Shown: positions 1-64,000 of the stretch, one piece after another
How positions within the stretch are numbered: position 1 is the first letter of the stretch
Layout: each line of letters opens with the position of its first letter
Assembly (NCBI GenBank): GCA_910577435.1
Contig: CAJTLV010000005.1
Span: forward strand, 7,080 to 71,079
Reading direction: 5' to 3'
DNA from: an uncultured Christensenella sp.
Lineage (GTDB): Bacteria > Bacillota > Clostridia > Christensenellales > Pumilibacteraceae
Length of the DNA: 64,000 nt
Translations under genes and position numbers: made by a program
Notes under the pieces: generated by a model
Told to the model about the DNA's origin: nothing
What the model saw: the letters and a program-made list of their open reading frames with translations, nothing else
The model's database searches: none

Positions 1-1410
1 ACGGGCATACAACCCGGTTTGAAATACACCTTTTCGGGCGCGCGGAACCACAACATATTCTCTCTCCTTTTTGCGACTGTTTTATAGTTGAGCAAGTGTT
101 TAACCGATACGTTCTCGCTCACCGAGTTGCCGCCCCACGAGCCGCAACCGAGCGTGAGCGACGGACGCAGTTTGAAGTTGTAAATATCTCCGATACCGCC
201 CTGTGCCGCAGGCGAATTGACGAGTATGCGGCAGGTTTTCATAGCGTCGGCGAACTTGGCGATCTTCGCTTTTTCGGCGTACTCGTCGGCATAGATGACC
301 GACGTATGACCGTAACCGCCGTCGGCGACGAGTCTCTCCGCCTTAGCGAGCGCGTCTTCGAAGTTTTCCGCTTTATACATAGCAAGCACAGGCGACAGTT
401 TTTCGTGCGCAAACGGCTCGGAAATGTCGACAGACTCTACCTCGCCGACGATTATGCGCGCGCTTTCGGGTACTTCGAAACCGCAAATGTTCGCTATCTT
501 GGCGGCACTCTGTCCTACTATCTTCGCGTTTACGGAACCGTTTATAAGTATAGTGCCGCGAACTTTATTTATCTGATCTTCGTCGAGGAAGTACGCGCCG
601 CGATACTCAAGCTCTTTCTTGAACTCGTCGTACACGTCTTTCATAACGATGACCGACTGCTCGGACGCGCATATCATTCCGTTATCGAACGACTTGGAAT
701 GAAGTATGGACGACGCGGCGAGTTCTATATCCGCCGTGCTGTCGATGATCACGGGAGTATTGCCCGCGCCGACGCCGACGGCGGGTTTGCCGGAGCTATA
801 CGCGGCTTTGACCATACCGGGTCCGCCTGTTGCGAGTATCAGATCGCAACTGCTCATAACGTCCGCCGACAGCGCGACGCTGGGCTCGTCTATCCAGCCT
901 ATTATGTCTTGGGGCGCGCCTGCCGCAACAGCCGCGTCCAGAACGATCTTAGCCGCCGCGATCGTGCTGTTCTTTGCACGCGGATGCGGCGAGAATATAA
1001 GTCCGTTGCGCGTTTTCAGCGCAAGCAGAGCCTTGAATATAGCGGTCGACGTGGGGTTAGTCGTAGGCACTATCGCCGCGATAACTCCGACGGGTTCGGC
1101 GAGTGTCTGCACGCCGAACGTTTCGTCCTCGTCTATAACGTCACACGTTTTAACGTCGCGGTATGCGTTGTAAATGTACTCGGCGGCATAGTGATTTTTT
1201 ATCACTTTGTCCTCCACTATACCCATACCCGTTTCGGCGACGGCCATCTCCGCAAGGGAGAGCCTGGCTTTGTCGGCTGCGGTCGCGGCGGCTAAAAATA
1301 TCTTATCCACCTGTTCCTGCGTATACGTTGCAAATCGGACCTGCGCCGCTCTGGCACGTTTAATGCACTCGCCCAGCGACTGTTCGTCCTTTACTATCAA
1401 ACCGTCCATA
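1..1410 (-). CDS. adhE: bifunctional acetaldehyde-CoA/alcohol dehydrogenase AdhE, N-terminal ~470 codons (3' part runs off the left edge)
   Basis: Absent from the ORF track because no stop lies in the window. My minus-strand translation from ATG 1410-1408 (GGAGGT just upstream) gives MDGLIVKDEQSLGECIKRARAAQ...EPVGVIAAIVPTTNPTSTAIFKAL...FDNGMICASEQS...CGSWGGNSVSENV...KTVAKRRENMLWFRAPEKVYFKPG. That is an aldehyde dehydrogenase domain, a linker and the start of the Fe-ADH domain. The 96..1295 plus-strand ORF is its antisense shadow. Confidence 0.85.
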
Positions 1411-1557
1411 TTACCTCCAAGTTATTCGGTTTACTATATTTTACAATATTCGATTTTAGTTGTCAACACAAACAAGGAACTAAGTGCGCCGCAATTATCG
1501 AATTCGTCGATGTGACGGGCATTCGTAGCAATAAAAAGGCGGCGTGACCGCCGCCCT

Positions 1558-2535
1558 CTAAATATTGAATTTGTATTTTATATAATGCGACTTACTCTCG
1601 CCCGCGCGAAGCACGGGGCTGTCGACATTATGCATATTTATTGCATTGGGCATATACTGCGGTTCGAGACAAAATCCGGTCCATTGTCCGTAATGACCGG
1701 ACTTGCACTTGATATTTTCCACATAGCCGCCGCTGTAAAACTGTACGCACGGCATATCCGTAGTCAGCTCCATAGTTATACCTGTCTTAACGCTCTCGAC
1801 GCGGCATATGCGCTCGTCTCCGAATACGAAGTTATGATCGTAACCCTTAGTCGACGCCAATTCGGCGCAAGCGATGTTCTCGCCTATACGCTTGGGCGAA
1901 GTAAAATCGAACGGAGTACCGATAACGCTTTTCAACTCGCCCGTCGGAATTAGTCCGCCGTCGACGGGAGTGTAACGAGGCGCGTTTATCGTAAGTATAT
2001 TGTCGGTCATCTTGTCGCTGTTTTCCCCGTCGAGATTGAAATACGCGTGGTTTGTCGGACACCACAGCGTGTCCTTATCGGACGTCGCGTCGAACTTTAC
2101 CGTGAGCGCGCCGTCGCTTACGGTAAATTCAACAATCATTTTCAGTTCGCCGGGATAACCTTCCTCGCCGTCGGGCGACAGGTACGACATAACGACCGAT
2201 TTGTCGTCGTGCCGTTCTACCGTAAACGCCCTTTTATCGAACCCGACCGTTCCGCCGTGCAAGTGGTTTTTTCCGTCATTGCACGCAAGCGTATACGTCT
2301 TGCCTCCCAGTGCGAACTTACCGCCCGCTATGCGGTTAGCCACACGTCCTATCGTCGCGCCGGCAAACGTGCCGCTTGCTACGTAGTCCTCCACGCAGTC
2401 GAAACCGTAAACTATATCGACGCCGTTCACTCTCAGCGCGTTTATGCGTGCGCCGACGTTGCAAATATCTACGGACAGTTTACCGTCCGAAATTGTATAA
2501 ATAAATGCGTCCTTGCCGTAGTTTTTCTTGCTCAT
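1558..2535 (-). CDS. galM: aldose 1-epimerase (galactose mutarotase)
   Basis: ORF 1558..2595. Likely start is the internal MSKKNYGKD (ATG 2535-2533). GalM-like motifs: GARINALRVNG, GRVANRIAGGKF, NDGKNHLHGG, NHAYFNL, CLEPQ. Last gene of the gal cluster. Confidence 0.85.
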   Translation of the reverse strand: MSKKNYGKDAFIYTISDGKLSVDICNVGARINALRVNGVDIVYGFDCVEDYVASGTFAGATIGRVANRIAGGKFALGGKTYTLACNDGKNHLHGGTVGFDKRAFTVERHDDKSVVMSYLSPDGEEGYPGELKMIVEFTVSDGALTVKFDATSDKDTLWCPTNHAYFNLDGENSDKMTDNILTINAPRYTPVDGGLIPTGELKSVIGTPFDFTSPKRIGENIACAELASTKGYDHNFVFGDERICRVESVKTGITMELTTDMPCVQFYSGGYVENIKCKSGHYGQWTGFCLEPQYMPNAINMHNVDSPVLRAGESKSHYIKYKFNI

Positions 2536-2546
2536 AATACATTCTC

Positions 2547-3662
2547 TCAAAGTTTTTCGACGGTAATTCCGTCGGCTATTTCCGCGTCGTAGCACACTGC
2601 GTTATAACCCGTCGCTCGCGTATACTTTTCACAAACGTACTTTTTGAAATCCTCGACTGCACCGCGTTTTACGAGCGAGATGGTGCAACCGCCGAAACCG
2701 GCGCCCGTCATTCTCGATCCCGCGCAGTCGGGGTGGCTTTGCGCCGCCGCCGCAAGCGCGTCGAGTTCTTTGCCCGTCACTTCGAAGAGATTGCGAAGCG
2801 ACGCGTGCGACTCATTGAGAAGTCTGCCGAGCAATCTCATATCCCCCGCATTCATCGCCGCTTCCGCGCGGGCGACGCGAGCGCACTCGGACACGACGTG
2901 TTTTGCGCGGTCGTGTATCTTGCCCTCCAAAAGATGTTCGTAAAGCTCGAAATCGCGTTCGCCGACCTGCGCCAGGCACTCTATGTCAAGTTTGGTTTTG
3001 AGTATTTCGAGCGCTTTTTCGGTCTCGGCGCGGCGTTCGTTATACTTACTTTCCACGAGGTTGTGAGGCTTGTTGCAGTTTATTATGACTATCGAGTAAT
3101 CGCCCGTGCGTATCGGCACGTACTCGCACGTTACGTCGCTGCAATCGAGCAACATCGCGTATCCCGCCTTTCCGCACGCCGACGCATACTGATCCATAAT
3201 TCCGCAGTTCACGCCGAGCGCACGCTCCGCTTTTTGCGCAATCAGCGCAACGTCGCGCGGTTCGAAACTTTCGCCCGCGACCGTCGCCAATGCCGCGATA
3301 GTCGAGACCTCGATCGCCGCCGACGACGAAAGTCCGCTGCCGAACGGAACGGTGCAGTCGTGCAACATATCGCAACCTATGACCTTATGTCCGGCTTTAC
3401 CCCACATAAGCGCGCTCATCGCCTGATAATTGCCGTATTTGAGCGCCTTGCCTTTTTCCAAATCGTTTATATCGAGCGTCGCTTTGTCCGGCAATGTCGT
3501 CCATTCGATATTGATTTTGTCGGTGCCGTTCGGTCTGACGTATACCGTATTTTTGAGCGACAGCGCGGCGGGAAACACCTTGCCGCCGCAATAGTCGATA
3601 TGCTCGCCGATTATATTCACCCTGCCTGCGGCGGTGACTTTGAATGCGTACTTGTTATCCAT
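2547..3662 (-). CDS. galK: galactokinase
   Basis: 371 aa. GHMP kinase and galactokinase signatures GRVNIIGEHIDY and PFGSGLSSSAA. Sits in a gal operon. Confidence 0.95.
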   Translation of the reverse strand: MDNKYAFKVTAAGRVNIIGEHIDYCGGKVFPAALSLKNTVYVRPNGTDKINIEWTTLPDKATLDINDLEKGKALKYGNYQAMSALMWGKAGHKVIGCDMLHDCTVPFGSGLSSSAAIEVSTIAALATVAGESFEPRDVALIAQKAERALGVNCGIMDQYASACGKAGYAMLLDCSDVTCEYVPIRTGDYSIVIINCNKPHNLVESKYNERRAETEKALEILKTKLDIECLAQVGERDFELYEHLLEGKIHDRAKHVVSECARVARAEAAMNAGDMRLLGRLLNESHASLRNLFEVTGKELDALAAAAQSHPDCAGSRMTGAGFGGCTISLVKRGAVEDFKKYVCEKYTRATGYNAVCYDAEIADGITVEKL

Positions 3663-5130
3663 TGATGTTTATTCCTTTCAAAAACTCGATAAATTGCCCG
3701 TCATTCTTGAAAACGGCGGTGTTGTGCAGGATTCTGCCGCATATACTGCCCAATTCTTTGCGCATAGCGTCGTGAACGTCGCGTTTTCCGTCCGCTTCAT
3801 AAATCGACTTTGCCTCGTCGTACACGAGCTTGAAGTCGGACAGATCTTTGGTCAGCTTGCCCGCCGTTATACATTTTTCGACGCGGCACAGTTCTTCGTC
3901 CAGTCTGCCCGGAAGAACAAACAGTCCCTGCGCCTCGATAAGCCCTATGGATTCTTTCTTAACGATGTGGAATTCCGGGTGCGCGTGGAATACTCCGTCG
4001 GGAAATTCTTCGCTTGTGATATTACTGCGCAGGATGATATTCATTTCGTAGCCTTTCGCAGTCTTTATCACCGTCGGGCTTACCGCGTTATGTATTCCGT
4101 CGCCGTCCTCGCACACGATGCCGAGCGCGGGATCGCTGTACCCCACCCACGCGGCGCGTATTTTTTCGCACACGGCCGCCATATCGTCGCGGCTGTCCGT
4201 CTCGACGCGAACGACAGTACCCGGCCAATCGACAATGCCGATCTTTACGTCGGGGAACGACTTGTCGAACAGCTGGCGCCTGACACCCGCCCTTTGCAAC
4301 GGCAACACCTCGCCGCCGCCCTGATAATGGTCGTGCGCGAGCACGCTCCCGCCTATACGCGGAAGTGCGGCGTTACTGCCTATAAAGAAATGCGGGAACA
4401 TATCGACGAAGTCCATAAGGTTGTAAAACGTCTGTTTGTCGACGTGCATCGGTATATGCTCGCCGTTCACCGCTATTCCGTGCTGATAGAAATATCCGTA
4501 AGGCGAGAATTGCCAAAACCAATCGTGTCCGCCGAGCTTTATACCGACGGTGCGCAGAGTGCGTTTATTGCGTCCGCCGAAATTCTCGTTCTCGCGGCAG
4601 ATCGTGCATTTGGGATAACCGCCGACGATCGAGTTACCGCTCGCAGCCTTTTTTGCGTCTCGAAACTCGGGCTTAGCCTTATTGATCGTTACAGTGATGT
4701 TATCCACGTCGAAGCGCGGATTTTTGTCCAATACGCTCTTTTTTACGTAATCGTTTTTTATACAGTAACCGTACAGCCACTCGGTTGCGGCTTTACCGTC
4801 CTCATCTCGAAGTATCGCGTCGAACATATCCGCGACAGCCGACGGCATCAGCGAAAGCTCGCCCATAACCTTATCTATGAGCGCTTCCTCTTCGCCGTCT
4901 TTGACAAGCCGCGCCACCTTGCATTCCGCGACAAGCGCGGACAGCAATTCGTCGGGCAGTTCGCGGTTTCCGTCCGCCGTCGGCACTTCCGCCGCGTCGA
5001 AACAGGGCGCGCCTATGATCTCGCAAAGTTCGTTGCGCTTGTAAATTTTATCGCGCGGATCGAGCGACAGATTGCGCTCGGCATAGTCGATTAGCGAGCA
5101 TATGATTTTTTTGAGTTCGTCCATAGACAC
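3655..5130 (-). CDS. galT: galactose-1-phosphate uridylyltransferase, type 2 (long Firmicute form)
   Basis: 491 aa. YPKCTICREN zinc-knuckle-like motif and the HDHYQGG His-x-His active-site motif. Overlaps the galK start by 8 nt. Confidence 0.9.
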   Translation of the reverse strand: MSMDELKKIICSLIDYAERNLSLDPRDKIYKRNELCEIIGAPCFDAAEVPTADGNRELPDELLSALVAECKVARLVKDGEEEALIDKVMGELSLMPSAVADMFDAILRDEDGKAATEWLYGYCIKNDYVKKSVLDKNPRFDVDNITVTINKAKPEFRDAKKAASGNSIVGGYPKCTICRENENFGGRNKRTLRTVGIKLGGHDWFWQFSPYGYFYQHGIAVNGEHIPMHVDKQTFYNLMDFVDMFPHFFIGSNAALPRIGGSVLAHDHYQGGGEVLPLQRAGVRRQLFDKSFPDVKIGIVDWPGTVVRVETDSRDDMAAVCEKIRAAWVGYSDPALGIVCEDGDGIHNAVSPTVIKTAKGYEMNIILRSNITSEEFPDGVFHAHPEFHIVKKESIGLIEAQGLFVLPGRLDEELCRVEKCITAGKLTKDLSDFKLVYDEAKSIYEADGKRDVHDAMRKELGSICGRILHNTAVFKNDGQFIEFLKGINING

Positions 5131-5198
5131 CCCGATATATTATGTGAATGCGATGCACGCAATGTTATTAGCGAGCCTGTCGCGCAATGTTACGCCGT

Positions 5199-6608
5199 TT
5201 ACAGCGCTCTGATGTCCAATGTGTCGAAGAACGACTGAATGCCGACGTTATCGAAAACTGCGGTAGAGGCAAGTATCTTCTCGCACACAACGTCTATCTC
5301 GTCGTGGAGATTGAGTTTGGCTTCGAGCTTGCTGACCGTGCCGCCCTGCTCTTTCAGCATACGTTCTATCATCTTTACGAACGGCTTGATATCTGCGGGG
5401 ACGTTAGCCGCGTCGAACGCGTTCGTACCGTCGAGATAAGACTGCACTTCTTTGAGTTGGGCGGACAGTTTAGTGGGCAATACGAAGTAACCCATAATGT
5501 CGGTGACGGACAGTGCGTCCGCTTTGATCTCGTCGTACTCGGCAGGCGTGCGGTGTTTCTTTTTGCCGTTGGAACGAAGCACAACGTCGAACACGTATTT
5601 GCCTGCGATCTTTCTTACGATGACATTGCAAAAGTTCTTTTTGCCGTCCTTGTTGTCGATATTGTCGTCCGAATAACTCTTCCACGCGGTAACGAGCTTA
5701 TCCGCAAACTCGACCGTCTTTTCGAGGTTGGAATGCGAAAAGCGAATGACCGTGCCGTACCAATCGACTACGCCGAGTTCCAAGTACGGATATTCTTTGG
5801 ACTTGAAGCGCGCCTTGTATCCGGCACGAAGCATAGGCGTGGACTTCGCGCCCGTTTGGAAATGCTCGTGCGCGGTTATCTTTGCGCCCCCGTTTTCGAC
5901 TACGGCATTCATACCGACAAACCCGTCCGCGCCGATAAAGTCCGCCGCGAGCGCGAGTTTCTTTATAGTAGATATTCCGTCGGTGAGCGGAGTGTGTTCG
6001 CCGTTTGCCAGAACGCCGTGCCGTTCGAAATAGCGGTGACGCGAATAATTGAATATCCATTCCTCGCCGCCTATATCTATCGACGCGGGGCGCATATTTT
6101 CGTATCCGGCAAGACCGATATTCTCCTTGCACAACGGACATTTGGGATAACCGGACGCTTCCGCCTGCGGCAAGAGATTGATAATTACCTCTATCTTGCT
6201 TTTCAGTTCCTTCGCCTCCCAGCGCTCGCTTTGATCGGAGTCGAGATTGATATACCCGCACTTGACGTTATAATCGTACAGGAATTCGAATGCCTTTTGA
6301 GGATTGACCGAATACGTATCGAAGAACAGGTCGTTCACTTCGGACGGTTTCAGGCTCACCGCATCCATTATCTCGCCGCGCGTCGCGTCGGTCTTGCCGT
6401 TTTCGGCGGCATAAGCGAGCAGAGGCGCGATCAGATCGTCGGGCGACGCCTGCGCGTCGACAAATTCCTCGTCGGGAGCTTCGGGCGCGAACTCGGTAAT
6501 GCCGAGCAGTTTGCATATCCTGCGCGTCGCACGCGGCGCGTCCAGCTCGTCGAGAAGCAGTTGCGACTCGGCATACGCTATAAGATTCGAAATTTCCTTA
6601 TCCAACAT
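5199..6608 (-). CDS. second, divergent type-2 hexose-1-phosphate uridylyltransferase paralogue
   Basis: ORF 5199..6788. Plausible start is MLDKEISNLIAYAE (ATG 6608-6606, 470 aa). Same architecture as the neighbouring galT (YPKCPLCKEN, AHEHFQTG) but clearly diverged. Confidence 0.8.
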   Translation of the reverse strand: MLDKEISNLIAYAESQLLLDELDAPRATRRICKLLGITEFAPEAPDEEFVDAQASPDDLIAPLLAYAAENGKTDATRGEIMDAVSLKPSEVNDLFFDTYSVNPQKAFEFLYDYNVKCGYINLDSDQSERWEAKELKSKIEVIINLLPQAEASGYPKCPLCKENIGLAGYENMRPASIDIGGEEWIFNYSRHRYFERHGVLANGEHTPLTDGISTIKKLALAADFIGADGFVGMNAVVENGGAKITAHEHFQTGAKSTPMLRAGYKARFKSKEYPYLELGVVDWYGTVIRFSHSNLEKTVEFADKLVTAWKSYSDDNIDNKDGKKNFCNVIVRKIAGKYVFDVVLRSNGKKKHRTPAEYDEIKADALSVTDIMGYFVLPTKLSAQLKEVQSYLDGTNAFDAANVPADIKPFVKMIERMLKEQGGTVSKLEAKLNLHDEIDVVCEKILASTAVFDNVGIQSFFDTLDIRAL

Positions 6609-6637
6609 AATTAAATATCTCCTGTTTTTAATTTTCG

Positions 6638-7762
6638 TTAATTGTAGTGTCCGTGCGTGATAGGTCGCACGGTATCGATCAACACGTCTGTGTCGAACTC
6701 GCTCCAAGGGAACTCTTCCGGCGGTTGCGCGACGAATCGCATAACGTCGCCGCTCACGGGATGAGTAAACACCAGTCGGTACGCCCACAGCGCGAGATTA
6801 TTGCTTTTTATCAGTTTGTTTCCCGCATATTTATAATCGCCCACGATAGGCGCGCCCAGCGCTTTGAGCTGAACTCGAACTTGATGCGTCCTGCCGGTGA
6901 TGAGTTTTACGGCGACGAGCGACATTCCGTCCTTTTCGTCGAGAACAGTCACTTCGGACGCGGCGAGTTTGACTCCTTCCATTGTCGACGGCGCTACGGA
7001 AACGGTGTTCGTCTGCACGTCTTTCAACAGATAATGTTCCACCTTGCCCGTTCTGTTCGGTCTGCCCGACGTGACCGCCGCATACGACTTTTCGAACTCG
7101 CCTGCGCGTATCTGTTCGCTCAGCCGCCCCGCCGCCTTGCTCGTCTTGGCGAAAACCATAACGCCGCCCGTCGGTCTGTCCAATCTGTGAAGCAATCCGA
7201 GATACGCGTCGCCTTTCTTGTCGTACTTCTCGATCAAATACTTTTTAAGCTCTGTCAAGAAGTCGGGATCGCCGCTCGAATCGGCTTGCGACGGAATGTT
7301 CTGCGGCTTTATAACGACGAGAATATGATTGTCCTCGTACAGCACTTTGGGAAACTCGTTGCCGTCCGTCGTTTCGGGCGGAACATAAGGCTTCGGCTCT
7401 TCGCCCGACTTTACGACGTCCTTAACGTCAAGACGCAGCATTACCTTTGCCGTCGGTTTTTTCTCTTCGGGCTGCAGATCGTCGTCGCGCTTAAACTCGT
7501 GCCTGCCGCTTTCGCTCCCGTACTGCTTTTTGCCGCCGTAGTTTTTGTCTTTTCCGTCGAACCTTTTTTTGTCGCCGTAATTTTTGCGTTCGCCGTCGTA
7601 CCGCTTTTTGCCGCCGCGTTCGCTTTCGCGACGACCGCCGCCTTTGCCGTAATGTTTACGCTCGCCGCCGTTTATTGTCTTGTTTTCATCTTTGTCGTCC
7701 ACTAAGACCTCCATAAGCCGCTGCATCCGCACGGCAGTGCGATGTTTTGCGCGGGCAGGCAT
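6638..7762 (-). CDS. RluA-family pseudouridine synthase with a ~135-aa Lys/Arg/Gly-rich N-terminal extension
   Basis: The catalytic core carries HRLDRPTGGVMVFAKT and GRTHQVRVQL. The N-terminus has KKRYDGERKNYGDKKRFDGKDKNYGGKKQYG-type repeats. The start is uncertain (7762, 7726 or 7714) because it overlaps the end of the upstream gene. Confidence 0.8.
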   Translation of the reverse strand: MPARAKHRTAVRMQRLMEVLVDDKDENKTINGGERKHYGKGGGRRESERGGKKRYDGERKNYGDKKRFDGKDKNYGGKKQYGSESGRHEFKRDDDLQPEEKKPTAKVMLRLDVKDVVKSGEEPKPYVPPETTDGNEFPKVLYEDNHILVVIKPQNIPSQADSSGDPDFLTELKKYLIEKYDKKGDAYLGLLHRLDRPTGGVMVFAKTSKAAGRLSEQIRAGEFEKSYAAVTSGRPNRTGKVEHYLLKDVQTNTVSVAPSTMEGVKLAASEVTVLDEKDGMSLVAVKLITGRTHQVRVQLKALGAPIVGDYKYAGNKLIKSNNLALWAYRLVFTHPVSGDVMRFVAQPPEEFPWSEFDTDVLIDTVRPITHGHYN

Positions 7763-8553
7763 ACCTCATAGCTCTCCGTCCGTCCGCGCGGCATTGTAAG
7801 CGATAGAATGTTCTCGATAGTCTGCGGTTGCAATCCCGTCGTGTAGCTGTTGATAAGGAAAAATGCGGGATCGGCGCAAAGGACCTTTGTACAAAGTTCT
7901 ACGAGGTCGTATACGTCGTCTTCCATCCGCCAAACCTCGCCCGACGCGCCGCGCCCGTAGCTGGGCGGATCCATTATCACCGCGTCGTAAGTCTTGCCTC
8001 GCTTTATCTCGCGCGTGACGAACTTTTTGCAGTCGTCGACAATGTATCGGGTATTCGTCTCCGCAACGTCGTTCAGCTTGCAGTGTCTGCGCGCACGCTC
8101 GACCATACCCTTAGCCGCGTCTACGTGCGTCACGACAGCTCCGCGCTTTGCGAGAACAGCCGTCGACGCACCCGTATATGCGAACAGATTGAGTATTTTG
8201 AGCTGTCTGCCTTTCTTCGCCGCCCCGTCTACCTCATAGGACAGCTTGTCCCAGTTGACCGCTTGTTCGGGAAACAGTCCCGTGTGCTTGAACCCCATCG
8301 GCTTGACGATGAACTTCATATCACGCCAGCCTATCTGCCACTCGTCGGGCATCTTCTTATACACGATCCACTTCCCGCCGCCCGACCTGTCGCGCTCATA
8401 GCGCGCGTGACAGTCGAACGCCGAATAGTCGACGGTCACCCGCCATATCGCCTGCGGATCGGGGCGAAGCAACGTGACGTTTCCCCAACGTTCGAGTTTG
8501 AGACCGTCGCCCGTGCCGAGTATCTCGTAATCTTTCCAATCGGGCGCTAACAT
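7702..8553 (-). CDS. class I SAM-dependent methyltransferase (RlmI/RlmK-like rRNA methyltransferase family)
   Basis: 283 aa. LNLFAYTGASTAVLA SAM-binding loop and DPPSYG motif IV. Between ileS and the pseudouridine synthase gene. Confidence 0.7.
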   Translation of the reverse strand: MLAPDWKDYEILGTGDGLKLERWGNVTLLRPDPQAIWRVTVDYSAFDCHARYERDRSGGGKWIVYKKMPDEWQIGWRDMKFIVKPMGFKHTGLFPEQAVNWDKLSYEVDGAAKKGRQLKILNLFAYTGASTAVLAKRGAVVTHVDAAKGMVERARRHCKLNDVAETNTRYIVDDCKKFVTREIKRGKTYDAVIMDPPSYGRGASGEVWRMEDDVYDLVELCTKVLCADPAFFLINSYTTGLQPQTIENILSLTMPRGRTESYEVCLPAQNIALPCGCSGLWRS

Positions 8554-11500
8554 TTCTCTATCGCAAGCGCCACGTCGTGACCGTTAATATCTGCGGCGAC
8601 TGCGTCCGCGCGTCCCGCCGCCTTGCCCACTTCGAGCGCGAGAGTGACTTTCGCTATGCGCTCGCCGTGAGCAGCGAACACGCCGTCGATAAATTTATCG
8701 CCGTTATAGTACAGCTTTATCCTGTCTGTAACGTCGAAGCCCGCCGACTTTCGCATAGTCTGGATCTTGGAAATAAGCTCCCGCGCGCACCCTTCCGCGA
8801 TGAGCTCGTCGGTGAGCGCAACGTCGAGCGCGACGGTCATATCCGCGCTTTGCTCTACCGAGTATCCGTCCGCGCCGCGCGTCGCGATGAGCATATCGTC
8901 CTTAGTCAGTTCGACGGTCTGCCCGTCCGTATCGAACTTATACACTCCGCCGCCGAGCGCGGTTTTCGCCGCCTCGTCGCCGTTTTCGGCGAGACGCGCG
9001 CGAATGGCTCCGACAAGTTTTCCGTACTTCGGTCCGACGGTTTTGAGTTGCGGCTTTACGTCATAACCCGTAAGCTCGTTAGTGCCGCCGAGTACGACAT
9101 CTTTGACGTTCAGCTCGTCGGCGAGGATATACGAATACTCTGTCGGGAACTCGCCGGACACGACCGCTTTCGCGAGCGTCTGCCTGTTCTTTATCCCGCT
9201 CTTGTTCCGCGCCGCTCTGCCAAGCTCCGCCGCGAGAATGACGCGCTCCATATCGGCGGTCAGTTTTGCGTCGATTTTGAATTGTTTCGCCGTCGGGTAA
9301 TCCGCCATATGCACGGAGATCGGCGCTTTGCCGTCGACGGTGCGCGTGATGTTTTGATATATTTCTTCCGCTATGAACGGCGTGAACGGCGCCGTCAGTT
9401 TCGCAACGGTATCGAGCGCGGTATACAACGTATAGAACGCCGCCGTTTTGTCGTCGCCCATTCCGCCTGCCCAGAACCTGTCGCGCGAGCGGCGCACATA
9501 CCAGTTTGAAAGCTGTTCCGTGAAATCGCCGATGAGCTTTGCCGCTTCGTATATCTTATACTCTTCCAGATATGCGTTGACCTTGCCGACGACCGTGCCG
9601 AGCGCCGACAAAAGCCACTTGTCGAGCAGTGAATACTTGACCTTTTTCGCGTTTACCTTCGTCGGGTCGAAACTGTCTATATCGGCGTATAGGCAATAGA
9701 ACGCGTAAGTATTGTACAGCGTGCCGAGATACTTGTTCTGCGACTCGACGACCGCTTTCCGATAGAACCGCGACGGCAGATACGGCGCGGAGTTCGTGTA
9801 GAAATACCAACGCACCGCGTCCGCGCCGCACGCGTCGAATACCGCGAACGGGTCGACGACGTTGCCCAAGTGCTTGGACTGCTTGCGCCCCTGCTCGTCG
9901 GTGACGTGACCGAGTACCAAACAGTTTTTGAACGGCGCCTTGCCGAACATAAGCGTCGAAATGACGAGCAGCGTATAGAACCAGCCGCGCGTCTGATCGA
10001 CCGCTTCGGATATGAAGTTTGCGGGGAATGTCTTTTCGAACGTCTCTTTGTTTTCGAACGGATAATGATACTGCGCGAACGGCATAGATCCCGAATCGTA
10101 CCAGCAATCGATGACTTCGGGCGTGCGCTTCATAGTGCCGCCGCACGAACAGCGGTAAGTCGCTCCGTCGACGTAGGGCTTGTGCAGTTCGATATCGCCC
10201 TTTATTCCGCATTTTTCTTTGAGTTCTTTTTTAGAACCTATCGCCTCGGTCTTTCCGCACTTGTCGCACACCCAGATAGGAAGCGGCGTGCCCCAATACC
10301 TGTCGCGCGACAATCCCCAATCGATCACGTTTTCCAAGAAGTTGCCCATTCTGCCCGTGCCGATCGACTGCGGATACCAATTGACGGACGCATTGTTTTT
10401 TATAAGTTCGTCCTTGACCGCCGTCGTCTTTATGAACCAGCTCGACCGCGCGTAATATATGAGCGGCGTGTTGCACCGCCAGCAGAACGGATAACTGTGC
10501 GTATACATCGGCGCGGATATGAGAAGTCCGCGCGTCTTTAAGTCTTTGAGTATGAGCTTGTCCGCGTCCTTGCAGAACTGCCCCGCGAAATCTTGCGGCT
10601 CGGTGAACCGTCCGCGCTCGTCGATGGTCATTACGAGCGGCAGATCGTTCGCCTTGCCGACGCGCGAGTCGTCCTCGCCGAACGCGGGCGCGATGTGGAC
10701 TATGCCCGTGCCGTCGGTGAGCGTTACATACCCGTCGGCAACCACACGGTAACAGTCCTTTTCGCCGGTGTACGTGCGGTAAAGCGGCGCATAGTGCGCG
10801 CCGACGAGTTCTTTACCCTTGTACGTCTTTATTATCTTGTAGTTTTCGAAATGCTTGCCGACGAGCTGTTCCGCAAGTATATACCTGTTGCCGTCGACGT
10901 CGATAAGCGCATAATCGTAATCCGGACCTACGCACAGCGCGACGTTGGACGGGAGCGTCCAAGGCGTAGTCGTCCACGCGAGAAATTTGACGTTGCCGCC
11001 GCCGAAATCCGAATCGAACGCGACGACAGCCGATTTCTCTGTCACATCCTTATAACCCTGCGCCACCTCGTGCGACGACAGCGCCGTGCCGCAACGCGGG
11101 CAGTACGGAACTATCTTGTGTCCTTTATAAATCAGATCGCGATCGAAAATATTTTTAAGTGACCACCACACCGATTCGATATAATTGTCATCGTAAGTGA
11201 CGTACGGATGATCCATATCCGCCCAATACCCGACGCGGTCGGACATTACTTCCCATTCGGATTTATACTTCCACACGCTCTTTTTGCACTTGTCTATAAA
11301 CGGCTCTACGCCGTACTTTTCGATGTCCTGTTTGCCGTCGATGCCCAGCGACTTTTCCACTTCCAACTCGACGGGCAGACCGTGTGTATCCCAACCCGCT
11401 TTGCGCAAAACGTGCTTGCCGCGCATAGTATGAAAACGCGGGATTATATCTTTCATAGCGCGCGTCAAAACGTGTCCGACGTGCGGCTTGCCGTTAGCCG

Positions 11501-11642
11501 TCGGCGGACCGTCGTAGAACGAAAATTCCTCGCCGCCCTCGCGCGCTTTTACACTCTTAACGAACACGTCGTTTTCTTTCCAAAACTCTGCAACGCGCTT
11601 TTCCATATTTACGGGATCGTAACCCGTTACTTTCTTATACAT
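8547..11642 (-). CDS. ileS: isoleucine--tRNA ligase (type 2, long form)
   Basis: 1031 aa. HIGH-type motif PPTANGKPHVGHVLTR, KMSKS-type KQSKHLGN, and a CP1 editing domain pattern. Confidence 0.97.
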   Translation of the reverse strand: MYKKVTGYDPVNMEKRVAEFWKENDVFVKSVKAREGGEEFSFYDGPPTANGKPHVGHVLTRAMKDIIPRFHTMRGKHVLRKAGWDTHGLPVELEVEKSLGIDGKQDIEKYGVEPFIDKCKKSVWKYKSEWEVMSDRVGYWADMDHPYVTYDDNYIESVWWSLKNIFDRDLIYKGHKIVPYCPRCGTALSSHEVAQGYKDVTEKSAVVAFDSDFGGGNVKFLAWTTTPWTLPSNVALCVGPDYDYALIDVDGNRYILAEQLVGKHFENYKIIKTYKGKELVGAHYAPLYRTYTGEKDCYRVVADGYVTLTDGTGIVHIAPAFGEDDSRVGKANDLPLVMTIDERGRFTEPQDFAGQFCKDADKLILKDLKTRGLLISAPMYTHSYPFCWRCNTPLIYYARSSWFIKTTAVKDELIKNNASVNWYPQSIGTGRMGNFLENVIDWGLSRDRYWGTPLPIWVCDKCGKTEAIGSKKELKEKCGIKGDIELHKPYVDGATYRCSCGGTMKRTPEVIDCWYDSGSMPFAQYHYPFENKETFEKTFPANFISEAVDQTRGWFYTLLVISTLMFGKAPFKNCLVLGHVTDEQGRKQSKHLGNVVDPFAVFDACGADAVRWYFYTNSAPYLPSRFYRKAVVESQNKYLGTLYNTYAFYCLYADIDSFDPTKVNAKKVKYSLLDKWLLSALGTVVGKVNAYLEEYKIYEAAKLIGDFTEQLSNWYVRRSRDRFWAGGMGDDKTAAFYTLYTALDTVAKLTAPFTPFIAEEIYQNITRTVDGKAPISVHMADYPTAKQFKIDAKLTADMERVILAAELGRAARNKSGIKNRQTLAKAVVSGEFPTEYSYILADELNVKDVVLGGTNELTGYDVKPQLKTVGPKYGKLVGAIRARLAENGDEAAKTALGGGVYKFDTDGQTVELTKDDMLIATRGADGYSVEQSADMTVALDVALTDELIAEGCARELISKIQTMRKSAGFDVTDRIKLYYNGDKFIDGVFAAHGERIAKVTLALEVGKAAGRADAVAADINGHDVALAIEKC

Positions 11643-11672
11643 AAAAAATTTTGTCCTCCCGAATTTCCAAAG

Positions 11673-12350
11673 CTATATCATATATACGTAAATGCACACG
11701 AAATGCATTGCCGCGCCCGCCATCACGAAGAAATGCCATATCGCGTGATTGAACGGGATCTTTTTGATCGCGTAAAACAGTATGCCGACGGAGTAAACGA
11801 TACCGCCGCCGAGCAAAAACCAAAAACACCCTCTGCCGCACAGCGCAAGTATTCTGTTTATCCTGATTATGCACGCCCACCCCATCACGATGTAAGCGAT
11901 GAGACTGAACACCTTGAACTTAGTCACGTTTATGCCGTTGAATACTATGGACAGTATCGCCATCGCCGCAACGATCGCGAAAAGCGTGTATCCCCATATC
12001 ATATCGGCGCGCGTGCCTCTCATCATACCGATAAGCATAACGGGCGCATACGTGCCGAATATCAACACCGATATAGTGCAGTGATCGAGCCGACGGAACA
12101 CCGCGCGGCGGCGCGTACCGTACTTCATAGAATGGTAGAGCGCGCTCACCGCGAACATTGCTATAATGGAAATCCCGTAAATAAAAACGGCAACGCTCGA
12201 AAGTGTCGAGCCTTGCGGAACGGTTTTGAGCATAAGAAAAACAAGCCCAACAAATCCAAGCGCTGCGCCTAACGCGTGCGTTATGATATTGGTGAGTTCT
12301 TGCGGCTTGCCGTACGCTATCTGAGTCTGTACTACCTTAGCCTTGCTCAT
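11673..12350 (-). CDS. hemolysin III / PAQR family membrane protein
   Basis: ORF 11673..12386. Likely start is MSKAKVV (12350). Seven-TM pattern with ITHALGA, SALYHS, LDHCTI and HFFVMAG motifs typical of YplQ/TrhA proteins. Confidence 0.85.
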   Translation of the reverse strand: MSKAKVVQTQIAYGKPQELTNIITHALGAALGFVGLVFLMLKTVPQGSTLSSVAVFIYGISIIAMFAVSALYHSMKYGTRRRAVFRRLDHCTISVLIFGTYAPVMLIGMMRGTRADMIWGYTLFAIVAAMAILSIVFNGINVTKFKVFSLIAYIVMGWACIIRINRILALCGRGCFWFLLGGGIVYSVGILFYAIKKIPFNHAIWHFFVMAGAAMHFVCIYVYMI

Positions 12351-12357
12351 AGATTTC

Positions 12358-12386
12358 AGTATAACATATAACTTTGCGGCGGTCAA
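12358..12386 (-). promoter_or_regulatory. sigma-70/SigA-type promoter for the hlyIII-ileS unit
   Basis: Minus strand reads TTGACC, a 17-nt spacer, then TATACT, ending about 8 nt before the ATG region at 12350. Confidence 0.45.
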
Positions 12387-12480
12387 TCGATTTATGTCAA
12401 TTGGGTATCGTGAATTATGCTACGGCTTATAAAGCAGTAACCGTATAATCGGAATATTCGGAATCAAATTCGCATAGCGA

Positions 12481-13035
12481 TCACAAAACGGACGGCAACG
12501 ACTCGTCGATTAAGTCAAGTAACAAACTGCCTTTCGGCTTGGAGAACGAACAATACTTGCAACGCATATAGTCTACGCCGTTAATTGTGAAACCGTCTAT
12601 CCAAGTATGCTTCTGCGGATAAATCGCTTGCGCTCCGCACCTGCAATATGCCGCATGCGAAAACTGATCCGATTTTCCGTAAGTCCATGTATATGAATGA
12701 TTTTCCGTTATACTGTCTTCGCAAACACAGGATACGAAGTGTTGCTTGTCGCTTACCGTCTTATAATTAAGTGTATAGTTGCATTTGTCGTGCTTGTACG
12801 TTACCACCTTATCACTGCAATAGCAGTAATACTTATATGTGCCGTCCCCTTGCACTACCGTGTAATTATTCGAATGTTTGTGGTCGATATTAAAACGAAT
12901 AACCAAATATCCGCGATATGTATCATATCCCATATTAGATAATGTTCGCCGCGTCGATCCGGTGTGCCAACCCGCATGAAAATATACTTCGTTCGTAGCT
13001 TCGTCATAATCGTAAGCCACGCAAGCGTGACCCAA
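12481..13035 (-). CDS. hypothetical Cys/His-rich protein; probably the C-terminal part of a disrupted secreted cysteine-peptidase-like gene
   Basis: 184-aa ORF starting at TTG. The reading frame stays open a further ~17 codons upstream (HRISVSEVANCNPVIVSLGKNGTEL-GHACVAYDYD). Repeated H...C.C motifs follow (YYCYCSDK, FVSCVCED, AAYCRCGA, RCKYCSF). Visibly AT-richer than the flanks. Confidence 0.5.
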   Translation of the reverse strand: MGHACVAYDYDEATNEVYFHAGWHTGSTRRTLSNMGYDTYRGYLVIRFNIDHKHSNNYTVVQGDGTYKYYCYCSDKVVTYKHDKCNYTLNYKTVSDKQHFVSCVCEDSITENHSYTWTYGKSDQFSHAAYCRCGAQAIYPQKHTWIDGFTINGVDYMRCKYCSFSKPKGSLLLDLIDESLPSVL

Positions 13036-13087
13036 TTCCGTTCCGTTTTTTCCTAATGAAACAATAACCGGATTGCAGTTTGCTACT

Positions 13088-13351
13088 TCAGATACCGAAA
13101 TTCGATGTCAATCCTTTGAAATAAGCCTGCGCAAAGTTGTCGTAAGTCGTAAAACTGTTGGAGCTAGCCGCCGCAGGTATTATCCTGCTATCGAATTCAT
13201 CGCCGCATTCATCGTCATCATACGCTCCCGCAACACACTCTTGAACCGAAATATCTATCGGAGCAAAGCTAGATATTTCGAACGTATTGCCCAAAGGACC
13301 TAGAAACGAAAACAGCGCACAAACTGCCATTGCAAAAAGGCCTACTTTCAT
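13088..13351 (-). CDS. signal-peptide-bearing fragment; probable N-terminal part of the same disrupted gene
   Basis: 87 aa. MKVGLFAMAVCALFSF signal peptide, ending ...NFAQAYFKGLTSNFGI then TGA. The downstream ORF continues in a different frame. Confidence 0.45.
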   Translation of the reverse strand: MKVGLFAMAVCALFSFLGPLGNTFEISSFAPIDISVQECVAGAYDDDECGDEFDSRIIPAAASSNSFTTYDNFAQAYFKGLTSNFGI

Positions 13352-14019
13352 AATTCGTCATCTGTTTCTTCAAACTCCATTGAATCGCCCCATACGAGAC
13401 GTTCTGTCAAAAAGTTTTCGAACCACTCCTGCGTTACCGGTACCCACGTACTGAAAAAGAATGTCGCAAAGCACTCGCCATCCATAAAAATATTTATAAA
13501 TTTATGAGAAAATTTACATTCGGACGAAGTTTCCTTTACAAACAAAAAGGATAACTTATTTCGATCATATTCCGCCGCTAACGGTTTAATATAAATATCA
13601 CAGGCAAAACTATGTTTCTCTGCGGCTTTTGGCGGCGCACCCAATTCTTCATCGTAATAAACGCATGATGTATATGAATACAGCTTGTCATCATGCTTCC
13701 CCATCACATAATATGATTGGTGCTTGGTATACATATTGTTTTCATCCGCATTAAACAGACATAATTTATTGCCCTTATAATTTTCGGCATATATCCCTGC
13801 GCAATCGTCGAAATCATAATATCCGTCTACCACCCGATGTTGAAAATATCCCATTTCCCACTCGCATATAGGCACCCCATCAATATACTCAATCGGATCG
13901 GTAAAAGTATAAGGCTTCTCTTTGCACGCGCACAGCGGAATCGAAAGCCACATACAAGCACAAACGGTTAAAACAATCATTATTTTATTTTTCGAATAGC
14001 ACAAAACAGCCCGTTTCAT
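13348..14019 (-). CDS. hypothetical lipoprotein
   Basis: ORF 13348..14082. Likely start MKRAVLCYSKNKIMIVLTVCACMWLSIPLCAC (lipobox-like LCAC). ATGA overlap with the next gene. AT-rich. No family recognised. Confidence 0.55.
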   Translation of the reverse strand: MKRAVLCYSKNKIMIVLTVCACMWLSIPLCACKEKPYTFTDPIEYIDGVPICEWEMGYFQHRVVDGYYDFDDCAGIYAENYKGNKLCLFNADENNMYTKHQSYYVMGKHDDKLYSYTSCVYYDEELGAPPKAAEKHSFACDIYIKPLAAEYDRNKLSFLFVKETSSECKFSHKFINIFMDGECFATFFFSTWVPVTQEWFENFLTERLVWGDSMEFEETDDEL

Positions 14020-14156
14020 CGAAACCCCCGTTGATCCGTCTAATATCCGTATCACGTTTATATTACATATTATATCACACAATTCATATATGTCAATAGA
14101 ATTATAAAAAAATCACAGACAAAAGAGCGGCAAAGCCGCTCTTCGATTTTGCATTC

Positions 14157-15230
14157 CTAATTGCGAAATGTACTTTCTATTACTCCGCCGCCCAAGCACC
14201 GTTCGCCGACATATATTACGGCGTACTGACCTTGCGTGACGGCGCGCTGCGGAACGTCGAAATCCAGTCTGAACGCACCGCCGCCGAGCAATGTCAACGT
14301 CGCGGGGAAATCGGGTTGACGGTATCTCGTCTTGGCCGTACAGCGCAACACGTCGCCGCCGTCGTAACTGCCTATTATATTTAATCCGCTGCCGATAAGC
14401 CCGTCCGAATACAGCGCGCTCTCGTCGCCGCACGACACTACGAGCCGATTGTTCTCCACGTCCTTTCTTAACACAAACCATCTGCCGCTCTCGCCCTTTA
14501 CGCCGCCTATACCCAAACCGCGCCGCTGTCCGAGCGTATAATACATAAGTCCGTCGTGCCTGCCGACGACCTTACCGTCGGTATCGACTATATCGCCCGC
14601 GTTTGCGGGAATGTACGTCTTTAAGAACTGTTTGAACTTTCGCTCGCCGATAAAGCATATTCCCGTGCTGTCCTTTTTTTGCGCAACCGACAGACCGAGC
14701 CGATTCGCCTTTTCGCGCACCTGCGGTTTTGTCAGTCCGCCTATCGGAAACAGCACGTTTTCGAGCTGTTCGGTAAGGACCTGATTGAGGAAATACGACT
14801 GATCTTTATTGCTGTCGACGGCGCGAAGCAGTCTGTCGCCGTCGCGGCGGCAGTAATGCCCCGTCGCGATATAGTCCGCGCCGAGATCGTTGCAATAATC
14901 GCGAAACACGCCGAACTTGACTACCCTGTTGCACAGCACGTCGGGATTAGGCGTTCTGAGCGCCCTGTACTCGCGCAGGAAATAATCGAACACACCGTCC
15001 GCATACTCCTTTGCGAAGTCGACCGAATAGCACTCGATACCGAGCTTATCGCTTACCGCCTTTACGTCGCGCCAGTCGTCTGCGGCCGTACACTCGCCGC
15101 CGTCGTCCTCCCAATTGCGCATAAAAAGACCGGTCACGTCGTACCCGTCCTCTTTGAGGATCGCCGCCGCGACAGCCGAATCGACGCCGCCCGACATTCC
15201 GATTATTACTTTTTTACGTTCGTTTGCCAT
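14157..15230 (-). CDS. mnmA: tRNA 2-thiouridine(34) synthase
   Basis: 357 aa. PP-loop GMSGGVDSAVAA, plus DQSYFL and ICF motifs. Confidence 0.95.
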   Translation of the reverse strand: MANERKKVIIGMSGGVDSAVAAAILKEDGYDVTGLFMRNWEDDGGECTAADDWRDVKAVSDKLGIECYSVDFAKEYADGVFDYFLREYRALRTPNPDVLCNRVVKFGVFRDYCNDLGADYIATGHYCRRDGDRLLRAVDSNKDQSYFLNQVLTEQLENVLFPIGGLTKPQVREKANRLGLSVAQKKDSTGICFIGERKFKQFLKTYIPANAGDIVDTDGKVVGRHDGLMYYTLGQRRGLGIGGVKGESGRWFVLRKDVENNRLVVSCGDESALYSDGLIGSGLNIIGSYDGGDVLRCTAKTRYRQPDFPATLTLLGGGAFRLDFDVPQRAVTQGQYAVIYVGERCLGGGVIESTFRN

Positions 15231-15275
15231 TATGTTTTACCGTCGTTATTTGCGCGAAATTTCAGTCGTATCGAT

Positions 15276-16415
15276 TTACATATAGTCGAAGTTAACTTCG
15301 GTCGAATAGCCGAGTTTGCTCTTTACGTGTGCCGCTACGAGCGCCTTTATCTCGTCGGTCGGCACGCCGTCTCTGCCGAACGCTACGTCCAACTCGACCT
15401 TGTTTTCGTTGTCGTCAATAGATACGTCGTGCACCGTCGCGTCGAATCGTTCGAGCAGTTTGGACAGACTGCACGTAAGCTCCGTGAGTCGCACGTCGTC
15501 CGTGATCAGCGGATCGGCGTGAATCGAAAGGCGCACGCCCGTCTCTTTGAGAACCCTATGTTCCAAGCCGTCGCAGATTTTATGAACTTCGACGAAACTC
15601 ATATCTGCGGGAAGCACTATGTCCGCTTCGGCGATCTTATTCGTCTCACCGTAGTCGTTGATTATTATGTCGTGTAGCGAAACGACATTTTCGTCCTCTT
15701 TGAGTATTCCCGCTATCTTCTCCGTCAGCGCTCCGTCGGGACGTTCGCCCAACAGTCTGCTCACCGTCGATTTGAGTATGCGCACGGCGAACACTAGTAT
15801 GACTGCGGATACGGCGACCGACGCGTAACCGTCTATGTGCGCGCCGGTAAATTTTTCGATCACCGCGCAGATAAGCACCGCAGACGTGACGGCAACGTCG
15901 CTTATACTGTCCACTGCCGCCGCCTTTACCGTTTCCGCACCCGCACGCCTGCCTCGCACCGAATAGAACACAGCCATAAACGCCTTGACCGCTATGCCGG
16001 CGCCGAGCGTCGCCCACACTATCGCGTCGAAGTTCACGTCGACGGGCGATATTATCCGTTCTATTCCGCCGAGCAATATTTCTATGCCGACCGCGACGAT
16101 CACCGCACCCAGCACAAACGTCGCTATGTACTCGTACCGTCCGTGACCGTAAGGATGCTCACGGTCGGCGGCGCGCGCGGATAGCGCCATAGCGACGATA
16201 GTGACAGCGGAAACCGCCGCGTCCGAAAGATTGTTCGCCGCGTCAGACGCGACCGAAGCCGCCCCCGACAGTATTCCTGCCGCGAGCTTTGCCGCGCCCA
16301 GAGCTATATTGAGAGCCAGTCCCACCGCAAGAGTGGCTACCGCATTTTTTACACGCTTGTTTTTAACCAATTCGCACCGTGATTTAATATATGTTCCGAA
16401 CGCACGTTCGGTCAC
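15276..16415 (-). CDS. cation diffusion facilitator (CDF) family metal efflux transporter
   Basis: 379 aa with a GTG start. TM domain has SDAANNLSDA and HPYGHGRYE motifs. C-terminal cytoplasmic domain (HDIIINDYG...). Confidence 0.8.
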   Translation of the reverse strand: MTERAFGTYIKSRCELVKNKRVKNAVATLAVGLALNIALGAAKLAAGILSGAASVASDAANNLSDAAVSAVTIVAMALSARAADREHPYGHGRYEYIATFVLGAVIVAVGIEILLGGIERIISPVDVNFDAIVWATLGAGIAVKAFMAVFYSVRGRRAGAETVKAAAVDSISDVAVTSAVLICAVIEKFTGAHIDGYASVAVSAVILVFAVRILKSTVSRLLGERPDGALTEKIAGILKEDENVVSLHDIIINDYGETNKIAEADIVLPADMSFVEVHKICDGLEHRVLKETGVRLSIHADPLITDDVRLTELTCSLSKLLERFDATVHDVSIDDNENKVELDVAFGRDGVPTDEIKALVAAHVKSKLGYSTEVNFDYM

Positions 16416-16430
16416 AAAAGCAAGTACCCG

Positions 16431-17393
16431 CTACTTCCCGTCGCGCACTGTCTTTCTTGTCGTTCCGACTTTGTTCCCCCGTCTTTTACGCACGAGATTT
16501 ATCGCGACGAATATCCCGACGAGAACAAGCACCGCACACGCAACGACGGTATACATCGCCCATACGGGTACCTGCGTATCGAAAAAGTACATATTCGTAT
16601 CCAGCGAATCGAGTATCGTCTTTGCAACATCTTCCGGAATGCCCGCCGCAATAAACTTGTTTAGGAATTCACCCGACATATGCGTGCGCAATAATGCCGT
16701 GCAGTATGTTCCGGGCAGGCACATAACGGTGTCGGCTATCCCCTTTCCGAACTGCGAAATGGGATAGTACGCGCCGCATATAAATCCGTATACCGTAGAC
16801 ACTATCGTGGAAACGGCGCTCACCGCGCCCCGACTTTTAAGGAAGTTGCACACGACCGACGACAGCGCCGTTCCGAACAGCACCGTCAAGAGTACGTCCA
16901 GAAGCAATGCGAATCCGTCGAGCACCGTCATAGCCCACCCGCTTACCGCGAGATATATGAATCCGGCGCCGAGCGCCGTGTAGCACACTACGAGAGTGGC
17001 GACCGCTGTTGCGAAATAATATCCGAGAACGAGAACGGCGCGGTTTACCGGCGCTATCATAAGATCGTCGCGCGCGCCGGATAACCTGTCGTCGACCATC
17101 GCCATATTCGCAACAAACGCGACCGTGACGCCGCAAGTCGCGAGTATGGACGCGACTTCGAACGACGCGACAAACCCGTTTATGATTTTACTGTCTAACG
17201 TTTCGAGAAGTTCCTGCGGCAGGTTCGATTCGAAAGTATCTTTCAGCACGCCGTCCAAAAACAGCACGTACAACAAAAGAATGACAAGCGGTGCGATGAG
17301 CGCCGAAATAAACGTGCCTTTATCTCTGAAAAAAATCTTTATATTGCGCGCGGTGAACGCCGCCGTCTGTTTTATAAAAGTCTTGAATTTCAC
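16431..17393 (-). CDS. ABC-2 type transporter permease
   Basis: 320 aa with six predicted TM segments. 4-nt overlap with the upstream ATPase gene. Confidence 0.75.
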   Translation of the reverse strand: MKFKTFIKQTAAFTARNIKIFFRDKGTFISALIAPLVILLLYVLFLDGVLKDTFESNLPQELLETLDSKIINGFVASFEVASILATCGVTVAFVANMAMVDDRLSGARDDLMIAPVNRAVLVLGYYFATAVATLVVCYTALGAGFIYLAVSGWAMTVLDGFALLLDVLLTVLFGTALSSVVCNFLKSRGAVSAVSTIVSTVYGFICGAYYPISQFGKGIADTVMCLPGTYCTALLRTHMSGEFLNKFIAAGIPEDVAKTILDSLDTNMYFFDTQVPVWAMYTVVACAVLVLVGIFVAINLVRKRRGNKVGTTRKTVRDGK

Positions 17394-18334
17394 AATTCTT
17401 CACCGTTCAATTTTTTGCCCGTCGCAGCCAAAAACACATCGTCCATCTTGCCTTTGGAAACCTCGTAGTCGGTAAACAGTTCGGGATGCGCTTTTATGAG
17501 TTCCGTCGCCTCGCCCGTGTTCTTGACCTCGATACGCACTCCGCCCGCGATGTGTTCGATGCGCTTACCCAGTTTTTCGAGCGCAGCGATTTTATTATCC
17601 GCGCCGTCCTCACAGTCGTCGAAATAAAACGATATAAAATCGCCCGTGTATTTATTTTTCAGTTCGACGGGCGTGCCGCGCGCTACGATCCTGCCCGCGT
17701 CGAGTATGACCACGTAGTCCGCGCCGGCCGCCTCTTCCATATAGTGCGTTGTCAAAAATACGGTCAGCCCCTTGCCGCGCAGTTCGTCTATGACCCGCCA
17801 CACGGTGCTTCGCGTCTGCGGATCGAGACCGGTCGTCGGTTCGTCGAGTATCAGTATTTTCGGCTCGTGCAACAGTGCGCGCGCTATGTCCGCGCGCCTG
17901 CGCTGTCCACCCGAAAGTTTTCCGACGGGGCGCTTTTCGAGTTCTTTGAGCGACAGCAATTCGTCCAGCTCGGAATACCGCGCCTCGAAGTCCGCGCCGA
18001 ATATACCGTACAGCGCGGCGCGGCTTTTGAGATTATCCTTACATCCGAGCGCCTTATCGAGCGCGCTGTTCTGAAACACGACGCCCAGCTCTCGCTTGAT
18101 ATCCGCAAGGTCGGTATCGATGTCGCAACCGTCTACAACGACTCTCCCGCCGTCGCGCTCCAAGCCGCCGCAGATTATCGAAATGGTAGTCGATTTGCCC
18201 GCGCCGTTCACGCCGAGAAACGCGAACAGTTCGCCGCGTTTCACTCTGAACGATATGTCGTTCACCGCCGTGAGATCGCCGAACTTTTTTACAAGCCCGT
18301 CTATCTCGATAATGTTATCGGCGTTCTCTTCCAT
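17390..18334 (-). CDS. ABC transporter ATP-binding protein
   Basis: Walker A GVNGAGKST, signature LSGGQRRR, Walker B ILILDEP. I prefer the MEENADNIIEIDG start (18334, GGAGGA 3-4 nt upstream). The ORF-track start is 18376. Confidence 0.9.
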   Translation of the reverse strand: MEENADNIIEIDGLVKKFGDLTAVNDISFRVKRGELFAFLGVNGAGKSTTISIICGGLERDGGRVVVDGCDIDTDLADIKRELGVVFQNSALDKALGCKDNLKSRAALYGIFGADFEARYSELDELLSLKELEKRPVGKLSGGQRRRADIARALLHEPKILILDEPTTGLDPQTRSTVWRVIDELRGKGLTVFLTTHYMEEAAGADYVVILDAGRIVARGTPVELKNKYTGDFISFYFDDCEDGADNKIAALEKLGKRIEHIAGGVRIEVKNTGEATELIKAHPELFTDYEVSKGKMDDVFLAATGKKLNGEEL

Positions 18335-18380
18335 ACATCCTCCGATCGGTATCTTTCCGCGCCGAAACCGACGCATACGT

Positions 18381-19316
18381 CTATAATAGCTCGGTCTCGT
18401 CCAATTCTATTTTCTCGGCTTCGCCCGTATTGCCGACGCACGTGTCGTTTTTAGACATTCTTATACCGCGCGCCGTCATATATATTCCCATTGCGGCGAT
18501 AGCGATAGAAACCGCCGCGCCCACTACATAGTTGAGTACGTTAAGTTCGCCCGACGTAAACGTACTCAGTATTACCGCCTGCAAAGCAAACAACGATATG
18601 AGCGCTGACGCGAAACTTATATTCTTCATCGCGCGCGGACCGACGTCGCCGTTGCGTCGCGCTTTGTACAGATTGCGCAAAGACAGCGCGAGCTTTACGA
18701 GCGAGTAGACGGCAACGACCGTGACATACGCGATCGTGCCGCCTATGTATGTGTAACTGTTCATTCCGAGCGCAACCAACCTAACTACCGGTACTACGAC
18801 TACCGCAAGCAGTATAAGAAGCGCACCGCAATATGTATACGCGCGCCGACGGTAGCGCCCGCTGTCGCTGGTCCCGGATTTTTTCTTTGCGGTAAAAAAC
18901 ACTACGACGCGGCAGATCGCCAGAATGACGTGGTATATTACGAGCGCGCCCAGCCACCACGAATTGGTCATATACGCAAATACCGTACCGAAAACCACAT
19001 AAGCCGTATTGAAAATCGCGGATATTACGCATATCACCTGCGAGCGGAATCCGAAATCGTATACAAATCTCTCGACGTCGCCGCGCTCTTCCATCTTTCC
19101 GAAAAGATCGGTTCGCGTCAGTCCGAGAAACAACGATATCAATAGGAATAAAATATTGAGCGAGTATATCAAATACGCCCACCATTCTTCGCCGTGCGCG
19201 GTAAATATGACCGCCGTACTTCCGCCGAGAAACATAGTCGTCAACGTCCATACCGTTATGCAAAACGGGTACGGGGGCTTATATATAAATGAAAGCAACC
19301 TGCTCCGAAAATCCAC
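18381..19316 (-). CDS. multi-pass membrane protein of unknown function
   Basis: 311 aa with about 7-8 hydrophobic segments. First gene of the unit that includes the ABC pair and the CDF gene. No family recognised. Confidence 0.55.
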   Translation of the reverse strand: MDFRSRLLSFIYKPPYPFCITVWTLTTMFLGGSTAVIFTAHGEEWWAYLIYSLNILFLLISLFLGLTRTDLFGKMEERGDVERFVYDFGFRSQVICVISAIFNTAYVVFGTVFAYMTNSWWLGALVIYHVILAICRVVVFFTAKKKSGTSDSGRYRRRAYTYCGALLILLAVVVVPVVRLVALGMNSYTYIGGTIAYVTVVAVYSLVKLALSLRNLYKARRNGDVGPRAMKNISFASALISLFALQAVILSTFTSGELNVLNYVVGAAVSIAIAAMGIYMTARGIRMSKNDTCVGNTGEAEKIELDETELL

Positions 19317-19503
19317 CTATATATAATACCATTTAACATCGACATTGTCAACAGTACTGACGCAAACGGTATCCGCGCGCATATAAACGGCTATGACTGC
19401 CGCGCACACCGCCACATCGGCTTATTTAACGGCATAATCGACCTGTTCCGCTGCCGAAAAAGCGCGTCGAACGTTTTCGCCTGCGGAAATTCGACGAAAA
19501 TCA

Positions 19504-19532
19504 TTGCCAACCGAACCGAAATATGATATAGT
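19504..19532 (+). promoter_or_regulatory. SigA-type promoter for the DUF1538 operon
   Basis: TTGCCA, a 17-nt spacer, then TATAGT, ending 14 nt before ATG 19547. Confidence 0.4.
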
Positions 19533-19546
19533 TTGTATATACATAT

Positions 19547-21085
19547 ATGAAACAACTGCTCATCAAACTGCGCGAAGCGTTTATATCGGTTTTGCCCGTT
19601 GCAGCTATCGTGCTAATTTTGGCGGCGACCCCGCTTACCGATTTCTCGTCGACAGAACTTATCACCTTTTCGGTTTCGGCGGTATTTCTCGTTATAGGAA
19701 TCGCGCTGTTCAATCTGGGCGCGGACCTCGCAATGACGCCTATGGGTTCGCACGTCGGCGTAGGCCTTACAAAGTCCAAAAAGCTGACCGTGCTTCTCAT
19801 CGTGTGCTTCGTTATGGGCATACTTATTACAGTCGCCGAACCCGATCTGTCCGTACTCGCCGACCAAGTGCGCGCAGTGATGAACAATATAGTTCTTATT
19901 GTCACAGTCGGCGTCGGCGTAGGTCTGTTCCTGCTCATAGCCGTGCTCAAAATAGTGTTACGGCGAGATCTGTCGGCGCTTCTTCTGTTTTTCTATATGG
20001 TGCTGTTCGCCATATGCGCTCTGCTTATCGAAAGCGGCAAAAACGACTTTCTCGCGATGTCTTTCGATTCGGGCGGCGTCACGACAGGTCCCATAACAGT
20101 GCCGTTCATTATGGCGCTCGGCGTGGGCATATCGACTACGATAGGCGGCAGGAATAGCAACGAAAACAGCTTCGGACTTGTCGCGCTTTGCTCGATAGGG
20201 CCTATCATCGCGGTTATGATACTGTCGCTCGCGGCGACGGGCGATCTTACATACACGATTCCCGACTACTCGATGTCTTCCGCGCTCGGCGGTTTCGGAA
20301 ACGTCATAGGCGAAACGGTACTCGAAGTTTTGCGCGCACTCGCGCTCATAGTGCTGTTTTTCGTGATATTGCAGCTGACCGTATTGAAGTTGCCCAAACC
20401 GGAAATAGTCCGTATCGTAATCGGCATCGCCTACACTTTCGTCGGGCTGATAGTTTTCCTCACCGCCGTAAAGATCGGGTTTATGCCGATCGGCTTTAAG
20501 CTCGGCACACAGCTGGCCGACAACAAAATCGTTCTCGTCGTATTCGGGCTTGTGATCGGTATGGTCGTTGTTCTCGCCGAGCCGGCTATACACGTTCTCA
20601 ATAAACAGGTCGAAGAAATAACGGGCGGCGGCGTTACAAAGAAGGAAATGCTGATCGCGCTGTGCATAGGCGTCGGACTTTCGATTGCGCTGTCTATGAT
20701 TCGCATAATCTACGGCTTCTCGATTTTGTATTATCTCATTCCCGGATATTGCCTGTCGCTCGGACTGTCGTTCTTCGTTCCCAAGCTGTACACGGCGATA
20801 GCGTTCGACTCCGGCGGCGTCGCGAGCGGTCCGCTTACGTCGAGTTTCATTCTGCCGCTTGCCGTCGGCGCCTGTTCGAGCGTCGCGGACGAAGGGAGCA
20901 TTCTGTCGCTCGGCTTCGGCATTGTCGCTATGGTCGCGATGATCCCGCTTATCACGATACAGTTGCTCGGCTTTAAGGCAGTGATGTCGGCAAAGGCGAG
21001 AAACCGCATCACAATGAAACGAATACTGTCCGCAGACGACGAACAGATAATCAACTTTGCGTGGGAGAGCGACAATGGCAAATAA
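19547..21085 (+). CDS. DUF1538-family integral membrane protein
   Basis: 512 aa in two homologous halves, each with FDSGGVT(T/A)GP-type motifs (FDSGGVTTGPITVPF and FDSGGVASGPLTSSF). This is typical of DUF1538 as I remember it, including the following PII-like genes. Confidence 0.7.
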   Translation: MKQLLIKLREAFISVLPVAAIVLILAATPLTDFSSTELITFSVSAVFLVIGIALFNLGADLAMTPMGSHVGVGLTKSKKLTVLLIVCFVMGILITVAEPDLSVLADQVRAVMNNIVLIVTVGVGVGLFLLIAVLKIVLRRDLSALLLFFYMVLFAICALLIESGKNDFLAMSFDSGGVTTGPITVPFIMALGVGISTTIGGRNSNENSFGLVALCSIGPIIAVMILSLAATGDLTYTIPDYSMSSALGGFGNVIGETVLEVLRALALIVLFFVILQLTVLKLPKPEIVRIVIGIAYTFVGLIVFLTAVKIGFMPIGFKLGTQLADNKIVLVVFGLVIGMVVVLAEPAIHVLNKQVEEITGGGVTKKEMLIALCIGVGLSIALSMIRIIYGFSILYYLIPGYCLSLGLSFFVPKLYTAIAFDSGGVASGPLTSSFILPLAVGACSSVADEGSILSLGFGIVAMVAMIPLITIQLLGFKAVMSAKARNRITMKRILSADDEQIINFAWESDNGK

Positions 21086-21587
21086 AAAGTCGAAACCCGA
21101 AAAGAACAATAAAACGCTCAAAAGCGCAGTAAAAGACGGTACTGAAAAACTCGCGAAAAAAGCGGAAAACTCCACCGCGCGAAAAAAGATACGCGCCGCA
21201 AAAGACGCTTTCAAGCATCCCGCTGTCAAAGAGAACCGCTTGGAGTTGCTGTTCACGATAGTAAACCGCAGTAAAGCCGAATATTATATCGACCTGCTCA
21301 ACTCTTTTGACGTGAATATGCAACTCGTTATGCTCGGTCACGGCACGGCGGACGCGAGTACGCTCGCGCTGTTCGGACTTACCGACTCCGATAAAGCCGT
21401 GATAATAAGCGTCATTCAGGAAACAAAAATAAAAGATGCGCTAGCCACTCTCGAAGAAAAGTTCGCAAAAATAAAAAACGGCAAGGGCATAGCTTACACA
21501 GTGCCTATGACGAGCGTGATCGGCACGCTGATTTTCGGGTTTTTGAGCAATAATAAAATGGCAGTCAAGGACGGCAGGGAGAAATAA
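21075..21587 (+). CDS. PII-like (nitrogen regulatory protein P-II fold) protein with a Lys-rich N-terminal extension
   Basis: ORF 21057..21587. ATG 21075 follows GGGAGAG. The core LELLFTIVNRSKAEYYIDLL...AVIISVI...GIAYTVPM matches a PII-like beta-alpha-beta repeat. Confidence 0.6.
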   Translation: MANKKSKPEKNNKTLKSAVKDGTEKLAKKAENSTARKKIRAAKDAFKHPAVKENRLELLFTIVNRSKAEYYIDLLNSFDVNMQLVMLGHGTADASTLALFGLTDSDKAVIISVIQETKIKDALATLEEKFAKIKNGKGIAYTVPMTSVIGTLIFGFLSNNKMAVKDGREK

Positions 21588-21589
21588 TA

Positions 21590-22006
21590 ATGACCGAATA
21601 CGAACTCGTAATGTGCATAGTCAATACAGGATTTTCGGATACCGTTATGAACGCGGCGAAAGAAGTCGGCGCGCGCGGCGGCACGGTCATTCACGCTCGC
21701 GGCACGGCGAATAAGGAAGCGGAAGAGTTTTTCCATATAACCGTTCAGCCGGACAAAGAAATAGTGATGATCCTCGTTCCGACGGATATAAAAGAAGCCG
21801 TTCTACACGCGGTATATCAAGCGGCGGGATTGAAGACGGCGGGTCAAGGCATTTCGTTCACCCTACCCGTCACCAACGTAGTGGGTCTTACGCCGGCAAC
21901 CGGTACTCCTGATGTTGCGGCTACCGTCACGCCGCCCGCCGCACCCGTCGGATCGGAGAACTATACAAAAACGCCGATCGACATCGACACTCCCGAACAA
22001 GAATGA
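21590..22006 (+). CDS. PII-like protein
   Basis: 138 aa. YELVMCIVNTGFSDTVMNAAKEVGARGGTVIHARG...IVMILVP...GISFTLPV, followed by a Pro/Thr/Ala-rich tail. Confidence 0.65.
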   Translation: MTEYELVMCIVNTGFSDTVMNAAKEVGARGGTVIHARGTANKEAEEFFHITVQPDKEIVMILVPTDIKEAVLHAVYQAAGLKTAGQGISFTLPVTNVVGLTPATGTPDVAATVTPPAAPVGSENYTKTPIDIDTPEQE

Positions 22007-22086
22007 TTCCCCGCTTAGCGGCATTGAAATTATACAATAGTCAAACCGCTTAACGGCGACCGTCGTGTAATTATCGATACAAATAT

Positions 22087-22109
22087 AAAAGCGCCTTGCG
22101 GCGCTTTTT
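22087..22109. terminator. bidirectional intrinsic terminator between the PII-like gene and asnS
   Basis: AAAAGCGCC-TTGC-GGCGCTTTTT. A perfect 9-bp stem flanked by A and T runs. Confidence 0.6.
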
Positions 22110-22110
22110 A

Positions 22111-23487
22111 TTATCTCAACTCGTCTTTCGTTCTGGGGAATTCTATCGTATCGCGGATATTCGACATACCGGTGATATACATCATAATACGTTCGAGTCC
22201 CAAGCCGAACCCGCTGTGCGGCACACTGCCGTACTTGCGAAGATCGAGATAGTTCTCGTAATCTGACAGTTTCATTCCGCGCGCTTTGATTTCGGCAAGC
22301 AGTTTATCGTAGTCGTTTTCGCGCTCCGAACAACCGATTATCTCGCCCACTCCGGGAACGAGTAGATCGGTCGCGGCAACGGTCTTGCCGTCGGGGTTCT
22401 TCTTCATATAGAAGGATTTTATCTTTCTCGGATAGTTGACGACGAACACCGGTTTTTTGAAATACTCGTCGGTGAGATATCGCTCGTGTTCGGTCTGCAA
22501 ATCGAGTCCCCACTCTACGGGATACACGAAAGTCTTACCCGATTTTTTGAGTATCTCTATCGCGTCGGTATAGTCCACGCGCGCAAACTCGCTGTCGACA
22601 ACGTTTTGCAGTTTGGCGATCAAACCGTTCTCGAACCGCGCATCGAAGAATTCGAGTTCGGGACGGCAATTGTCCATTACGTGACCGATTATGCTCTTTA
22701 TCATATCGGTCGCAATGCCGATAATGTCGTTGATGTCGGCGAACGCGACTTCCGGCTCTATCTGCCAAAACTCTGCGGCGTGGCGCGGCGTGTTGCTGTT
22801 TTCCGCTCTGAACGTAGGTCCGAACGTGTATATCTTTCCGAGCGCGGTAGCCATGACCTCGCCTTCCAACTGACCCGAAACGGTAAGTCCCGCAGGTCTG
22901 CCGAAGAAGTCCTTTGCGTTGTATTCGTCCTCGCTTTTCACCGTCTTATCGAACCCGACGGTGGTCACTTTGAACACCTCGCCCGCGCCCTCGCAGTCGC
23001 TTCCCGTGATTATCGGCGAGTGTACGTAATAGTAACCGTTGTCGTGAAAGAATTTGTGTATCGCGTACGAAAGCTCGCTCCTGACGCGAAATACGGCGTT
23101 AAACGTGTTGGTGCGCACGCGAAGATGCGGAATGGTGCGCAGATACTCCATCGTGTGTCGCTTTTTTTGAAGCGGGTACGACGGATCGCTCGCGCCCAAA
23201 AGCTCGACTTTTTCGGCGCGGATTTCCACCGACTCGGCTTTGAGTCCGTTCTCGACTTTGCCCACAACCGATATTGCCGCGCCCAAGTTAAGAACGCCGT
23301 CGAGCGTGTGCGCGTCGAAGTCCGCTTTTTCGAAAACGACCTGAATATGATTAAGCTCGCTGCCGTCGTTAAGCTCTACGAACGCGACGTTCTTTGAGTC
23401 GCGCGACGTGCGCACCCAACCGCATACGGCTACTTTTTTTCCGACGTAATCGCCCCTTCTAATCTTGCACAGATCGATATGTTCCAT
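22111..23487 (-). CDS. asnS: asparagine--tRNA ligase
   Basis: 458 aa. Class IIb aaRS with an N-terminal OB fold and motifs FRAENSNTPRHAAEFWQIE and GFGLGLERI. Confidence 0.95.
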   Translation of the reverse strand: MEHIDLCKIRRGDYVGKKVAVCGWVRTSRDSKNVAFVELNDGSELNHIQVVFEKADFDAHTLDGVLNLGAAISVVGKVENGLKAESVEIRAEKVELLGASDPSYPLQKKRHTMEYLRTIPHLRVRTNTFNAVFRVRSELSYAIHKFFHDNGYYYVHSPIITGSDCEGAGEVFKVTTVGFDKTVKSEDEYNAKDFFGRPAGLTVSGQLEGEVMATALGKIYTFGPTFRAENSNTPRHAAEFWQIEPEVAFADINDIIGIATDMIKSIIGHVMDNCRPELEFFDARFENGLIAKLQNVVDSEFARVDYTDAIEILKKSGKTFVYPVEWGLDLQTEHERYLTDEYFKKPVFVVNYPRKIKSFYMKKNPDGKTVAATDLLVPGVGEIIGCSERENDYDKLLAEIKARGMKLSDYENYLDLRKYGSVPHSGFGLGLERIMMYITGMSNIRDTIEFPRTKDELR

Positions 23488-23571
23488 AAAAATTTGTCCT
23501 TTAAGTTTTTCTAATTATAGACGATTTAACGCTAATAGTCAACCGAATACGCGCGTATGCTTCCCCTTTGT

Positions 23572-24339
23572 TCACCCTTTTTTCGCACGCTTTTCAAACA
23601 CGACGACGGCGACGGCGGTAAGCGCGACCGTGTACGCGAACGCAATTACGAACGGCAACCACACGTTAGCCCAATCACCCGTAAGCGCGTACCGAATAAT
23701 ATCGTATACGTGCGCAAACGGGAATACGCGGCAAAACACAGCGAATCCGCCGCCTATCATATCGAGATCGAACCACATTCCCGAAAGAAGCGCGGCGACC
23801 TGAACGACCGCCGAGCATACGGGCGGCGCGCCCTTTGCCGAAAGCGTACTGCCGAATATCATCCCTATCGATACGAACATAACGGAAAACAGTACCGCGA
23901 ACAACAACGCGGGCAGAATATTGACGGTCGGCGTCAGTCCGAAGCACAGCGCCGCGACGAATATCGTCACGCTCTGCGCCGCCGCTATCGGAAGCACTCC
24001 GAGCATATACCCGACGATATAATCGACGGACGTCAGTGGCGAAGCATACAGACGCGACAGAAAACTCTGCGCGCGATCGCTCGATATCAGCATAGCGCAA
24101 AACAGACTGAGAAACGCCGCGCCGAAAATGACCGCGCCGCCCGTAAATCTGTCCACGCCGAACATCGGCACGTTCGCCGCCGCCCGTTCGCCTATAGAAT
24201 TCACTATGATCTGCATAATTATAAATATGCCGATCGGAAGCGCCAGCCCGAACGCCCAACTGGCGGGCGAACGCATTGTTTCGAGTACATTCCGCCGCGC
24301 GAACACGACGCCGCCGCTCAGCGCCTTAGGATTTTTCAC
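23572..24339 (-). CDS. ABC-2 type transporter permease
   Basis: 255 aa with six hydrophobic segments. 4-nt overlap with the ATPase gene. Confidence 0.75.
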   Translation of the reverse strand: MKNPKALSGGVVFARRNVLETMRSPASWAFGLALPIGIFIIMQIIVNSIGERAAANVPMFGVDRFTGGAVIFGAAFLSLFCAMLISSDRAQSFLSRLYASPLTSVDYIVGYMLGVLPIAAAQSVTIFVAALCFGLTPTVNILPALLFAVLFSVMFVSIGMIFGSTLSAKGAPPVCSAVVQVAALLSGMWFDLDMIGGGFAVFCRVFPFAHVYDIIRYALTGDWANVWLPFVIAFAYTVALTAVAVVVFEKRAKKG

Positions 24340-25079
24340 AATACAAACTCCTCGCCCGCCAGCTTCAAAAAAGCGTTTTCGAAATTATCTTCGCCGCTCC
24401 GCCTTTTCAATTCGTCGACCGTGCCGACTGCGGTTATCCTGCCGTTTGTCATTACTGCGATGCGATCGCACAGCGCTTCCGCCTCTTCCAGATAGTGCGT
24501 AGTGAGAACGACGGCAGTATTGTCCGATATATCTCTTATAATTTGCCATAGAACGCGCCGCGCAACTACGTCGAGTCCGAGCGTCGGCTCGTCCAAAAAC
24601 ACCAGTTTCGGTTCCGTTATCAAAGCCATTCCGAGCGACAGCCGCCGTTTCAGTCCGCCCGACAGTTTTCCCGCACGATCGTTCAGTCTGTCGGATAACC
24701 CCAACCTCTCCGCAACGTTTTCGGCGCGTTCTTTCGCCTCGACTTTGTCCGCGCCGTAAACGCTTGCAATGAACATCAGATTTTCGCGCACCGACAGCAT
24801 AGGCGCTACCGCCGTCTCCTGCGGACTGACATTGAGCAGGTTTTTCGCCGCGCGCGTGTCCGTCGCTACGTCATGACCGAACACCGACACGCTACCGCCG
24901 TCGGGTTTTATCAACCCCGTACATATTCCTATCGCAGTAGATTTTCCCGCACCGTTCATTCCGAGCAGTCCGAATATCTCGCCGCAATCTATTTCGAAAC
25001 TCACTCCGTCTACGGCAGTCACCGTGCGGCGATGAGCTTTATAGCGCTTTTCTATATTACAAACACTCAATGCTTTCAT
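24336..25079 (-). CDS. ABC transporter ATP-binding protein
   Basis: Walker A GMNGAGKST, signature LSGGLKRRL, Walker B LVFLDEP. Confidence 0.9.
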   Translation of the reverse strand: MKALSVCNIEKRYKAHRRTVTAVDGVSFEIDCGEIFGLLGMNGAGKSTAIGICTGLIKPDGGSVSVFGHDVATDTRAAKNLLNVSPQETAVAPMLSVRENLMFIASVYGADKVEAKERAENVAERLGLSDRLNDRAGKLSGGLKRRLSLGMALITEPKLVFLDEPTLGLDVVARRVLWQIIRDISDNTAVVLTTHYLEEAEALCDRIAVMTNGRITAVGTVDELKRRSGEDNFENAFLKLAGEEFVL

Positions 25080-25633
25080 ACGTTCTCTCCGTCGCTCTTA
25101 TAAAACGCAGTCATCGCGCGTGATATATCCTTAGTGAATTGCTCGATCTCCCGCTCGGAAAGAGTCATTTCGTTGTCCGCCGCGACCGCCGCCAATCCGT
25201 GTAATGCCATCCATAAACATAGATGAACGCGATATGCCGTTTCCCGCGAAAGCCCCGTTATCTCGACCAGCTTGTCTATTATCGTACCGTCTACGAGTTT
25301 ATGCGACAGATCGTTAAGTCCGTCGTATCCGTAATTTTGCTCGCGAAACAAAAATTCAAACAACCTCTTGTGCTTGACGGCAAACTTCACATACCCGACC
25401 GCCCGATCGAGCGCTTCTCCGCTCACCTCGCGAACGAATGTACGCCAGCCACGTTCTATCGCCGCTTGTCGCACTCCGTCCATATCGCCGAATATGCGGT
25501 AAATAGGTTGAGTGGATATTCCCAGTCTCGCCGCGACGTTTCTCGCCGATACCTCGCCGAACCCGCTCTCTTCGACGATATCCATTACCGCATCGATTAT
25601 TCTATCGCCGCTCACTTCCGTCTTGCGCGCCAC
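25076..25633 (-). CDS. TetR/AcrR family transcriptional regulator
   Basis: 185 aa with a GTG start preceded by GGAGG. N-terminal HTH VSARNVAARLGISTQPIYRIFGDM. First gene of the ABC-2 operon. Confidence 0.9.
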   Translation of the reverse strand: MARKTEVSGDRIIDAVMDIVEESGFGEVSARNVAARLGISTQPIYRIFGDMDGVRQAAIERGWRTFVREVSGEALDRAVGYVKFAVKHKRLFEFLFREQNYGYDGLNDLSHKLVDGTIIDKLVEITGLSRETAYRVHLCLWMALHGLAAVAADNEMTLSEREIEQFTKDISRAMTAFYKSDGENV

Positions 25634-25644
25634 GATCCGCCTCC

Positions 25645-25672
25645 AAATTAAATAACAGTTGTTATTTAATTT
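25645..25672. promoter_or_regulatory. perfect inverted repeat; probable TetR operator
   Basis: AAATTAAATAAC-agtt-GTTATTTAATTT. 12-nt perfect arms with a 4-nt spacer, 12 nt upstream of the tetR start, in the divergent intergenic region. Confidence 0.55.
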
Positions 25673-25716
25673 ATTATATACCGCGAAACCGACAAAGTCA
25701 AGTATTTTCGCAAGAA

Positions 25717-26274
25717 TTGAAAAAATTCGGAATATCGCAAAGGGAGACGGCGCATACTAACGGCACTATGGAAGATTCAGTTGTAGTCAGAAATCAAAGA
25801 AGACTGTCCGACGCGGCGCTGTTCTGGGTATGCACCCTGCTGACCGTAGGTATCGGACTCGCCATCGCATACAGCTCGGGTATAATCAACGGACAGAACG
25901 GACTTACCAATCTGCCGTACAGATTTCCCGACTGGTCGATAATCGTAATGCCGCCGGTGTTGTTTTTGCACTTGGGGCTTGCTCTTTTCTTCGCACTGCG
26001 CCAGAACGTGTATACCGCCAACGGCAGAACCGCGCGCGTGTGGATGTGGGTATTCTGGACAGCGTTATTCGTTGCGACTTCTATCGCGCCGTATTTCGTT
26101 TTCTATAATATGCCGCTCGCATCTTACATCGTAGCGACTATAGGTTGCGCGCTCGCGATCGGTACTATGATACTGATGTACTACCATTCGACTGCCGCCG
26201 GTATCGTAATGACGATATTCTTTCTCGTCTCGGTAAGTACAATGGTATATCTAGGCTATTGGGCATTCGCGTAA
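25717..26274 (+). CDS. small multi-pass membrane protein of unknown function, divergent from tetR
   Basis: 185-aa ORF (start may be MEDSVVV at 25768). Five hydrophobic segments. Confidence 0.5.
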   Translation: MKKFGISQRETAHTNGTMEDSVVVRNQRRLSDAALFWVCTLLTVGIGLAIAYSSGIINGQNGLTNLPYRFPDWSIIVMPPVLFLHLGLALFFALRQNVYTANGRTARVWMWVFWTALFVATSIAPYFVFYNMPLASYIVATIGCALAIGTMILMYYHSTAAGIVMTIFFLVSVSTMVYLGYWAFA

Positions 26275-26302
26275 TCGGCGACAGAACTAAAGAAAACCGA
26301 TA

Positions 26303-26332
26303 AAACTCCCGTTCGGAAAAAACGGGAGTTTT
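26303..26332 (+). terminator. intrinsic terminator
   Basis: AAAACTCCCGTT-cggaaa-AACGGGAGTTTT, 29 nt after the stop at 26274. Confidence 0.6.
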
Positions 26333-26352
26333 ACATATTAAATTACCGCAAC

Positions 26353-26384
26353 GCAAAACGCTCGACGTAAGTCGAGCGTTTTGC
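26353..26384. terminator. second perfect hairpin (14-bp stem)
   Basis: GCAAAACGCTCGAC-gtaa-GTCGAGCGTTTTGC. Could serve transcription from either side. Confidence 0.45.
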
Positions 26385-26583
26385 TATATGATAAGGGGGA
26401 AAATGATGAGCGATTTAATGACCTTTGACGTTCCAGTACAGCAACATCACGTTCAAAGTAAGTTCATTATATACCGTCCCGTAAAATATGTCAAGCAAAA
26501 ATACACTGTTTTGTAAAATATTTTCGATTTTTTATTTTTAGTTTCAGGCTTATGCAAACGCTACGGGGTGAACCCGACCGCAT

Positions 26584-27936
26584 TCATACTTTATATTCTT
26601 TGGGAAGAAGCGAATACACTCTGCCCGCGACCGGAGTCAAGCCGAGCGCCGACTTGACGTAAGCCGCGCCGTTCCTCTTATCTGCGTCCAGTTTGCCGCA
26701 ATCGGAATACAGCGTACCTATAAACATACGCGCCTCGCCCTCCCATTTACCGCGCTTTTTGACTGCGCACATAAAAATTTCCGCCGCTTCTTCGGCCCGC
26801 TTTGTCGCGACCGAATCCGCACCGCTTACCATCAATCCGAACTCGCCCGAAAATCCTGCGCCGACTATCTTTCCGTAAACGCCGTCTTCGATCTTGCCGC
26901 CCGCTATCATATCCGCGAGCATCGCGAAAAGCCTGCGTTGCGCGACGATCAAACCTCTTTTGGCACACTCCGCATACATACCGACCGCGCGCAAAATATC
27001 GCGCGCTTCGCCCCATCCGCGCTCTATGCAAAGCGCATAATCGAACTTCGCCATATCGTCCGTTTCGGCGCGCTTCGCTATCTCCGCTATACCCCGCTCG
27101 GCGTTGCCCGTTCGAACGTCCGCTATCGCGAGTCTCAATCCCGCGTCCGAGTCGCCCAAATCGGCGGCACGCTTATAAAATTCCCGCGCCTTTTTCAGAT
27201 CTTTCTTTACGTATATGCCGTAATCGTAGAAATAACCGAGATTGAACAGCGCCGACGGATAATTTCCCTTTGCGGAACGCGTAATAAACGATACCGCCTC
27301 GTGCATATTCTGCGGCGTGTAATGCGCCACCGCCTCGCCGTACTTAAAGCACCCTTCGGGCGTCTTGGCTTGCTTTTTGAGCTTTTTAAGCAGTGCTTTT
27401 ATTCCGTTTTTGGACAGAGGCGCAAACTGTTCCGCGCTCGCCGCGTCGACAAAATCGGGCGCATACTTTGCCGAAAACTCGGCAAACGCCGCGAGCGTAT
27501 ACGAGTAACCGGTAAATACAAGCTCCTGCGCCCGCGTATCCCGCCGCAATTTTTTACACAGTATCGCGGTAAAAACGGCGCCGACAGGGGGCATCGACTG
27601 CATTATTCCCGTCACGATGCACAGCCCTTTATCGGAACGTCGGGAGAGCATAAAGCAATAAACCGCACAGGCAATATACCCCGCAAACAATATGCCGAGA
27701 GCCGCATACACCGCGTGCGCCGTATATTTATGCGAGTACGGAAACATAACCAACTGCACGAAAAACGCAATCAGTCCGAAAACGAACACAAACACCGAAG
27801 CCCGTCCCGCGACATTGGCATACGCTGTCTTTCTGTCCAGTAACAACAGCGCAGCGCCCTCTACCAGAGCAAAGAATGCGAGCGCGAGGTTTATGAAATA
27901 CAACACCTTGACAACCACTCTACGACCTCCACGCAA
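26584..27936 (-). CDS. membrane-anchored Sel1/TPR-like repeat protein
   Basis: 450 aa. An N-terminal ~130 aa with four hydrophobic segments, then Sel1-type repeats (SAKGNYPSALFNLGYFYDYGIYVKKDLKKAREFYKRAADLGDSDA...). Confidence 0.75.
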   Translation of the reverse strand: MRGGRRVVVKVLYFINLALAFFALVEGAALLLLDRKTAYANVAGRASVFVFVFGLIAFFVQLVMFPYSHKYTAHAVYAALGILFAGYIACAVYCFMLSRRSDKGLCIVTGIMQSMPPVGAVFTAILCKKLRRDTRAQELVFTGYSYTLAAFAEFSAKYAPDFVDAASAEQFAPLSKNGIKALLKKLKKQAKTPEGCFKYGEAVAHYTPQNMHEAVSFITRSAKGNYPSALFNLGYFYDYGIYVKKDLKKAREFYKRAADLGDSDAGLRLAIADVRTGNAERGIAEIAKRAETDDMAKFDYALCIERGWGEARDILRAVGMYAECAKRGLIVAQRRLFAMLADMIAGGKIEDGVYGKIVGAGFSGEFGLMVSGADSVATKRAEEAAEIFMCAVKKRGKWEGEARMFIGTLYSDCGKLDADKRNGAAYVKSALGLTPVAGRVYSLLPKEYKV

Positions 27937-28111
27937 AGCCGTATGTGAGCGAAATCATAACTCCCACAGCGCACAAGCTGATCGGAATAAACAGCACGTC
28001 CGACTTTGTCATCGCATACGCGATCACGCAAGCGACGGCGCCGACGGCGCATAATCCCGCGACGATAAAACAGATTATTTTTACCGCCGTGTTTTTTCCG
28101 TCGTCGTTCAT
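27920..28111 (-). CDS. 63-aa two-TM membrane peptide
   Basis: MNDDGKNTAVKIICFIVAGLCAVGAVACVIAYAMTKSDVLFIPISLCAVGVMISLTYGFAWRS. Overlaps the Sel1 gene start by 17 nt and lies downstream of a consensus promoter. Confidence 0.45.
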   Translation of the reverse strand: MNDDGKNTAVKIICFIVAGLCAVGAVACVIAYAMTKSDVLFIPISLCAVGVMISLTYGFAWRS

Positions 28112-28188
28112 AACGCGCTCCCGACGAAACGCGTTTTTTCCGCACCCGTATGTATATGTGCGGCAATGCCGTTTCTTCTCATAATATA

Positions 28189-28217
28189 ATTATATCAATT
28201 TTCCGCAATGTTGTCAA
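28189..28217 (-). promoter_or_regulatory. consensus SigA-type promoter
   Basis: Minus strand reads TTGACA, a 17-nt spacer, then TATAAT, about 75 nt upstream of ATG 28111. Confidence 0.5.
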
Positions 28218-28282
28218 GACATAATCGTTAAATATATGCGCGGCAACGCCGCCACCCGATTACGAAGATCGCACACTTTTAT

Positions 28283-29709
28283 CTATCTGCGCCGAGCGCG
28301 CTGGACCGCTTCCGCCCAACCCGCCAAAAGCCGCTCGCGCTTTTCGCTCGGCATATTCGGTTTGAACACAGTCTCGCCGCCGCATGCGCCCAGCGACCTT
28401 ATATCCAAAACGCCGACGGTCAACCCCGCGAGATAGTAAGCGCCTATCGCGGTAGTCTCGACGATTGCGGGACGCACGACCTCGCAACCCGTTATGTCCG
28501 CAGTAAACTGCATAAGAAAGTTATTTGCGGACGCACCGCCGTCGACGGCAATGCTCTTGACGCGTTTTCCGCTGTCGCGCTCCATAGCGTGCAAAACGTC
28601 GAACACCTGATACGCAATGCTCTCTATCGCCGCGCGTATGAAATGATCCTTTGTCGCGCCGCGCGTCAGTCCCGTTACCGTGCCGCGTGCGTATGCGTCC
28701 CAATACGGCGCGCCGAGACCGACGAAAGCCGGCACTATGTACACGCCGAGCGTATCTTCCACCTTATTGCAATACCTTTCGGTTTCGCTTGCCGAGCGTA
28801 TCATACGCATACTGTCGCGAAGCCACTGCACGACCGCGCCGCCCACAAAAACACTGCCTTCCAGCGCATAGTTCACCTTTCCGTCGGCACTCGCCGCGAG
28901 CGTCGTAACGAGTCCGCGCTTGCTCTCGACAGCTTTGTCGCCCGTATTCATCAACAGAAAACAACCGCCTGCTGATCGCCCGCCACACCCGCGATAGGCA
29001 CTCTCGCACCGAATACCTGCTCGTCGGTGTAGCCGAAAAGACTGCCCGACGGCCGAACGGACGGTAACATTACGCGCGGGATATCGAACAGCTCCAACAG
29101 TTCGTCGTCCCATTCGAGTGTATGTATATTGAACATCATCGTCCGCGACGCATTGGTGTAGTCTGTCGCGAAAATGCTTCCGCCGGAAAACTTCCACATC
29201 AGATATGTGTCGACCGTGCCGAACAGAAGATCGCCGCGCGATGCACTCTCCCTCGCGCCGGACACGTTATCGAGTATCCACGCGAGTTTTGTCGCCGAAA
29301 AATATGCGTCTACGGGCAAACCCGTCTTTTTGAATATCATCTTATCAAACCCGCGCGCGATCAGGTCGTCGCACATTTTCGCGGTGCGGCGGCACTGCCA
29401 CACTATGGCGTTATAGACAGGCTTACCCGTCTTTTTATCCCACACCACAGTCGTCTCGCGCTGATTTGTTATGCCTATCGCGGCAATGTCGCTGCGGATA
29501 AGACCGCCGCGCGCGAGCGCTTCCGAAATAACGCCCGACTGCGACGAAAAAATTTCGAGCGGATCGTGTTCCACCCAACCCTCGCGCGGATATATCTGAC
29601 CGTACTCCGCCTGCGCCGACGCTTTGACAGCGCCCGACTCGTCGAATACGATAGCACGCGAGCTTGTCGTGCCTTGATCGAGCGATAAAATGTATTTATG
29701 CTTGCTCAT
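28283..29709 (-). pseudogene. glpK: glycerol kinase disrupted by an internal ~58-nt deletion/frameshift
   Basis: The N-terminal ORF 28951..29709 ([23 protein letters not shown]...[14 protein letters not shown]) and the C-terminal ORF ending at 28283 ([22 protein letters not shown]...[14 protein letters not shown]...) are in different frames. The conserved segment between GDQQA and GCF, including NTYGTG, is missing. Confidence 0.8.
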
Positions 29710-29749
29710 AATAATTCTCCCGCCAATTAAAGTAGATCATCGCCTAACA

Positions 29750-30172
29750 TCATATTTCCGTTCTGTCAACGTCCCGCGTCGCGATCACGTCGACGCCCGT
29801 TCCCGCGACGTTTTTTATAATTACGTCGCCTGCCTTTATCGGCGCGTCGACTTCGATACGCTTTATCCCGCCTACGCCGAACAGCACGTCGAACATTTTT
29901 TCCTTAGGAACGGGCTGTGCCGTTTTTACAGGCACACGATCTATTATTCCGCCGTTTATTCGCACCGTCGAAGTGACCGTGCGAGTCGGCGAAGTAAGCT
30001 CTGTCACGGCATACGATGCGCCGCGTTTACACGTGTTGCCCGTCACCGATATACCGCCGTCGCCGTTTACCGTCGCGGTCAGTTCGCAACCGATCGGACA
30101 GCAGATACACACGAATTTTTTCACTTCGCAAGTCCTATCTACGTTTTCGGTCTTTAACTTTTTTCCGCTCAT
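29750..30172 (-). CDS. DUF1667 domain protein, third subunit of the clostridial glycerol-3-phosphate dehydrogenase-type operon
   Basis: Real start MSGKKLKTENV (ATG 30172-30170, ATGA overlap with the upstream stop). Cys motif CICCPIGCELTATV...GNTCKRG. Confidence 0.75.
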   Translation of the reverse strand: MSGKKLKTENVDRTCEVKKFVCICCPIGCELTATVNGDGGISVTGNTCKRGASYAVTELTSPTRTVTSTVRINGGIIDRVPVKTAQPVPKEKMFDVLFGVGGIKRIEVDAPIKAGDVIIKNVAGTGVDVIATRDVDRTEI

Positions 30173-31437
30173 ACCTCGACCGCCTTTATCAGTTTTATCT
30201 CTACGGAACGCGCGCCGCGCACGGCGTCCGACTGCGCCGCATTCAACTCGACGGTCTCCATCTCGCCCAGCGTGCAAATCGGCCTCGTCTTGGCGAACAC
30301 TTCCTTTCCGTCGGCATATACGGCAAGCCTGCATTTTCGGTACACTCCGTCAACGCGCATACGGAAGGTCAGCGCGCCGCCGCTCTTACTTATCCGTTGC
30401 GGCACGCAGTACCGAACTCCGCCCGTTACGCACACTTCGGTCTTTTGCCCGTCCGCTTTATTGCCCGCGACGTATTGCGCCGCGAACCGCCCGCAAGCGG
30501 CGCTTTCGCTCGAAACATAGTCGACAAGGTCGTGAACGTGCAAGCAGTTGCCGCACATAAACACACCGTCGGTGTCGGTCATAAAAGTGTCGTCCACGTC
30601 GCCGCCGCCCGTCGCCCTGCACAAGCCGACTCCCGCGCTCGACGCAAGTTCGTTTTCGGGAAGCAGTCCTACCGACAAAAGCAACGTGTCGCACGGTATC
30701 TCTCGCGCCGTCGACATTATCGGTTTTTTACTGCCGTCGACGTTCGCCACGACCACCGAACTCACTCTGTTACGCCCGCGTATATCGACAACGGTCGTAG
30801 ACAGCATCAGCGGAATATCGAAGTCGTCGAGACACTGCGCGATGTTGCGGTTAAGCCCCGATGAGTACGGCATAAGTTCCGCCACGCCGTGAACGCGCGC
30901 GCCCTCGAATATCATTCGCCGCGCCATTATAAGCCCTATGTCGCCCGATCCGAGAATGAATACGTCGTTGCCTATATGCTTGCCGTCGATGTTTATGAGA
31001 CGTTGCGCCGTTCCTGCGGAATATACGCCGGCAGGGCGCGTTCCCGCGATATTGACCGCGCCGCGCGGTCGCTCGCGGCACCCGCACGCAAGTATGATCG
31101 CGCGGGCGTGAATCTTCATTATACCGTCGCGGTTGACTGCGGTGACCGTTTTTTGACCGCCGTCTACGCTAAGCACTGTCGTTCCGAACAGGCACGCTAT
31201 ACCGCGCTCCTCGACCATAGCGGAAAAACGCGCGGCATATTCGGGCCCCGTAAGCTCCTCTTTGAACGTGTGAAGCCCGAATCCGTTGTGAATACATTGA
31301 TTGAGTATTCCGCCCGAATACTCGTCGCGCTCCAAAACGATCATATCGCGCGCGCCGCTGTCGTGCGCCGACAGTGCCGCCGCAAGTCCCGCAGGACCTG
31401 CGCCGATTATTACTATATCTTTATTCAGTTCTTTCAC
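30169..31437 (-). CDS. FAD/NAD(P)-binding pyridine nucleotide-disulfide-type oxidoreductase
   Basis: 422 aa. Dinucleotide-binding motifs VIIGAGPAGLAAA and VFILGSGDIGL. Middle gene of the glp operon. Confidence 0.8.
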   Translation of the reverse strand: MKELNKDIVIIGAGPAGLAAALSAHDSGARDMIVLERDEYSGGILNQCIHNGFGLHTFKEELTGPEYAARFSAMVEERGIACLFGTTVLSVDGGQKTVTAVNRDGIMKIHARAIILACGCRERPRGAVNIAGTRPAGVYSAGTAQRLINIDGKHIGNDVFILGSGDIGLIMARRMIFEGARVHGVAELMPYSSGLNRNIAQCLDDFDIPLMLSTTVVDIRGRNRVSSVVVANVDGSKKPIMSTAREIPCDTLLLSVGLLPENELASSAGVGLCRATGGGDVDDTFMTDTDGVFMCGNCLHVHDLVDYVSSESAACGRFAAQYVAGNKADGQKTEVCVTGGVRYCVPQRISKSGGALTFRMRVDGVYRKCRLAVYADGKEVFAKTRPICTLGEMETVELNAAQSDAVRGARSVEIKLIKAVEV

Positions 31438-32870
31438 TGCCCGCCTCCGAGTATCTCCGACCCCGCGCCGTGTTTAGTCACTTCCGCAGGCGATATTCCG
31501 AGTTCGCGAGCGATTATTTTGATAAGATTGGGCGTGCAGAAACCCGCCTGACACCTGCCCATTCCCGCCCGCACTCTGCGCTTCACTCCGTCGAGATCGA
31601 CCGCGCCGCGACGAACGGCTTCCGCAATCTCGCCCTCAGTGACCTGCTCGCACCGACACACTATGTTTCCGTAACGCCGATCGCGCGTTATTTGCGCCGT
31701 ACGCTCCTCGTCGTTTGCCGTCGCAAAGCACGGGATCGCCGTGCGGTGCGATTCGAAACGCTTATTTTCTTCGAGACCGATCTTTTGCGCTACTGCGCAC
31801 GCCAGATACTCGCCTATTGCGGGAGACGACGCAAGTCCGGGAGAACATATCCCGAGCGCGTTGAAAAAGCCGTCCTCGACCTCGCCCACTTCGAAGTCGT
31901 CGCCGCAAACCGCGCGAACACCCGAAAACTGCGTTATAATATCCCGCCGAGCAAGCGTCGGAACAGACAGCAACGCACGGTCGAACACGTCGTCGAGTCC
32001 GTTCGCCGTCGTCGACACGTCGTCCTTGTCCGAAATATCCTCAGCGTCCGGACCGACGAGTGTGTTGCCGTGACACGTGGGAGTAACGAGTATGCCCTTC
32101 CCGAGCGCCGTCGGCGTTTGGAATATCGTGCGTTCCACAGGCAACGCCGTTTTATCGAGAAGCATATACTGTCCGCGTCGCGGCGCTATCTTTCGCTTGC
32201 GTCCCGATACGAGATTGTTTATATCGTCGGCGTAAAGTCCCGCTGCGTTTATGACCGTGCGAGCGGCGTAAACACAGTCGGTCATTCCCGTTCGCACGGT
32301 TACTCTGTAACCGAAGTCGGACCGCTCTATCGCAGTCACGCGGCTATTAAGAGCGGCGCAGCCGCCGTTTTCCAGAAAGTTTTCATAACACGCTATCGTA
32401 AGTTCGTAAGGCGATACGATAGCCGATGTCGGCGCGTACAGCGCACCAGACACACGCTCCGAAAGACGCGGTTCCAGCTTCCGCGCCGCGTCGCCGGATA
32501 TGATTTCGGTGTCCACGCCGTTCTCTATTCCGCGCGCTTTGAGCGTGTTAAGCACGCGCTTACCCGTCCCGTCGAACGCGATAACAAACGCGCCGTTCGC
32601 TTTGTAAGGCACTTCCAGCTCGCGGCACTTCGCCGCCATAAGCCGACTGCCTCCGACGTTGAATTTTGCCTTTAAGGTACCGGGCAGGGCGTCGTAGCCG
32701 GCATGCACTATGCCGGAATTCGCCTTGCTCGTTCCGACAGACACATCGCCCGCCGCTTCGAGCAATAGAAACCTGCCGTTAAACCGAGCAAGCTCACGCG
32801 CGGCAAACGTTCCTATCACTCCCCCGCCGATTATTATACAATCGTATGCTTTTACCCCGTTGTTATCCAT
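31434..32870 (-). CDS. FAD-dependent glycerol-3-phosphate dehydrogenase/oxidase-like oxidoreductase with a C-terminal BFD-like [2Fe-2S] domain
   Basis: ORF 31434..32912. Likely start MDNNGVKAYDCIIIGGGVIGT (32870). C-terminus has CRCEQVTEGEI...GMGRCQAGFC. Confidence 0.8.
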   Translation of the reverse strand: MDNNGVKAYDCIIIGGGVIGTFAARELARFNGRFLLLEAAGDVSVGTSKANSGIVHAGYDALPGTLKAKFNVGGSRLMAAKCRELEVPYKANGAFVIAFDGTGKRVLNTLKARGIENGVDTEIISGDAARKLEPRLSERVSGALYAPTSAIVSPYELTIACYENFLENGGCAALNSRVTAIERSDFGYRVTVRTGMTDCVYAARTVINAAGLYADDINNLVSGRKRKIAPRRGQYMLLDKTALPVERTIFQTPTALGKGILVTPTCHGNTLVGPDAEDISDKDDVSTTANGLDDVFDRALLSVPTLARRDIITQFSGVRAVCGDDFEVGEVEDGFFNALGICSPGLASSPAIGEYLACAVAQKIGLEENKRFESHRTAIPCFATANDEERTAQITRDRRYGNIVCRCEQVTEGEIAEAVRRGAVDLDGVKRRVRAGMGRCQAGFCTPNLIKIIARELGISPAEVTKHGAGSEILGGGQ

Positions 32871-33003
32871 ATATGAATTATACAACGTTTTTCCGTTTCT
32901 GTCAATAGGCACGAAAAGATTTACACATCCGTCTTTATGCGACTCGATCCTAACGCCGCCCGATAATCTTACGAATTATGATTTTATGAATTCCGAATTA
33001 TAT

Positions 33004-33032
33004 TTGACATCTTATACAAAATGTAGTATACT
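33004..33032 (+). promoter_or_regulatory. consensus SigA-type promoter placed for a leaderless transcript
   Basis: TTGACA, a 17-nt spacer, then TATACT. Only 7 nt separate the -10 element from ATG 33040, and there is no Shine-Dalgarno. Confidence 0.5.
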
Positions 33033-33039
33033 GATTTCG

Positions 33040-34050
33040 ATGCAGGACACAAGGGACATACGAACTATCTGTTTGAACTGCTTCGGAACCGTAGATATGC
33101 GCACCGGAGTATGTCCGTATTGCGGCAGACGCGCCGAAGTCGGCGCGCAAAACACGTCGGCATTACCGCTCAGAACTTTGCTTGCAGGCAGGTATCTCAT
33201 AAGCACGCCGCTCGGCAGAGGCGGATTCGGAATAACCTATAAAGGCTACGATATGCTAACGCGCGCACGCGTCGCAATAAAAGAATTCTTTCCTAAAGGA
33301 TATGCGACGCGCAGTCCCCGTTCGCTCGCCATCGACACGTCGGACGCGGCTAACGGCAAAGTATTCAATTATTGGCTGACCGCTTTCGTGCAGGAAGCAA
33401 ACGTTCTTACATCCATCAAGAATCTGGAAGGGATAGTCAACATTTACGACTTTTTCCTTACAAACAACACCGCATATATAATTATGGAATATCTGGACGG
33501 AATGAGCTTGCACAAGTTCATTCACGGCAGGGGCGGCAGATTGCACCTCAACGAAACGCTCAACGTTATGCGCCCCGTGCTCGAAACGCTTATGCTGTTA
33601 CACCGACACGGAATAGTACATAAGGACATTTCGCCGGAAAACATTCAGATAGTCAATAACCGCGCAATAAAGCTGATCGACTTCGGCGCGGCGTCGATAT
33701 ACACGCAGAACGTAAGTAAGCCGTTCTTCGTCCTGAAAAAAGGATACTCGCCCGTCGAGCTGTACTCGCAATCCAACGAGCAAGGCCCGTGGACGGACAT
33801 ATACGAGATCGGCGCTACCATATATACCTGTCTCGTCGGCAACCCCCCGCCCGACGCGACGGAACGCCGCATTCACGACAAGATAGTTCCGCCGTCGGCG
33901 CTCAACGTCCAGATCCAGCCCGTTCGCGAAAAATCGTTGCTGAAAGCGCTCGCGATAAAGCCGGAAGACAGATACAAGAGCATAGGAGAATTTCAGCAAA
34001 TGTTCTACGGCGAGTTCTTGCCTGCGGCAAGACTTACCACAAGACAATAA
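33040..34050 (+). CDS. soluble Hanks-type Ser/Thr protein kinase with an N-terminal zinc ribbon
   Basis: The track ORF 32710..34050 starts antisense to the glp gene. I call the start at MQDTRDIRT. CLNC...CPYC ribbon. Kinase motifs GRGGFGITY, AIKEF, HKDISPENI, DFGAAS, YSPVE. No TM or PASTA domains. Confidence 0.8.
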   Translation: MQDTRDIRTICLNCFGTVDMRTGVCPYCGRRAEVGAQNTSALPLRTLLAGRYLISTPLGRGGFGITYKGYDMLTRARVAIKEFFPKGYATRSPRSLAIDTSDAANGKVFNYWLTAFVQEANVLTSIKNLEGIVNIYDFFLTNNTAYIIMEYLDGMSLHKFIHGRGGRLHLNETLNVMRPVLETLMLLHRHGIVHKDISPENIQIVNNRAIKLIDFGAASIYTQNVSKPFFVLKKGYSPVELYSQSNEQGPWTDIYEIGATIYTCLVGNPPPDATERRIHDKIVPPSALNVQIQPVREKSLLKALAIKPEDRYKSIGEFQQMFYGEFLPAARLTTRQ

Positions 34051-34060
34051 GACATCACAG

Positions 34061-34091
34061 GGTCGGCACGGCAAACGTCGCCGACCTTTTT
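34061..34091 (+). terminator. intrinsic terminator of the kinase gene
   Basis: GGTCGGC...GCCGACC stem followed by TTTTT. Confidence 0.6.
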
Positions 34092-34096
34092 AACGC

Positions 34097-34137
34097 AAAA
34101 AAACATACGCCGACGAAACAATGCTCGTCGGCGTATG
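34097..34137 (-). terminator. intrinsic terminator of the SRP RNA gene
   Basis: Minus strand reads CATACGCCGACG-agcattgttt-CGTCGGCGTATG followed by T7. Confidence 0.7.
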
Positions 34138-34139
34138 AA

Positions 34140-34408
34140 AACTGCGCGCCGCTTTTGATAATACGCACCGAAGCGTTCTCCCGCCGGTTAACTCCGCCAA
34201 AGCTACCTTGTGGCACACGGCACATCTTGCTTAGTGCTGCTGCGGTCAAGCCCTGACACGGTTCACAAGCAGACGTTGCACAAGACCTTGACATCAACGC
34301 CACCTAACGGTAACAGACCTTCCATACGCAAACCGAGAGCGGTGTTCGACCCTACTGTAGCGGATTGTAGGTTACAGAGCGCCGCTAACTCTCCGTCTAG
34401 CGCAGTAC
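34140..34408 (-). ncRNA. ffs: signal recognition particle RNA, long Bacillus/Clostridium type with Alu domain (~265 nt)
   Basis: The minus strand aligns by eye along its whole length to B. subtilis scRNA. Examples: GAGUUAGCGGCGCUCUGUAACCUACAAUCCGCUACAGUAGGGUCGAA vs GAGGUAGCGGUGCCCUGUACCUGCAAUCCGCUCUAGCAGGGCCGAA; GGUGGCGUUGAUGUCAAGGUCUUGUGCAA; GAACCGUGUCAGG...GCAGCAGCA helix-8 region. The 5' CUGCGC pairs with the 3' GCGCAG. Confidence 0.85.
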
Positions 34409-34412
34409 GGTT

Positions 34413-34441
34413 ATTATACCCTTTCCTATCGAAAATAGCAA
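34413..34441 (-). promoter_or_regulatory. SigA-type promoter of ffs
   Basis: Minus strand reads TTGCTA, a 17-nt spacer, then TATAAT, about 7 nt before the predicted RNA 5' end. Confidence 0.55.
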
Positions 34442-34600
34442 GCGTTTTTACAAAGAATTGCATAGGCCGAAATTTTCCGAGTTTTTGCGCGTGCAAAATC
34501 CGATGTTTATTCGACCGTCGACCGTCGTCACCCGTAAACCGTCCGTCGCTTCAAATGACGGTCAAGAATCCACAATTAACGTTTACATAAATATTTATGC

Positions 34601-34629
34601 TTGCAAAACACGCCGAAGTATATTATAAT
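34601..34629 (+). promoter_or_regulatory. SigA-type promoter of the TIR / IMPase-HAD pair
   Basis: TTGCAA, a 17-nt spacer, then TATAAT. GGAGAA lies 5 nt before ATG 34656. Confidence 0.5.
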
Positions 34630-34655
34630 GATTAAAACGCTGTCGGAGAAATTCA

Positions 34656-35684
34656 ATGAGCATAAATAAAACGCACGACGTATTCATCGCATATCACGGT
34701 AGTTACGACCCGTCGGGGTCGCCCGAATATGCAGACAAACTGTACGGGTATCTAACATCTCGCGGTCTTAACTGCTTCTACTTCCCCGTTACCGGCAACG
34801 GCATTTACAAGGCGAATATCATAGAGGTTTTGCGCTCGCGCACTTTCGTTCTCGTCACGACCAACGGCCTGCACACGACCGAGAGCGGACGGATAGACTC
34901 CAAGTTCCATTACGAGCTTTCGACCGAAATAGACGCGTTCTACGCCACGTCACAGATAGACGAAGCATCGGTGTCGGACGCCGCAGTCCTAGCGTGCGGA
35001 GATTACCGCAAGGGCGACGAGGCGCGGCTCCACGAGTTGTTTGCCAATCGCACCCACTTTTTTCACGGCGGAGACGACTGTGTTTTCACGGACATTTACA
35101 ACTGGATAATGACCCGAATCGCGGATAAGCGCACGTGGCAGAATATGCAACACACTTCGGAAATTAAGGACGTTTTCGCGACGCGGTCGGCAATGCACCA
35201 AAGCTGTCGGTTGGACGATCTTATCGCGTCCGCGAAGAACGTGCGCGTCGTCGGCATATCCAATTCGGAGATGACCGCGCGCATAAATCCGTTCGCGATT
35301 TCCAACTGTATCGACAACGGCGGAACGGTCGAAATACTCTTTCTCGATCCTTACGGCAAATTCACGGCGCTCCGCGAGGAGGAAGAAAGCCTGCGAAGCG
35401 GACGCATCAAATCGATAACGGAAACTAACATCGAGACCGCGTTCGATATGCGACTGCGCGTCAAACATCCCGAAAATTTCAAATTGATGATATACGACAA
35501 ACAGCCGCGAATGAATATGATATTCACCGATAACCATCTCATTCTTCAATATTATGCCAACAACGTTCCCGGTTGGAGCAATCCCACGTTCTTTATCGAA
35601 CATCTCTCCAACTCGCCTATCTGGGATTTTTGCGAAAAGGTGTACGAATACCTCAAAAGCGACGCTAAGGAGGCTGTCATATGA
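34656..35684 (+). CDS. TIR-domain protein with a C-terminal DUF5919/PLD-fold-like domain
   Basis: 342 aa. The N-terminus HDVFIAYHGSYD...LNCFYFPV...RTFVLVTTNG...SKFHYELSTEIDAF follows the bacterial TIR_2/ThsB-like pattern with a candidate catalytic Glu. The C-terminal ~170 aa (VRVVGISNSEM...VEILFLDPYGKF...FKLMIYDKQPRMNMIFTDNHLILQYY) resembles DUF5919, from memory and not searched. Confidence 0.7.
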   Translation: MSINKTHDVFIAYHGSYDPSGSPEYADKLYGYLTSRGLNCFYFPVTGNGIYKANIIEVLRSRTFVLVTTNGLHTTESGRIDSKFHYELSTEIDAFYATSQIDEASVSDAAVLACGDYRKGDEARLHELFANRTHFFHGGDDCVFTDIYNWIMTRIADKRTWQNMQHTSEIKDVFATRSAMHQSCRLDDLIASAKNVRVVGISNSEMTARINPFAISNCIDNGGTVEILFLDPYGKFTALREEEESLRSGRIKSITETNIETAFDMRLRVKHPENFKLMIYDKQPRMNMIFTDNHLILQYYANNVPGWSNPTFFIEHLSNSPIWDFCEKVYEYLKSDAKEAVI

Positions 35685-37126
35685 AAAGCTATTCTGCCGA
35701 ACTCGAATTCATAACCGAAAAAATGCAAACCGCTTACGAGCGGTACGCGCGAGGAGATCTCGGCTCGGTCGAACAGAAATCGGCGTTCGATCTGGTGACG
35801 GATATAGATAAAAACATCGAAGCGGAGCTTGTGGCGGCTATCGCAAACCGTTTCCCGACCGATGTCATTCACGGCGAAGAGACAACACACGACGAACTGA
35901 CCGAAAACAGAACGTGGACGATAGACCCCATCGACGGCACTTGCAATATGGCGAGCGGCGTTCCGCTTTACGGCGTGCAGTGCGCGCTGTTCGACGGCGG
36001 ACAACCCGTCGCGGCAGTTATATATATTCCCAATCTCGGCTATCTGATGACAGCCGAAAAAGGGTGCGGTTGCTATCTCAACGGCGAGCGCGTATACGTC
36101 AAACGCGACGGCACTGTCAATAATGCCGTAGCGAGCTTCGGCGATTATCCGCATACAAAAAATTCGCGCGTGGCAAAGCGCCAACACGCGGCTATCGCGG
36201 AACTTTACACGCAGATCGCAAAGATACGGATGTTCGGCGCGGCGTGCGCGGACTTTCTGTTCGTAGCGGCAGGCAAGACAGACTGCACGGTCGTGATCAC
36301 ACGCAATCTGTGGGACATAGCGCCGGGAATACTTATGTGTCGCGAAGCGGGCGCTGTCGTCGTAAACCTCGACGGCGAGCCCTACTCTTTCGGCGACGAC
36401 GGAGTTATCGCCTGCGCGAGCGCCGAGCTTGCCAAAGTATTCACGAGTGCATTCGACAATAGGTTTTCGATCGGCGGTTCGCCGCGCAAATACAAAGCTG
36501 TCATATTCGACTTCGACGGCGTGATCTTCGACACCGAAAAATACCACTATGCGGCGTGGAACGTCGCGGCGAAAACGGTAGGCGCGCACATTAAGCCCGA
36601 AGAATACATTCCGCTCAAAAGCACGGGCAGCGACAATATAATCGATCATATCGAGCGACGCGCGGGGCGCAAGCTGACCGCCGCCGAGCGCAAAAACATT
36701 AGAGCGGTAAAGCTGACGGAATACGACAAATCGATCGCCGAAATGTCCGAACGCGACTTTTTGTCGGGCGCGTTCGAGCTGATCGAACTTCTTTCCAGCC
36801 GTGCGGTCAAAATAGGCATTGCAACATCCGCATCGAAATGCAAGGATATATTGAGCAACTTCGGAAAACTCGATATATTCGACTGCATAGCCGACGGCAC
36901 GCTCGCCTGCCCCAAAAAGCCGTCGCCCGATATTTACGTCGCAGCGGCAAAAATGCTGAACGTCGATCCCAAAGACTGCCTTGTCATAGAGGACGCAATA
37001 TCGGGGATAGAATCGGGACACGCCGCAGGCGCGGGCGTTATAGCCGTCGGCGGAATAAAATCGGATAAAGCGTTTGCGTGCGTAAATTCGCTCGACGAAA
37101 TTCTCGACACGGTCAAGTTCGATTAG
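35681..37126 (+). CDS. fusion of an inositol-monophosphatase/CysQ-family phosphatase and a HAD-IA (beta-phosphoglucomutase-like) hydrolase
   Basis: 481 aa. IMPase motifs HGEETT, WTIDPIDGTCN, LWDIAPGILMCREAGA. HAD motifs I DFDGVIFDT, II IATSAS, III KKPSPD, IV EDAISGIESG. ATGA overlap with the TIR gene, and AAGGAGG 7 nt upstream. Confidence 0.85.
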   Translation: MKSYSAELEFITEKMQTAYERYARGDLGSVEQKSAFDLVTDIDKNIEAELVAAIANRFPTDVIHGEETTHDELTENRTWTIDPIDGTCNMASGVPLYGVQCALFDGGQPVAAVIYIPNLGYLMTAEKGCGCYLNGERVYVKRDGTVNNAVASFGDYPHTKNSRVAKRQHAAIAELYTQIAKIRMFGAACADFLFVAAGKTDCTVVITRNLWDIAPGILMCREAGAVVVNLDGEPYSFGDDGVIACASAELAKVFTSAFDNRFSIGGSPRKYKAVIFDFDGVIFDTEKYHYAAWNVAAKTVGAHIKPEEYIPLKSTGSDNIIDHIERRAGRKLTAAERKNIRAVKLTEYDKSIAEMSERDFLSGAFELIELLSSRAVKIGIATSASKCKDILSNFGKLDIFDCIADGTLACPKKPSPDIYVAAAKMLNVDPKDCLVIEDAISGIESGHAAGAGVIAVGGIKSDKAFACVNSLDEILDTVKFD

Positions 37127-37166
37127 TTAAATATTTATACCGCGTCATTCGATCCCGCATATCGCA

Positions 37167-39119
37167 TTATTCGATAGGCGTATTGTTTATCTTATACTCG
37201 ACGCGGGCGAAAAGCCGTCTTTCGACGGTTTTTTTTGCGCGCTTGATCTCGCGTTTCACGGTGCGCGCGTCTATTTCCCGCGCGGGCAATTTAGGTTTTT
37301 TTACGAACGGCACTTTGAGAAGTTTTTCTATTTCGGGCGCGGTCGGTTTAAGTTTGTCTCCCGTTGCGTAATATGACGGCGCCTCGCGCTCGGTAAGTCC
37401 GATCGCCGTCTTTTTTTCGCCGTCCAGTTTGAAAGCACAACGCGCGCGTATATCGGCAGACGAAAACCCTATTGCCGCCTCGTACTTGCCGCCGAGCGTT
37501 TTGAACGATCCGTCGTTCACATCGAACAGCGCCAAATCCTCAGCATCGATGACGAGTTCGACATTTTCGGACTCGCCCGAACCCAACTCGACGCGCGAAA
37601 ACGCGCACAGTTTACCGCTTAATCCGTAAGCGCCCTTACCGCAGTATGTTACGTATACCTGAACCGAAGTCGTGCCGCGCACCGCTCCGACGTTTTTAAC
37701 GTCAAGCGACACTACGGCGGTATTGCCGACCACCGTTATCTTCGGCTTACCTAAGTCGAATGTCGTGTAGCCGAGTCCGTGTCCGAACGGGAACAGAACG
37801 TCGGCGTTTGCGAAATTATCGAAATACGTATGCCCCGCATAAACAGAGGTGTATCGGAAATCGCCTCTGTCGGCGTAAACTGGGTTATTCGCAGGGTAAG
37901 CCGAACGCGACTTGCACCACGTAAACGGCAGTCTGCCGCGCGGCTCGCGCCGTTTTACCAACGTTTCTATATCCGCCGCAGTTTCGAAGTACGGGCAGAA
38001 AACGACTGCGTTTACACTGTCTATGAACGGCAGTTCCGCCGCGCAGTCGCCGCACAGCGCTACGACAACCCTGCGCGACTTCGCCGCGCTTTCCATCGCG
38101 CGAACCGCATCGTCGGGGATGCCGCCGAAATATTCGGTCACGGCGAATACCGCGACGTCCGCACTTGTACGCGCAGCATCTTTTATGGGACGAACCTTAC
38201 ACTTGCCGTCGTCGAACATAGACGGATCGCCGAAAATTTCGACGCTCAATCCGTCTGCGGGAAGGACGCCGTCGTTTTTGAGCAATACCGCACTCGCAAA
38301 AAACATATCCGCGTCGGCAGGCGTGCGGTCGAACTGTTTTTTATAAAACCCGTGCGTTTTTGCGACTGTTGCCACGATACGCTCGACCGCCCGCGCAGTC
38401 TTGTTTTCGAGCATTTTTCCGTCTACGACCGCCCGCGCTATCTTGCGTCTGTCTGCATTGTCCATACCGAGCTGATACGCGCCGCAAGCCGACAGGCTTT
38501 CGACGCCGCGACAGCGCGTCATTATCACGGCGTCGGGCGGCACGAACGCCGAAAGGAGTTCTGCGGTACTACGCGTCGCGCCGACTTCTTCTCCGCCTAA
38601 GTATCCGCCGTCGAGTAAAAGCCCCGCCGCCTTTTTCCCCGCCTTTCGAAGCGGACGCAGGTACACTTCGCGGAGCGCGCGAACGTCTGCCGTGCGGTAG
38701 CCGTATTCGCCCTGACCGAGCGCGCCCGTGTAGACGTAGCCGAGCACGCCGCCGTCCGCCGCCGCACAGAGAAGCGTGCTTGCGAGATACGGGTCTTCCG
38801 AAAAACACCCGCTCGCATCGAGCCGCATCGGGTCGAGCATTAATCCGCAACCGACAGTTCCCGCAAAAGCGAGACGGGCGCGCGCCGCATCCTGCGATCG
38901 GGTTTTGCTCACCGCCGCAACGGTTTCCGGCGAAAACGTACAGCCGAGCGCAAGCTCGGACGGAACGTTTACCGCATACGGAAAAAGAGAGCACCCGAAA
39001 TCGACGCTCTCCACTCTTAGTCTGTCCACGCTCGCCGTCACCGTTCCGCCGCCTGCAAGCGACAGTCTTTCGGCAAGGGTCATTTGCGCTATTACGCTGC
39101 GAACGCGCTCAATATCCAT
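37167..39119 (-). CDS. glycoside hydrolase family 3-like protein
   Basis: 650 aa. The GH3 C-terminal alpha/beta sandwich and Fn3-like region are recognisable (FPFGHGLGYTTF, VKNVGAVRGTTSVQVY). I could not place the N-terminal catalytic-domain motifs, so activity is uncertain. Confidence 0.6.
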   Translation of the reverse strand: MDIERVRSVIAQMTLAERLSLAGGGTVTASVDRLRVESVDFGCSLFPYAVNVPSELALGCTFSPETVAAVSKTRSQDAARARLAFAGTVGCGLMLDPMRLDASGCFSEDPYLASTLLCAAADGGVLGYVYTGALGQGEYGYRTADVRALREVYLRPLRKAGKKAAGLLLDGGYLGGEEVGATRSTAELLSAFVPPDAVIMTRCRGVESLSACGAYQLGMDNADRRKIARAVVDGKMLENKTARAVERIVATVAKTHGFYKKQFDRTPADADMFFASAVLLKNDGVLPADGLSVEIFGDPSMFDDGKCKVRPIKDAARTSADVAVFAVTEYFGGIPDDAVRAMESAAKSRRVVVALCGDCAAELPFIDSVNAVVFCPYFETAADIETLVKRREPRGRLPFTWCKSRSAYPANNPVYADRGDFRYTSVYAGHTYFDNFANADVLFPFGHGLGYTTFDLGKPKITVVGNTAVVSLDVKNVGAVRGTTSVQVYVTYCGKGAYGLSGKLCAFSRVELGSGESENVELVIDAEDLALFDVNDGSFKTLGGKYEAAIGFSSADIRARCAFKLDGEKKTAIGLTEREAPSYYATGDKLKPTAPEIEKLLKVPFVKKPKLPAREIDARTVKREIKRAKKTVERRLFARVEYKINNTPIE

Positions 39120-39660
39120 TCTTGAACAAAGTCTCGACGTAGATCATTCCCACGCCCGTGTATTTATATATTTCGAGACGGTCGCGATACTCGTAGATAA
39201 ACTGTCCTTCGACGCGCTTGTTTTTGAAAACAAGCGGACGTTCCGCCGTCTGCAAAGGCTGATTCGAATATGCTCGCGCAGAGGGATCGTAACCCGCTTG
39301 ACCGCCGTTACCGTAACCGACCGAACCGCCGATCGAATTATTCGTTCCGAATCCGTTTCCGACGTTGCCCGATCCGCTCCCGACGTTCAAGCCGAAAGCG
39401 CTCGGCTCGTTAGTTCCGTAATTATTCGGAATAAAGCTCTGCTGTTCGGGCGCGGTCGGTTCTTGCGCCGGCCTTTGCGCATCGACGCCGTTCTGCTGCG
39501 AGTACCGAACATCACCCGAAAATTGCATTGCGCTCACGTCAGACTCGCCGTAGTGAACGGGCCGGATGTTCTCTTCCGTATGCGGTACGCATCGCGTCAA
39601 ATCGGAATAATCTCTGTTGTCCGCCGTGCGCGTGTAATCGAAGCTGTTTCTGTTTCTCAT
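39109..39660 (-). CDS. hypothetical protein with a Gly/Asn/Ser-rich low-complexity centre
   Basis: 183 aa. 11-nt overlap with the GH3 start. No family recognised. Confidence 0.45.
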   Translation of the reverse strand: MRNRNSFDYTRTADNRDYSDLTRCVPHTEENIRPVHYGESDVSAMQFSGDVRYSQQNGVDAQRPAQEPTAPEQQSFIPNNYGTNEPSAFGLNVGSGSGNVGNGFGTNNSIGGSVGYGNGGQAGYDPSARAYSNQPLQTAERPLVFKNKRVEGQFIYEYRDRLEIYKYTGVGMIYVETLFKNGY

Positions 39661-39706
39661 ATTAATGCGTTGCTCTCCTATACGTAGCTCTGTGATGCCG
39701 TCGAGG

Positions 39707-40984
39707 CTAAGCTTTCAAAACGTCTACGCCTACAAACTCGCGCAATACTTTGGGCACGGTGACAGATCCGTCCGCATTCTGATACTGTTCCACAAGTGCC
39801 GGAAGGATACGGCTCGTCGCAAGACCGGAGCCGTTGAGAGTGTGCACATACCCGATCTTTCCGTCGGCGGCGCGGTAACGCGTCATATTGCGGCGCGCCT
39901 GATAGTCGTTTGCATTGGAGACCGAGCTGACTTCTTTATAAATACCCATTGACGGGATCCATACTTCTATATCGTAAGTGCGCGCCATAGACGCCGAGCA
40001 ATCGCCCGCCGCGAGCTTGCTCAATCTGTAATGCAATCCCAAACCCTCGACGAGCGCGCAAGCCTTATTAAGCAATTCTTCGAACGCCTGTTTCGACGTT
40101 TCGGGGGTGGTCACCTGAACCATTTCCACTTTGTCGAACTGGTGTCCGCGAATCATTCCGCGTTCTTCGGCACGGTAACTGCCCGCTTCCTTGCGGTAGC
40201 AAGGCGTATATGCGAATAATTTTTTGGGCAACTCGTTTTCGCTCAGTATTTCACCGCGATACAGGTTGACGAGCGCAGTCTCCGCAGTCGGAAGCAAGAA
40301 CCGACGCGCGGCGAGTTCTTCGCCCGTCTCGATTCGATACACGTCGTCCTCGAACTTGGGGAACTGCCCCGCGCCCAAACCGCATTCGTAATTGAGCATA
40401 TGCGGCGGCAGAATGAACGTGTAGCCGTCCGCAGTGTGCGTCTTAATGAAGTAAGTGAGAAGCGCCCACTCTATCTGCGCGCCGAGACCGGTATACAGCC
40501 AAGACCCGTTGCCCGCGAGTTTAACGCCGCGCTCGTAATCGATGAGGTGCAGACTTTCGCAAAGCTCGACGTGATTTTTTATCGCGAAATCGAAGCTCGG
40601 CTTTTCGCCCCAGACTTTGATTACTTCATTCTGTTCCTTGTCTCCCGCCACGACGTCCGGATCGGGTATATTCGGCAAACACAAAAGCGCGTTGCGAAGC
40701 TCCGCCTCGACGGCTTTCAGTTTTTCGTCGGCGGCAGAGATCTCGTCGCCTATCTCGCGCATTTTGGCAAAGATGGGCGCAACGTCCGCACCGCTCTTTT
40801 TAAGGCGGGGAATGTCTGCGCTGACCTTGTTCTTTTCGGCTTTGAGCGCTTCCGTTCCTCCGATGATCTCGCGGCGCTTTACGTCGAGCGCGAGGATCGA
40901 ATCGAGATCGGCGGCGTAGCCGCGCTTTGCGAGCGCCGCTTGTACTTTGGCGGCATCCTGTCTTATGAGATTAATGTCTATCAT
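39707..40984 (-). CDS. serS: serine--tRNA ligase
   Basis: 425 aa. N-terminal coiled-coil arm and class II motifs (FRKEAGS, GSGLATSR). Confidence 0.97.
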   Translation of the reverse strand: MIDINLIRQDAAKVQAALAKRGYAADLDSILALDVKRREIIGGTEALKAEKNKVSADIPRLKKSGADVAPIFAKMREIGDEISAADEKLKAVEAELRNALLCLPNIPDPDVVAGDKEQNEVIKVWGEKPSFDFAIKNHVELCESLHLIDYERGVKLAGNGSWLYTGLGAQIEWALLTYFIKTHTADGYTFILPPHMLNYECGLGAGQFPKFEDDVYRIETGEELAARRFLLPTAETALVNLYRGEILSENELPKKLFAYTPCYRKEAGSYRAEERGMIRGHQFDKVEMVQVTTPETSKQAFEELLNKACALVEGLGLHYRLSKLAAGDCSASMARTYDIEVWIPSMGIYKEVSSVSNANDYQARRNMTRYRAADGKIGYVHTLNGSGLATSRILPALVEQYQNADGSVTVPKVLREFVGVDVLKA

Positions 40985-41067
40985 AGCGTATTTCCTTATC
41001 GGCGACTTATTCGAAAGTTCTTCCTATATTGTAAACCAATGCGCTACGAAAATCAACCCTTGAACGT

Positions 41068-42696
41068 CTATTTTCTGCTTTTTCCCGACACTTTTTTGGA
41101 TCGACGAACCGCGCGTCCGTTCTTTATTTCCGCTATCGTCGACTTTATGTCTATAACCCCCGTTGCTATAACGCCAGCAACGTAGCATATAACGAACAAC
41201 GCCGCGCCGACCACGTTTTGCCAAAGATACGCCAAAGACAGCGCGCGCGATAGATACACTCCCCCTACGAATGCCGCGCACGCGACAGCGGCAAAGACCG
41301 TCGGCAGAATGAAAGCACGCAATATATCCGCGCCGATAGCGGACTGTTTGTATGCCCGCCGCACGGTAAGCGTCGCCGCGACCGCGTAGAATGCCGCCGT
41401 CGCGCCCGCCGCGCCTATTATGCCGAAAGCACGCACCAGTAACGGCGTAAGCGCGACCTTGACGCACGCGCCGATAACGAGGTTTATCACCGGCAAGTGC
41501 GCTTTGTTATTCGCTTGCAGGACCGTAGTGCCGAGCTGTAACACGCCCGAATAGAACACGGCTATGCCCTGTATCCTGAGCAGTCTTGCGGCGGTTTCGA
41601 GCTGTTCGGCGGTAAGTCCGCGCCTGTACAGCGTGCCGCATATCCTGTCGGGAAAAAGCATAAACGCGGCTGTCATCGGAATGGCGAACAGCATTATCCA
41701 TTTAGTCGCGGCGCGCACGGTTTCCGCGCCGCCGTCGCCGCGCTCTACTGCGGAAGTCAGCGCCGGCAGGAACGCAACGGCAAAAGACAGCACTACGACC
41801 GACGGCATATTGACGAGCGTACCCACCGGACCTACGAAAAGCCCGAACAGCGCAGTAGCATACTCTCTCCCCGCGCCGCCGCCTATGAGAAGATTTATGA
41901 CGAGTACGGAATCTATCATCTGCGTTATCGGCAAAACGAGCGAACCGAGCGTGACGGGAAGCGCGAAAGAATACAGTTCTTTAAGCAACTCCCGATCGGT
42001 GACGATAACCGCGTCGGTCGCCGCTTCCGTCGCGAGTTCCGGTCTTGTCGTGCGGACGATACGTTTTTTCCGCGCTATCAATGCGCGAAGTGCGAGATAC
42101 GCGAGGGCGACAAACTCGCTGGCGGATACGCCGATGAGCGCTCCCGCGACGGCGAAACGCACTCCGCGCCCGATAAGGATCCTACTCAGCCCCAGCCCCA
42201 ACAGCAATTTTATTACTTGTTCGATGAGTTGGCTCACGCCGCTGGGCGTCATATTGGACTTGCCCTGAAAATATCCGCGCAGTACGCTTATGCCGCCCGC
42301 AAACAAAAGCGACGGAGCAAGAGCGAGATATGCGACGCCCGCGTCCGTATTACCCTGAATGCCCGAAATGACGTTACGCAGCAGCGCCACCGCGACAGCC
42401 GCGACCGCAGACGTAGCGCCGAGCGGAATGAACGCCGCCCGCGCCGCACGCCCCGCAGTCTTGTCGTCGCCGAGCGCTGTATACTTTGCGACGACGCGCG
42501 ACACCGCGCTCACCGCTCCGCCGCCGCAGAAAGCGAGCAGCACAGTGTACAGCGGAAACACCATTTGGTACAGTCCCATACCTTCCGCGCCCACTATGTT
42601 AGTGAGCGGCACTCTGTACAGTGCGCCTATCAGCTTGGCGACAATGCCTATTACGGCGAGTACAGCCGCCGACCGTCCGAAACTACGCGTTTTCAT
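41068..42696 (-). CDS. MOP-superfamily polysaccharide/lipid II flippase (SpoVB / MurJ-like)
   Basis: ORF 41068..42771. Likely start MKTRSFGRSAAVLAVIGIVAKLIGALYRVPLTNIVGAEGMGLYQMVFPLY (42696). About 14 TM segments. Confidence 0.8.
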   Translation of the reverse strand: MKTRSFGRSAAVLAVIGIVAKLIGALYRVPLTNIVGAEGMGLYQMVFPLYTVLLAFCGGGAVSAVSRVVAKYTALGDDKTAGRAARAAFIPLGATSAVAAVAVALLRNVISGIQGNTDAGVAYLALAPSLLFAGGISVLRGYFQGKSNMTPSGVSQLIEQVIKLLLGLGLSRILIGRGVRFAVAGALIGVSASEFVALAYLALRALIARKKRIVRTTRPELATEAATDAVIVTDRELLKELYSFALPVTLGSLVLPITQMIDSVLVINLLIGGGAGREYATALFGLFVGPVGTLVNMPSVVVLSFAVAFLPALTSAVERGDGGAETVRAATKWIMLFAIPMTAAFMLFPDRICGTLYRRGLTAEQLETAARLLRIQGIAVFYSGVLQLGTTVLQANNKAHLPVINLVIGACVKVALTPLLVRAFGIIGAAGATAAFYAVAATLTVRRAYKQSAIGADILRAFILPTVFAAVACAAFVGGVYLSRALSLAYLWQNVVGAALFVICYVAGVIATGVIDIKSTIAEIKNGRAVRRSKKVSGKSRK

Positions 42697-42908
42697 TCGG
42701 ATAGTATGCGCAAAGGCAACGCCGATTACTTGTAGCGAGCGCGCGACAGCGATTATCCGATATTTCCGCAACGCCGCAACCGACGCGTATCCATTTTGAG
42801 CTTGATAGCAAATATATATCGCGCTACCCGCCGTTTTTCCAACGGTTTATATAGTACGGATCGTCGGTGCGGCACAAAAAGTTCTCCCGCCGCGCTTATT
42901 ATCGGCAC

Positions 42909-42937
42909 AAAAAAAACGCCCGAACGGTTCGAGCGTT
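42909..42937 (-). terminator. intrinsic terminator of the ferredoxin gene
   Basis: Minus strand reads AACGCTCGA-accgt-TCGGGCGTT followed by T8. Confidence 0.6.
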
Positions 42938-42954
42938 CTTTTAGTTATGTTTGA

Positions 42955-43125
42955 TTATTCCGCTTTGATAGCGCCGGTGGGGCATTCGCCTTCGCACGCG
43001 CCGCAATCGATACAAGCGCCAGCGTCGACGACATACTTGCCGTCGCCCTCGCTGATAGCGCCTACGGGGCAAGCGCCCGCGCACGCGCCGCACGCAATAC
43101 ATTCGTCGGTTATGATATGTGCCAT
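42955..43125 (-). CDS. fdx: clostridial-type 2x[4Fe-4S] ferredoxin (56 aa, below the ORF-track cutoff)
   Basis: My translation is MAHIITDECIACGACAGACPVGAISEGDGKYVVDAGACIDCGACEGECPTGAIKAE. It has two CxxCxxCxxxCP motifs and GGGAGG 8 nt upstream. The listed 42941..43165 Arg-rich ORF is the wrong frame. Confidence 0.85.
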   Translation of the reverse strand: MAHIITDECIACGACAGACPVGAISEGDGKYVVDAGACIDCGACEGECPTGAIKAE

Positions 43126-43155
43126 CTCTGTCGACCTCCCATTTGTTATACGCTA

Positions 43156-43184
43156 AGTATACCATTTGTTTGGGCGTTTGTCAA
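43156..43184 (-). promoter_or_regulatory. consensus SigA-type promoter of fdx
   Basis: Minus strand reads TTGACA, a 17-nt spacer, then TATACT. Confidence 0.5.
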
Positions 43185-43240
43185 TACGGACGCGTTATTA
43201 TCTTCGGTTAGCAACTGCGAACATTTTTTATATTCCGGAT

Positions 43241-44419
43241 TTACGCTTCTCCGCCGTTTGCGTCCGAACGCGAGCTTCCGTTATTTGTTCCGTCACCGCC
43301 GTTTTGGTTGCGGGGCTTGCCGTCAATGCCGTCGCGGCCTTGGCCGAAATTCTTCTTATGCTTTTTCTTATTGCGCTTTTCGCCGCCGTTATTGTTTTCC
43401 GCGTTTCCGCTATTGCGATTGCCGTTATTGTCGTCGCGCTTGTTGCCGTCGTTACGGTTATTGTTCGCGTTTTTACCGTTTCGGTTGTCGCCGCGCCCGT
43501 TCTTTCCGCCGCCCTGACCGTTTCGGCTTTGGTCGTCGCGTTTCTGCTTCGCGTCGCCGTTGCGGTTTTGGCGGCATCCCTGTCCCCCGCCGTTATTTTG
43601 CGGCGCGCCGTCGATTTTGAGTTCTTCGAGCGGGAACTCGGCGAACTCGAAGTTTTCGTCGTTGCCGAAGCGAACGCGCACTTTTTCGCTGAGCGCCGTG
43701 ACGGACACAACCGTTCCGCGTCTGCCGTCGGGCGCAGTCACCCATGCGCCGTGCTTGGGCATACGTTTCATAATATCCTCGTAAGTCTTATTCTCATACG
43801 CAAGACAGCATAAAAGTCTGCCGCACATCCCGTTGATTTTTCCGGGATTCAGCGCGAGGTTCTGCGTCTTTGCCATCTTGATCGAAACGTGCGCCTCGTC
43901 GCATTCGAACCTGCCGCAACAGCACGGCATTCCGCACGGCGAAAGCGTTCCGATCAGCTTGCACTCGTCGCGCGAGCCGATCTGTCTCAGATCTATGCGC
44001 ATCTTGAACGCCGAAGCGAGATCGCGAACGAGATCGCGGAAGTCGACGCGTTGCTCGGCGGTAAAATACAGCACGAGTTTACTGTGGTCTACGGTAAATT
44101 CGCAGTCGACTATCTTCATATCCAGTCCGCGCGCCGCGACTTTTTCCTTAGCTGTCGCGAGTATATCGCGCTTTTTGTCCGCGTCTGCCGCCGCCGCGTC
44201 GAGGTCGGACTCAGTGGCTATGCGCATAATCGGTTTGAGCGGCGCTACCACTTTACTCCCGTCGACGTCGTGCGGCGGTTGAACTACCGTCGCAAGTTCC
44301 ACGCCGCGCTGGGTCTCGACTACGACCGACATTCCTTTTTCGTATTCTTCACCTTCCGTCGGCGCGAAAAAATATACGCGCGGCGACGTTCTGAATTTAA
44401 CTCCTATTACCTTCGGCAT
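43241..44419 (-). CDS. ricT: PSP1-domain regulator RicT (YaaT) with a ~120-aa Asn/Gly/Arg/Asp-rich C-terminal tail
   Basis: The first 270 aa match YaaT (SPCGMPCCCGRF, MCGRLLCCLAYE). Conserved holB-ricT order. The tail is GAPQNNGGGQGCRQNRNGDAKQKRDD...NGGDGTNNGSSRSDANGGEA. Confidence 0.9.
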   Translation of the reverse strand: MPKVIGVKFRTSPRVYFFAPTEGEEYEKGMSVVVETQRGVELATVVQPPHDVDGSKVVAPLKPIMRIATESDLDAAAADADKKRDILATAKEKVAARGLDMKIVDCEFTVDHSKLVLYFTAEQRVDFRDLVRDLASAFKMRIDLRQIGSRDECKLIGTLSPCGMPCCCGRFECDEAHVSIKMAKTQNLALNPGKINGMCGRLLCCLAYENKTYEDIMKRMPKHGAWVTAPDGRRGTVVSVTALSEKVRVRFGNDENFEFAEFPLEELKIDGAPQNNGGGQGCRQNRNGDAKQKRDDQSRNGQGGGKNGRGDNRNGKNANNNRNDGNKRDDNNGNRNSGNAENNNGGEKRNKKKHKKNFGQGRDGIDGKPRNQNGGDGTNNGSSRSDANGGEA

Positions 44420-45387
44420 AGCGCCTTCTCCTCCATAATTTTAAGTACCAACTCGTCCATTACCGCTTGCGGAATGCAATTCGCCTCGTTGTGTCTTTTG
44501 GCAATGCGCACAAAGTCCGCACCGTTCGCCGCCGACAACGGCGTAAAACCGTCGCTCACGCCCGTTACGTCTCCCGACGGGAATACCGTTTCCGCGCCGA
44601 CGAGCGCGCGCGCAATATCGCAAAGCAGGTATTCCATAATGCCGAGCAGTGTAGCCACCTTGTCTCGCGTCAGCTTGTCGTACACTGCGGCGGTCTCCGC
44701 AAAACGTCGACTGCCCGACGCAAGCCGCAAAATATCGAGCGCGGCGGAATATAGCTTGGAAAAATCGCCGTCTCCGAGTATGCGCTCGGCAAGCCCGATA
44801 TTGCCGCGACTTGCCCGCGCCGCAAGCTCGTTTGCCGACTTGTCCTTATGCCGCAGATCCAACTCCCGACGCACAACGTCGACGGGGAACGGAGCAAGCC
44901 GCAACAGCCGACACCGAGATTCGACGGTAGGCAACATCGTCCCGCACGCACAAAGTATAAAGCATACGCGCGACGGCGGCTCTTCGAGCGATTTCAGCAG
45001 TTTGTTCTGACATATCTCGCTCATACTTTCCGCATTCTCGATTATATATATACGCTTACCAAGCTCGAACGGAGTAAGATACAGCGAATCTATTATCTCA
45101 CGCACGTCGTCGACGCTCACCATCGGCGGTTTGGATTTTTCGGCAGTTTTTTTCGACGAAGTTTTACTTCTCTGCGGATTGGGATAAACGATAATGTCCG
45201 CATGCTCTTCGAGCGCTTTTTCAAACGCGACGCCGCACAGCCGCGCCGCAACAAGCCGCGCCGTGAGCGCAAGTCCGTCGCCGTCCTCGCCGCTCAACAG
45301 GAACGACCCGCCGTCGCTCTGCGATATTCCCGTAACAATATCGAGCTTCCCGTAAAGCTCGGCGTATTTTGCAATCTCGGCGTTCAC
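44407..45387 (-). CDS. holB: DNA polymerase III subunit delta'
   Basis: ORF 44407..45477. I prefer the GTG at 45387 (GTGA overlap with the tmk stop). Clamp-loader-like SFLLSGEDG...IYIIENAESM...NKLLKSLEEPP motifs. Confidence 0.8.
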   Translation of the reverse strand: MNAEIAKYAELYGKLDIVTGISQSDGGSFLLSGEDGDGLALTARLVAARLCGVAFEKALEEHADIIVYPNPQRSKTSSKKTAEKSKPPMVSVDDVREIIDSLYLTPFELGKRIYIIENAESMSEICQNKLLKSLEEPPSRVCFILCACGTMLPTVESRCRLLRLAPFPVDVVRRELDLRHKDKSANELAARASRGNIGLAERILGDGDFSKLYSAALDILRLASGSRRFAETAAVYDKLTRDKVATLLGIMEYLLCDIARALVGAETVFPSGDVTGVSDGFTPLSAANGADFVRIAKRHNEANCIPQAVMDELVLKIMEEKALCRR

Positions 45388-46004
45388 AGTATTTTTTCCA
45401 CCGCCGCATAAATTTTCGCAGCCGTCCGTTCTTTCTCGCCGCTCGCGTCGATCGCGACTAGCTCGCCGGACTCGCACATAGCTTTGAACCCGCTGTAAAC
45501 CCTGCCGAAAAATTCGAGGTTTTCACGCTCCAAACGGTCGGTCTTATCCGCGCCGCCTTTGCGAGCGAACCCCGCTTCGGGAGCTATGTCTAGAAGCAAC
45601 GCCAAATCGACTTTAACCGGCGCTATCGTCGCGGCGTTTACCGCCCTTATGAAATCGAGATCGAGACCTCGTCCGTATCCCTGATATGCGAGCGTCGAGT
45701 ATATAAACCTGTCGCACACAACGACTCGCCCTCTTTCGAGCGCAGGTTCGACTATATACTTCAAATGATCGCGGCGCGCCGCCGAATACATATAAAGCTC
45801 GGTTATCGCGTCGGGAGAATAATGGGGATCGAGAATGAGCGTGCGCAGTTTCTCGCCCAACGGCGCACCGCCCGGCTCACGCGTGGCTATCGCATCGACG
45901 CCGTGCGAACGCAGTGCGTCGACGAGCAATGCGCTCTGCCTGCTCTTGCCGGCGCCCTCGATACCTTCCAAAACTATGAACTTGCCCGTTCTGCCGTTGC
46001 TCAT
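45384..46004 (-). CDS. tmk: thymidylate kinase
   Basis: 206 aa. P-loop LEGIEGAGKS and DRF/YSTLAYQG motifs. Confidence 0.95.
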   Translation of the reverse strand: MSNGRTGKFIVLEGIEGAGKSRQSALLVDALRSHGVDAIATREPGGAPLGEKLRTLILDPHYSPDAITELYMYSAARRDHLKYIVEPALERGRVVVCDRFIYSTLAYQGYGRGLDLDFIRAVNAATIAPVKVDLALLLDIAPEAGFARKGGADKTDRLERENLEFFGRVYSGFKAMCESGELVAIDASGEKERTAAKIYAAVEKIL

Positions 46005-47017
46005 TTCAGCTTCCTCAATCCGTTATCAAGCGCGGCGGCGAGCCGCGCGACGCCGCCCTCGCTGTCGGCGGCAGTGAATATAAACACTATGTGCCGTCCG
46101 TCGACCATTTCCGAATACACGCCACGTCTTATAAGCTCGTCGTTGAGCTTTTTCGCGTCCACGCCTTCCGCACCGCAGTCGAGAACAAGTCGCGTAAAAT
46201 CGTCGTTTTTCAAAAATGCGAAATCGCTTTTAATACTCTCTATCGGCGCATACAATGCGTCGTATGCCGCGCGTGTTTCGACGGCCGCCAATTTATCTAC
46301 CGCATACTCTATCGACGCATACAACAGATATGACGGGCTTGTAGACCCCATAACGTCGACCGCGTCGCCTAGCTTCGCCGAGTTTTCGTCCGATAAATTA
46401 TCGAACAGCAACGCGCTCTGCGTCAACGCAAAAAGCGTCTTGTGCGCCGATACGTTGCATATGTCGCAAGCTCCGGCAAAGCTCTTCGGCAAGTGCTCGG
46501 AAAAGCCGAAGTGCGCGCCGTGCGCGCCGTCGATAATAAACATCAAACCCTTGCGCTTGCAGTATTCGGCTATGCCGTTTACGTCGGCGCTATACCCGTA
46601 ATATGTGGGAGAAGTGATTATCACCGCTCCGATATCGGCGGTCAGTTTTTCATCGATCTGCTCTACGGTAAGCGGCCGCACGCCGCCGCGCTCGCCCGCC
46701 GTTACACATCGCTTGCCTGACAATATAAACCCGTCGAATACCGAACGGTGCGAATTGACGTCGACGACAGCGTTCGCTCCCGCATAAAACACGGCGGATT
46801 TTACGCCCTGCGAACTGCCCCCGCACAGAAACCGTGCGTGTCTTGCGCCGAATACTTCCGCCGCATACGCTTGGGCGCGGACGAGGTCGTCCGACGGAAA
46901 GCTGTCGTCGGTCAGTTCGGTAAGATCGACTTTGCTCAATGCGCCCTTGTGTCCGGGCGTGTGAAGTCTGAGCGGCTCGCTCGACGCGTAGCCTTGCATT
47001 TTTCGGTATAAGCTCAC
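46001..47017 (-). CDS. Orn/Lys/Arg decarboxylase-family PLP enzyme (short, YaaO-like)
   Basis: 338 aa. HTPGHKG and SAHKTL (PLP-lysine) motifs. Conserved position upstream of tmk in Firmicutes. Confidence 0.75.
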   Translation of the reverse strand: MSLYRKMQGYASSEPLRLHTPGHKGALSKVDLTELTDDSFPSDDLVRAQAYAAEVFGARHARFLCGGSSQGVKSAVFYAGANAVVDVNSHRSVFDGFILSGKRCVTAGERGGVRPLTVEQIDEKLTADIGAVIITSPTYYGYSADVNGIAEYCKRKGLMFIIDGAHGAHFGFSEHLPKSFAGACDICNVSAHKTLFALTQSALLFDNLSDENSAKLGDAVDVMGSTSPSYLLYASIEYAVDKLAAVETRAAYDALYAPIESIKSDFAFLKNDDFTRLVLDCGAEGVDAKKLNDELIRRGVYSEMVDGRHIVFIFTAADSEGGVARLAAALDNGLRKLK

Positions 47018-48504
47018 TTGCCCGTCTTAGGCTTCATCGTCGGGAACAGAATGACGTCGCGAATGGACGCGCTGTCGGTGAGCAGCATTATCATACGGTC
47101 GATGCCGATACCCAAGCCGCCGGTCGGCGGCATTGCGTATTCGAGCGCTTCGACGAAATCGTCATCGGCGGCTTGCGCATCCTCGTTGCCCTGCTTCGCC
47201 ATACTGCGCTGCATTTCGAAACGCTTCGCCTGATCGAGCGGATCGTTAAGCTCGGAATAGGCGTTGCCGCCCTCCCAGCCGTTGATGAAGAACTCGAAAC
47301 GGTATGTCAATCCGTCGTCCGACTTTTTGGCGAGCGGCGAAATTTCTATCGGGTATCCCGTTACGAACGTCGGCTGAACGAGCGTGCTTTCCACAAGTTT
47401 GTCGAACGCCGCGTACATACACTCGGCGGCATTCTTCTCGCCCTCGATCTCCACGCCCAAGCGTTTGAGTTCCGCGCGCGCCTTTTGGTCGGAGAGCGCC
47501 ATAAAATCGACGCCTACCGTCTCTTTGACTATATCGCGCATAGTGACGCGCCGCCACGGCGTGGAAATATCTATCTCACGTCCGCGATAGTTTATTTTAT
47601 TGCCAAGTCCCACAGCGCGCGCCGCAACCGTGTAAATGTCCTCGACTCGCTTCATCATATCGGTGTAGTCGCCGTAAGCCTGATACAGCTCCATCATCGT
47701 GAATTCGGGATTGTGTTTTATGTCCATTCCCTCGTTGCGGAAACACCTGCCGAGTTCGTATACGCGTTCCAAACCGCCGACGATCAGCCGCTTTAAGTAC
47801 AGTTCGGGTGCTATGCGCATATACATATCGAGGTCGAGCGTGTTATGGTGCGTTATGAACGGCCGCGCCGCCGCGCCGCCAGCAACGGTGTTTAGTATGG
47901 GCGTTTCCACCTCGATAAAACCGTCGTCGTCGAGATAGCGACGAACGGCGGAAATTATCTTGCCGCGTCCGATGAACGTATTCTTCACTTCGGGATTGGC
48001 TATCAAATCGAGATAGCGCTTACGGTAACGCAGATCGTTGTCTTTGAGACCGTGCCACTTTTCGGGAAGAGGCAAAAGCGCTTTGGATAACAGCGTAAGT
48101 TCGGTGACCGAAACGGATACTTCGCCGCGATGTGTGACGAACACCTCGCCCTTAACGCCGATTATATCGCCTATGTCGGTCTGCTTTTTGAAAAAGTCGT
48201 ATTTCTCTTCGCCGAGATTGTCGCGTTTGACGTAGATCTGTACCTGCCCCGACACGTCGAGAAGATGAGCGAAACTCGCCTTGCCCATTATGCGCTTGCT
48301 CATCAGTCTGCCGGCAACGGACACTGCCTTGCCGGTTTCGGGGTTCGAAGTAACGTCCGCCGCGTGCGCGGTGACGTCGAAACTCGTTATCTTATACGGA
48401 TCTTCGCCCTTTGCCGTGAGATCGGCGAGTTTGGCGAGACGCACTGCTTTAAGCGCGTCTATATCCTCTTCGGGCGTTGCCGCATTTTCGGGTATATCGT
48501 TCAT
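47014..48504 (-). CDS. lysS: lysine--tRNA ligase (class II)
   Basis: 496 aa. OB-fold N-domain and motifs FRNEGMDIKHNPEFTMME and GGLGIGIDR. Confidence 0.97.
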   Translation of the reverse strand: MNDIPENAATPEEDIDALKAVRLAKLADLTAKGEDPYKITSFDVTAHAADVTSNPETGKAVSVAGRLMSKRIMGKASFAHLLDVSGQVQIYVKRDNLGEEKYDFFKKQTDIGDIIGVKGEVFVTHRGEVSVSVTELTLLSKALLPLPEKWHGLKDNDLRYRKRYLDLIANPEVKNTFIGRGKIISAVRRYLDDDGFIEVETPILNTVAGGAAARPFITHHNTLDLDMYMRIAPELYLKRLIVGGLERVYELGRCFRNEGMDIKHNPEFTMMELYQAYGDYTDMMKRVEDIYTVAARAVGLGNKINYRGREIDISTPWRRVTMRDIVKETVGVDFMALSDQKARAELKRLGVEIEGEKNAAECMYAAFDKLVESTLVQPTFVTGYPIEISPLAKKSDDGLTYRFEFFINGWEGGNAYSELNDPLDQAKRFEMQRSMAKQGNEDAQAADDDFVEALEYAMPPTGGLGIGIDRMIMLLTDSASIRDVILFPTMKPKTGK

Positions 48505-48559
48505 AGCTGTCTCTCTTAAACGTAAAATTTCAGTGCCGTGATTACAGGAGATAAACCGG

Positions 48560-49315
48560 TCATCTCCTCATCGACTTTTTATCGACCGCGATCGAAAGTA
48601 TCTTGAACAGAAGATCACCGACCATTACGACGTCGTTCTCCTCTTTGTCGAGGAATGCCGATCCGACGCGCGACTCGTTCGAAATCTTGCCGTTAAGCGC
48701 GTCCGACTCGTGCGAGCCTACTATGGTATACGATTTCAGACCGGCGCACTTGGTCCTGTCTGCTTTTGCCCTCGCCTTGACTTTGAGCGAAAGCTCGTCC
48801 GCCGAAAAACCCTTGTCCAAAAGTTCTTCCTTTTTATAGCGCTTGCCGCCGAGAAGTTCCGAACCGGCAACCGCGTAATCTTCCGCCGTAAGCTCGCCGA
48901 GAATAGGACGGTTCTGTTTATTGGCGCGCATATCGTTGACCGACATACGGGTCAAAAATCCCTCTATAATGTCGGTGCGCGACAGTCCGCACTTTTCCAC
49001 TTCGGCAAGTCCGTCGGCTATGTCCGCTTCTATGACCTCTATCGTGCAGCCTACGGAAACGACGTCGTCGTTTATCGACTTCTCGTCGATTACCTTAGCA
49101 TACATCAGCTTTTCTTTGATCGCGTCGATCTCGTTTTGAAGTTTCGCCTGTTCGTCGCGCGCTATATCGTACTCGGCGTTTTCGGAAAGGTCGCCCTGTG
49201 CGCGAGCGGTAGCGATTTCCGCGACGATAGCGGGCATTTCCACCATTTTGATGTGTTCGAGCCGCTCTTCAAGCTCGCGCTTGCCCGCCGCAGTCATAAT
49301 ATATTCCTTAGGCAT
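48560..49315 (-). CDS. greA: transcription elongation factor GreA with a large insertion in the C-terminal domain
   Basis: 251 aa versus ~157 typical. N-terminal coiled coil with GDLSENAEYD. C-terminal domain halves VVSVGCTIEVIE and YTIVGSHESDALNGKISNESRVGSAFL are separated by ~95 extra residues. Confidence 0.8.
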   Translation of the reverse strand: MPKEYIMTAAGKRELEERLEHIKMVEMPAIVAEIATARAQGDLSENAEYDIARDEQAKLQNEIDAIKEKLMYAKVIDEKSINDDVVSVGCTIEVIEADIADGLAEVEKCGLSRTDIIEGFLTRMSVNDMRANKQNRPILGELTAEDYAVAGSELLGGKRYKKEELLDKGFSADELSLKVKARAKADRTKCAGLKSYTIVGSHESDALNGKISNESRVGSAFLDKEENDVVMVGDLLFKILSIAVDKKSMRR

Positions 49316-49497
49316 AATTATCTCCTTATAAATTTACTCGTTACATTATAAATCATACGTCCGCTCAAAGTCAAGCGAATTACCGCAAAAGAGACTTTGC
49401 GGCGGCACGGCATAATCCCTCAACACTCGGCATATTACGGCAATCCGCGACATATATTGGTAAAACCCGACAATCGGGCGGGCAAGGAGCTGAAATT

Positions 49498-49770
49498 ATG
49501 AACGATATAGATATTCGCGCCGTCGAATTAGGCAAATACATAGTCGAAAACGCCTGCACCGTCCGTGCCGCCGCCGCGCACTTCGACATAGGCAAGTCGA
49601 CCGTGCATAAGGACGTGACAGAACGGCTCGAAAAGATCGATCCGGAACTGTTCGACAGCGTGCGCAAGGTACTCGATTATAACCTGTCCGTCCGCCACCT
49701 TCGCGGCGGTGAAGCGACCCGCGCCCGCTGTGCCGAAAACAAAAAACACAGTCAGCGACCGCAAACGTAA
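49498..49770 (+). CDS. spoIIID: sporulation transcriptional regulator SpoIIID
   Basis: 90 aa. TVRAAAAHFDIGKSTVHKDVTERL...VRKVLDYNLSVRHLRGGEAT matches the SpoIIID HTH and basic region. Confidence 0.9.
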   Translation: MNDIDIRAVELGKYIVENACTVRAAAAHFDIGKSTVHKDVTERLEKIDPELFDSVRKVLDYNLSVRHLRGGEATRARCAENKKHSQRPQT

Positions 49771-49796
49771 AAAGCCGCGAAATTTTCACGGCTTTT
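49770..49796. terminator. bidirectional hairpin between spoIIID and the LRR gene
   Basis: AAAAGCCG-cgaaattttca-CGGCTTTT. Confidence 0.5.
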
Positions 49797-49813
49797 GCAT
49801 ACGAGCACTCTTA

Positions 49814-52800
49814 TCAGTCTCGGTCGTTATTGTTGCAATCCCATATTACCTTGCCTCCACCGGTATCACTACCCCAATTTTCGTCCCAGCCACTCGGTTT
49901 TCTCGCCGCCTCGCAATAAATAATAAGCGACTTACAATAGCGGAACGCGTAATTCCCGATATTTGTCACGTTGATCGGTATCTTTATGCTCGTTAACCCA
50001 ATGCAATATTGGAAGGCTTTCTCCTCGATACTCGTTACACTGTAATTTGCATTTTTGTACGTCACGACGGCAGGAATTTCCACGTTGCCGCTTAAATTGA
50101 TCGGCTGTCCTACAATCGTCGCTACGCCGTCTTTGAGCGAATAACGTAAACCGTCTATTACGGCATATTCGTAGCCGTTTTCATCCTTATTGTTATTCTT
50201 GCAATCCCATACTACCGGATAAAAACTATAAGGCGAAATCCATCCGTCATCCCAACCGCTCGGCTTTTCGGCAGCCTCGCAGTATATCGTGATTGAATTA
50301 TTGTTATAGAATCCATCTTTTTTGATACTCTCCACACTATTCGGTATCGTTACGCTTGTAAGAAAATCACTTGAAGAGAATGCCCCACTCTGAATACTCG
50401 TCACACTGTATTTCACGTTTTTATACGTCACCGTAGCGGGTATATTTGCCGTCGTTATATTCCTTGGTTGTCTTATTACAGTCGCTACGCCGTCTTTGAG
50501 CGAATAACGTAAACCGTCTATCACGGTGTATGCGTAGCCGTTTTCATCTTTATTGTTATTCTTGCAATCCCATACAACGGGACAGCCAAAGCTGCGCCAC
50601 TCAATACCATCCCAACTGCTCGGCTTTTCGGCAGCCTCGCAGTATATAGTTAGCGCGTAGCAGTCACTGAACACATAGTCACCCATACTCGTTACGCCGT
50701 CGGGTATCATTATTTGCGTTATCAAATCGCACCCAGAGAACGCTTTGTCACCTATACTTTCAATACCGCTTCCCATAGTTACGTTTGCAAGCATCTTGCA
50801 TTTATAAAACGCATACCTACCGATGGTCTTAATACTGTCGGACATTGTTATGCTTGTAAGAAAACCGCAATTCTCGAACGCATTGTCCGGAATGCTGTTT
50901 CCGCTTGTTATGACCACCGTCTTTAACGAGTTCTTGGGTATCGACGAAATCGCCGATGCGGGTATTTTCGCGCTCGTTATCGGGCACCCCGAAAACGCGT
51001 TCTCGCCTATGCTCGTCACGCTGTTCGGTATCGTGATCTTCGTTATGCCCGTCATGCTCGCAAAAGCGTTAGCGGGTATGCTTTTCAGCGTGTCGGCGAG
51101 CACTACACTTCCTTTAAGTCCCTTCGGCACGAGCACTATCTCCGTCATGTCGGCGTTGTACAGTATGCCCTTATATACCGAAATGCCGCTGTTCCCCGAC
51201 GTGCACGTTATCGAGTCTATCTCGCACAGGTCGAACGCCCCGTCGGCTATACCGGTCACTTCGTAAGTCGTATCGCCGTACTCCACGCTCGCGGGGATCT
51301 TTATCGTAGTAAGAACCGACGACTGTTTAGCCACCGTCGCTTTGCCGTCTTTGAGCGCGTAGCGTATGCCGTTCACAACGGCGTAGATATATCCGTCGTT
51401 CGCGACGTCGTTATTCCTACTGTCGTATATTACGGGAACTCCGTCATAGCTCCACCCGCATTCCGCTCTCGTCTTATCCGTTTCGAGCACTATCGCGCAA
51501 CCGTCGAACGCGCCCCGTCCGATTTCCGTCACTTTATTAGGTATCTTTACTTTCGTCAAGTTACCGCAATTCTCGAATGCGCGCGCGCCTATCGTCGTAA
51601 GGCTGTCGGGCAACCATACGTATTCGAGCGACATGCAGTTCTTAAACGCGTCGGCGGCTATCTCCGTGCCGCTTATCAGTTCTACGTTGCGCAGTTTGTC
51701 GTTCGCTATATGCTTTGCCGCATATGCGGGGATCTCCGCCTGTTCTATCTTACAGTCCTCGAACGCGCCGTCGGCTATCTCCGTCACGGTCTCCGGTATT
51801 TGCAAAGACGCTATATCCATTCCCGTGAACATACCGCTCGATATGCTCTTCACGCCGCTCGGTATCGTGAGATACCGAGTTTTCTTTACCGACGGATTCA
51901 TCCACAGTATGCTTCCGTTCTTCTTATACAGTATCGCGCCCGTACTCGCATACGCACCGTTGTTGACCGCTACGGTAACGGTCATAATGTTATCGCAACC
52001 GTCTATGAATCCGTCGCCTATCTCCGTCACATCCCGTTCGATCGTCAGATACCGCAAGCCCTTAAAGTCCTTGAACGCGTTCACCGCTATCTTCGTCACG
52101 CCTTTTGGCACTTCGAGCATGCCTATACCGTCGGCGCTCGCAACGCCCGTAACGGTGTTCCCGCTCGTCGTGAGCGTTCCCGCCAACCGTATCCAGTGCG
52201 CCGTCTCTTTCAGTTTTCTCGCCGTCGCCGCGCCGGACAAATTCGCCGTCGTCACCGTCTCGGCGGGATCGTCCGTCCTGAGCGCGTACGCTTTCCACGT
52301 CGCGTTGCTCGCGAATGTAACGCTCGAAAGCGCGGGCTGGTCGCCGAAACACCCTCTGCCTATGTACCACGTCGTTTCGGGGATAGTCACGCTCGCAAGC
52401 GCGCCGTCCTCGTTGATCACGCTGTTTCCGCCGAACGCACTCGCGCCTAAGTATTCCGCAGACCGCAAATTTATATTCGCAAGCGAATAACACCCGTCGA
52501 ACGCCTCGTTCGATACCGTCTTCGTCCCGCCGAGATCGAGTTTCGTCATTGCGTTGCAGGCGCGGAACGCCCTGTACCCGACGCTCTTCAAGCTGTCCGG
52601 CAGTTTAAGTTCGGTCACGTTTATGCTCTCGAACGCGCTCTCGCCTATGCTATCGAGCGTCGACTCTTGCGCGAACGTGAGAGTCTCTATGTTGTTCCAT
52701 AAGAACGCGCTCTCGCCTATGGTTTTAACGTTCTTGCCGATCGTGACGCTCTCGATCGTCTTGCAACCGTAGAACGCCCAGCGATTGACCGTTTCGGCGT

Positions 52801-53701
52801 TGACCGTTATATCCGTCACCGCTCTGCCGTTTATGTACAGCTCCGCTTTCCCGTTCGAGAGAGGGTTCGCCTTTTTGTCGGACGAGCAGTCCATTTCTAT
52901 ACCGCACCATTTGTCTATGCTCCCCGCATATTTCACTTCGAGAAGCGACCGCATTCCATCCGTTCCGAACGCGTCGTAATTTATCTTTTTAAGCGAATTG
53001 GGCAAGCCTAACTCCACAAGCGCCGCACAGTCGCAGAAAGCCTCGCTCGGTATCTCCGTAACGCCCTCGCCTATGGTCACACTCTCCAGCTTGGTCGCAT
53101 TCTTGAACGCTCCCGTACCTATCTCCGTCACGCTGTCCGGAATGATTATTCCCGTAAGCGACCGCGAGTTTTTGAACGCGTCATTCGCAATAGCCGTCAC
53201 GGGCTTGCCGTTGTGCGTTTCGGGCACTTCCACGTCGCCGCTGAGCCCGCCTATGCCGCGCACTATATACCCGCTTCCGTCGTCCATTCGCGCAAAGTCG
53301 AAACTCACCGCCCACACCGCATAAAGCGTCGTGTCGCCCTCCAACTCGTCGCTTTCGAAGTTCCACAGCGCTTCGCCGTCCGTATCCTTCGCCCATCCGC
53401 TGAACGCATACTGCGCACGCTCGGGCATTCTCAACGGCTCGTCGAGCTCTTTTGCCGTGACGGTATACGTCGCCGTCTTTCCGTCCGACGATATGACCGC
53501 GCCGTCGTCGACGGTCTCGCCTTCTATCTCTATCTCGGCGTCGAACTTGCCGCCGTTCGCGTCGAACACCACCGTGTACGTCACGCCCGTCGGTTCGTCG
53601 GGCGGATCGTCGCTCTTGTCCCTGTTGCACGCCGCCATACATAGCGTGCTCGCCAGTGCGCCTAACAGCGCAGTCACCGTTACGATGAACTTCTTTTTCA
53701 T
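49814..53701 (-). CDS. giant surface lipoprotein with BspA-type leucine-rich repeats (LRR_5) and an N-terminal Listeria-Bacteroides repeat
   Basis: 1295 aa. MKKKFIVTVTALLGALASTLCMAAC lipobox. YTVVFDANGGKF...FSGWAKD repeat. Dozens of IP.SVT.IG..AF..C..L units. C-terminal modules are repeated. Confidence 0.85.
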   Translation of the reverse strand: MKKKFIVTVTALLGALASTLCMAACNRDKSDDPPDEPTGVTYTVVFDANGGKFDAEIEIEGETVDDGAVISSDGKTATYTVTAKELDEPLRMPERAQYAFSGWAKDTDGEALWNFESDELEGDTTLYAVWAVSFDFARMDDGSGYIVRGIGGLSGDVEVPETHNGKPVTAIANDAFKNSRSLTGIIIPDSVTEIGTGAFKNATKLESVTIGEGVTEIPSEAFCDCAALVELGLPNSLKKINYDAFGTDGMRSLLEVKYAGSIDKWCGIEMDCSSDKKANPLSNGKAELYINGRAVTDITVNAETVNRWAFYGCKTIESVTIGKNVKTIGESAFLWNNIETLTFAQESTLDSIGESAFESINVTELKLPDSLKSVGYRAFRACNAMTKLDLGGTKTVSNEAFDGCYSLANINLRSAEYLGASAFGGNSVINEDGALASVTIPETTWYIGRGCFGDQPALSSVTFASNATWKAYALRTDDPAETVTTANLSGAATARKLKETAHWIRLAGTLTTSGNTVTGVASADGIGMLEVPKGVTKIAVNAFKDFKGLRYLTIERDVTEIGDGFIDGCDNIMTVTVAVNNGAYASTGAILYKKNGSILWMNPSVKKTRYLTIPSGVKSISSGMFTGMDIASLQIPETVTEIADGAFEDCKIEQAEIPAYAAKHIANDKLRNVELISGTEIAADAFKNCMSLEYVWLPDSLTTIGARAFENCGNLTKVKIPNKVTEIGRGAFDGCAIVLETDKTRAECGWSYDGVPVIYDSRNNDVANDGYIYAVVNGIRYALKDGKATVAKQSSVLTTIKIPASVEYGDTTYEVTGIADGAFDLCEIDSITCTSGNSGISVYKGILYNADMTEIVLVPKGLKGSVVLADTLKSIPANAFASMTGITKITIPNSVTSIGENAFSGCPITSAKIPASAISSIPKNSLKTVVITSGNSIPDNAFENCGFLTSITMSDSIKTIGRYAFYKCKMLANVTMGSGIESIGDKAFSGCDLITQIMIPDGVTSMGDYVFSDCYALTIYCEAAEKPSSWDGIEWRSFGCPVVWDCKNNNKDENGYAYTVIDGLRYSLKDGVATVIRQPRNITTANIPATVTYKNVKYSVTSIQSGAFSSSDFLTSVTIPNSVESIKKDGFYNNNSITIYCEAAEKPSGWDDGWISPYSFYPVVWDCKNNNKDENGYEYAVIDGLRYSLKDGVATIVGQPINLSGNVEIPAVVTYKNANYSVTSIEEKAFQYCIGLTSIKIPINVTNIGNYAFRYCKSLIIYCEAARKPSGWDENWGSDTGGGKVIWDCNNNDRD
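50118..50575 (-). repeat. intragenic tandem repeat, period 363 nt (121 codons)
   Basis: The 95-nt blocks at 50118-50212 and 50481-50575 are ~94% identical (GTCGCTACGCCGTCTTTGAGCGAATAACGTAAACCGTCTAT...CTTGCAATCCCATAC). A more diverged third unit lies nearer the 3' end. They encode the VVWDCKNNNKDENGY.Y.VIDGLRYSLKDGVAT modules. Confidence 0.8.
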
Positions 53702-53735
53702 ATCCTACTTTCTCCTTTTATTAAACGGAACCGAC

Positions 53736-53875
53736 GACTGAGTGACGCGAGCAAAATTGCGTCGGCGATTTGCGTGAGACGAAATACAATATAACCCGCT
53801 CGTAGCGGCGCTACGTGTGGGTTATATTGTGGCGCGTATTCGCGTAAATCGACAGCAAGGTTGCCGCACGAACTT
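53736..53875 (-). repeat. structured intergenic element, copy 1 (homologous to 58143..58281), in the 5' leader of the LRR gene
   Basis: Blocks shared with copy 2 (plus-strand reading): GACTnAGTGACGCG, ATTGCGT, CGTGA, TACAAT, CGTAGC, CTACGTG, TCGCGnAAATnnACAGCAAG, GCACGAACT. The central hairpin has a 12-bp outer stem (ACAATATAACCC/GGGTTATATTGT) and an inner CGTAGC/GCTACG stem. Strand is inferred from context only. Confidence 0.5.
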
Positions 53876-53894
53876 ATTCGACGGTTCCAAACAC

Positions 53895-53923
53895 AAAAAA
53901 GACCCCGACGGGTTTTTCCGTCG
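53895..53923 (-). terminator. terminator-like hairpin plus U-tract (ends prs transcription and/or the short promoter-proximal RNA)
   Basis: Minus strand reads CGACGG-aaaaac-CCGTCG, then gggtc, then T6. Confidence 0.5.
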
Positions 53924-53992
53924 AAGTCCTTTGTCGTTTCAATGATTTTTTCGGTGCGCGAGAAATTTCGGGCGCTTACTCTATTTAGAGCG

Positions 53993-54003
53993 CCCCCCCC
54001 CCC
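53993..54003. repeat. homopolymeric C11 (G11 on the minus strand) tract
   Basis: Eleven consecutive C counted across the 53991/54001 line break. Lies inside the transcribed leader. Confidence 0.9.
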
Positions 54004-54068
54004 AGCATTATTACATTATTATAACTCACTTCTCGCACCGTGTGACCTCTGTATATATATTTGTATGA

Positions 54069-54097
54069 ATTATACACCTTATGAACGTCTTTGTCAA
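54069..54097 (-). promoter_or_regulatory. consensus SigA-type promoter firing toward the LRR gene
   Basis: Minus strand reads TTGACA, a 17-nt spacer, then TATAAT, about 360 nt upstream of ATG 53701. Confidence 0.55.
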
Positions 54098-54253
54098 CAC
54101 TTTTCCGTTATCTCGTCGGCGGGAAAACGAACTCGTTATAGATTTCTTATTCGTTACCGTTACGGTCCTATTCCTTCCTCGAGACACTTTCCCCGAAGCG
54201 GAAAACATCATTGAGTTATGCGCTTCGCCGCTTAATTCCGCATTCCGAACTTA

Positions 54254-55219
54254 TCAGTCGTACAGTTTGGACACGGGCAGGTCGGCAAAAATAGCGGCTA
54301 TGGCTTCCGCGAAGATAGGCGCGACCGATACGGGTATGATCTTGTCGATCTGTCTTTCGACGGGTTGCTCGATAGTATCGAGAATGAACAGCTTTTTAAT
54401 TACCGAATTTTGCAGGCGTTCGATCGCGGGACCGGACAGCACGGCGTGCGTACAGCAAGCGTACACGTCGGTTGCACCGCCCACTTCGACAAGCGCTTTC
54501 GCGCCCTGAACGATAGTACCTGCGGTATCTATCATATCGTCTACTATGAGACAGCGCTTGCCTTTAACGTCGCCTACTATATTCATAACTTCCATTACAT
54601 TGGCTTTGGGGCGGCGCTTATCGACGATAGCGAGCGTCTTATCGAGCTTGGTCGCCATTTTGCGTGCGCGCGCAACCGAGCCGACGTCGGGAGAAACTAT
54701 AATGAGATCGTCGCCTGCCTCTTTGATGAAGTCCTGACCGGCGATCGCTTTTGCGAGGATAGGCACGCCCAAAAGGTGGTCGACGGGAATATCGAAAAAT
54801 CCCTGTATCTGCGCGGCGTGAAGATCCATAGTCAACACCCTGTCCGCGCCCGCTTTGCAAATAAGATCGGCAACAAGTTTGGCTGTGATAGGATCGCGCG
54901 CACGCGCCTTTCTGTCCTGACGCGCGTAACCGAAGTACGGCATAACCGCAGTGATTCGTCCGGCGGAAGCGCGTTTCAACGCGTCGATCATAACGAGCAG
55001 TTCCATAAGATTGTCGTTTACGGGCGTGGAAGTCGATTGTATTACGAACACGTCGCACCCGCGCACCGACTCGCCTATCGAAACCGAGATTTCGCCGTCG
55101 CTGAAATGACCGACTTCGCAATCGGAAAGTTTCATTTTGAGCCGTTCCGAAATCGAGCTTGCGAGCGCTTTACACGAATTTCCGCAGAACAGTTTAATCT
55201 TGTTGCCGTGAGCTATCAT
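54254..55219 (-). CDS. prs: ribose-phosphate pyrophosphokinase
   Basis: 321 aa. PRPP-binding DDMIDTAGT and [10 protein letters not shown] motifs. Conserved glmU-prs order. Confidence 0.97.
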
Positions 55220-55263
55220 TGGTTCCTCCGAATTTTACATTGCCTTACGGCAATAGATATAAC

Positions 55264-56418
55264 TTATTGTTGTCCGCCGTTCGGCTTGCCTGCGGCATCG
55301 ATCACGCCGCCGTTTTCGGGCAGGTTCTGCTCGATAGGCGCGTAAAGATTGCCCTTCCAATCGCGCTTTACATACTGTCTGCCGCGCGCTACGGCAAGCG
55401 CCTGCTTGGGTACGGAATCGGTTATCGTCGATCCCGCCGCGATAAACGCCCTGTCCTCTATCGTGACGGGCGCTATTATGTTAGCGTTAGAGCCGATAAA
55501 CACGTTGTTCCCGACTACCGCACGATGCTTGTTCTTTCCGTCATAGTTGACGAATACGACCCCGCAACCGATGTTGCACTTTTCGCCGAGCTGTGCGTCG
55601 CCCACATAAGAAAGATGGCTGACCTTTGTTCCGCTGCCGATAATGCAGTTTTTCAACTCTACGAAATCGCCGATACGACACGCCTCGCCCACTACGCTGT
55701 CCGGACGCAGATACGCAAAAGGTCCGACGGTAGTGTATGAGCCGACGGCGCTTTTGTACAGTCTCGAACTGTCTATGCGCGCGCCCGCGCCTATAATGCA
55801 GTCCTCGATGTAGTTATTGGGCATAATGACCGCGCCTTCCTTTATGACGGTCTTACCCTTAATAAAGTTGTACGGCTCGACGGTAGCGCCGCGCGAAATG
55901 ACCGCGTCGCTATCGATGTAAGTATTATTGAAGTCCGGAATATTGACGCCGTTCGACGCGTGGTAGCGCAGTATTCGCCGACGAATAACGTCGGTGACGC
56001 GCGACAGCGATTCCGCGTCGACTACAGTATCGAACTCGCCGTTTGCCGGCTCTGCGTTCAGATACAGCGAATCCATCTCGAACAAATGCTCGGTGCGAAA
56101 AACGAACCCGCGCGGCAGTTTCATCGAGTTGTACTTACCGGCACGCAAACGATCCACCGCAGCCGCGATCGTTTTTGCGGTGACCAGCGGAGTATCGCAG
56201 TAAAGTATAACGGTGACGCTACGCGCGCGGTCGACAGAGCTTCGCACGGCTTCGCAAAGATTGACCACCTGCGAACCCTCGACGGTGCGGCAAGGCACGC
56301 CGATAGCGCTCCCCGCCCATTCGGAGAGAGACTTCCCCATTACCCGAATATTGCCGACCTCGCCGAGCGCTTTATTGTTAACGCGCAACACAATTCCGTT
56401 TACATCGAAATCAATCAT
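55264..56418 (-). CDS. glmU: GlmU-like protein: intact left-handed beta-helix acetyltransferase domain, short and degenerate N-terminal nucleotidyltransferase domain
   Basis: 384 aa versus ~455 typical. The C-terminal domain matches closely (SHLSYVGDAQLGEKCNIGCGVVFVNYDGKNKH...AAGSTIT). The N-terminus lacks LAAGxGTRM (it reads GIVLRVNNKALGEVG) but keeps the CDTPL motif. Confidence 0.75.
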   Translation of the reverse strand: MIDFDVNGIVLRVNNKALGEVGNIRVMGKSLSEWAGSAIGVPCRTVEGSQVVNLCEAVRSSVDRARSVTVILYCDTPLVTAKTIAAAVDRLRAGKYNSMKLPRGFVFRTEHLFEMDSLYLNAEPANGEFDTVVDAESLSRVTDVIRRRILRYHASNGVNIPDFNNTYIDSDAVISRGATVEPYNFIKGKTVIKEGAVIMPNNYIEDCIIGAGARIDSSRLYKSAVGSYTTVGPFAYLRPDSVVGEACRIGDFVELKNCIIGSGTKVSHLSYVGDAQLGEKCNIGCGVVFVNYDGKNKHRAVVGNNVFIGSNANIIAPVTIEDRAFIAAGSTITDSVPKQALAVARGRQYVKRDWKGNLYAPIEQNLPENGGVIDAAGKPNGGQQ

Positions 56419-56496
56419 ACGAATATTATAACGCTTTTAATCGTCGCCGTCAACCGATATTAAGCGCGAAAATCAAAAAAGCCCTTTCGGGCTTTT

Positions 56497-58074
56497 TTAC
56501 AGTGTTGCGATATACTCGTCGTAAGTGACGGGACGGTCGAACGTCTTTTCGCAGTTCTCGATGATGATTATTCTATTAGCTACCGACGACATAATTTCCT
56601 CGTCGGCGGTGATGAACAGTATGGGTGCTTTGAAGTTGATCATTCCCTTATTGAGCGACGTGATACTCTCCAAATCGAGATGGTTCGTCGGTTCGTCGAA
56701 TATAAGGAAATTGGGCGACAGCAACATCATTCGCGCAAGCATACACCGCGCCTTTTCGCCGCCCGACAACACGTTTGCGGGCTTTAACGCCTCGTCTCCC
56801 GAAAATAACAGCCGACCGAGCCACGAGCGCAGGTACTCCTGTTCGTGGTTTTCCGACCACTGATCTATCCACTTTACGAGCGACAGCGCACAGCCGTCGA
56901 AGTATTTGTCATAGTTCTGCGGCATATATGCGGGCTTGATGTTCTTGCCCCAAATGACCCGACCCGAATCGGGTTTGCCGTCGCCGAAAATGCAGTCGAA
57001 AAGCTCGGCTACGGAACGCGAATTATCGGTGATAAAGCCTATCTTGTCGTCGCGACCGACGGTGAACGACACGTCCTTGAAGTACCCTTCCTTAGTCAGT
57101 TTTTCGACGCGCAAAATGTCGTTGCCCGGATCGCGCTCGAACTTATAGTCTATATACGGGTATTTGCGCGACGACGGCTTTATATCCTGAATTTCTATTT
57201 TGTCAAGCTCGCGCTTTCTGCTCGTCGCCTGTTTGGACTTACTTGCGTTCGCCGAAAACCGTGCGATAAACTCGCGAAGTTCTTTGATGCGTGCTTCCGC
57301 CTTTTTGTTCGCCTCGCGCTGTTGACGCAGTATGAGCTGGGACGATTCGTACCAGAAATCATAGTTGCCCACGAACATATTGATTGCGTTATAATCCACA
57401 TCGCAAATGTGCGTGCAAACCTGATTGAGAAAGTGACGGTTATGCGAAACGACGAGTACGGTCGCCTGTTCGAGCGACTTCAAATACTCCTGCAACCACC
57501 GCACTGTCTTTATGTCGAGGTTGTTTGTCGGCTCGTCGAGAAGCAGTATGTCGGGCTTGCCGAACAGACACTGCGCCACAAGCACCTTTACCTTGACTTT
57601 CGGCTCGATCTCGGACATCTGCGTATCGAACAGCGATTGGTCGATGCCTATACTGTTGAGCAAGCTCTCCGCCTCTACCTCGCACTCGTATCCGCCCAAC
57701 TCGCCGTAACGGGTTTCCAGTTCTGCGGCGAGATTGCCGTCCTCTTCCGAAAAGTCGGACTTGGCGTACAGCACGTCGCGCTTATGCCTAACGTCGGCAA
57801 GCTCCTTGTGTCCGCAAATCACCGCCTCTCGCACGGTAAACCCGTCGTATGCGTTTTGATTCTGTTCGAGCACAGACATACGCTCGCCTTTGCCTATCAC
57901 TATCTCGCCCTTGCTCGGTTCGATCTTGCCGGACAGAAGTTTCAAGAAGGTCGACTTGCCCGCGCCGTTCGCACCGATAATGCCGTAGCAGTTTCCGCTC
58001 GTGAACTTGATATTGACGTTCTCGAAAAGAACGCGCGTGCCGAATTGAAGTTTTACGTTGTTTACGTTTATCAT
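56497..58074 (-). CDS. ABC-F family ATPase (translation factor / ribosome-protection type)
   Basis: 525 aa. Two ABC cassettes (GANGAGKST...LLLDEPTNNLD and LSGGEKARCMLARM...LIFDEPTNHLD) joined by a charged linker. No TM domain. Confidence 0.9.
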   Translation of the reverse strand: MINVNNVKLQFGTRVLFENVNIKFTSGNCYGIIGANGAGKSTFLKLLSGKIEPSKGEIVIGKGERMSVLEQNQNAYDGFTVREAVICGHKELADVRHKRDVLYAKSDFSEEDGNLAAELETRYGELGGYECEVEAESLLNSIGIDQSLFDTQMSEIEPKVKVKVLVAQCLFGKPDILLLDEPTNNLDIKTVRWLQEYLKSLEQATVLVVSHNRHFLNQVCTHICDVDYNAINMFVGNYDFWYESSQLILRQQREANKKAEARIKELREFIARFSANASKSKQATSRKRELDKIEIQDIKPSSRKYPYIDYKFERDPGNDILRVEKLTKEGYFKDVSFTVGRDDKIGFITDNSRSVAELFDCIFGDGKPDSGRVIWGKNIKPAYMPQNYDKYFDGCALSLVKWIDQWSENHEQEYLRSWLGRLLFSGDEALKPANVLSGGEKARCMLARMMLLSPNFLIFDEPTNHLDLESITSLNKGMINFKAPILFITADEEIMSSVANRIIIIENCEKTFDRPVTYDEYIATL

Positions 58075-58102
58075 TTACAGATCCTTGATATTAATAATTC
58101 AC

Positions 58103-58128
58103 AAAAAAACGGGCTATGACTGCCCGTT
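58103..58128 (-). terminator. intrinsic terminator between rpsR and the ABC-F gene
   Basis: Minus strand reads AACGGGC-agtcata-GCCCGTT followed by T7, 28 nt upstream of ATG 58074. Confidence 0.65.
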
Positions 58129-58142
58129 GTTTCGGGCGCGCA

Positions 58143-58281
58143 GACTAAGTGACGCGCCGAGATTGCGTAAGAAATTTTCGTGATACAATGGATATATGTT
58201 GCTGTTCGTAGCCTTGTCCTACGTGCCAAACATATAGCCGCACGCATCGCGGAAATTTACAGCAAGATCGGTGCACGAACT
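58143..58281 (-). repeat. structured intergenic element, copy 2 (homologous to 53736..53875)
   Basis: Same conserved blocks and spacing as copy 1 (139 vs 140 nt). The outer stem of the central hairpin has a different sequence here (TATATGTT/AACATATA) while the inner CGTAG/CTACG stem is kept. Confidence 0.5.
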
Positions 58282-58297
58282 CTTCTGCGCACCCTTA

Positions 58298-58579
58298 TTA
58301 CTCGTCGCGGAACGGCATAAGCGCCATTATACGAGCGCGCTTGATGGCGGTCGTTACGTCGCGCTGATGGCAGGCGCAAAGACCGGAAGCACGGCGGGGC
58401 AAAATTTTGCCGTTTTCGGCGGTGTACTTTTTAAGTCTGTCCACGTCCTTGTAGTCGACGTGGTCGATATGACCCTGACAGTATTCGCAAACGCGCTTTT
58501 TTACTTGGCGCGGGCGACGACGTCCGCCCTTGTCGTCGGAATCGTTTGCCTTGTTTCTGGGTTTATTATTCTTTTCCAT
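58298..58579 (-). CDS. rpsR: 30S ribosomal protein S18
   Basis: 93 aa. KKRVCEYC...[11 protein letters not shown]...GKILPRR...CACHQR. Basic N-terminal extension. Confidence 0.95.
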
Positions 58580-58603
58580 AACTGGAATTCTCCTTTAATT
58601 AGT

Positions 58604-59023
58604 TTAGAAAGGCAGATCGTCGTTATCGACGGGCTGCATATCGGATATGGGATGCGGTTCTTCGGGCATATATCCGCCGGACGCGCCGTCTCTGCCTGTC
58701 GACGCGGTTTTAGGCGTGAGGAACTCTACTTCGTCGGCCACAACATCGAACGACGTGCGCTTGATCCCGTCGCGATCCTCATACTGTCTGCGTTGCACAG
58801 AACCGTTGATCCCTACTTTACTGCCTTTGAACAGGTATTTGGCGCATCTGTCCGCAAGCTGTCTCCAACAAATGATGTCGAAGTAGTCTGCGACGCGTTC
58901 GCCGTTCGCATTTGTAAACGGACGGTTTACCGCGATATTGAACCTTGTGAAGTTAACGCCGCTCTGGGTGGTGCTCGCTTCGGGGTCGCGCGTCAAATTG
59001 CCTATCAAAATGATCTTGTTCAT
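58604..59023 (-). CDS. ssb: single-stranded DNA-binding protein
   Basis: 139 aa. MNKIILIGNLTRDPE OB fold and a C-terminal acidic tip DDDLPF. Confidence 0.95.
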   Translation of the reverse strand: MNKIILIGNLTRDPEASTTQSGVNFTRFNIAVNRPFTNANGERVADYFDIICWRQLADRCAKYLFKGSKVGINGSVQRRQYEDRDGIKRTSFDVVADEVEFLTPKTASTGRDGASGGYMPEEPHPISDMQPVDNDDLPF

Positions 59024-59033
59024 TCTCTTCTCC

Positions 59034-59324
59034 TTACTTTCTTTCGATCATAAAGCGAATAACATCGTCACTGATACGCATCTGCCGTTCGATCTCCGCA
59101 GGGATCTCCGGCGGCGCAGTGAACTTCATCAAAACGTAATGACCCGTGAAGTGCTTGCCGGAGATCTTCGTCTGAATGGGATACGCGAGTTTTTTGGAAC
59201 CCCATTCGTCGACCGTGACTTCGCCGTAAGGCTCGACGAGCGTTTTGAACCTTTGCACCAATGCCGTTTTGGCTTCGGCGTCCTGCTTGTCGGACAGGAT
59301 ATAAAGGATTTCGTAGTTATTCAT
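59034..59324 (-). CDS. rpsF: 30S ribosomal protein S6
   Basis: 96 aa. MNNYEILYIL...WGSKKLAYPI. Confidence 0.95.
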   Translation of the reverse strand: MNNYEILYILSDKQDAEAKTALVQRFKTLVEPYGEVTVDEWGSKKLAYPIQTKISGKHFTGHYVLMKFTAPPEIPAEIERQMRISDDVIRFMIERK

Positions 59325-59407
59325 AGTACCTCCTTTTGGACTACCGACCCGAATGAATTATCGGGTAAGGAATCGGCCGTAACTTTGTTTTACCGACCGT
59401 AAAAATG

Positions 59408-59436
59408 ATTATAACACAAATCAAAATCTTTGACAA
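59408..59436 (-). promoter_or_regulatory. SigA-type promoter of rpsF-ssb-rpsR with an extended -10
   Basis: Minus strand reads TTGTCA, a 17-nt spacer ending TGT, then TATAAT. An ~80-nt leader follows. Confidence 0.5.
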
Positions 59437-59514
59437 GCGTTTTAACGGGTCTATCGATCCGTAATTCTTCGTTCGACAGCAGACAGTGATTCTCAAAACA
59501 TTATAAAACGCAAC

Positions 59515-60171
59515 CTATTCCGCCTTATCCAAAATTACGAGTCTAGTACTCTCTATACTCTCGTTAAAGTCGTTGCGGTCGAGATCGAGTTCTTTGACGT
59601 CCTCGTATACCAGTTCGTCGTCGAACAGACGCTTGAACGGCTCTACCTTGTCGATATCGAGTTCGCAATGCTTTATTTTGTAGTGCATAGGAATAACGAT
59701 ATCCGGCATCAGTCTGTCTACGTATTCTTTGGCAAGCTCCGCGTCGACCGTGTAATTTCCGCCGACGGGAATAAGCAAAACGTTAACGGGGATAAGCCGC
59801 TCGATAAGTTCCGGACTGCACGGCTCGCCTATATCGCCCATATGGCAAATATTGACGCCGTCCATACGGAACTTGTAAATTATGTTCTTGCCGCGAAGCG
59901 CACCGTCCGCGTCGTCGTGGAACGACGGAACGCCTAAAATATGTATGCCGTCGTATTCGAACGTACCCTGCTTATCGAATATTTCCTTGAACTCGGCAAC
60001 GCCCTTGATGTAGTTATGGTCGTTATGTCCGTGCGACATTGTGACTACGTCAACGGACGGTTTGACGTAACCGTACCCCACCATTGCGGGATCGAACGGG
60101 TCGGTAAGCACCGACAGTCCCGTACTTTCCGTCAACACAAAAGCAGAATGTCCCAGCCATTTGATTTTCAT
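59515..60171 (-). CDS. MBL-fold metallo-hydrolase
   Basis: 218 aa. MKIKWLGHSAF and HGHNDH (HxHxDH) motifs. Confidence 0.85.
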   Translation of the reverse strand: MKIKWLGHSAFVLTESTGLSVLTDPFDPAMVGYGYVKPSVDVVTMSHGHNDHNYIKGVAEFKEIFDKQGTFEYDGIHILGVPSFHDDADGALRGKNIIYKFRMDGVNICHMGDIGEPCSPELIERLIPVNVLLIPVGGNYTVDAELAKEYVDRLMPDIVIPMHYKIKHCELDIDKVEPFKRLFDDELVYEDVKELDLDRNDFNESIESTRLVILDKAE

Positions 60172-60599
60172 TTCTTTTCTCCCGATTTATTGAAACGCGC
60201 CGCGATACCGACCTTGCGCGCTTCTTCCGCCGCACCGTCGATAGCGAGCGTATAACCCAAATCCATATTCAATCCGTCGTCCGACACCGTCGCACGGCTC
60301 GAGCCGTTTTTGACCGAAAATCCAAGCTCGCCGAAAGGCGTTTTTATCGTCGATCTGTATTCTTCATCGCTCAAAACGAACGAGTACGTTTGCATTCCGA
60401 CGCACTCGAACACCGTTTTCTCCGCAGTATGCGTTATTACGTATTTATCCCCGCCTATACCGAACTCCAAAACGAAACCGTCGTCGCGCACGCTAAACGC
60501 GCCGTCCGCATCGACGGGTTCGCAATCGGACGACAGTGTTATCGTCGCTTTGGTATGGGTACTTCGGTGAATGTCCGTATCCATAGTCATATTGTACAC
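60168..60599 (-). CDS. small beta-rich protein, possibly DUF1934 (YwiB-like)
   Basis: 143 aa. 4-nt overlap with the MBL gene. The family call is from size and alternating-strand pattern only. Confidence 0.4.
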   Translation of the reverse strand: MYNMTMDTDIHRSTHTKATITLSSDCEPVDADGAFSVRDDGFVLEFGIGGDKYVITHTAEKTVFECVGMQTYSFVLSDEEYRSTIKTPFGELGFSVKNGSSRATVSDDGLNMDLGYTLAIDGAAEEARKVGIAARFNKSGEKK

Positions 60600-60638
60600 T
60601 TTTAGAACGACCGTGTCAACTATATTATTCGGTTATTG

Positions 60639-61985
60639 TTATTTGCGCAGTACCATCGCCTTGATGTCGTTGACTGCAGTGCGCATTTTCTGGTCGGAAA
60701 CGAGCGCGGCGGAGATTTTGTCGCGCGCGTGCATAACCGTCGTATGCTCCCGACCGCCGAAAAACTCACCTATGGAGGCAAGCGGCAACGTCATAAGCTC
60801 GTTTATAAGATAAATCGCGACCTGACGGGGTTCTACGACTTCTTTGTTCTTCTTTTTGCCGACAACGTCCGCTTTTTGCACGTTGAAATAGCGACACGTG
60901 CAATCGATGATCTCGTCGGCGGTTATCTCGTCGCACTCTTGCACTCTGTAATCTTTGAGCGCTTCCGCGCAGATGTTCAAATCGACCTTGCTTCCGCGCA
61001 GTTTGGCTAGGAATATTACCTTAGTAAGTACCCCTTCCATCTCGCGAATACTGCCCGTAACGCGCTCGGCTATGTATTCGAGCGGTGCGTCGGCGATGTT
61101 TACCTTTGCGTCCTGCGCCTTGCGTTGAAGTATCGCTATGCGCGTTTCGAGATCGGGCGGTTGCACGTCGACTACAAGACTGGACATAAACCGCGACCGC
61201 ACACGATCGTCCAGGTCGGGAATATCCTGCGGCGGACGGTCGGACGCGAACACCATCTGTTTGCCGGAGTTTTGCAATTCCTCGAAAATATGGAATATCT
61301 CTTCCTGCGTCGACGGTTTTTTCGCGATGAACTGCACGTCGTCTATCATAAGAAGATCTATACTGCGGTATTTTTCACGAAACGCCTGATTACTGCCGCC
61401 GCTCGCCGTCCGTATCGATTCGATGAACTCGTTTAGAAAAGTCTTGGACGACACGTACATTATTTTGAGATTGGAGGTCGACATCTTTACCTCGTTGCCG
61501 ATCGCGTGCATAAGGTGTGTTTTGCCCAATCCCACGCCGCCGTAAATGAACAACGGGTTATATACCTGACCGGGCGCTTCGGCTACGGCGCGCGCGGCGG
61601 CGGCGGAAAGCTCGTTGCACTTGCCTACCACAAAGTTTTCGAAATTGTATTTGGGATTGATCGTGCCGTATTCGTTGCGCGGCGGCTCTTCGTGGTGCGC
61701 AATCGGCGCGGGCGCGGGCACGCCGTCCTCGTCATCAGAAACGATGGCTATGTCGCTCGGCGCGCCGTCTATACGGCGGAGTATCGCTTTGAACAGCGGC
61801 ATATACTTGGCGGCAACCTCGTTGCGTGATGTTGCCGTCGCCGTGCTCAATATCAAAACTCCGTCCTCTATCTTTACGGGACGCAATGGTTTGATCCAAA
61901 CGTCAAAGCCTAGCGAGTAGACCTCTACTTCCAGCTTGGACAGCATTTCCTGCCATATTGCATTTGCGTCGTTAATCATTGCCAC
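60639..61985 (-). CDS. dnaA: chromosomal replication initiator protein DnaA
   Basis: 448 aa with a GTG start (an ATG lies two codons in). AAA+ motifs NPLFIYGGVGLGKTHL and LLMIDDVQF. C-terminal DNA-binding domain VAIYLINELMTLPLASIGEFFGGREHTTVMHA. Confidence 0.97.
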   Translation of the reverse strand: MAMINDANAIWQEMLSKLEVEVYSLGFDVWIKPLRPVKIEDGVLILSTATATSRNEVAAKYMPLFKAILRRIDGAPSDIAIVSDDEDGVPAPAPIAHHEEPPRNEYGTINPKYNFENFVVGKCNELSAAAARAVAEAPGQVYNPLFIYGGVGLGKTHLMHAIGNEVKMSTSNLKIMYVSSKTFLNEFIESIRTASGGSNQAFREKYRSIDLLMIDDVQFIAKKPSTQEEIFHIFEELQNSGKQMVFASDRPPQDIPDLDDRVRSRFMSSLVVDVQPPDLETRIAILQRKAQDAKVNIADAPLEYIAERVTGSIREMEGVLTKVIFLAKLRGSKVDLNICAEALKDYRVQECDEITADEIIDCTCRYFNVQKADVVGKKKNKEVVEPRQVAIYLINELMTLPLASIGEFFGGREHTTVMHARDKISAALVSDQKMRTAVNDIKAMVLRK

Positions 61986-62073
61986 CGCCGAATTAATACC
62001 GTTTAACTTGATCGGTTGCGGGTGTGCGTTCCGAAATCAAACGCGCAACACAACCGTCGCTTATTACAATTCA

Positions 62074-62102
62074 ATTATACAACATCACAGCGCCGAAATC
62101 AA
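62074..62102 (-). promoter_or_regulatory. SigA-type promoter upstream of dnaA
   Basis: Minus strand reads TTGATT, a 17-nt spacer ending TGT, then TATAAT. The -35 element overlaps the rsmI stop codon. Confidence 0.4.
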
Positions 62103-62917
62103 GTTTTTTCTTCGTTTTCTTTCATAGCGACGGCGACCTTATAAACTTCGTTTTTTTGCACGCGTCTGTCCGCCGCAACTTTTTTTACGGCGGTCTTTAC
62201 GTCGTCGCCGCCGTCCGTGTAATGTCGTATATGTTCCTCGACCGACAGCGCGGACAGCGGGTTTCCCTTCGCACCATCCACCACTATGACGAACTCGCCC
62301 TTTTCCACGATTTCGGGCGTTTCGCCCAAAGTGAACCTGGTGACCGTCTCGAACATCTTCGTCATCTCTCGGCATACCGCGACCCGACGCGCGCCGAACA
62401 CATCGAACAGAAATTCCAGATCTTTTTTTATATCGTGTACGGCGCTGTAAAATATAAGCGTCGACGGCACGGAGACAAACGGCTCGACATACCGTCTCCG
62501 GTCGATATTCTTTTCGGGCAGAAAACCCAGCATAGTAAACGACCGCGCGTCGAGACCCGACAACAATAATGCGTTAATCGCCGCGCAAGCGCCGCTCACA
62601 ACGGTAAACTCGACGTCGTTCGCTATCGCCTCGTCGATCAACACGTGACCGGGATCGGAAATGACGGGCATCCCCGCGTCGGACACGACGGCGATATTCT
62701 TTCCCGCTTTAAGCTCCGCGATAAGCCCGTCTACTCCCGCCCGCTCGTTGAACTTATGATACGCGACGGTGCGCGTCTTTATCCCGTAGCGGGATAAAAG
62801 AAGGGCGGTATGCCTAGTGTCTTCGGCGGCGATAAAATCGACGGTACGCAAAACTTCGAGCGCCCGCCCGCTTATCTCGTCGAGATTGCCTATAGGTGTT
62901 GCAACAAAATACAGCAT
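62099..62917 (-). CDS. rsmI: 16S rRNA (cytidine1402-2'-O)-methyltransferase
   Basis: ORF 62099..63037. Real start MLYFVATPIGNLDEIS (62917, TAATG overlap with the upstream stop). Tetrapyrrole-methylase fold motifs. Confidence 0.9.
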   Translation of the reverse strand: MLYFVATPIGNLDEISGRALEVLRTVDFIAAEDTRHTALLLSRYGIKTRTVAYHKFNERAGVDGLIAELKAGKNIAVVSDAGMPVISDPGHVLIDEAIANDVEFTVVSGACAAINALLLSGLDARSFTMLGFLPEKNIDRRRYVEPFVSVPSTLIFYSAVHDIKKDLEFLFDVFGARRVAVCREMTKMFETVTRFTLGETPEIVEKGEFVIVVDGAKGNPLSALSVEEHIRHYTDGGDDVKTAVKKVAADRRVQKNEVYKVAVAMKENEEKT

Positions 62918-63591
62918 TAAAATTTCCTCACGTCGACCGTCATTCCCGCCTTGCCGCCCTTTACGGCGCGCACGAGAAATGTCTTTCCGCTTTCGTTGAT
63001 CGTCATATTTTTGGGCATAAGTCCGCGCTCTCTGCAAGCGGACAACACTTCGTCGAGCCGAGACGATGTATGCACGACGAAAAACTCGCCGCCCTGTTTG
63101 AGCAGTAAACCCGCTCGATCCGCGACGTCACCGAACGTAACCGTCAGTTCGCTCGCAGCCTGCGGATACACGGCGCGAGGTATGCTCCCCGCCTTATAGA
63201 ACGGCGGATTGCAAACAACCGCGTCGAACTTACCGCGTCCGCTTGCAAACGGTTCGCTCTCGCCGTCGCGCACGTCGGCATTGAAAAACTCGACGGCAGT
63301 AAGTCCGTTCATCACCGCAGACCGAACGCTCATATCGCATAGAGTTTTATCGAGTTCCGCGCCGACGACGCTCGCGCCCGTTTCGATCGCGATCTGTATT
63401 CCGACGATACCGCAACCCGAGCAGAGGTCGAAAACACGCTCGTCGCGTCGCACGTACTTCGCCGCGAAATGAGCGAGCGCGACCGCATCCGAGCCGAATC
63501 TATAACAATCCCTGCGCTGAATTATAGCGTGATTGTCGTCCAGCGGTTCGGCGGCTTCGCCTGACCCGATATATTTACCGTATGCGTTCAT
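62917..63591 (-). CDS. class I SAM-dependent methyltransferase, tRNA(adenine-N6)/YabB-like
   Basis: 224 aa. VFDLCSGCGIVGI SAM loop and VVCNPPFYK (NPPF/Y) motif. YabB-YabC(rsmI) adjacency as in B. subtilis. Confidence 0.8.
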   Translation of the reverse strand: MNAYGKYIGSGEAAEPLDDNHAIIQRRDCYRFGSDAVALAHFAAKYVRRDERVFDLCSGCGIVGIQIAIETGASVVGAELDKTLCDMSVRSAVMNGLTAVEFFNADVRDGESEPFASGRGKFDAVVCNPPFYKAGSIPRAVYPQAASELTVTFGDVADRAGLLLKQGGEFFVVHTSSRLDEVLSACRERGLMPKNMTINESGKTFLVRAVKGGKAGMTVDVRKF

Positions 63592-64000
63592 AGACCGCTC
63601 CTGAGCGAAATTACGGCTTGTCGGACTGTACTGTCCGTGACCGCTACGCCGTCGGATATGTTTATTCCTACCGCGACGAGCACTTCGTTGCCGCGCGCAA
63701 CGACGGGAATTCTGTCGCGCAAACGCTTGGGTATTTTCATATCTATAAGATACTGCTTGAACTTTTTCCGCTTGCCGCCGAACGGAGCGAACATATCGCC
63801 GTCGCGTCTGAACCGCAACGTCGCGCCCGATATTTTATCCAAATCGACAACGCCGCCGCGAATGCTTTTGGGATCGGCATTCGAAAGCGCAACGTCTACC
63901 GCGAGCCCGTCTATAAAGTTCGCGCCCGTCTTTAAGGCAAGTTCCGCCCCGCACGGCAGACGCGGAATATACAGCGACACACAGCCGTATTCGCGCGCGG
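63588..64000 (-). CDS. tilS: tRNA(Ile)-lysidine synthetase, C-terminal part (5' end beyond the right edge)
   Basis: The frame is open to the window edge. C-terminal TilS domain pattern LRFRRDGDMFAPFGGKRKKFKQYLIDMKIPKRLRDRIPVVARGNEVLVAVG. Confidence 0.75.
   Translation of the reverse strand, partial: AREYGCVSLYIPRLPCGAELALKTGANFIDGLAVDVALSNADPKSIRGGVVDLDKISGATLRFRRDGDMFAPFGGKRKKFKQYLIDMKIPKRLRDRIPVVARGNEVLVAVGINISDGVAVTDSTVRQAVISLRSGL

Follow-up and report, generated by a model that had tools for sequence, protein, structure and literature searches.

The locus described here lies in a 64,000-nucleotide stretch of DNA from an uncultured Christensenella sp. (GCA_910577435.1, CAJTLV010000005.1:7080-71079; hereafter the window) and consists of two genes, of which gene 1 joins a TIR-like domain to a DUF5919 domain and gene 2 is an IMPase-HAD fusion (Table 1). 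A preliminary description had placed both ORFs at these coordinates, argued from their layout for translational coupling and given the pair its own near-consensus promoter, and we found each of these features in the sequence. Specifically, the two ORFs overlap by ATGA (35681-35684), and AAGGAGG (35667-73) lies 7 nt ahead of the gene 2 ATG. The promoter-like site, located 27 nt upstream of the gene 1 ATG, matches the consensus at 10 of 12 positions and is the best plus-strand site within 34300-37400 in a consensus scan. The SRP RNA occupies 34142-34405 on the minus strand, thus diverging from gene 1, and has its own promoter on that strand. At the other end, 37127-37250 folds with -36.3 kcal/mol (z -2.6), and the hairpin plus T8 run, which the consensus scan did not detect, is likely the intrinsic terminator of the pair; this hairpin is contained in the 3'-terminal part of the convergent GH3 ORF.

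Table 1. Features of the gene 1-gene 2 locus, in window coordinates.
Feature	Position	Strand	Evidence
Sigma-70-type promoter-like site, TTGCAA-17 nt-TATAAT	34601..34629	+	Consensus scan
Gene 1, 342 aa: TIR-like domain, linker, DUF5919 (pseudo-PLD)	34656..35684	+	ORF
Divergent TIR domain (aa 1-158), 'FIAYHG[ST]Y' subfamily	34656..35129	+	Foldseek, hhalign
A12-Y13-H14-G15 signature, betaA-alphaA loop	34689..34700	+	Family alignment, SARM1 alignment
E91 codon, predicted catalytic glutamate	34926..34928	+	Alignments
DUF5919 / PLD-fold domain lacking the HKD motif (aa ~170-342)	35163..35681	+	Pfam PF19319, Foldseek
R285-M-N287-M-I-F-T-D292, degenerate H-x-K-x4-D counterpart	35508..35531	+	Alignments with Streptomyces DUF5919
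AAGGAGG ribosome-binding site within gene 1, then ATGA stop/start overlap	35667..35684	+	Sequence
Gene 2, 481 aa: IMPase-HAD fusion	35681..37126	+	ORF
IMPase-family domain (aa 13-256)	35717..36448	+	Pfam
HAD-IA (beta-phosphoglucomutase-like) phosphatase domain (aa 271-458)	36491..37054	+	Pfam HAD_2, NCBIfam
Hairpin GCCGTC-TTTC-GACGG, then T8 run	37210..37236	+	RNA fold

The N-terminal head of gene 1 had been proposed to be a TIR domain, and both the fold match of an AF2 model and profile-profile comparison bear this out. In Foldseek, the head of the model (pLDDT 88.9 for the gene 1 protein) matches the SARM1 TIR domain (9ugj_B, TMt 0.70, rmsd 3.8 Å; 6o0q, TM 0.64), and TIR-STING (6wt7, 9lmq) and SPARTA are also among the matches. 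The homologue search yielded 101 gene 1 homologues. When alignment A2 of this family was compared by hhalign with 10 Pfam-positive canonical TIR_2 domains, the two matched with a probability of 93.8% (E 1.8e-7). Additionally, 13 of 14 PDB profile matches are SARM1 TIR, each of them weak (E 0.14), and a distant family member (L028) matches TIR_2 at E 2.7e-4. Gene 1 itself matches no TIR family of Pfam (TIR, TIR_2 or ThsB_TIR), even at E <= 1, and no TIR or defence model of NCBIfam or PADLOC, while a PDB search with the single sequence returned spurious matches only, such as gamma-tubulin complex proteins. The missing Pfam match indicates a separate, unmodelled 'AYHG' TIR subfamily; a DUF4062/NIR identity was rejected, as Pfam gave no match for it.

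The AYHG signature represents a two-residue insertion in the betaA-alphaA loop relative to the canonical 'FISY', and none of Y13, H14 and G15 varies among 24 diverse family members. The head also carries one invariant acidic residue, E91, which is conserved throughout alignments A1, A2 and A3 (45, 24 and 42 sequences, respectively) and aligns in hhalign with the invariant Glu of canonical TIR_2 domains. The preliminary description was right to expect a Glu of YELSTE at the catalytic position, but the residue is E91 (STE-IDAF), not E87 (YEL). A non-TIR fold lacking a positioned Glu was not seen, the model being SARM1-like and E91 invariant. The model and the alignments support a TIR fold with Glu at the catalytic position, and the head is predicted to act as an NAD(P)+ glycohydrolase with E91 as its catalytic residue.

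The C-terminal half of gene 1 is the HKD-less PLD-fold DUF5919 that had been suspected there. Pfam places DUF5919 (PF19319) at aa 217-313 (37.7 bits vs a cutoff of 23.5, E 2.3e-9), and Foldseek on the AF2 model finds the PLD alpha/beta sandwich fold. The top fold match is the C-terminal domain of TrmBL2, of the TrmB family (E 1e-7), and the others include vaccinia F13, PssA, PLD3, Streptomyces PLD and FAM83 DUF1669. The catalytic H-x-K-x4-D motif is not present in gene 1, which has R285-x-N287-x4-D292 instead. All Clostridial and Streptomyces DUF5919 proteins aligned have R-x-N/T at this position; R285 and D292 are invariant across gene 1 and Streptomyces DUF5919, with no His or Lys at the motif positions. 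A catalytic PLD nuclease was rejected because the HKD motif is missing. DUF5919 also has an RE-x-EE motif, and literature searches for the domain found no published paper.

Gene 2 is, as earlier claimed, a catalytically intact IMPase-HAD fusion. Pfam detects both Inositol_P (PF00459, aa 13-256, 172.8 bits, E 1.4e-50) and HAD_2 (aa 274-456, 97 bits, E 1.5e-27), and all the motifs that had been quoted for it are present (HGEE, WTIDPIDGT, WDIAPG, DFDGVIFDT, ATSAS, KKPSPD and EDAISG). A comparison of 30 IMPases, cassette or solo, shows 100% conservation of E66, E67, D82, D85, G86, T87, W211 and D212, and the nearest solved structures of the IMPase domain are the T. maritima and Aquifex IMPase/FBPases. 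This domain falls below the NCBIfam equivalog cutoffs for HisN (152.6 vs 275), SuhB (106 vs 332), CysQ (65 vs 229) and NADP phosphatase/NAD kinase (52 vs 493). The HAD domain, in which D277, D279 and K413 are conserved, exceeds the HAD-SF-IA-v3 cutoff (61.7 vs 29.4) and stays under that of the bPGM equivalog (142 vs 189.4 bits). The IMPases of the window and of Streptomyces cassettes share 32-33% identity, at which one specific clade for the two is unsupported.

To establish how far the two genes belong together, the loci of gene 1 homologues were compared, with the window excluded from the neighbour statistics. An IMPase gene lies directly downstream of gene 1 in 25/25 distinct full-length homologue loci (22 genome loci, L037, L047 and the window itself), which span Clostridia, Bacteroidales, a Thermoplasmatales MAG and a groundwater MAG. 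A genome survey had been proposed to ask whether an IMPase-HAD gene is the conserved neighbour of gene 1 homologues, and in all 22 genome loci an IMPase is the downstream neighbour. The flanks of these loci differ nearly always, the 4-nt overlap of the window recurs in L047, and the pairing is far beyond chance. The family itself is rare and patchy, occurring in about 22 of 185,579 species representatives and as 73 clusters in 1.84 billion proteins.

The HAD part is less constant. It is fused, adjacent or nearby in 15 of the 25 loci and absent from the other 10, and it is fused to the IMPase only in close relatives of the window, being a separate gene elsewhere. The unit originally proposed, TIR plus IMPase-HAD, thus stands for gene 1 and the IMPase and fails for the HAD as a constant part: the conserved unit is gene 1 + IMPase, with the HAD an accessory. 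HAD or HD phosphohydrolases instead track the rare 'AYHG' TIR subfamily, as illustrated by a single HAD-TIR-SIR2-like polypeptide (L027), by HD_3/YfbR-like 5'-nucleotidase fusions and by HAD genes beside TIR-STAND/TPR proteins. The IMPase can also stand alone. Solo IMPases of the cassette clade occur in L048 and L049, the latter syntenic with L015/L018 and lacking gene 1, and in L055 a conjugative element disrupts gene 1 and leaves the IMPase intact. Among full-length loci, gene 1 was never found apart from an IMPase. This one-way persistence is what would be expected if the phosphatase protects against the TIR.

A second set of DUF5919 proteins, in actinomycetes, shows which domain the IMPase accompanies. 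Here DUF5919 makes up the half of XRE-HTH one-component regulators that does not bind DNA, an XRE-type HTH head being detectable in at least about a third of the proteins (11/34). In 7 of 8 loci the gene directly downstream is again an IMPase with the 4-nt overlap, as seen in L044-46 and L052-54. Some of these versions are carried on linear plasmids or lie beside a methylase and a giant helicase, and a related IMPase is found in a biosynthetic-looking operon. No IMPase was found beside TIR-like proteins that lack DUF5919. Since HTH-DUF5919 proteins have the IMPase and these TIR-like proteins do not, the partnership belongs to DUF5919 and not to the TIR domain. This argues against the main idea of the preliminary description, which had the IMPase act on 2'-phospho compounds produced by the TIR, because the enzyme follows DUF5919 even where there is no TIR; it favours a role at the level of a ligand or signal read by DUF5919.

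Recurring in such distant microbes, this undescribed module probably links NAD destruction to a phosphorylated small molecule. The reading we prefer, at a probability of roughly 40%, is a ligand-gated TIR NADase whose phosphatase controls a phosphorylated ligand. Gene 1 would be a self-contained sensor-effector protein: its TIR head would be catalytically competent towards NAD(P)+, and its non-catalytic DUF5919 tail would be the binding site of a phosphorylated small molecule (a nucleotide or sugar phosphate being the probable candidates) and would govern the activation of the TIR, most likely via oligomerisation. Gene 2 would be the obligate, co-translated phosphomonoesterase partner, whose IMPase domain (with the fused HAD in the window lineage) may hydrolyse the DUF5919 ligand. 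Ligand clearance would hold the TIR off at the basal level and reset it after activation, and a rise in ligand that outpaces the phosphatase, for example upon phage-induced nucleic-acid or nucleotide turnover or another metabolic insult, would cause the TIR to fire and NAD to be depleted. Nucleotide-monophosphate danger signals and phosphatase components both have precedent in defence (bioRxiv 10.64898/2026.01.15.699771). Several observations fit this reading less well, among them the absence of a matching Pfam or PADLOC TIR model and, as described below, the housekeeping neighbours, the flank-like divergence and the lack of phage or plasmid copies. In addition, HAD or HD enzymes beside TIR-like proteins with a STAND/TPR sensor agree better with TIR substrate or product chemistry than with ligand clearance, and an identity of only 32-33% between the window and Streptomyces IMPases means that the pairing may have arisen twice for different reasons.

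A co-effector cascade, in which the phosphatases act on the TIR reaction chemistry itself, is close to the earlier proposal and seems to us rather doubtful. The phosphatases might turn NADP(H) into NAD(H), remove phosphate from NMN, PRPP or ADPR-phosphates, or strip nucleotides, so that pyridine nucleotides would collapse completely, beyond repair by the NAD-reconstitution pathways of phages. Three unrelated phosphohydrolase folds (IMPase, HAD and HD_3/YfbR-like) accompany the TIR subfamily, the sensors of the HAD-flanked TIR-STAND/TPR proteins are unlikely to read small molecules, and two-enzyme nucleotide-depleting effectors with a HAD are documented (10.64898/2026.01.15.699771). We also count for it that the phosphate chemistry of NAD fragments decides the outcome of NAD-depletion defence (10.64898/2026.01.28.702374). 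Against it, the IMPase follows DUF5919 even with an HTH head and is lacking beside TIR-like proteins devoid of DUF5919, and the IMPase domain is no closer to NADP phosphatase/CysQ models than to generic IMPases.

The genomic surroundings bear on whether the module serves conflict at all. The neighbours of the cassette are mostly housekeeping genes, in the window and in most loci, and no consistent defence island surrounds the gene 1 loci. In L015/L018 the cassette is syntenic and diverges like its flanking genes. The TIR form was not found on phages, with no match in INPHARED or IMG/VR and generic fold matches only in BFVD, nor on plasmids, PLSDB matching the DUF5919 half only. In view of these ordinary flanks, within-family synteny and flank-like divergence, the notion of an island inserted beside ffs did not survive: the SRP RNA lies on the opposite strand with its own promoter, the cassette occurs elsewhere in unrelated contexts, and no other locus was shown to share the ffs context. 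On the other side, relatives of the TIR head are joined to STAND/NACHT+TPR, SIR2_2 or LRR modules and occur in TIR_2 arrays; such arrays lie near the cassette in L013 and L016, with TIR_2/ThsB-like genes as neighbours in L013, and a conjugative element abuts gene 1 in L055. The cassette has been transferred across phyla and domains into differing contexts. A defence role is plausible, supported by the architectures of relatives, the patchy cross-phylum distribution and the occasional TIR_2 arrays and opposed by the housekeeping surroundings and the lack of detected phage carriage; it is unproven because most flanks are housekeeping genes.

The same surroundings suit a metabolic switch unrelated to conflict, a reading that we regard as unlikely and in which the cassette would serve anaerobes as a regulator, of housekeeping type, that keeps NAD or sugar-phosphate/inositol-phosphate levels in balance. 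DUF5919 + IMPase would then be an ordinary substrate-sensing regulator with its enzyme, and the TIR would tune NAD turnover with no killing. Consistent with this, the flanks are of housekeeping type, inheritance in L015/L018 is syntenic with ordinary divergence, the IMPase alone persists at the syntenic site, the HTH-DUF5919 + IMPase layout resembles a minimal catabolic operon, the related actinomycete IMPase sits in its biosynthetic-looking operon, and phage copies were not found. It accords poorly with the extreme rarity and patchiness of the family, its transfer across phyla and domains, the STAND, SIR2 and LRR modules and TIR_2 arrays of the head's relatives, and the actinomycete versions on linear plasmids or beside the methylase and giant helicase.

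A guard arrangement appears improbable. In it, DUF5919 would bind the IMPase protein itself, not a metabolite, and the IMPase, like E. coli SuhB, would be the target or decoy of invader proteins, its inhibition or sequestration releasing the head, whether TIR or HTH. Translational coupling through a 4-nt overlap is conserved across phyla, which suggests that the partners form a stoichiometric complex, and the IMPase-family SuhB is a protein partner of Nus factors in solved complexes. Against this, the IMPase strictly conserves all its catalytic residues, for which a mere decoy would have no use. That an unrelated hypothetical protein merely happens to lie next to a housekeeping SuhB/PGM-like enzyme, for which the solo IMPases (L048, L049) might speak, is ruled out for practical purposes by co-occurrence in unrelated contexts, the IMPase lying directly downstream in 25/25 gene 1 and 7/8 actinomycete DUF5919 loci, mostly overlapping.

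No named system had been thought to match this pair, and that remains so: PADLOC, including its Thoeris models, returned 0 families for the gene 1 and gene 2 proteins, the only conserved partner of gene 1 is the IMPase, and searches of the literature on TIR with inositol monophosphatase and phage, or on Thoeris with phosphatase/IMPase, turned up no account of the module. Thoeris (a ThsB TIR plus a ThsA-type effector) likewise has a TIR enzyme in a small operon, and some relatives of the head match ThsB_TIR models, but the gene 1 locus has no separate signal-binding effector (SLOG, Macro and so on). A survey distinguishing 29 Thoeris types (bioRxiv 10.64898/2025.12.03.692087) does not mention a phosphatase or IMPase partner in its main text. 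The TIR-SAVED and TIR-STING effectors of CBASS, TIR NADases that form ligand-induced filaments, similarly combine an N-terminal TIR and a C-terminal non-catalytic ligand-sensor-type domain in one polypeptide. However, the sensor of gene 1 is a pseudo-PLD (DUF5919) instead of SAVED or STING, no CD-NTase or other nucleotide cyclase recurs among its neighbours, and its partner is a phosphomonoesterase that would remove a ligand instead of making one. The PUA-Calcineurin-CE-HAD/CARF-HAD systems also depend on a HAD phosphatase in a small defence operon, with nucleotide-depleting effectors triggered by a nucleotide monophosphate (bioRxiv 10.64898/2026.01.15.699771); they lack TIR, IMPase and PLD-like domains, and, as far as tested, the HAD that they carry does not belong to the beta-PGM-like IA type.

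Individual domains have further counterparts. The head resembles most closely, in structure and profile, the NAD+ hydrolase TIR of SARM1, in which Y568 and E642 correspond to Y13 and E91, but identity is about 19%, a His-Gly insertion in the betaA-alphaA loop occupies the place of Arg-Arg in SARM1, and gene 1 has no ARM/SAM regulatory domains. The tail shares its fold with the TrmB family through TrmBL2, and the XRE-HTH-DUF5919 regulators share both the domain and the overlapping IMPase partner. Gene 1 differs in having a TIR enzyme as its head where these regulators bind DNA, and it is therefore predicted to cleave NAD and not to act on transcription. SAV_2148-type HEPN-'phospholipase D nuclease' proteins (PMC3710099) contain the same Pfam DUF5919, with a full-length match in L043, fused to a conflict-type head; that head is an (inactive) HEPN, and the IMPase neighbour is absent in the one example examined. 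Anantharaman et al. 2013 (PMC3710099) called the domain a PLD nuclease, and in our alignment its HKD residues are not present.

A broader reading, possible but tentative, is that the two genes of '[output head]-DUF5919 + IMPase' form a widespread and so far undescribed switch with an interchangeable head. The pseudo-PLD would read a phosphorylated small molecule, a dedicated phosphatase of the IMPase family would set the level of that molecule, and the output head would be XRE-HTH (on actinomycete plasmids and chromosomes), HEPN-like or TIR. The TIR version of the window would then be a new type of abortive-infection or stress system, with the phosphatase as the safety catch of the TIR NADase and a new danger signal (a nucleotide or sugar phosphate) setting it off, and the versions on actinomycete mobile elements could even serve counter-defence, sensing and degrading the signal.

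Bacteria, plants and animals all rely centrally on TIR enzymes for immunity, and how these are activated and restrained is the key question for each new system. Here the IMPases, a class of enzymes that had not been connected with TIR systems before, enter the picture, and the comparative data give a testable logic of phosphatase-controlled ligand, pseudo-PLD sensor and NADase output. If true, bacterial immunity would gain a new sensor domain and probably a new small-molecule signal, and several hundred actinomycete DUF5919-IMPase pairs could be given a function; a rare TIR subfamily, marked by an altered NAD-binding loop and recurrent recruitment of phosphohydrolases, would also be defined.

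The two reading frames of the pair lie exactly where the preliminary description placed them, and the ATGA overlap, the AAGGAGG placed 7 nt upstream of the gene 2 start codon and a promoter-like site for the claimed promoter are all present in the sequence. Gene 2 encodes, as proposed, an inositol-monophosphatase-family phosphatase (IMPase; Pfam Inositol_P, residues 13–256) fused to a HAD phosphatase domain (HAD_2, residues 274–456). The protein falls under every NCBIfam equivalog cutoff (HisN, SuhB, CysQ, NADP phosphatase and bPGM), so its substrate is not assignable, and PADLOC recognises neither the gene 1 nor the gene 2 protein. The SRP RNA gene (ffs) does lie beside the pair, but on the minus strand and with a promoter-like site of its own. 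The window flanks are housekeeping: a glycerol kinase/GlpA region, a Ser/Thr kinase, ffs, GH3 and serS. The kinase, encoded just upstream of ffs, carries an N-terminal CxxC...CxxC zinc-ribbon-like motif, and its gene is not conserved as a neighbour of the pair in other genomes. Two long antisense ORFs over genes 1 and 2, for which our analyses show no separate homologues, seem to be a side effect of GC-rich codon usage.

Features of the TIR–phosphatase locus in the window
Feature	Position	Strand	Detail	Basis
Ser/Thr protein kinase gene	32710-34050	+		Pkinase
Large bacterial SRP RNA (ffs)	34142-34405	minus		Rfam
Promoter-like site TTGCAA-17-TATAAT	34601-34629	+	10/12, top + strand match of region	
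Gene 1	34656-35684		342 aa	ORF
Antisense ORF	34989-35603	minus	204 aa	
Antisense ORF	35552-37021	minus	489 aa	
AAGGAGG	35667-35673		7 nt 5' of gene 2 ATG	read from sequence
ATGA stop/start overlap, gene 1/gene 2	35681-35684			read from sequence
Gene 2	35681-37126		481 aa	ORF
Hairpin, then T8	37210-37236		plausible terminator	

No TIR domain is reported in the gene 1 N-terminus by Pfam, NCBIfam or PADLOC, and a PDB search with the single sequence was uninformative. Three independent lines concur that this head is a TIR domain, as the preliminary description had supposed. Specifically, a confident AlphaFold2 model built on 45 homologues (mean pLDDT 88.9) has an N-terminal half that Foldseek matches to SARM1 TIR (9ugj_B, TMt 0.70, rmsd 3.8 Å; 6o0q, 0.64), with TIR-STING and SPARTA also among the matches. 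Searching the PDB with a profile built from 24 diverse N-terminal domains returned SARM1 TIR chains as 13 of 14 matches, each weak (E 0.14). Aligned by hhalign to ten Pfam-positive TIR_2 domains drawn from related loci, the same profile gave a probability of 93.8% (E 1.8e-7) and matched the family-invariant E91 to the catalytic Glu that is invariant in TIR_2, where an acidic residue had been predicted. Additionally, one distant family member matches Pfam TIR_2 below threshold (E 2.7e-4). E91, within STE-IDAF, is invariant together with F10, Y13, H14, G15, Y17 and W150. The head differs from canonical 'FISY' by a His-Gly insertion in the βA-αA loop ('FIAYHG[ST]Y'), in the position occupied by R569/R570 in SARM1 TIR. 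This subfamily, termed AYHG after residues 12–15, is rare: a phmmer search among 1.84 billion cluster representatives gave only 73 matches to the domain at E <= 1e-3.

The tail contains DUF5919 (Pfam, residues 217–313), which had been described as a PLD fold lacking HKD motifs. The second half of the model indeed matches PLD-fold proteins, including the TrmBL2 C-terminal domain (Foldseek E 1e-7), vaccinia F13, PssA, PLD3, Streptomyces PLD and FAM83 DUF1669. In alignment with Streptomyces DUF5919 proteins, the HKD positions contain neither His nor Lys and read R285-x-N287-x4-D292 in gene 1; the tail is therefore, judged by its residues, a pseudo-PLD domain. R285, D292, R240, E241, E243, Q298 and several Gly/Pro residues are invariant across the aligned domains. 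For the archetype, SAV_2148, the published listing joins an inactive HEPN to a 'phospholipase D nuclease' (Anantharaman et al. 2013, PMC3710099); with HKD positions free of His and Lys, the residues do not support the nuclease label.

Across 185,579 species, each represented by a single genome, the survey found 33 loci. An IMPase gene lies 5–35 nt 3' of gene 1, or overlaps it, in all 22 surveyed loci with a full-length homologue, and the linkage persists where that homologue is only 33% identical. The hosts are Clostridia, Bacteroidales, Segatella, a Lachnospiraceae MAG and a Thermoplasmatales MAG. The same order recurs in Bacteroidales contigs (L037-39) and a groundwater MAG (L047), giving 25 of 25 distinct loci with the window included. 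When all neighbouring ORFs were clustered, gene 1 and the IMPase gene (together, the cassette) were the only recurrent genes, and the flanks differ in almost every locus. Catalytic residues of the cassette IMPases are 100% conserved. The HAD domain is the less constant component: it is fused to the IMPase in the window and in seven comparison loci (L002, L003, L007-L011), encoded by a separate adjacent gene in L001, L006, L012, L016 and L037, found within 3 kb in L017 and L047, and not detected in ten cassette loci. Its motifs are conserved wherever it occurs with the cassette. Of the IMPase-HAD partner whose conservation the preliminary description proposed to check, the IMPase half holds throughout and the HAD half does not.

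The gene 1 DUF5919 half matches actinomycete proteins of ~280 aa, and an XRE-type HTH head is detectable in at least 11 of 34 of them. An IMPase gene with the identical 4-nt overlap follows the DUF5919 gene in 7/8 loci examined (three Streptomyces linear plasmids, Nonomuraea, S. chartreusis, Actinomadura and Micromonospora); the lone exception is a HEPN-DUF5919 protein of S. rimosus. No IMPase was found beside proteins sharing the TIR-like head alone. The IMPase therefore belongs with DUF5919, irrespective of the head. Head-only relatives carry cupin, methyltransferase, AAA_16/NACHT-type STAND plus TPR, SIR2_2 plus IF-2B-like, HD_3/YfbR-like nucleotidase, LRR or PNP_UDP_1 tails, and a HAD gene is adjacent in 5 of 11 such loci; irrespective of the tail, the head is repeatedly accompanied by HAD or HD phosphohydrolases. 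One 928-aa ORF (L027:14431-17214) joins HAD_2, an AYHG TIR-like domain and a SIR2_2-like region; its sisters (L027:7896-10124, L028:9989-12256) have an extra IF-2B-like C-terminus (ribose-phosphate isomerase family) and a separate HAD gene just upstream. The window and Streptomyces cassette IMPases are only 32–33% identical, so the DUF5919–IMPase pairing is either ancient or convergent.

The Micromonospora HTH-DUF5919 and IMPase genes (L054:3501-7804) adjoin a C5 DNA methylase and a 1747-aa DEAD/MZB (DUF1998-type) helicase, a defence island-like setting, and the Streptomyces linear-plasmid pairs have GntR and WhiB genes and stretches of small ORFs as neighbours. On two further actinomycete plasmids (L050:1-7777, L051:1-7702), an IMPase ~50% identical to the Streptomyces cassette enzyme sits in a conserved operon, preceded by HAD, two hypotheticals, nucleotidyltransferase and small AAA ATPase and followed by dTMP kinase, APH-like kinase, radical SAM enzyme and aminotransferase; the operon resembles a pathway for modifying nucleotides or cyclitols.

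Gene 1 was never seen without an IMPase gene. In L049, whose flanks match those of two cassette loci, L015 and L018 (EF-P 90%, D-Tyr deacylase 70%, downstream gene 74% identical), the orthologous IMPase (57% identical) is retained, and a 70-bp gap in place of gene 1 holds only a terminator hairpin. At this site (L049:4931-5774; EF-P, D-Tyr deacylase, IMPase, DUF5662), the solo IMPase has diverged more than its 70–90% identical flanks. In L055:9001-11455, the gene 1 homologue begins only at about residue 62, in frame with an integrase fragment at the end of a conjugative-element segment; the AYHG strand is thereby deleted, and the downstream IMPase is intact. The segment encodes a DUF87/TraG ATPase, PhdYeFM-ParE and integrase N-terminal domains. 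Frameshifts in the TIR-like/DUF5919 linker split two gene 1 homologues (L018:10001-11033, L021:5429-6440), which could reflect pseudogene formation, misassembly or a natural split between the domains. An IMPase that is catalytically intact, co-translated and kept after gene 1 loss, with the reverse never found, fits restraint on a dangerous partner.

The cassette is syntenic in L015 and L018 and diverges like its neighbours (65–68% vs 63–95%), so it is not hypervariable; this, with the housekeeping flanks of the window, speaks against the self-contained island insert at ffs suggested earlier. Most of the 130 scanned cassette neighbours are ordinary genes. The exceptions are canonical TIR_2 genes, three in a row directly 3' of the cassette in a Bacteroidales MAG (L013:11833-15356, same strand) and one near that of L016. 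One L013 protein is strikingly SARM1-like ('NIFISYRR...DWVRLE'), and two of the three match the PADLOC ThsB and SAVED_TIR models. TIR_2 arrays also surround head-only relatives (L022, L024, L025, L040). No cassette copies were found in phage genomes, IMG/VR or BFVD.

Since heads are exchanged (HTH, HEPN-like or TIR) around a stable DUF5919–IMPase association, the simplest interpretation makes DUF5919 a regulatory module tied to the phosphatase, with the head as the output. Three features suggest that DUF5919 binds a phosphorylated small molecule: the phosphate-binding scaffold of a PLD, in which an invariant Arg replaces the catalytic His, the effector domain of TrmB-type regulators as nearest fold, and its occurrence as the non-DNA-binding half of one-component regulators. 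We favour, with a probability of about 0.4, a predicted ligand-gated TIR NADase whose phosphatase would remove the ligand, thereby setting the threshold and resetting the switch. The main rival holds that the phosphatases are co-effectors acting on TIR substrates or products: HAD or HD enzymes occur even with STAND-type TIR proteins, and defence offers recent precedents for phosphatase effectors (10.64898/2026.01.15.699771) and for phosphate chemistry on NAD fragments (10.64898/2026.01.28.702374). The two readings are compatible, because IMPase and HAD are fused in the window. Given the housekeeping surroundings, a metabolic role outside conflict is possible.

The preliminary description knew of no named system pairing a TIR with such a phosphatase, and our searches agree: neither protein is covered by a PADLOC (2023) model, the literature search found no paper mentioning DUF5919 and none combining a TIR domain, inositol monophosphatase and phage, and no phosphatase partner is mentioned in the main text of a systematic TIR-system survey that lists 29 Thoeris types (10.64898/2025.12.03.692087). 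TIR-plus-sensor proteins are already known; what is new is DUF5919 as the proposed sensor domain, together with an obligate phosphatase partner. That the DUF5919–IMPase switch would amount to a new signalling principle is less likely than not, yet realistic.

What the first reader, a model, noticed from the sequence alone, without database searches (positions are those of the whole stretch)
53736..53875. A ~140-nt intergenic element present twice in the window, with compensatory changes in its central hairpin (copy 1, leader of the LRR lipoprotein gene)
53736-53875 and 58143-58281 have the same orientation and almost the same length (140 vs 139 nt). They share near-identical blocks at both ends: GACTnAGTGACGCG, ATTGCGT, CGTGA, TACAAT, then TCGCGnAAATnnACAGCAAG and GCACGAACT. 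The centre is a two-tier hairpin. Its inner stem is conserved (CGTAGC/GCTACG vs CGTAG/CTACG). Its outer stem has a completely different sequence but still pairs: ACAATATAACCC/GGGTTATATTGT (12 bp) in copy 1 and TATATGTT/AACATATA (8 bp) in copy 2. Conserved flanks combined with covarying stems is the signature of a functional RNA rather than a decaying duplication. I could not match it to any riboswitch, leader or sRNA family I know. Both copies lie immediately 5' of minus-strand genes, the LRR lipoprotein and the ABC-F ATPase.
Basis: seen in the sequence. Interest (0 to 1): 0.65.

Follow-up and report, generated by a model that had tools for sequence, protein, structure and literature searches.

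The report
Mobile hairpin repeat in gut Clostridia
The two look-alike stretches are copies of a small non-coding, hairpin-forming mobile DNA repeat scattered through the gene spacers of some uncultured gut Clostridia; it is a new family of a known kind of element, with one unexplained rule: its better-folding strand always lies opposite to the local direction of genes and replication.

Summary
Each copy is a ~160-nt rod-like hairpin (53727-53888 and 58134-58294). Scans found 19 more copies in 7 uncultured Clostridia MAGs and two metagenome samples, giving 18 independent loci. Covariation is very strong: 28 of 51 pairs show double changes, and no shuffle reaches the observed values.

It is not a leader, riboswitch or ordinary sRNA gene.
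- The fold is selected on the strand opposite to the LRR and ABC-F genes (G.U 51 vs A.C 13; all 20 copies fold better on that strand).
- Copies sit in spacers between unrelated housekeeping genes, usually 0-6 nt behind a stop codon.
- They come and go. Strains of this species lack copy 1, leaving one copy of a 4-nt direct repeat. A relative shows an exact empty site for another copy with a 4-5-nt repeat. Relatives lack copy 2 and the copy in a tRNA-Trp leader.
- Conserved blocks reach roughly 10-70-fold the flank depth in two gut metagenomes.

Closest known are MITE-like repeats such as bcr1 of Bacillus cereus. Three features are unusual:
- variable termini with invariant internal loops;
- the folding strand on the lagging-sense strand at all 18 loci;
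- orthologous copies more conserved than the neighbouring genes.

The mobilising enzyme and the folding molecule (ssDNA or RNA) remain unknown.

The parts
53727..53888 (+). Copy 1 of the hairpin repeat (162 nt). The + strand is the well-folding strand. It lies between a terminator and the ribosome-binding site and start of the LRR lipoprotein gene, which is on the minus strand with its start at 53701.
   Evidence: 163.8 bits on +, 52.6 on -. Absent from strains in runs X13 and X18.
58134..58294 (+). Copy 2 of the hairpin repeat (161 nt). On the minus strand it sits between the rpsR double stop (TAATAA, 58295-58300) and the rpsR terminator.
   Evidence: 133.9 bits on +, 27.6 on -. No element between rpsR and the ABC-F gene in relatives L001 and L003, nor next to either gene in L002, where other genes separate them.
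53741..53749 (+). Basal block AGTGACGCG, of which GTGACGCG is invariant in all 20 copies. Together with 53867-53875 it forms a conserved 3x4 internal loop (GAC/ACGA) flanked by helices AGU/ACU and GCG/YGC.
   Evidence: Invariant columns in alignment A2; structure.
53867..53875 (+). Basal block GCACGAACT, of which GCACGAAC is invariant. It is the 3' partner of the basal loop. GCACGAAC was part of both scan patterns, so its invariance is partly by construction.
53723..53726 (.). Left copy of the 4-nt direct repeat AAAC flanking copy 1.
   Evidence: The empty allele in X13/X18 reads TTTTATT-T-AAC-ACAAAA, where the filled allele reads TTTTATT-AAAC-[element]-AAAC-ACAAAA.
53889..53892 (.). Right copy of the direct repeat AAAC flanking copy 1.
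58100..58133 (-). Intrinsic terminator of the rpsF-ssb-rpsR operon (CGGGCAgtcataGCCCG followed by T7 on the minus strand). It is host sequence, not part of the element.
   Evidence: Read from the sequence. A homologous-looking terminator follows rpsR directly in L001, which lacks the element.
53895..53918 (.). Two-way terminator hairpin (ACCCcgacGGGT with A and T runs) next to copy 1. It is host sequence and ends the ~170-nt transcript from the promoter at 54097-54069.
   Evidence: Read from the sequence. Retained in the empty allele.

Best explanation
Both stretches are copies of a non-coding, non-autonomous mobile repeat of about 160 bp, resembling a MITE, that forms one long rod-like hairpin.

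Shown here:
- The family is dispersed: 2 to at least 6 copies per MAG were found with a strict pattern, and many more are present in some gut metagenomes.
- Copies are present or absent between strains and between species. In the two cases where the empty site was seen, a short A/T-rich direct repeat of 4-5 nt flanks the insert.
- Copies land in the short spacers of ordinary operons, typically 0-6 nt behind a stop codon and 7-60 nt before the next start codon.
- The rod is kept by compensatory change on one strand only.
- At all 18 loci that strand is the C/T-rich strand, antisense to most genes. I take this to be the lagging-sense strand, that is, the leading-strand template.

Inferred:
- The fold and its invariant internal loops are needed in single-stranded form by an unidentified trans-acting enzyme that moves the element.
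- The orientation rule reflects either replication-coupled insertion or survival of the orientation in which the strongly folding strand is rarely exposed. Sedentary integrons offer a precedent: the recombinogenic attC strand lies on the leading-strand template.
- Most copies are carried in operon mRNAs in the weaker, complementary orientation. At least some have acquired a local role, because orthologous copies are better conserved than the genes next to them.

My odds: mobile dispersed repeat about 0.85; the fold acts as ssDNA in a replication-linked process about 0.35.
For: Family and fold.

Folding strand:
- G.U 51 vs A.C 13 among 1019 pair cells, while the eight other mismatch types total about 51.
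- Every one of 20 copies folds 3.6-28.5 kcal/mol better on that strand.
- RNAalifold gives -53.3 on that strand and -32.6 on its complement.

Mobility:
- X13 and X18 contigs skip 53707-53889, with 16 nt in their place.
- An X56 contig joins L023 3026 to 3190, with 5 letters (CTAAT) shared by both sides, and X58 shows the same joint shifted by one base.
- L001 and L003 have no element between rpsR and the ABC-F gene. In L002, where other genes separate the two, neither spacer holds one.
- L030-L033 have tRNA-Trp 10-15 nt after the same promoter, without the element that L018 carries there.
- L011 and L023 are 94% identical copies at different loci of one MAG.
- Conserved blocks reach depths of 820-1407, against about 10-100 on the flanks, in X57 and X58, where 311 and 213 contigs were laid.

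Placement and orientation. Two loci are informative. In L018 the element lies in the leader of a lone opposite-strand tRNA-Trp, and in L012 it lies between two small opposite-strand genes. Both still obey the strand rule, so orientation follows the regional strand rather than the adjacent transcript.

Local constraint: orthologous copies in the recA-ruvA spacer of 4 species-level MAGs are 93-99% identical. The flanking coding DNA is 77-95% identical and the adjoining 45-nt spacer is scrambled. One pair differs as G.U in one copy against U.G in another.

Precedents:
- bcr1 (~155 bp, 5-bp repeats, compensatory changes, part of UTRs and operon spacers): PMC3184786, PMC6199540, PMC3446304.
- REPs overlapping stop codons: PMC3733652.
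- The attC folding strand on the leading-strand template: PMC5371416.
Against:
- The termini are the most variable part and the invariant bases are internal, the reverse of a classical MITE with conserved terminal inverted repeats.
- Flanking direct repeats are not uniform. Clear cases are AAAC and (C)TAAT, but L018 shows GCTTTTA (7 nt), L013 shows a 16-nt repeat that includes the end of the upstream gene, and most older copies show none in a fixed frame.
- Purifying selection and a wobble-to-wobble change in orthologous copies argue for a function in place. A purely selfish element does not predict that.
- The strand that folds well is not the lagging-strand template, so the IS200/IS605 peel-and-paste rule does not fit. 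That rule is cited from my own knowledge of Ton-Hoang et al. 2010.
- Replication direction is inferred only from GC skew and gene majority in pieces of 3.6-24 kb.
Confidence: 0.6

Rival explanations
1. A family of structured non-coding RNAs made from the well-folding strand, acting either as a trans-acting sRNA or as a cis-antisense RNA to the operon spacer. On this view the rod and its invariant loops are a protein-binding RNA.
For: - The G.U excess and wobble-to-wobble changes are the classic signature of an RNA helix.
- Orthologous copies are under purifying selection.
- In L018 a strong promoter (TTGACT-17-TACAAT with an upstream TG) ends about 7 nt before the element on that strand, and tRNA-Trp follows at once. 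A discrete rod RNA would be made there and released by RNase P.
- In RNA-labelled run X25, isolated contigs coincide with both window copies (53693-53890 and 58064-58278) while the neighbouring gene bodies are uncovered.
Against: - Only L018 has a credible promoter.
- That promoter is the ordinary tRNA-Trp promoter, which relatives keep without the element, and L018 is the most degenerate copy (117 bits, 10 broken pairs).
- In most loci the upstream flank is the antisense of the next gene's start, and it is not conserved.
- There is no terminator after the element, except by accident at copy 1.
- The RNA runs have depth of only about 3, carry no strand information and may contain DNA.
- An orientation tied to the regional strand rather than to any transcript is not expected of an RNA gene.
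Confidence: 0.12
2. An adopted cis-acting mRNA element. As part of the operon transcript, the complementary hairpin would act as an intercistronic stabiliser or RNase III site, or would hold the stop codon and the next start codon together for translational coupling.
For: - Placement 0-6 nt after stop codons and 7-60 nt before the next start, inside operons.
- In L013, L019 and L020 the upstream ORF runs into the outer arm and ends at the element's conserved TAA.
- Orthologous conservation.
- Contig 58001-58336 in X49 runs through rpsR, the element and the ABC-F start.
- REP, ERIC, Correia and bcr elements are known to act this way (PMC3733652, PMC3184786).
Against: - The mRNA-sense strand is the poorer folder in all 20 copies. 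It carries the 51 C.A/A.C mismatches, and G.U on that strand is no commoner than any other mismatch.
- The L012 and L018 copies are not in that orientation relative to their neighbouring transcripts.
- Copy 1 lies behind a terminator, not behind a gene.
Confidence: 0.15
3. One reading: a leader, riboswitch or attenuator controlling the LRR lipoprotein and ABC-F genes.
For: Both window copies lie upstream of minus-strand genes, and copy 2 is followed on the minus strand by a terminator.
Against: - The fold is on the wrong strand.
- The terminator appears to belong to rpsR, because a homologous-looking one follows rpsR without the element in L001.
- Strains lack copy 1 yet keep the gene.
- The other 16 loci flank unrelated genes.
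- There is no Rfam match.
Confidence: 0.02
4. An attC-like recombination site of an integron-type system, that is, folded bottom-strand recombination by a tyrosine recombinase.
For: Several traits match attC (PMC5371416, PMC2727003):
- It sits directly behind stop codons.
- The folding strand is antisense to the gene and lies on the leading-strand template.
- It is an imperfect palindrome with conserved unpaired bases.
Against: - The AAC...GTT core triplets are present in only about 7 of 21 copies, and the invariant bases lie elsewhere.
- Copies are single and dispersed among core genes, not in cassette arrays.
- What comes and goes is the element alone, not a gene plus a site.
- No integrase was seen in any locus.
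Confidence: 0.03

Closest known systems
bcr1 (and bcr2, bcr3) repeats of the Bacillus cereus group, MITE-like (Okstad 2004; Klevan 2007; Kristoffersen 2011; as summarised in PMC3184786, PMC6199540, PMC3446304)
   Same: - A Firmicutes element of about 155 bp with no coding capacity.
- Non-conserved distribution between close strains.
- Flanked by about 5-bp A/T-rich direct repeats.
- Base-pair compensatory changes keep a stable fold.
- Found in UTRs and operon spacers.
- The mobilising enzyme is unknown.
   Different: - There is no sequence similarity.
- bcr1 folds into a cruciform-like shape with two stem-loops, whereas this element is a single rod.
- bcr1 has a fixed TTTAT target, which was not seen here.
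- In what I read, nothing is reported for bcr1 about a strict strand or orientation rule, or about a fold selected on the strand opposite to the mRNA.
ERIC/IRU, YPAL, Correia/NEMIS, RUP and EFAR (bacterial MITE-like intergenic hairpin repeats; listed in PMC3733652 and PMC3184786)
   Same: Elements of 100-170 bp that form long hairpins, sit next to coding regions, are co-transcribed, and vary in presence between strains.
   Different: Those elements have conserved terminal inverted repeats, which identified or presumed transposases recognise, and from my own knowledge they occur in both orientations. Here the termini vary, the internal loops are invariant, and all 18 loci share one orientation.
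REP/REPIN elements mobilised by RAYT (Y1 HUH) transposases
   Same: Hairpin-forming extragenic repeats that lie behind genes and sometimes supply or overlap the stop codon (PMC3733652). They are thought to act as folded single strands, and they persist vertically for long periods.
   Different: - REP units are 20-40 bp with a terminal GTAG or CGTC tag, and REPINs are doublets of such units.
- Here GTAG/CTAC occurs only at the apex of one continuous 160-nt rod.
- Short flanking direct repeats were seen here, which HUH enzymes do not make.
- Whether carrier genomes have a RAYT gene could not be tested.
Integron attC sites, such as the VCR repeats of Vibrio sedentary integrons
   Same: They lie behind stop codons, fold on the strand complementary to the gene, and have conserved unpaired bases. 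[quoted passage not shown]
   Different: This family has no conserved AAC/GTT core, no arrays and no cassettes. Its neighbours are housekeeping genes, and the element alone is gained or lost.

Membership tests
MITE (miniature inverted-repeat transposable element) | Small, non-coding, multi-copy and dispersed | tested here: met
   21 copies at 18 loci in 7 MAGs, the window and two metagenome samples. Core depth is about 10-70 times flank depth in X57 and X58. No conserved ORF is expected, because variation is compensatory in stems.
MITE (miniature inverted-repeat transposable element) | Presence/absence between close relatives at otherwise identical sites | tested here: met
   Empty sites were seen for copy 1 (X13, X18), for L023 (X56, X58) and for L018 (L030-L033). 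For copy 2, L001 and L003 lack the element between rpsR and the ABC-F gene.
MITE (miniature inverted-repeat transposable element) | Target-site duplication of fixed length | tested here: inconclusive
   AAAC flanks copy 1 and (C)TAAT flanks L023, both checked against empty sites. L011 has AAT. L018 shows 7 nt, L013 shows 16 nt, and most older copies show none in a fixed frame.
MITE (miniature inverted-repeat transposable element) | Conserved terminal inverted repeats shared with an autonomous IS | tested here: not met
   The termini pair but are the least conserved part (helix 1: 10 of 13 pairs covary). Only a subfamily shares GRAAC...GTTYC. No parent IS was found in any locus, and whole genomes could not be searched.
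REP/REPIN-RAYT | Units of 20-40 bp with a terminal GTAG or CGTC tag, as singles or inverted doublets | tested here: not met
   The element is one continuous rod of about 160 nt. GTAG/CTAC is present only at the apical stem CGUAGC/GCUACG, not at unit ends (definition from PMC3733652).
REP/REPIN-RAYT | A RAYT (Y1 transposase) gene in carrier genomes | not testable with these tools
Integron attC | Conserved R''/R' core with AAC and GTT triplets at the base of the hairpin | tested here: not met
   GAAC...GTTC is present in about 7 of 21 copies. The others have GACAC, GAGCT, GGACT, GATGT and so on.
Integron attC | Arrays of gene cassettes, each ending in a site | tested here: not met
   There is a single copy per 3.6-14-kb locus, the neighbours are core genes, and the element alone is polymorphic.
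Described RNA family (Rfam 15, including the uup, raiA, Clostridiales and 6S families) | A match to a curated covariance model | tested here: not met
   No match at gathering score anywhere in the window except SRP RNA. No match at E<=10 in 53600-58500 on either strand.
Independent sRNA gene | Its own promoter and terminator on the folding strand | tested here: not met
   Only L018 has a good promoter, and that is the host tRNA-Trp promoter. There is no terminator after the element, except the host one next to copy 1.
IS200/IS605-type single-strand element (PATE) | Active (folding) strand on the lagging-strand template, with no target duplication | tested here: not met
   The folding strand is the C-rich strand, antisense to the gene majority, at all 18 loci, so it is inferred to be the leading-strand template. 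Short direct repeats were seen at two verified empty sites. The family rule is cited from my own knowledge.

The most novel reading that the evidence does not exclude
The element may belong to a so far unrecognised class of hairpin elements that live and act as a folded single DNA strand tied to the replication fork. An unknown enzyme would recognise them through invariant internal loops rather than through their ends. [quoted passage not shown] Earlier unchecked notes from this scan describe similar stop-codon-anchored hairpin families in several other phyla, some also folding on the strand complementary to the mRNA. If that pattern holds, the phenomenon is general and has no known machinery.
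Probability: 0.15. Interest if true: 0.75.

Novelty: new variant of a known kind. Interest (0 to 1): 0.4.

Why it matters
For annotation, the finding removes a false lead: this is not a regulator of the LRR lipoprotein or ABC-F genes. It also defines a repeat family, with alignment A2 and model R1, that can be masked or tracked in mouse-gut and other gut Clostridia MAGs. It marks sites of strain-level variation and probably of assembly breaks.

Biologically, the family combines three things:
- mobility;
- strong selection for a fold on one strand, the one opposite to the mRNAs;
- a strict strand rule at 18 of 18 loci.

Together these make it a clean test case for how small hairpin repeats move and why hosts keep them. 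That question is still open for bcr1, ERIC and many REP-like families.

Tried and rejected
- **Rfam:** searched at gathering score and at E<=10. Nothing matched except SRP RNA elsewhere in the window.
- **Whole-genome census of the window's own genome:** Laying Logan contigs at 80% likeness did not recover other copies.
- **Plasmids, phages and viral contigs:** no match. Three of the six metagenome pattern hits (L024, L026, L028) and two genome hits (L014, L015) were chance matches.
- **RNA evidence:** four RNA-labelled runs were laid (X25, X26, X49, X50; X51 gave almost nothing). Depth was 2-6, they are contigs without strand information, and they may contain DNA, so nothing could be concluded.
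- **'Master gene' idea:** the promoter-rod-tRNA-Trp arrangement in L018 looked like a master gene. Relatives have the same promoter and tRNA without the rod, so I rejected it.
- **Promoter scan:** upstream of all copies on both strands, only L018 scores well.
- **Fixed 5-nt target-duplication frame across all copies:** only L023 (5/5), L013 (4/5) and L020 (3/5) fit.
- **Guide-like complementarity between the outer arm and the target:** clear only in L013.
- **GTAG-tagged REP and attC readings:** defining features not met.
- **K-turn reading of the GAC/ACGA loop:** tandem G.A pairs are possible, but the 2+1-nt bulge does not fit the standard motif. This is inspection only and was not tested.
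- **Mutational bias as the cause of the G.U excess:** the expected replication and transcription biases (C to T on the leading/coding strand) would enrich G.U on the other strand. This is inference only.

Full report
**1. The observation**

They are longer than 140 nt, though. In each copy a further outer stem, different in sequence between the copies, closes the structure:
- GGAACCG.CGA / UCG.CGGUUCC in copy 1;
- GGGCGCGCAGA / UCUGCGCaCCC in copy 2.

The units are therefore 53727-53888 and 58134-58294. Each folds as one continuous rod. On the + strand the energies are -72.8 and -49.9 kcal/mol (z -6.5 and -4.0). On the - strand they are -52.5 and -41.5. BLAST finds no third copy in the window. 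Rfam gives nothing here, at gathering score or at E<=10.

**2. More copies**

- The pattern AAATNNACAGCAAGN{5,9}GCACGAAC found 20 places in the species-representative genomes. Eighteen are true copies, in seven uncultured Clostridia MAGs (one of them labelled Roseburia sp.), with 1-6 per MAG. Two are chance hits.
- A three-block pattern found one further locus in metagenomes (L025 = L027) and the window's own copy 2 (L029). It found nothing in viral contigs.
- Plasmid and phage collections hold nothing similar.
- Model R1 scores all copies at 117-187 bits on one strand and 17-62 on the other.

**3. The fold is selected, and on one strand**

On the 20-sequence alignment, RNAalifold predicts 51 pairs, and 28 of them show changes on both sides. 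With the structure fixed:
- 93.7% of cells pair, compared with 80.4% in shuffles and 30-42% with slid partners;
- no shuffle out of 500 reaches the observed covariation.

Invariant bases sit mainly in and around two internal loops: GAC/ACGA near the base, and GUNRG/ACA further in. They also sit in the apical stem CGUAG/CUACG. The outer and middle stems vary freely.

G.U pairs number 51 and A.C pairs 13, while the eight other mismatch types together number about 51. So A.C is at background level and G.U is strongly enriched. All 20 copies fold better on this strand, by 3.6-28.5 kcal/mol. The consensus energy is -53.3 on this strand and -32.6 on its complement. In the window the folding strand is the + strand, antisense to the LRR and ABC-F genes.

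**4. Where the copies sit**

Oriented by the folding strand, nearly all neighbouring genes are on the other strand. The gene on the 3' side ends 0-6 nt from the element. In L013, L019 and L020 it ends inside the element, at the conserved TAA. The next gene starts 7-60 nt from the other end.

By reading the translated proteins myself (no family search was run), the neighbours look like ordinary housekeeping genes of many kinds:
- recA-ruvA;
- dnaB;
- aroA-aroC;
- era-recO;
- an aminotransferase and thrC;
- thrS;
- ddl;
- rpsR and the ABC-F gene.

**5. It comes and goes**

- *Copy 1.* Contigs of strains of the same species in runs X13 (8.8 kb, depth 21) and X18 skip 53707-53889. The empty allele reads TTTTATT-T-AAC-ACAAAA. 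The filled allele reads TTTTATT-AAAC-[element]-AAAC-ACAAAA.
- *L023.* A 2-kb contig in X56 joins 3026 directly to 3190, with five letters (CTAAT) fitting both sides. X58 shows the same joint shifted by one base.
- *Copy 2.* In L001 (ABC-F 90% identical) and L003 (79%), the spacer between rpsR and the ABC-F gene holds no element. In L002 (86%) other genes separate the two, and neither spacer holds one. L001 keeps a homologous-looking rpsR terminator.
- *L018.* In the MAG behind L018 the element lies between the tRNA-Trp promoter and the tRNA. Four relatives have the same promoter 10-15 nt from the tRNA and no element.
- *Recent spread.* L011 and L023 are 94% identical copies at different loci of one MAG.
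- *Abundance.* In gut metagenomes X57 and X58 the two most conserved blocks reach summed depths of 820-1407, against about 10-100 on the flanks. 311 and 213 contigs were laid there, with many different continuations. The family can therefore be highly repeated.

**6. Orientation**

At all 18 independent loci the folding strand is the C-rich, T-rich strand of the surrounding 3.6-24 kb (GC skew -0.02 to -0.13).

Two loci separate replication from transcription. In L018 the neighbouring transcript (tRNA-Trp, a lone gene opposite to all its neighbours) runs with the folding strand. In L012 two small genes do the same. Yet both loci obey the regional rule. I therefore read the rule as tied to the replication strand: the folding strand is the lagging-sense strand, that is, the leading-strand template. 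This rests on skew and gene majority, not on a mapped origin.

**7. Constraint in place**

The recA-ruvA spacer carries the element in four species-level MAGs (L006, L007, L010, L022).
- The element is 93-99% identical between them.
- The flanking, mostly coding, DNA is 77-95% identical.
- The roughly 45-nt non-element spacer next to it is scrambled.
- One pair differs as G.U in one copy against U.G in another, so both sides changed and the wobble stayed on the folding strand.

That points to selection at the locus, not only during spread.

**8. What it is**

Four traits place it with the MITE-like hairpin repeats of bacteria:
- multi-copy and non-coding;
- gained and lost between strains;
- flanked by short A/T-rich direct repeats at the two verified sites;
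- lodged behind stop codons.

The nearest described case is bcr1 of the Bacillus cereus group. It is about 155 bp, has 5-bp flanking repeats, keeps its fold by compensatory changes, occurs in UTRs and operon spacers, and its mobilising enzyme is unknown. REPs that overlap stop codons are also on record.

The family departs from a classical MITE in several ways:
- The termini are variable and the invariant bases are internal.
- The flanking repeats are not uniform (7 nt in L018, 16 nt in L013).
- The orientation is fixed.

[quoted passage not shown] See the membership table.

**9. How it most likely works**

Shown: mobility, the one-strand fold, the placement and the orientation rule.

Inferred: an unidentified enzyme recognises the folded single strand through the invariant loops. 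The strand rule then arises in one of two ways. Either insertion is coupled to replication, or what survives is the orientation in which the strongly folding strand is seldom single-stranded. [quoted passage not shown]

The main rivals are an RNA made from the folding strand and an adopted role of the complementary hairpin in the operon mRNA.
- *For the RNA rival:* the wobble signature and the L018 arrangement.
- *Against the RNA rival:* there are no promoters elsewhere, and the L018 promoter is the host's.
- *Against the mRNA-element rival:* the mRNA-sense strand is the poorer folder in every copy.

The available RNA runs are too thin and carry no strand information.

**10. Earlier notes of this scan**

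Unchecked AI notes from this scan list similar stop-codon-anchored hairpin families in other phyla. One raises the same question of which strand folds. I treat these as leads only. A note on this genome read copy 2 as wired to a terminator/antiterminator switch for the ABC-F gene. The homologous-looking terminator that follows rpsR in L001, without the element, argues against that.

**11. Verdict**

The object is a new family of mobile hairpin repeat, not a gene-specific regulatory RNA. The strand rule, the internal rather than terminal conservation, and the selection in place are worth a follow-up. Otherwise it belongs to a known kind.

Noticed in passing
window 53895-54097 (minus strand): A perfect TTGACA-17-TATAAT promoter drives a ~170-nt transcript that ends at the two-way terminator next to copy 1. 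It has no Rfam match at E<=10. An RNA-labelled contig in X25 covers 54000-54302.
   Followed up: no
window 53993-54003: The C11/G11 run varies in length between strains: 2 bases shorter in X13 and X20, and 1 base shorter in X18. Either real slippage or an assembly effect could explain this.
   Followed up: partly
window 53594-53622: Strains in X13 and X18 carry about 18 extra bases and several substitutions in the signal-peptide region of the LRR lipoprotein gene, so the N-terminus of this surface protein is allelic.
   Followed up: no
L013 6605-6797 (minus strand): A 16-nt direct repeat, TCCGTTTCGCCYTTAG, flanks this copy. The right-hand repeat encodes the last codons of the upstream gene and forms the 3' arm of the outer stem. 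The insert's 5' arm is therefore complementary to host target sequence. I have no explanation for this.
   Followed up: partly
L018 3532-3842 (minus strand): The element is inserted between the tRNA-Trp promoter and the tRNA, so the tRNA is made with a ~170-nt structured leader. The same site is empty in L030-L033.
   Followed up: yes
L001 and L002, compared with window 49814-54253: Relatives have spoIIID between prs and greA. The window instead has the 1295-aa LRR lipoprotein gene, the small promoter-terminator unit and copy 1. The whole segment looks like a replacement.
   Followed up: no
window 34142-34405 (minus strand): Bacterial large SRP RNA (Rfam RF01854, 167 bits). It is the only Rfam match in the window.
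   Followed up: no
window 56493: An 8-base insertion polymorphism (TTTTTGCA) just downstream of the ABC-F gene's stop codon, in the spacer before the next gene, in strains of X13 and X20.
   Followed up: no
window 1-64000: GC skew is negative on the + strand throughout, including both sides of dnaA (60639-61985). No skew switch, and so no sign of an origin, appears next to dnaA in this window.
   Followed up: no
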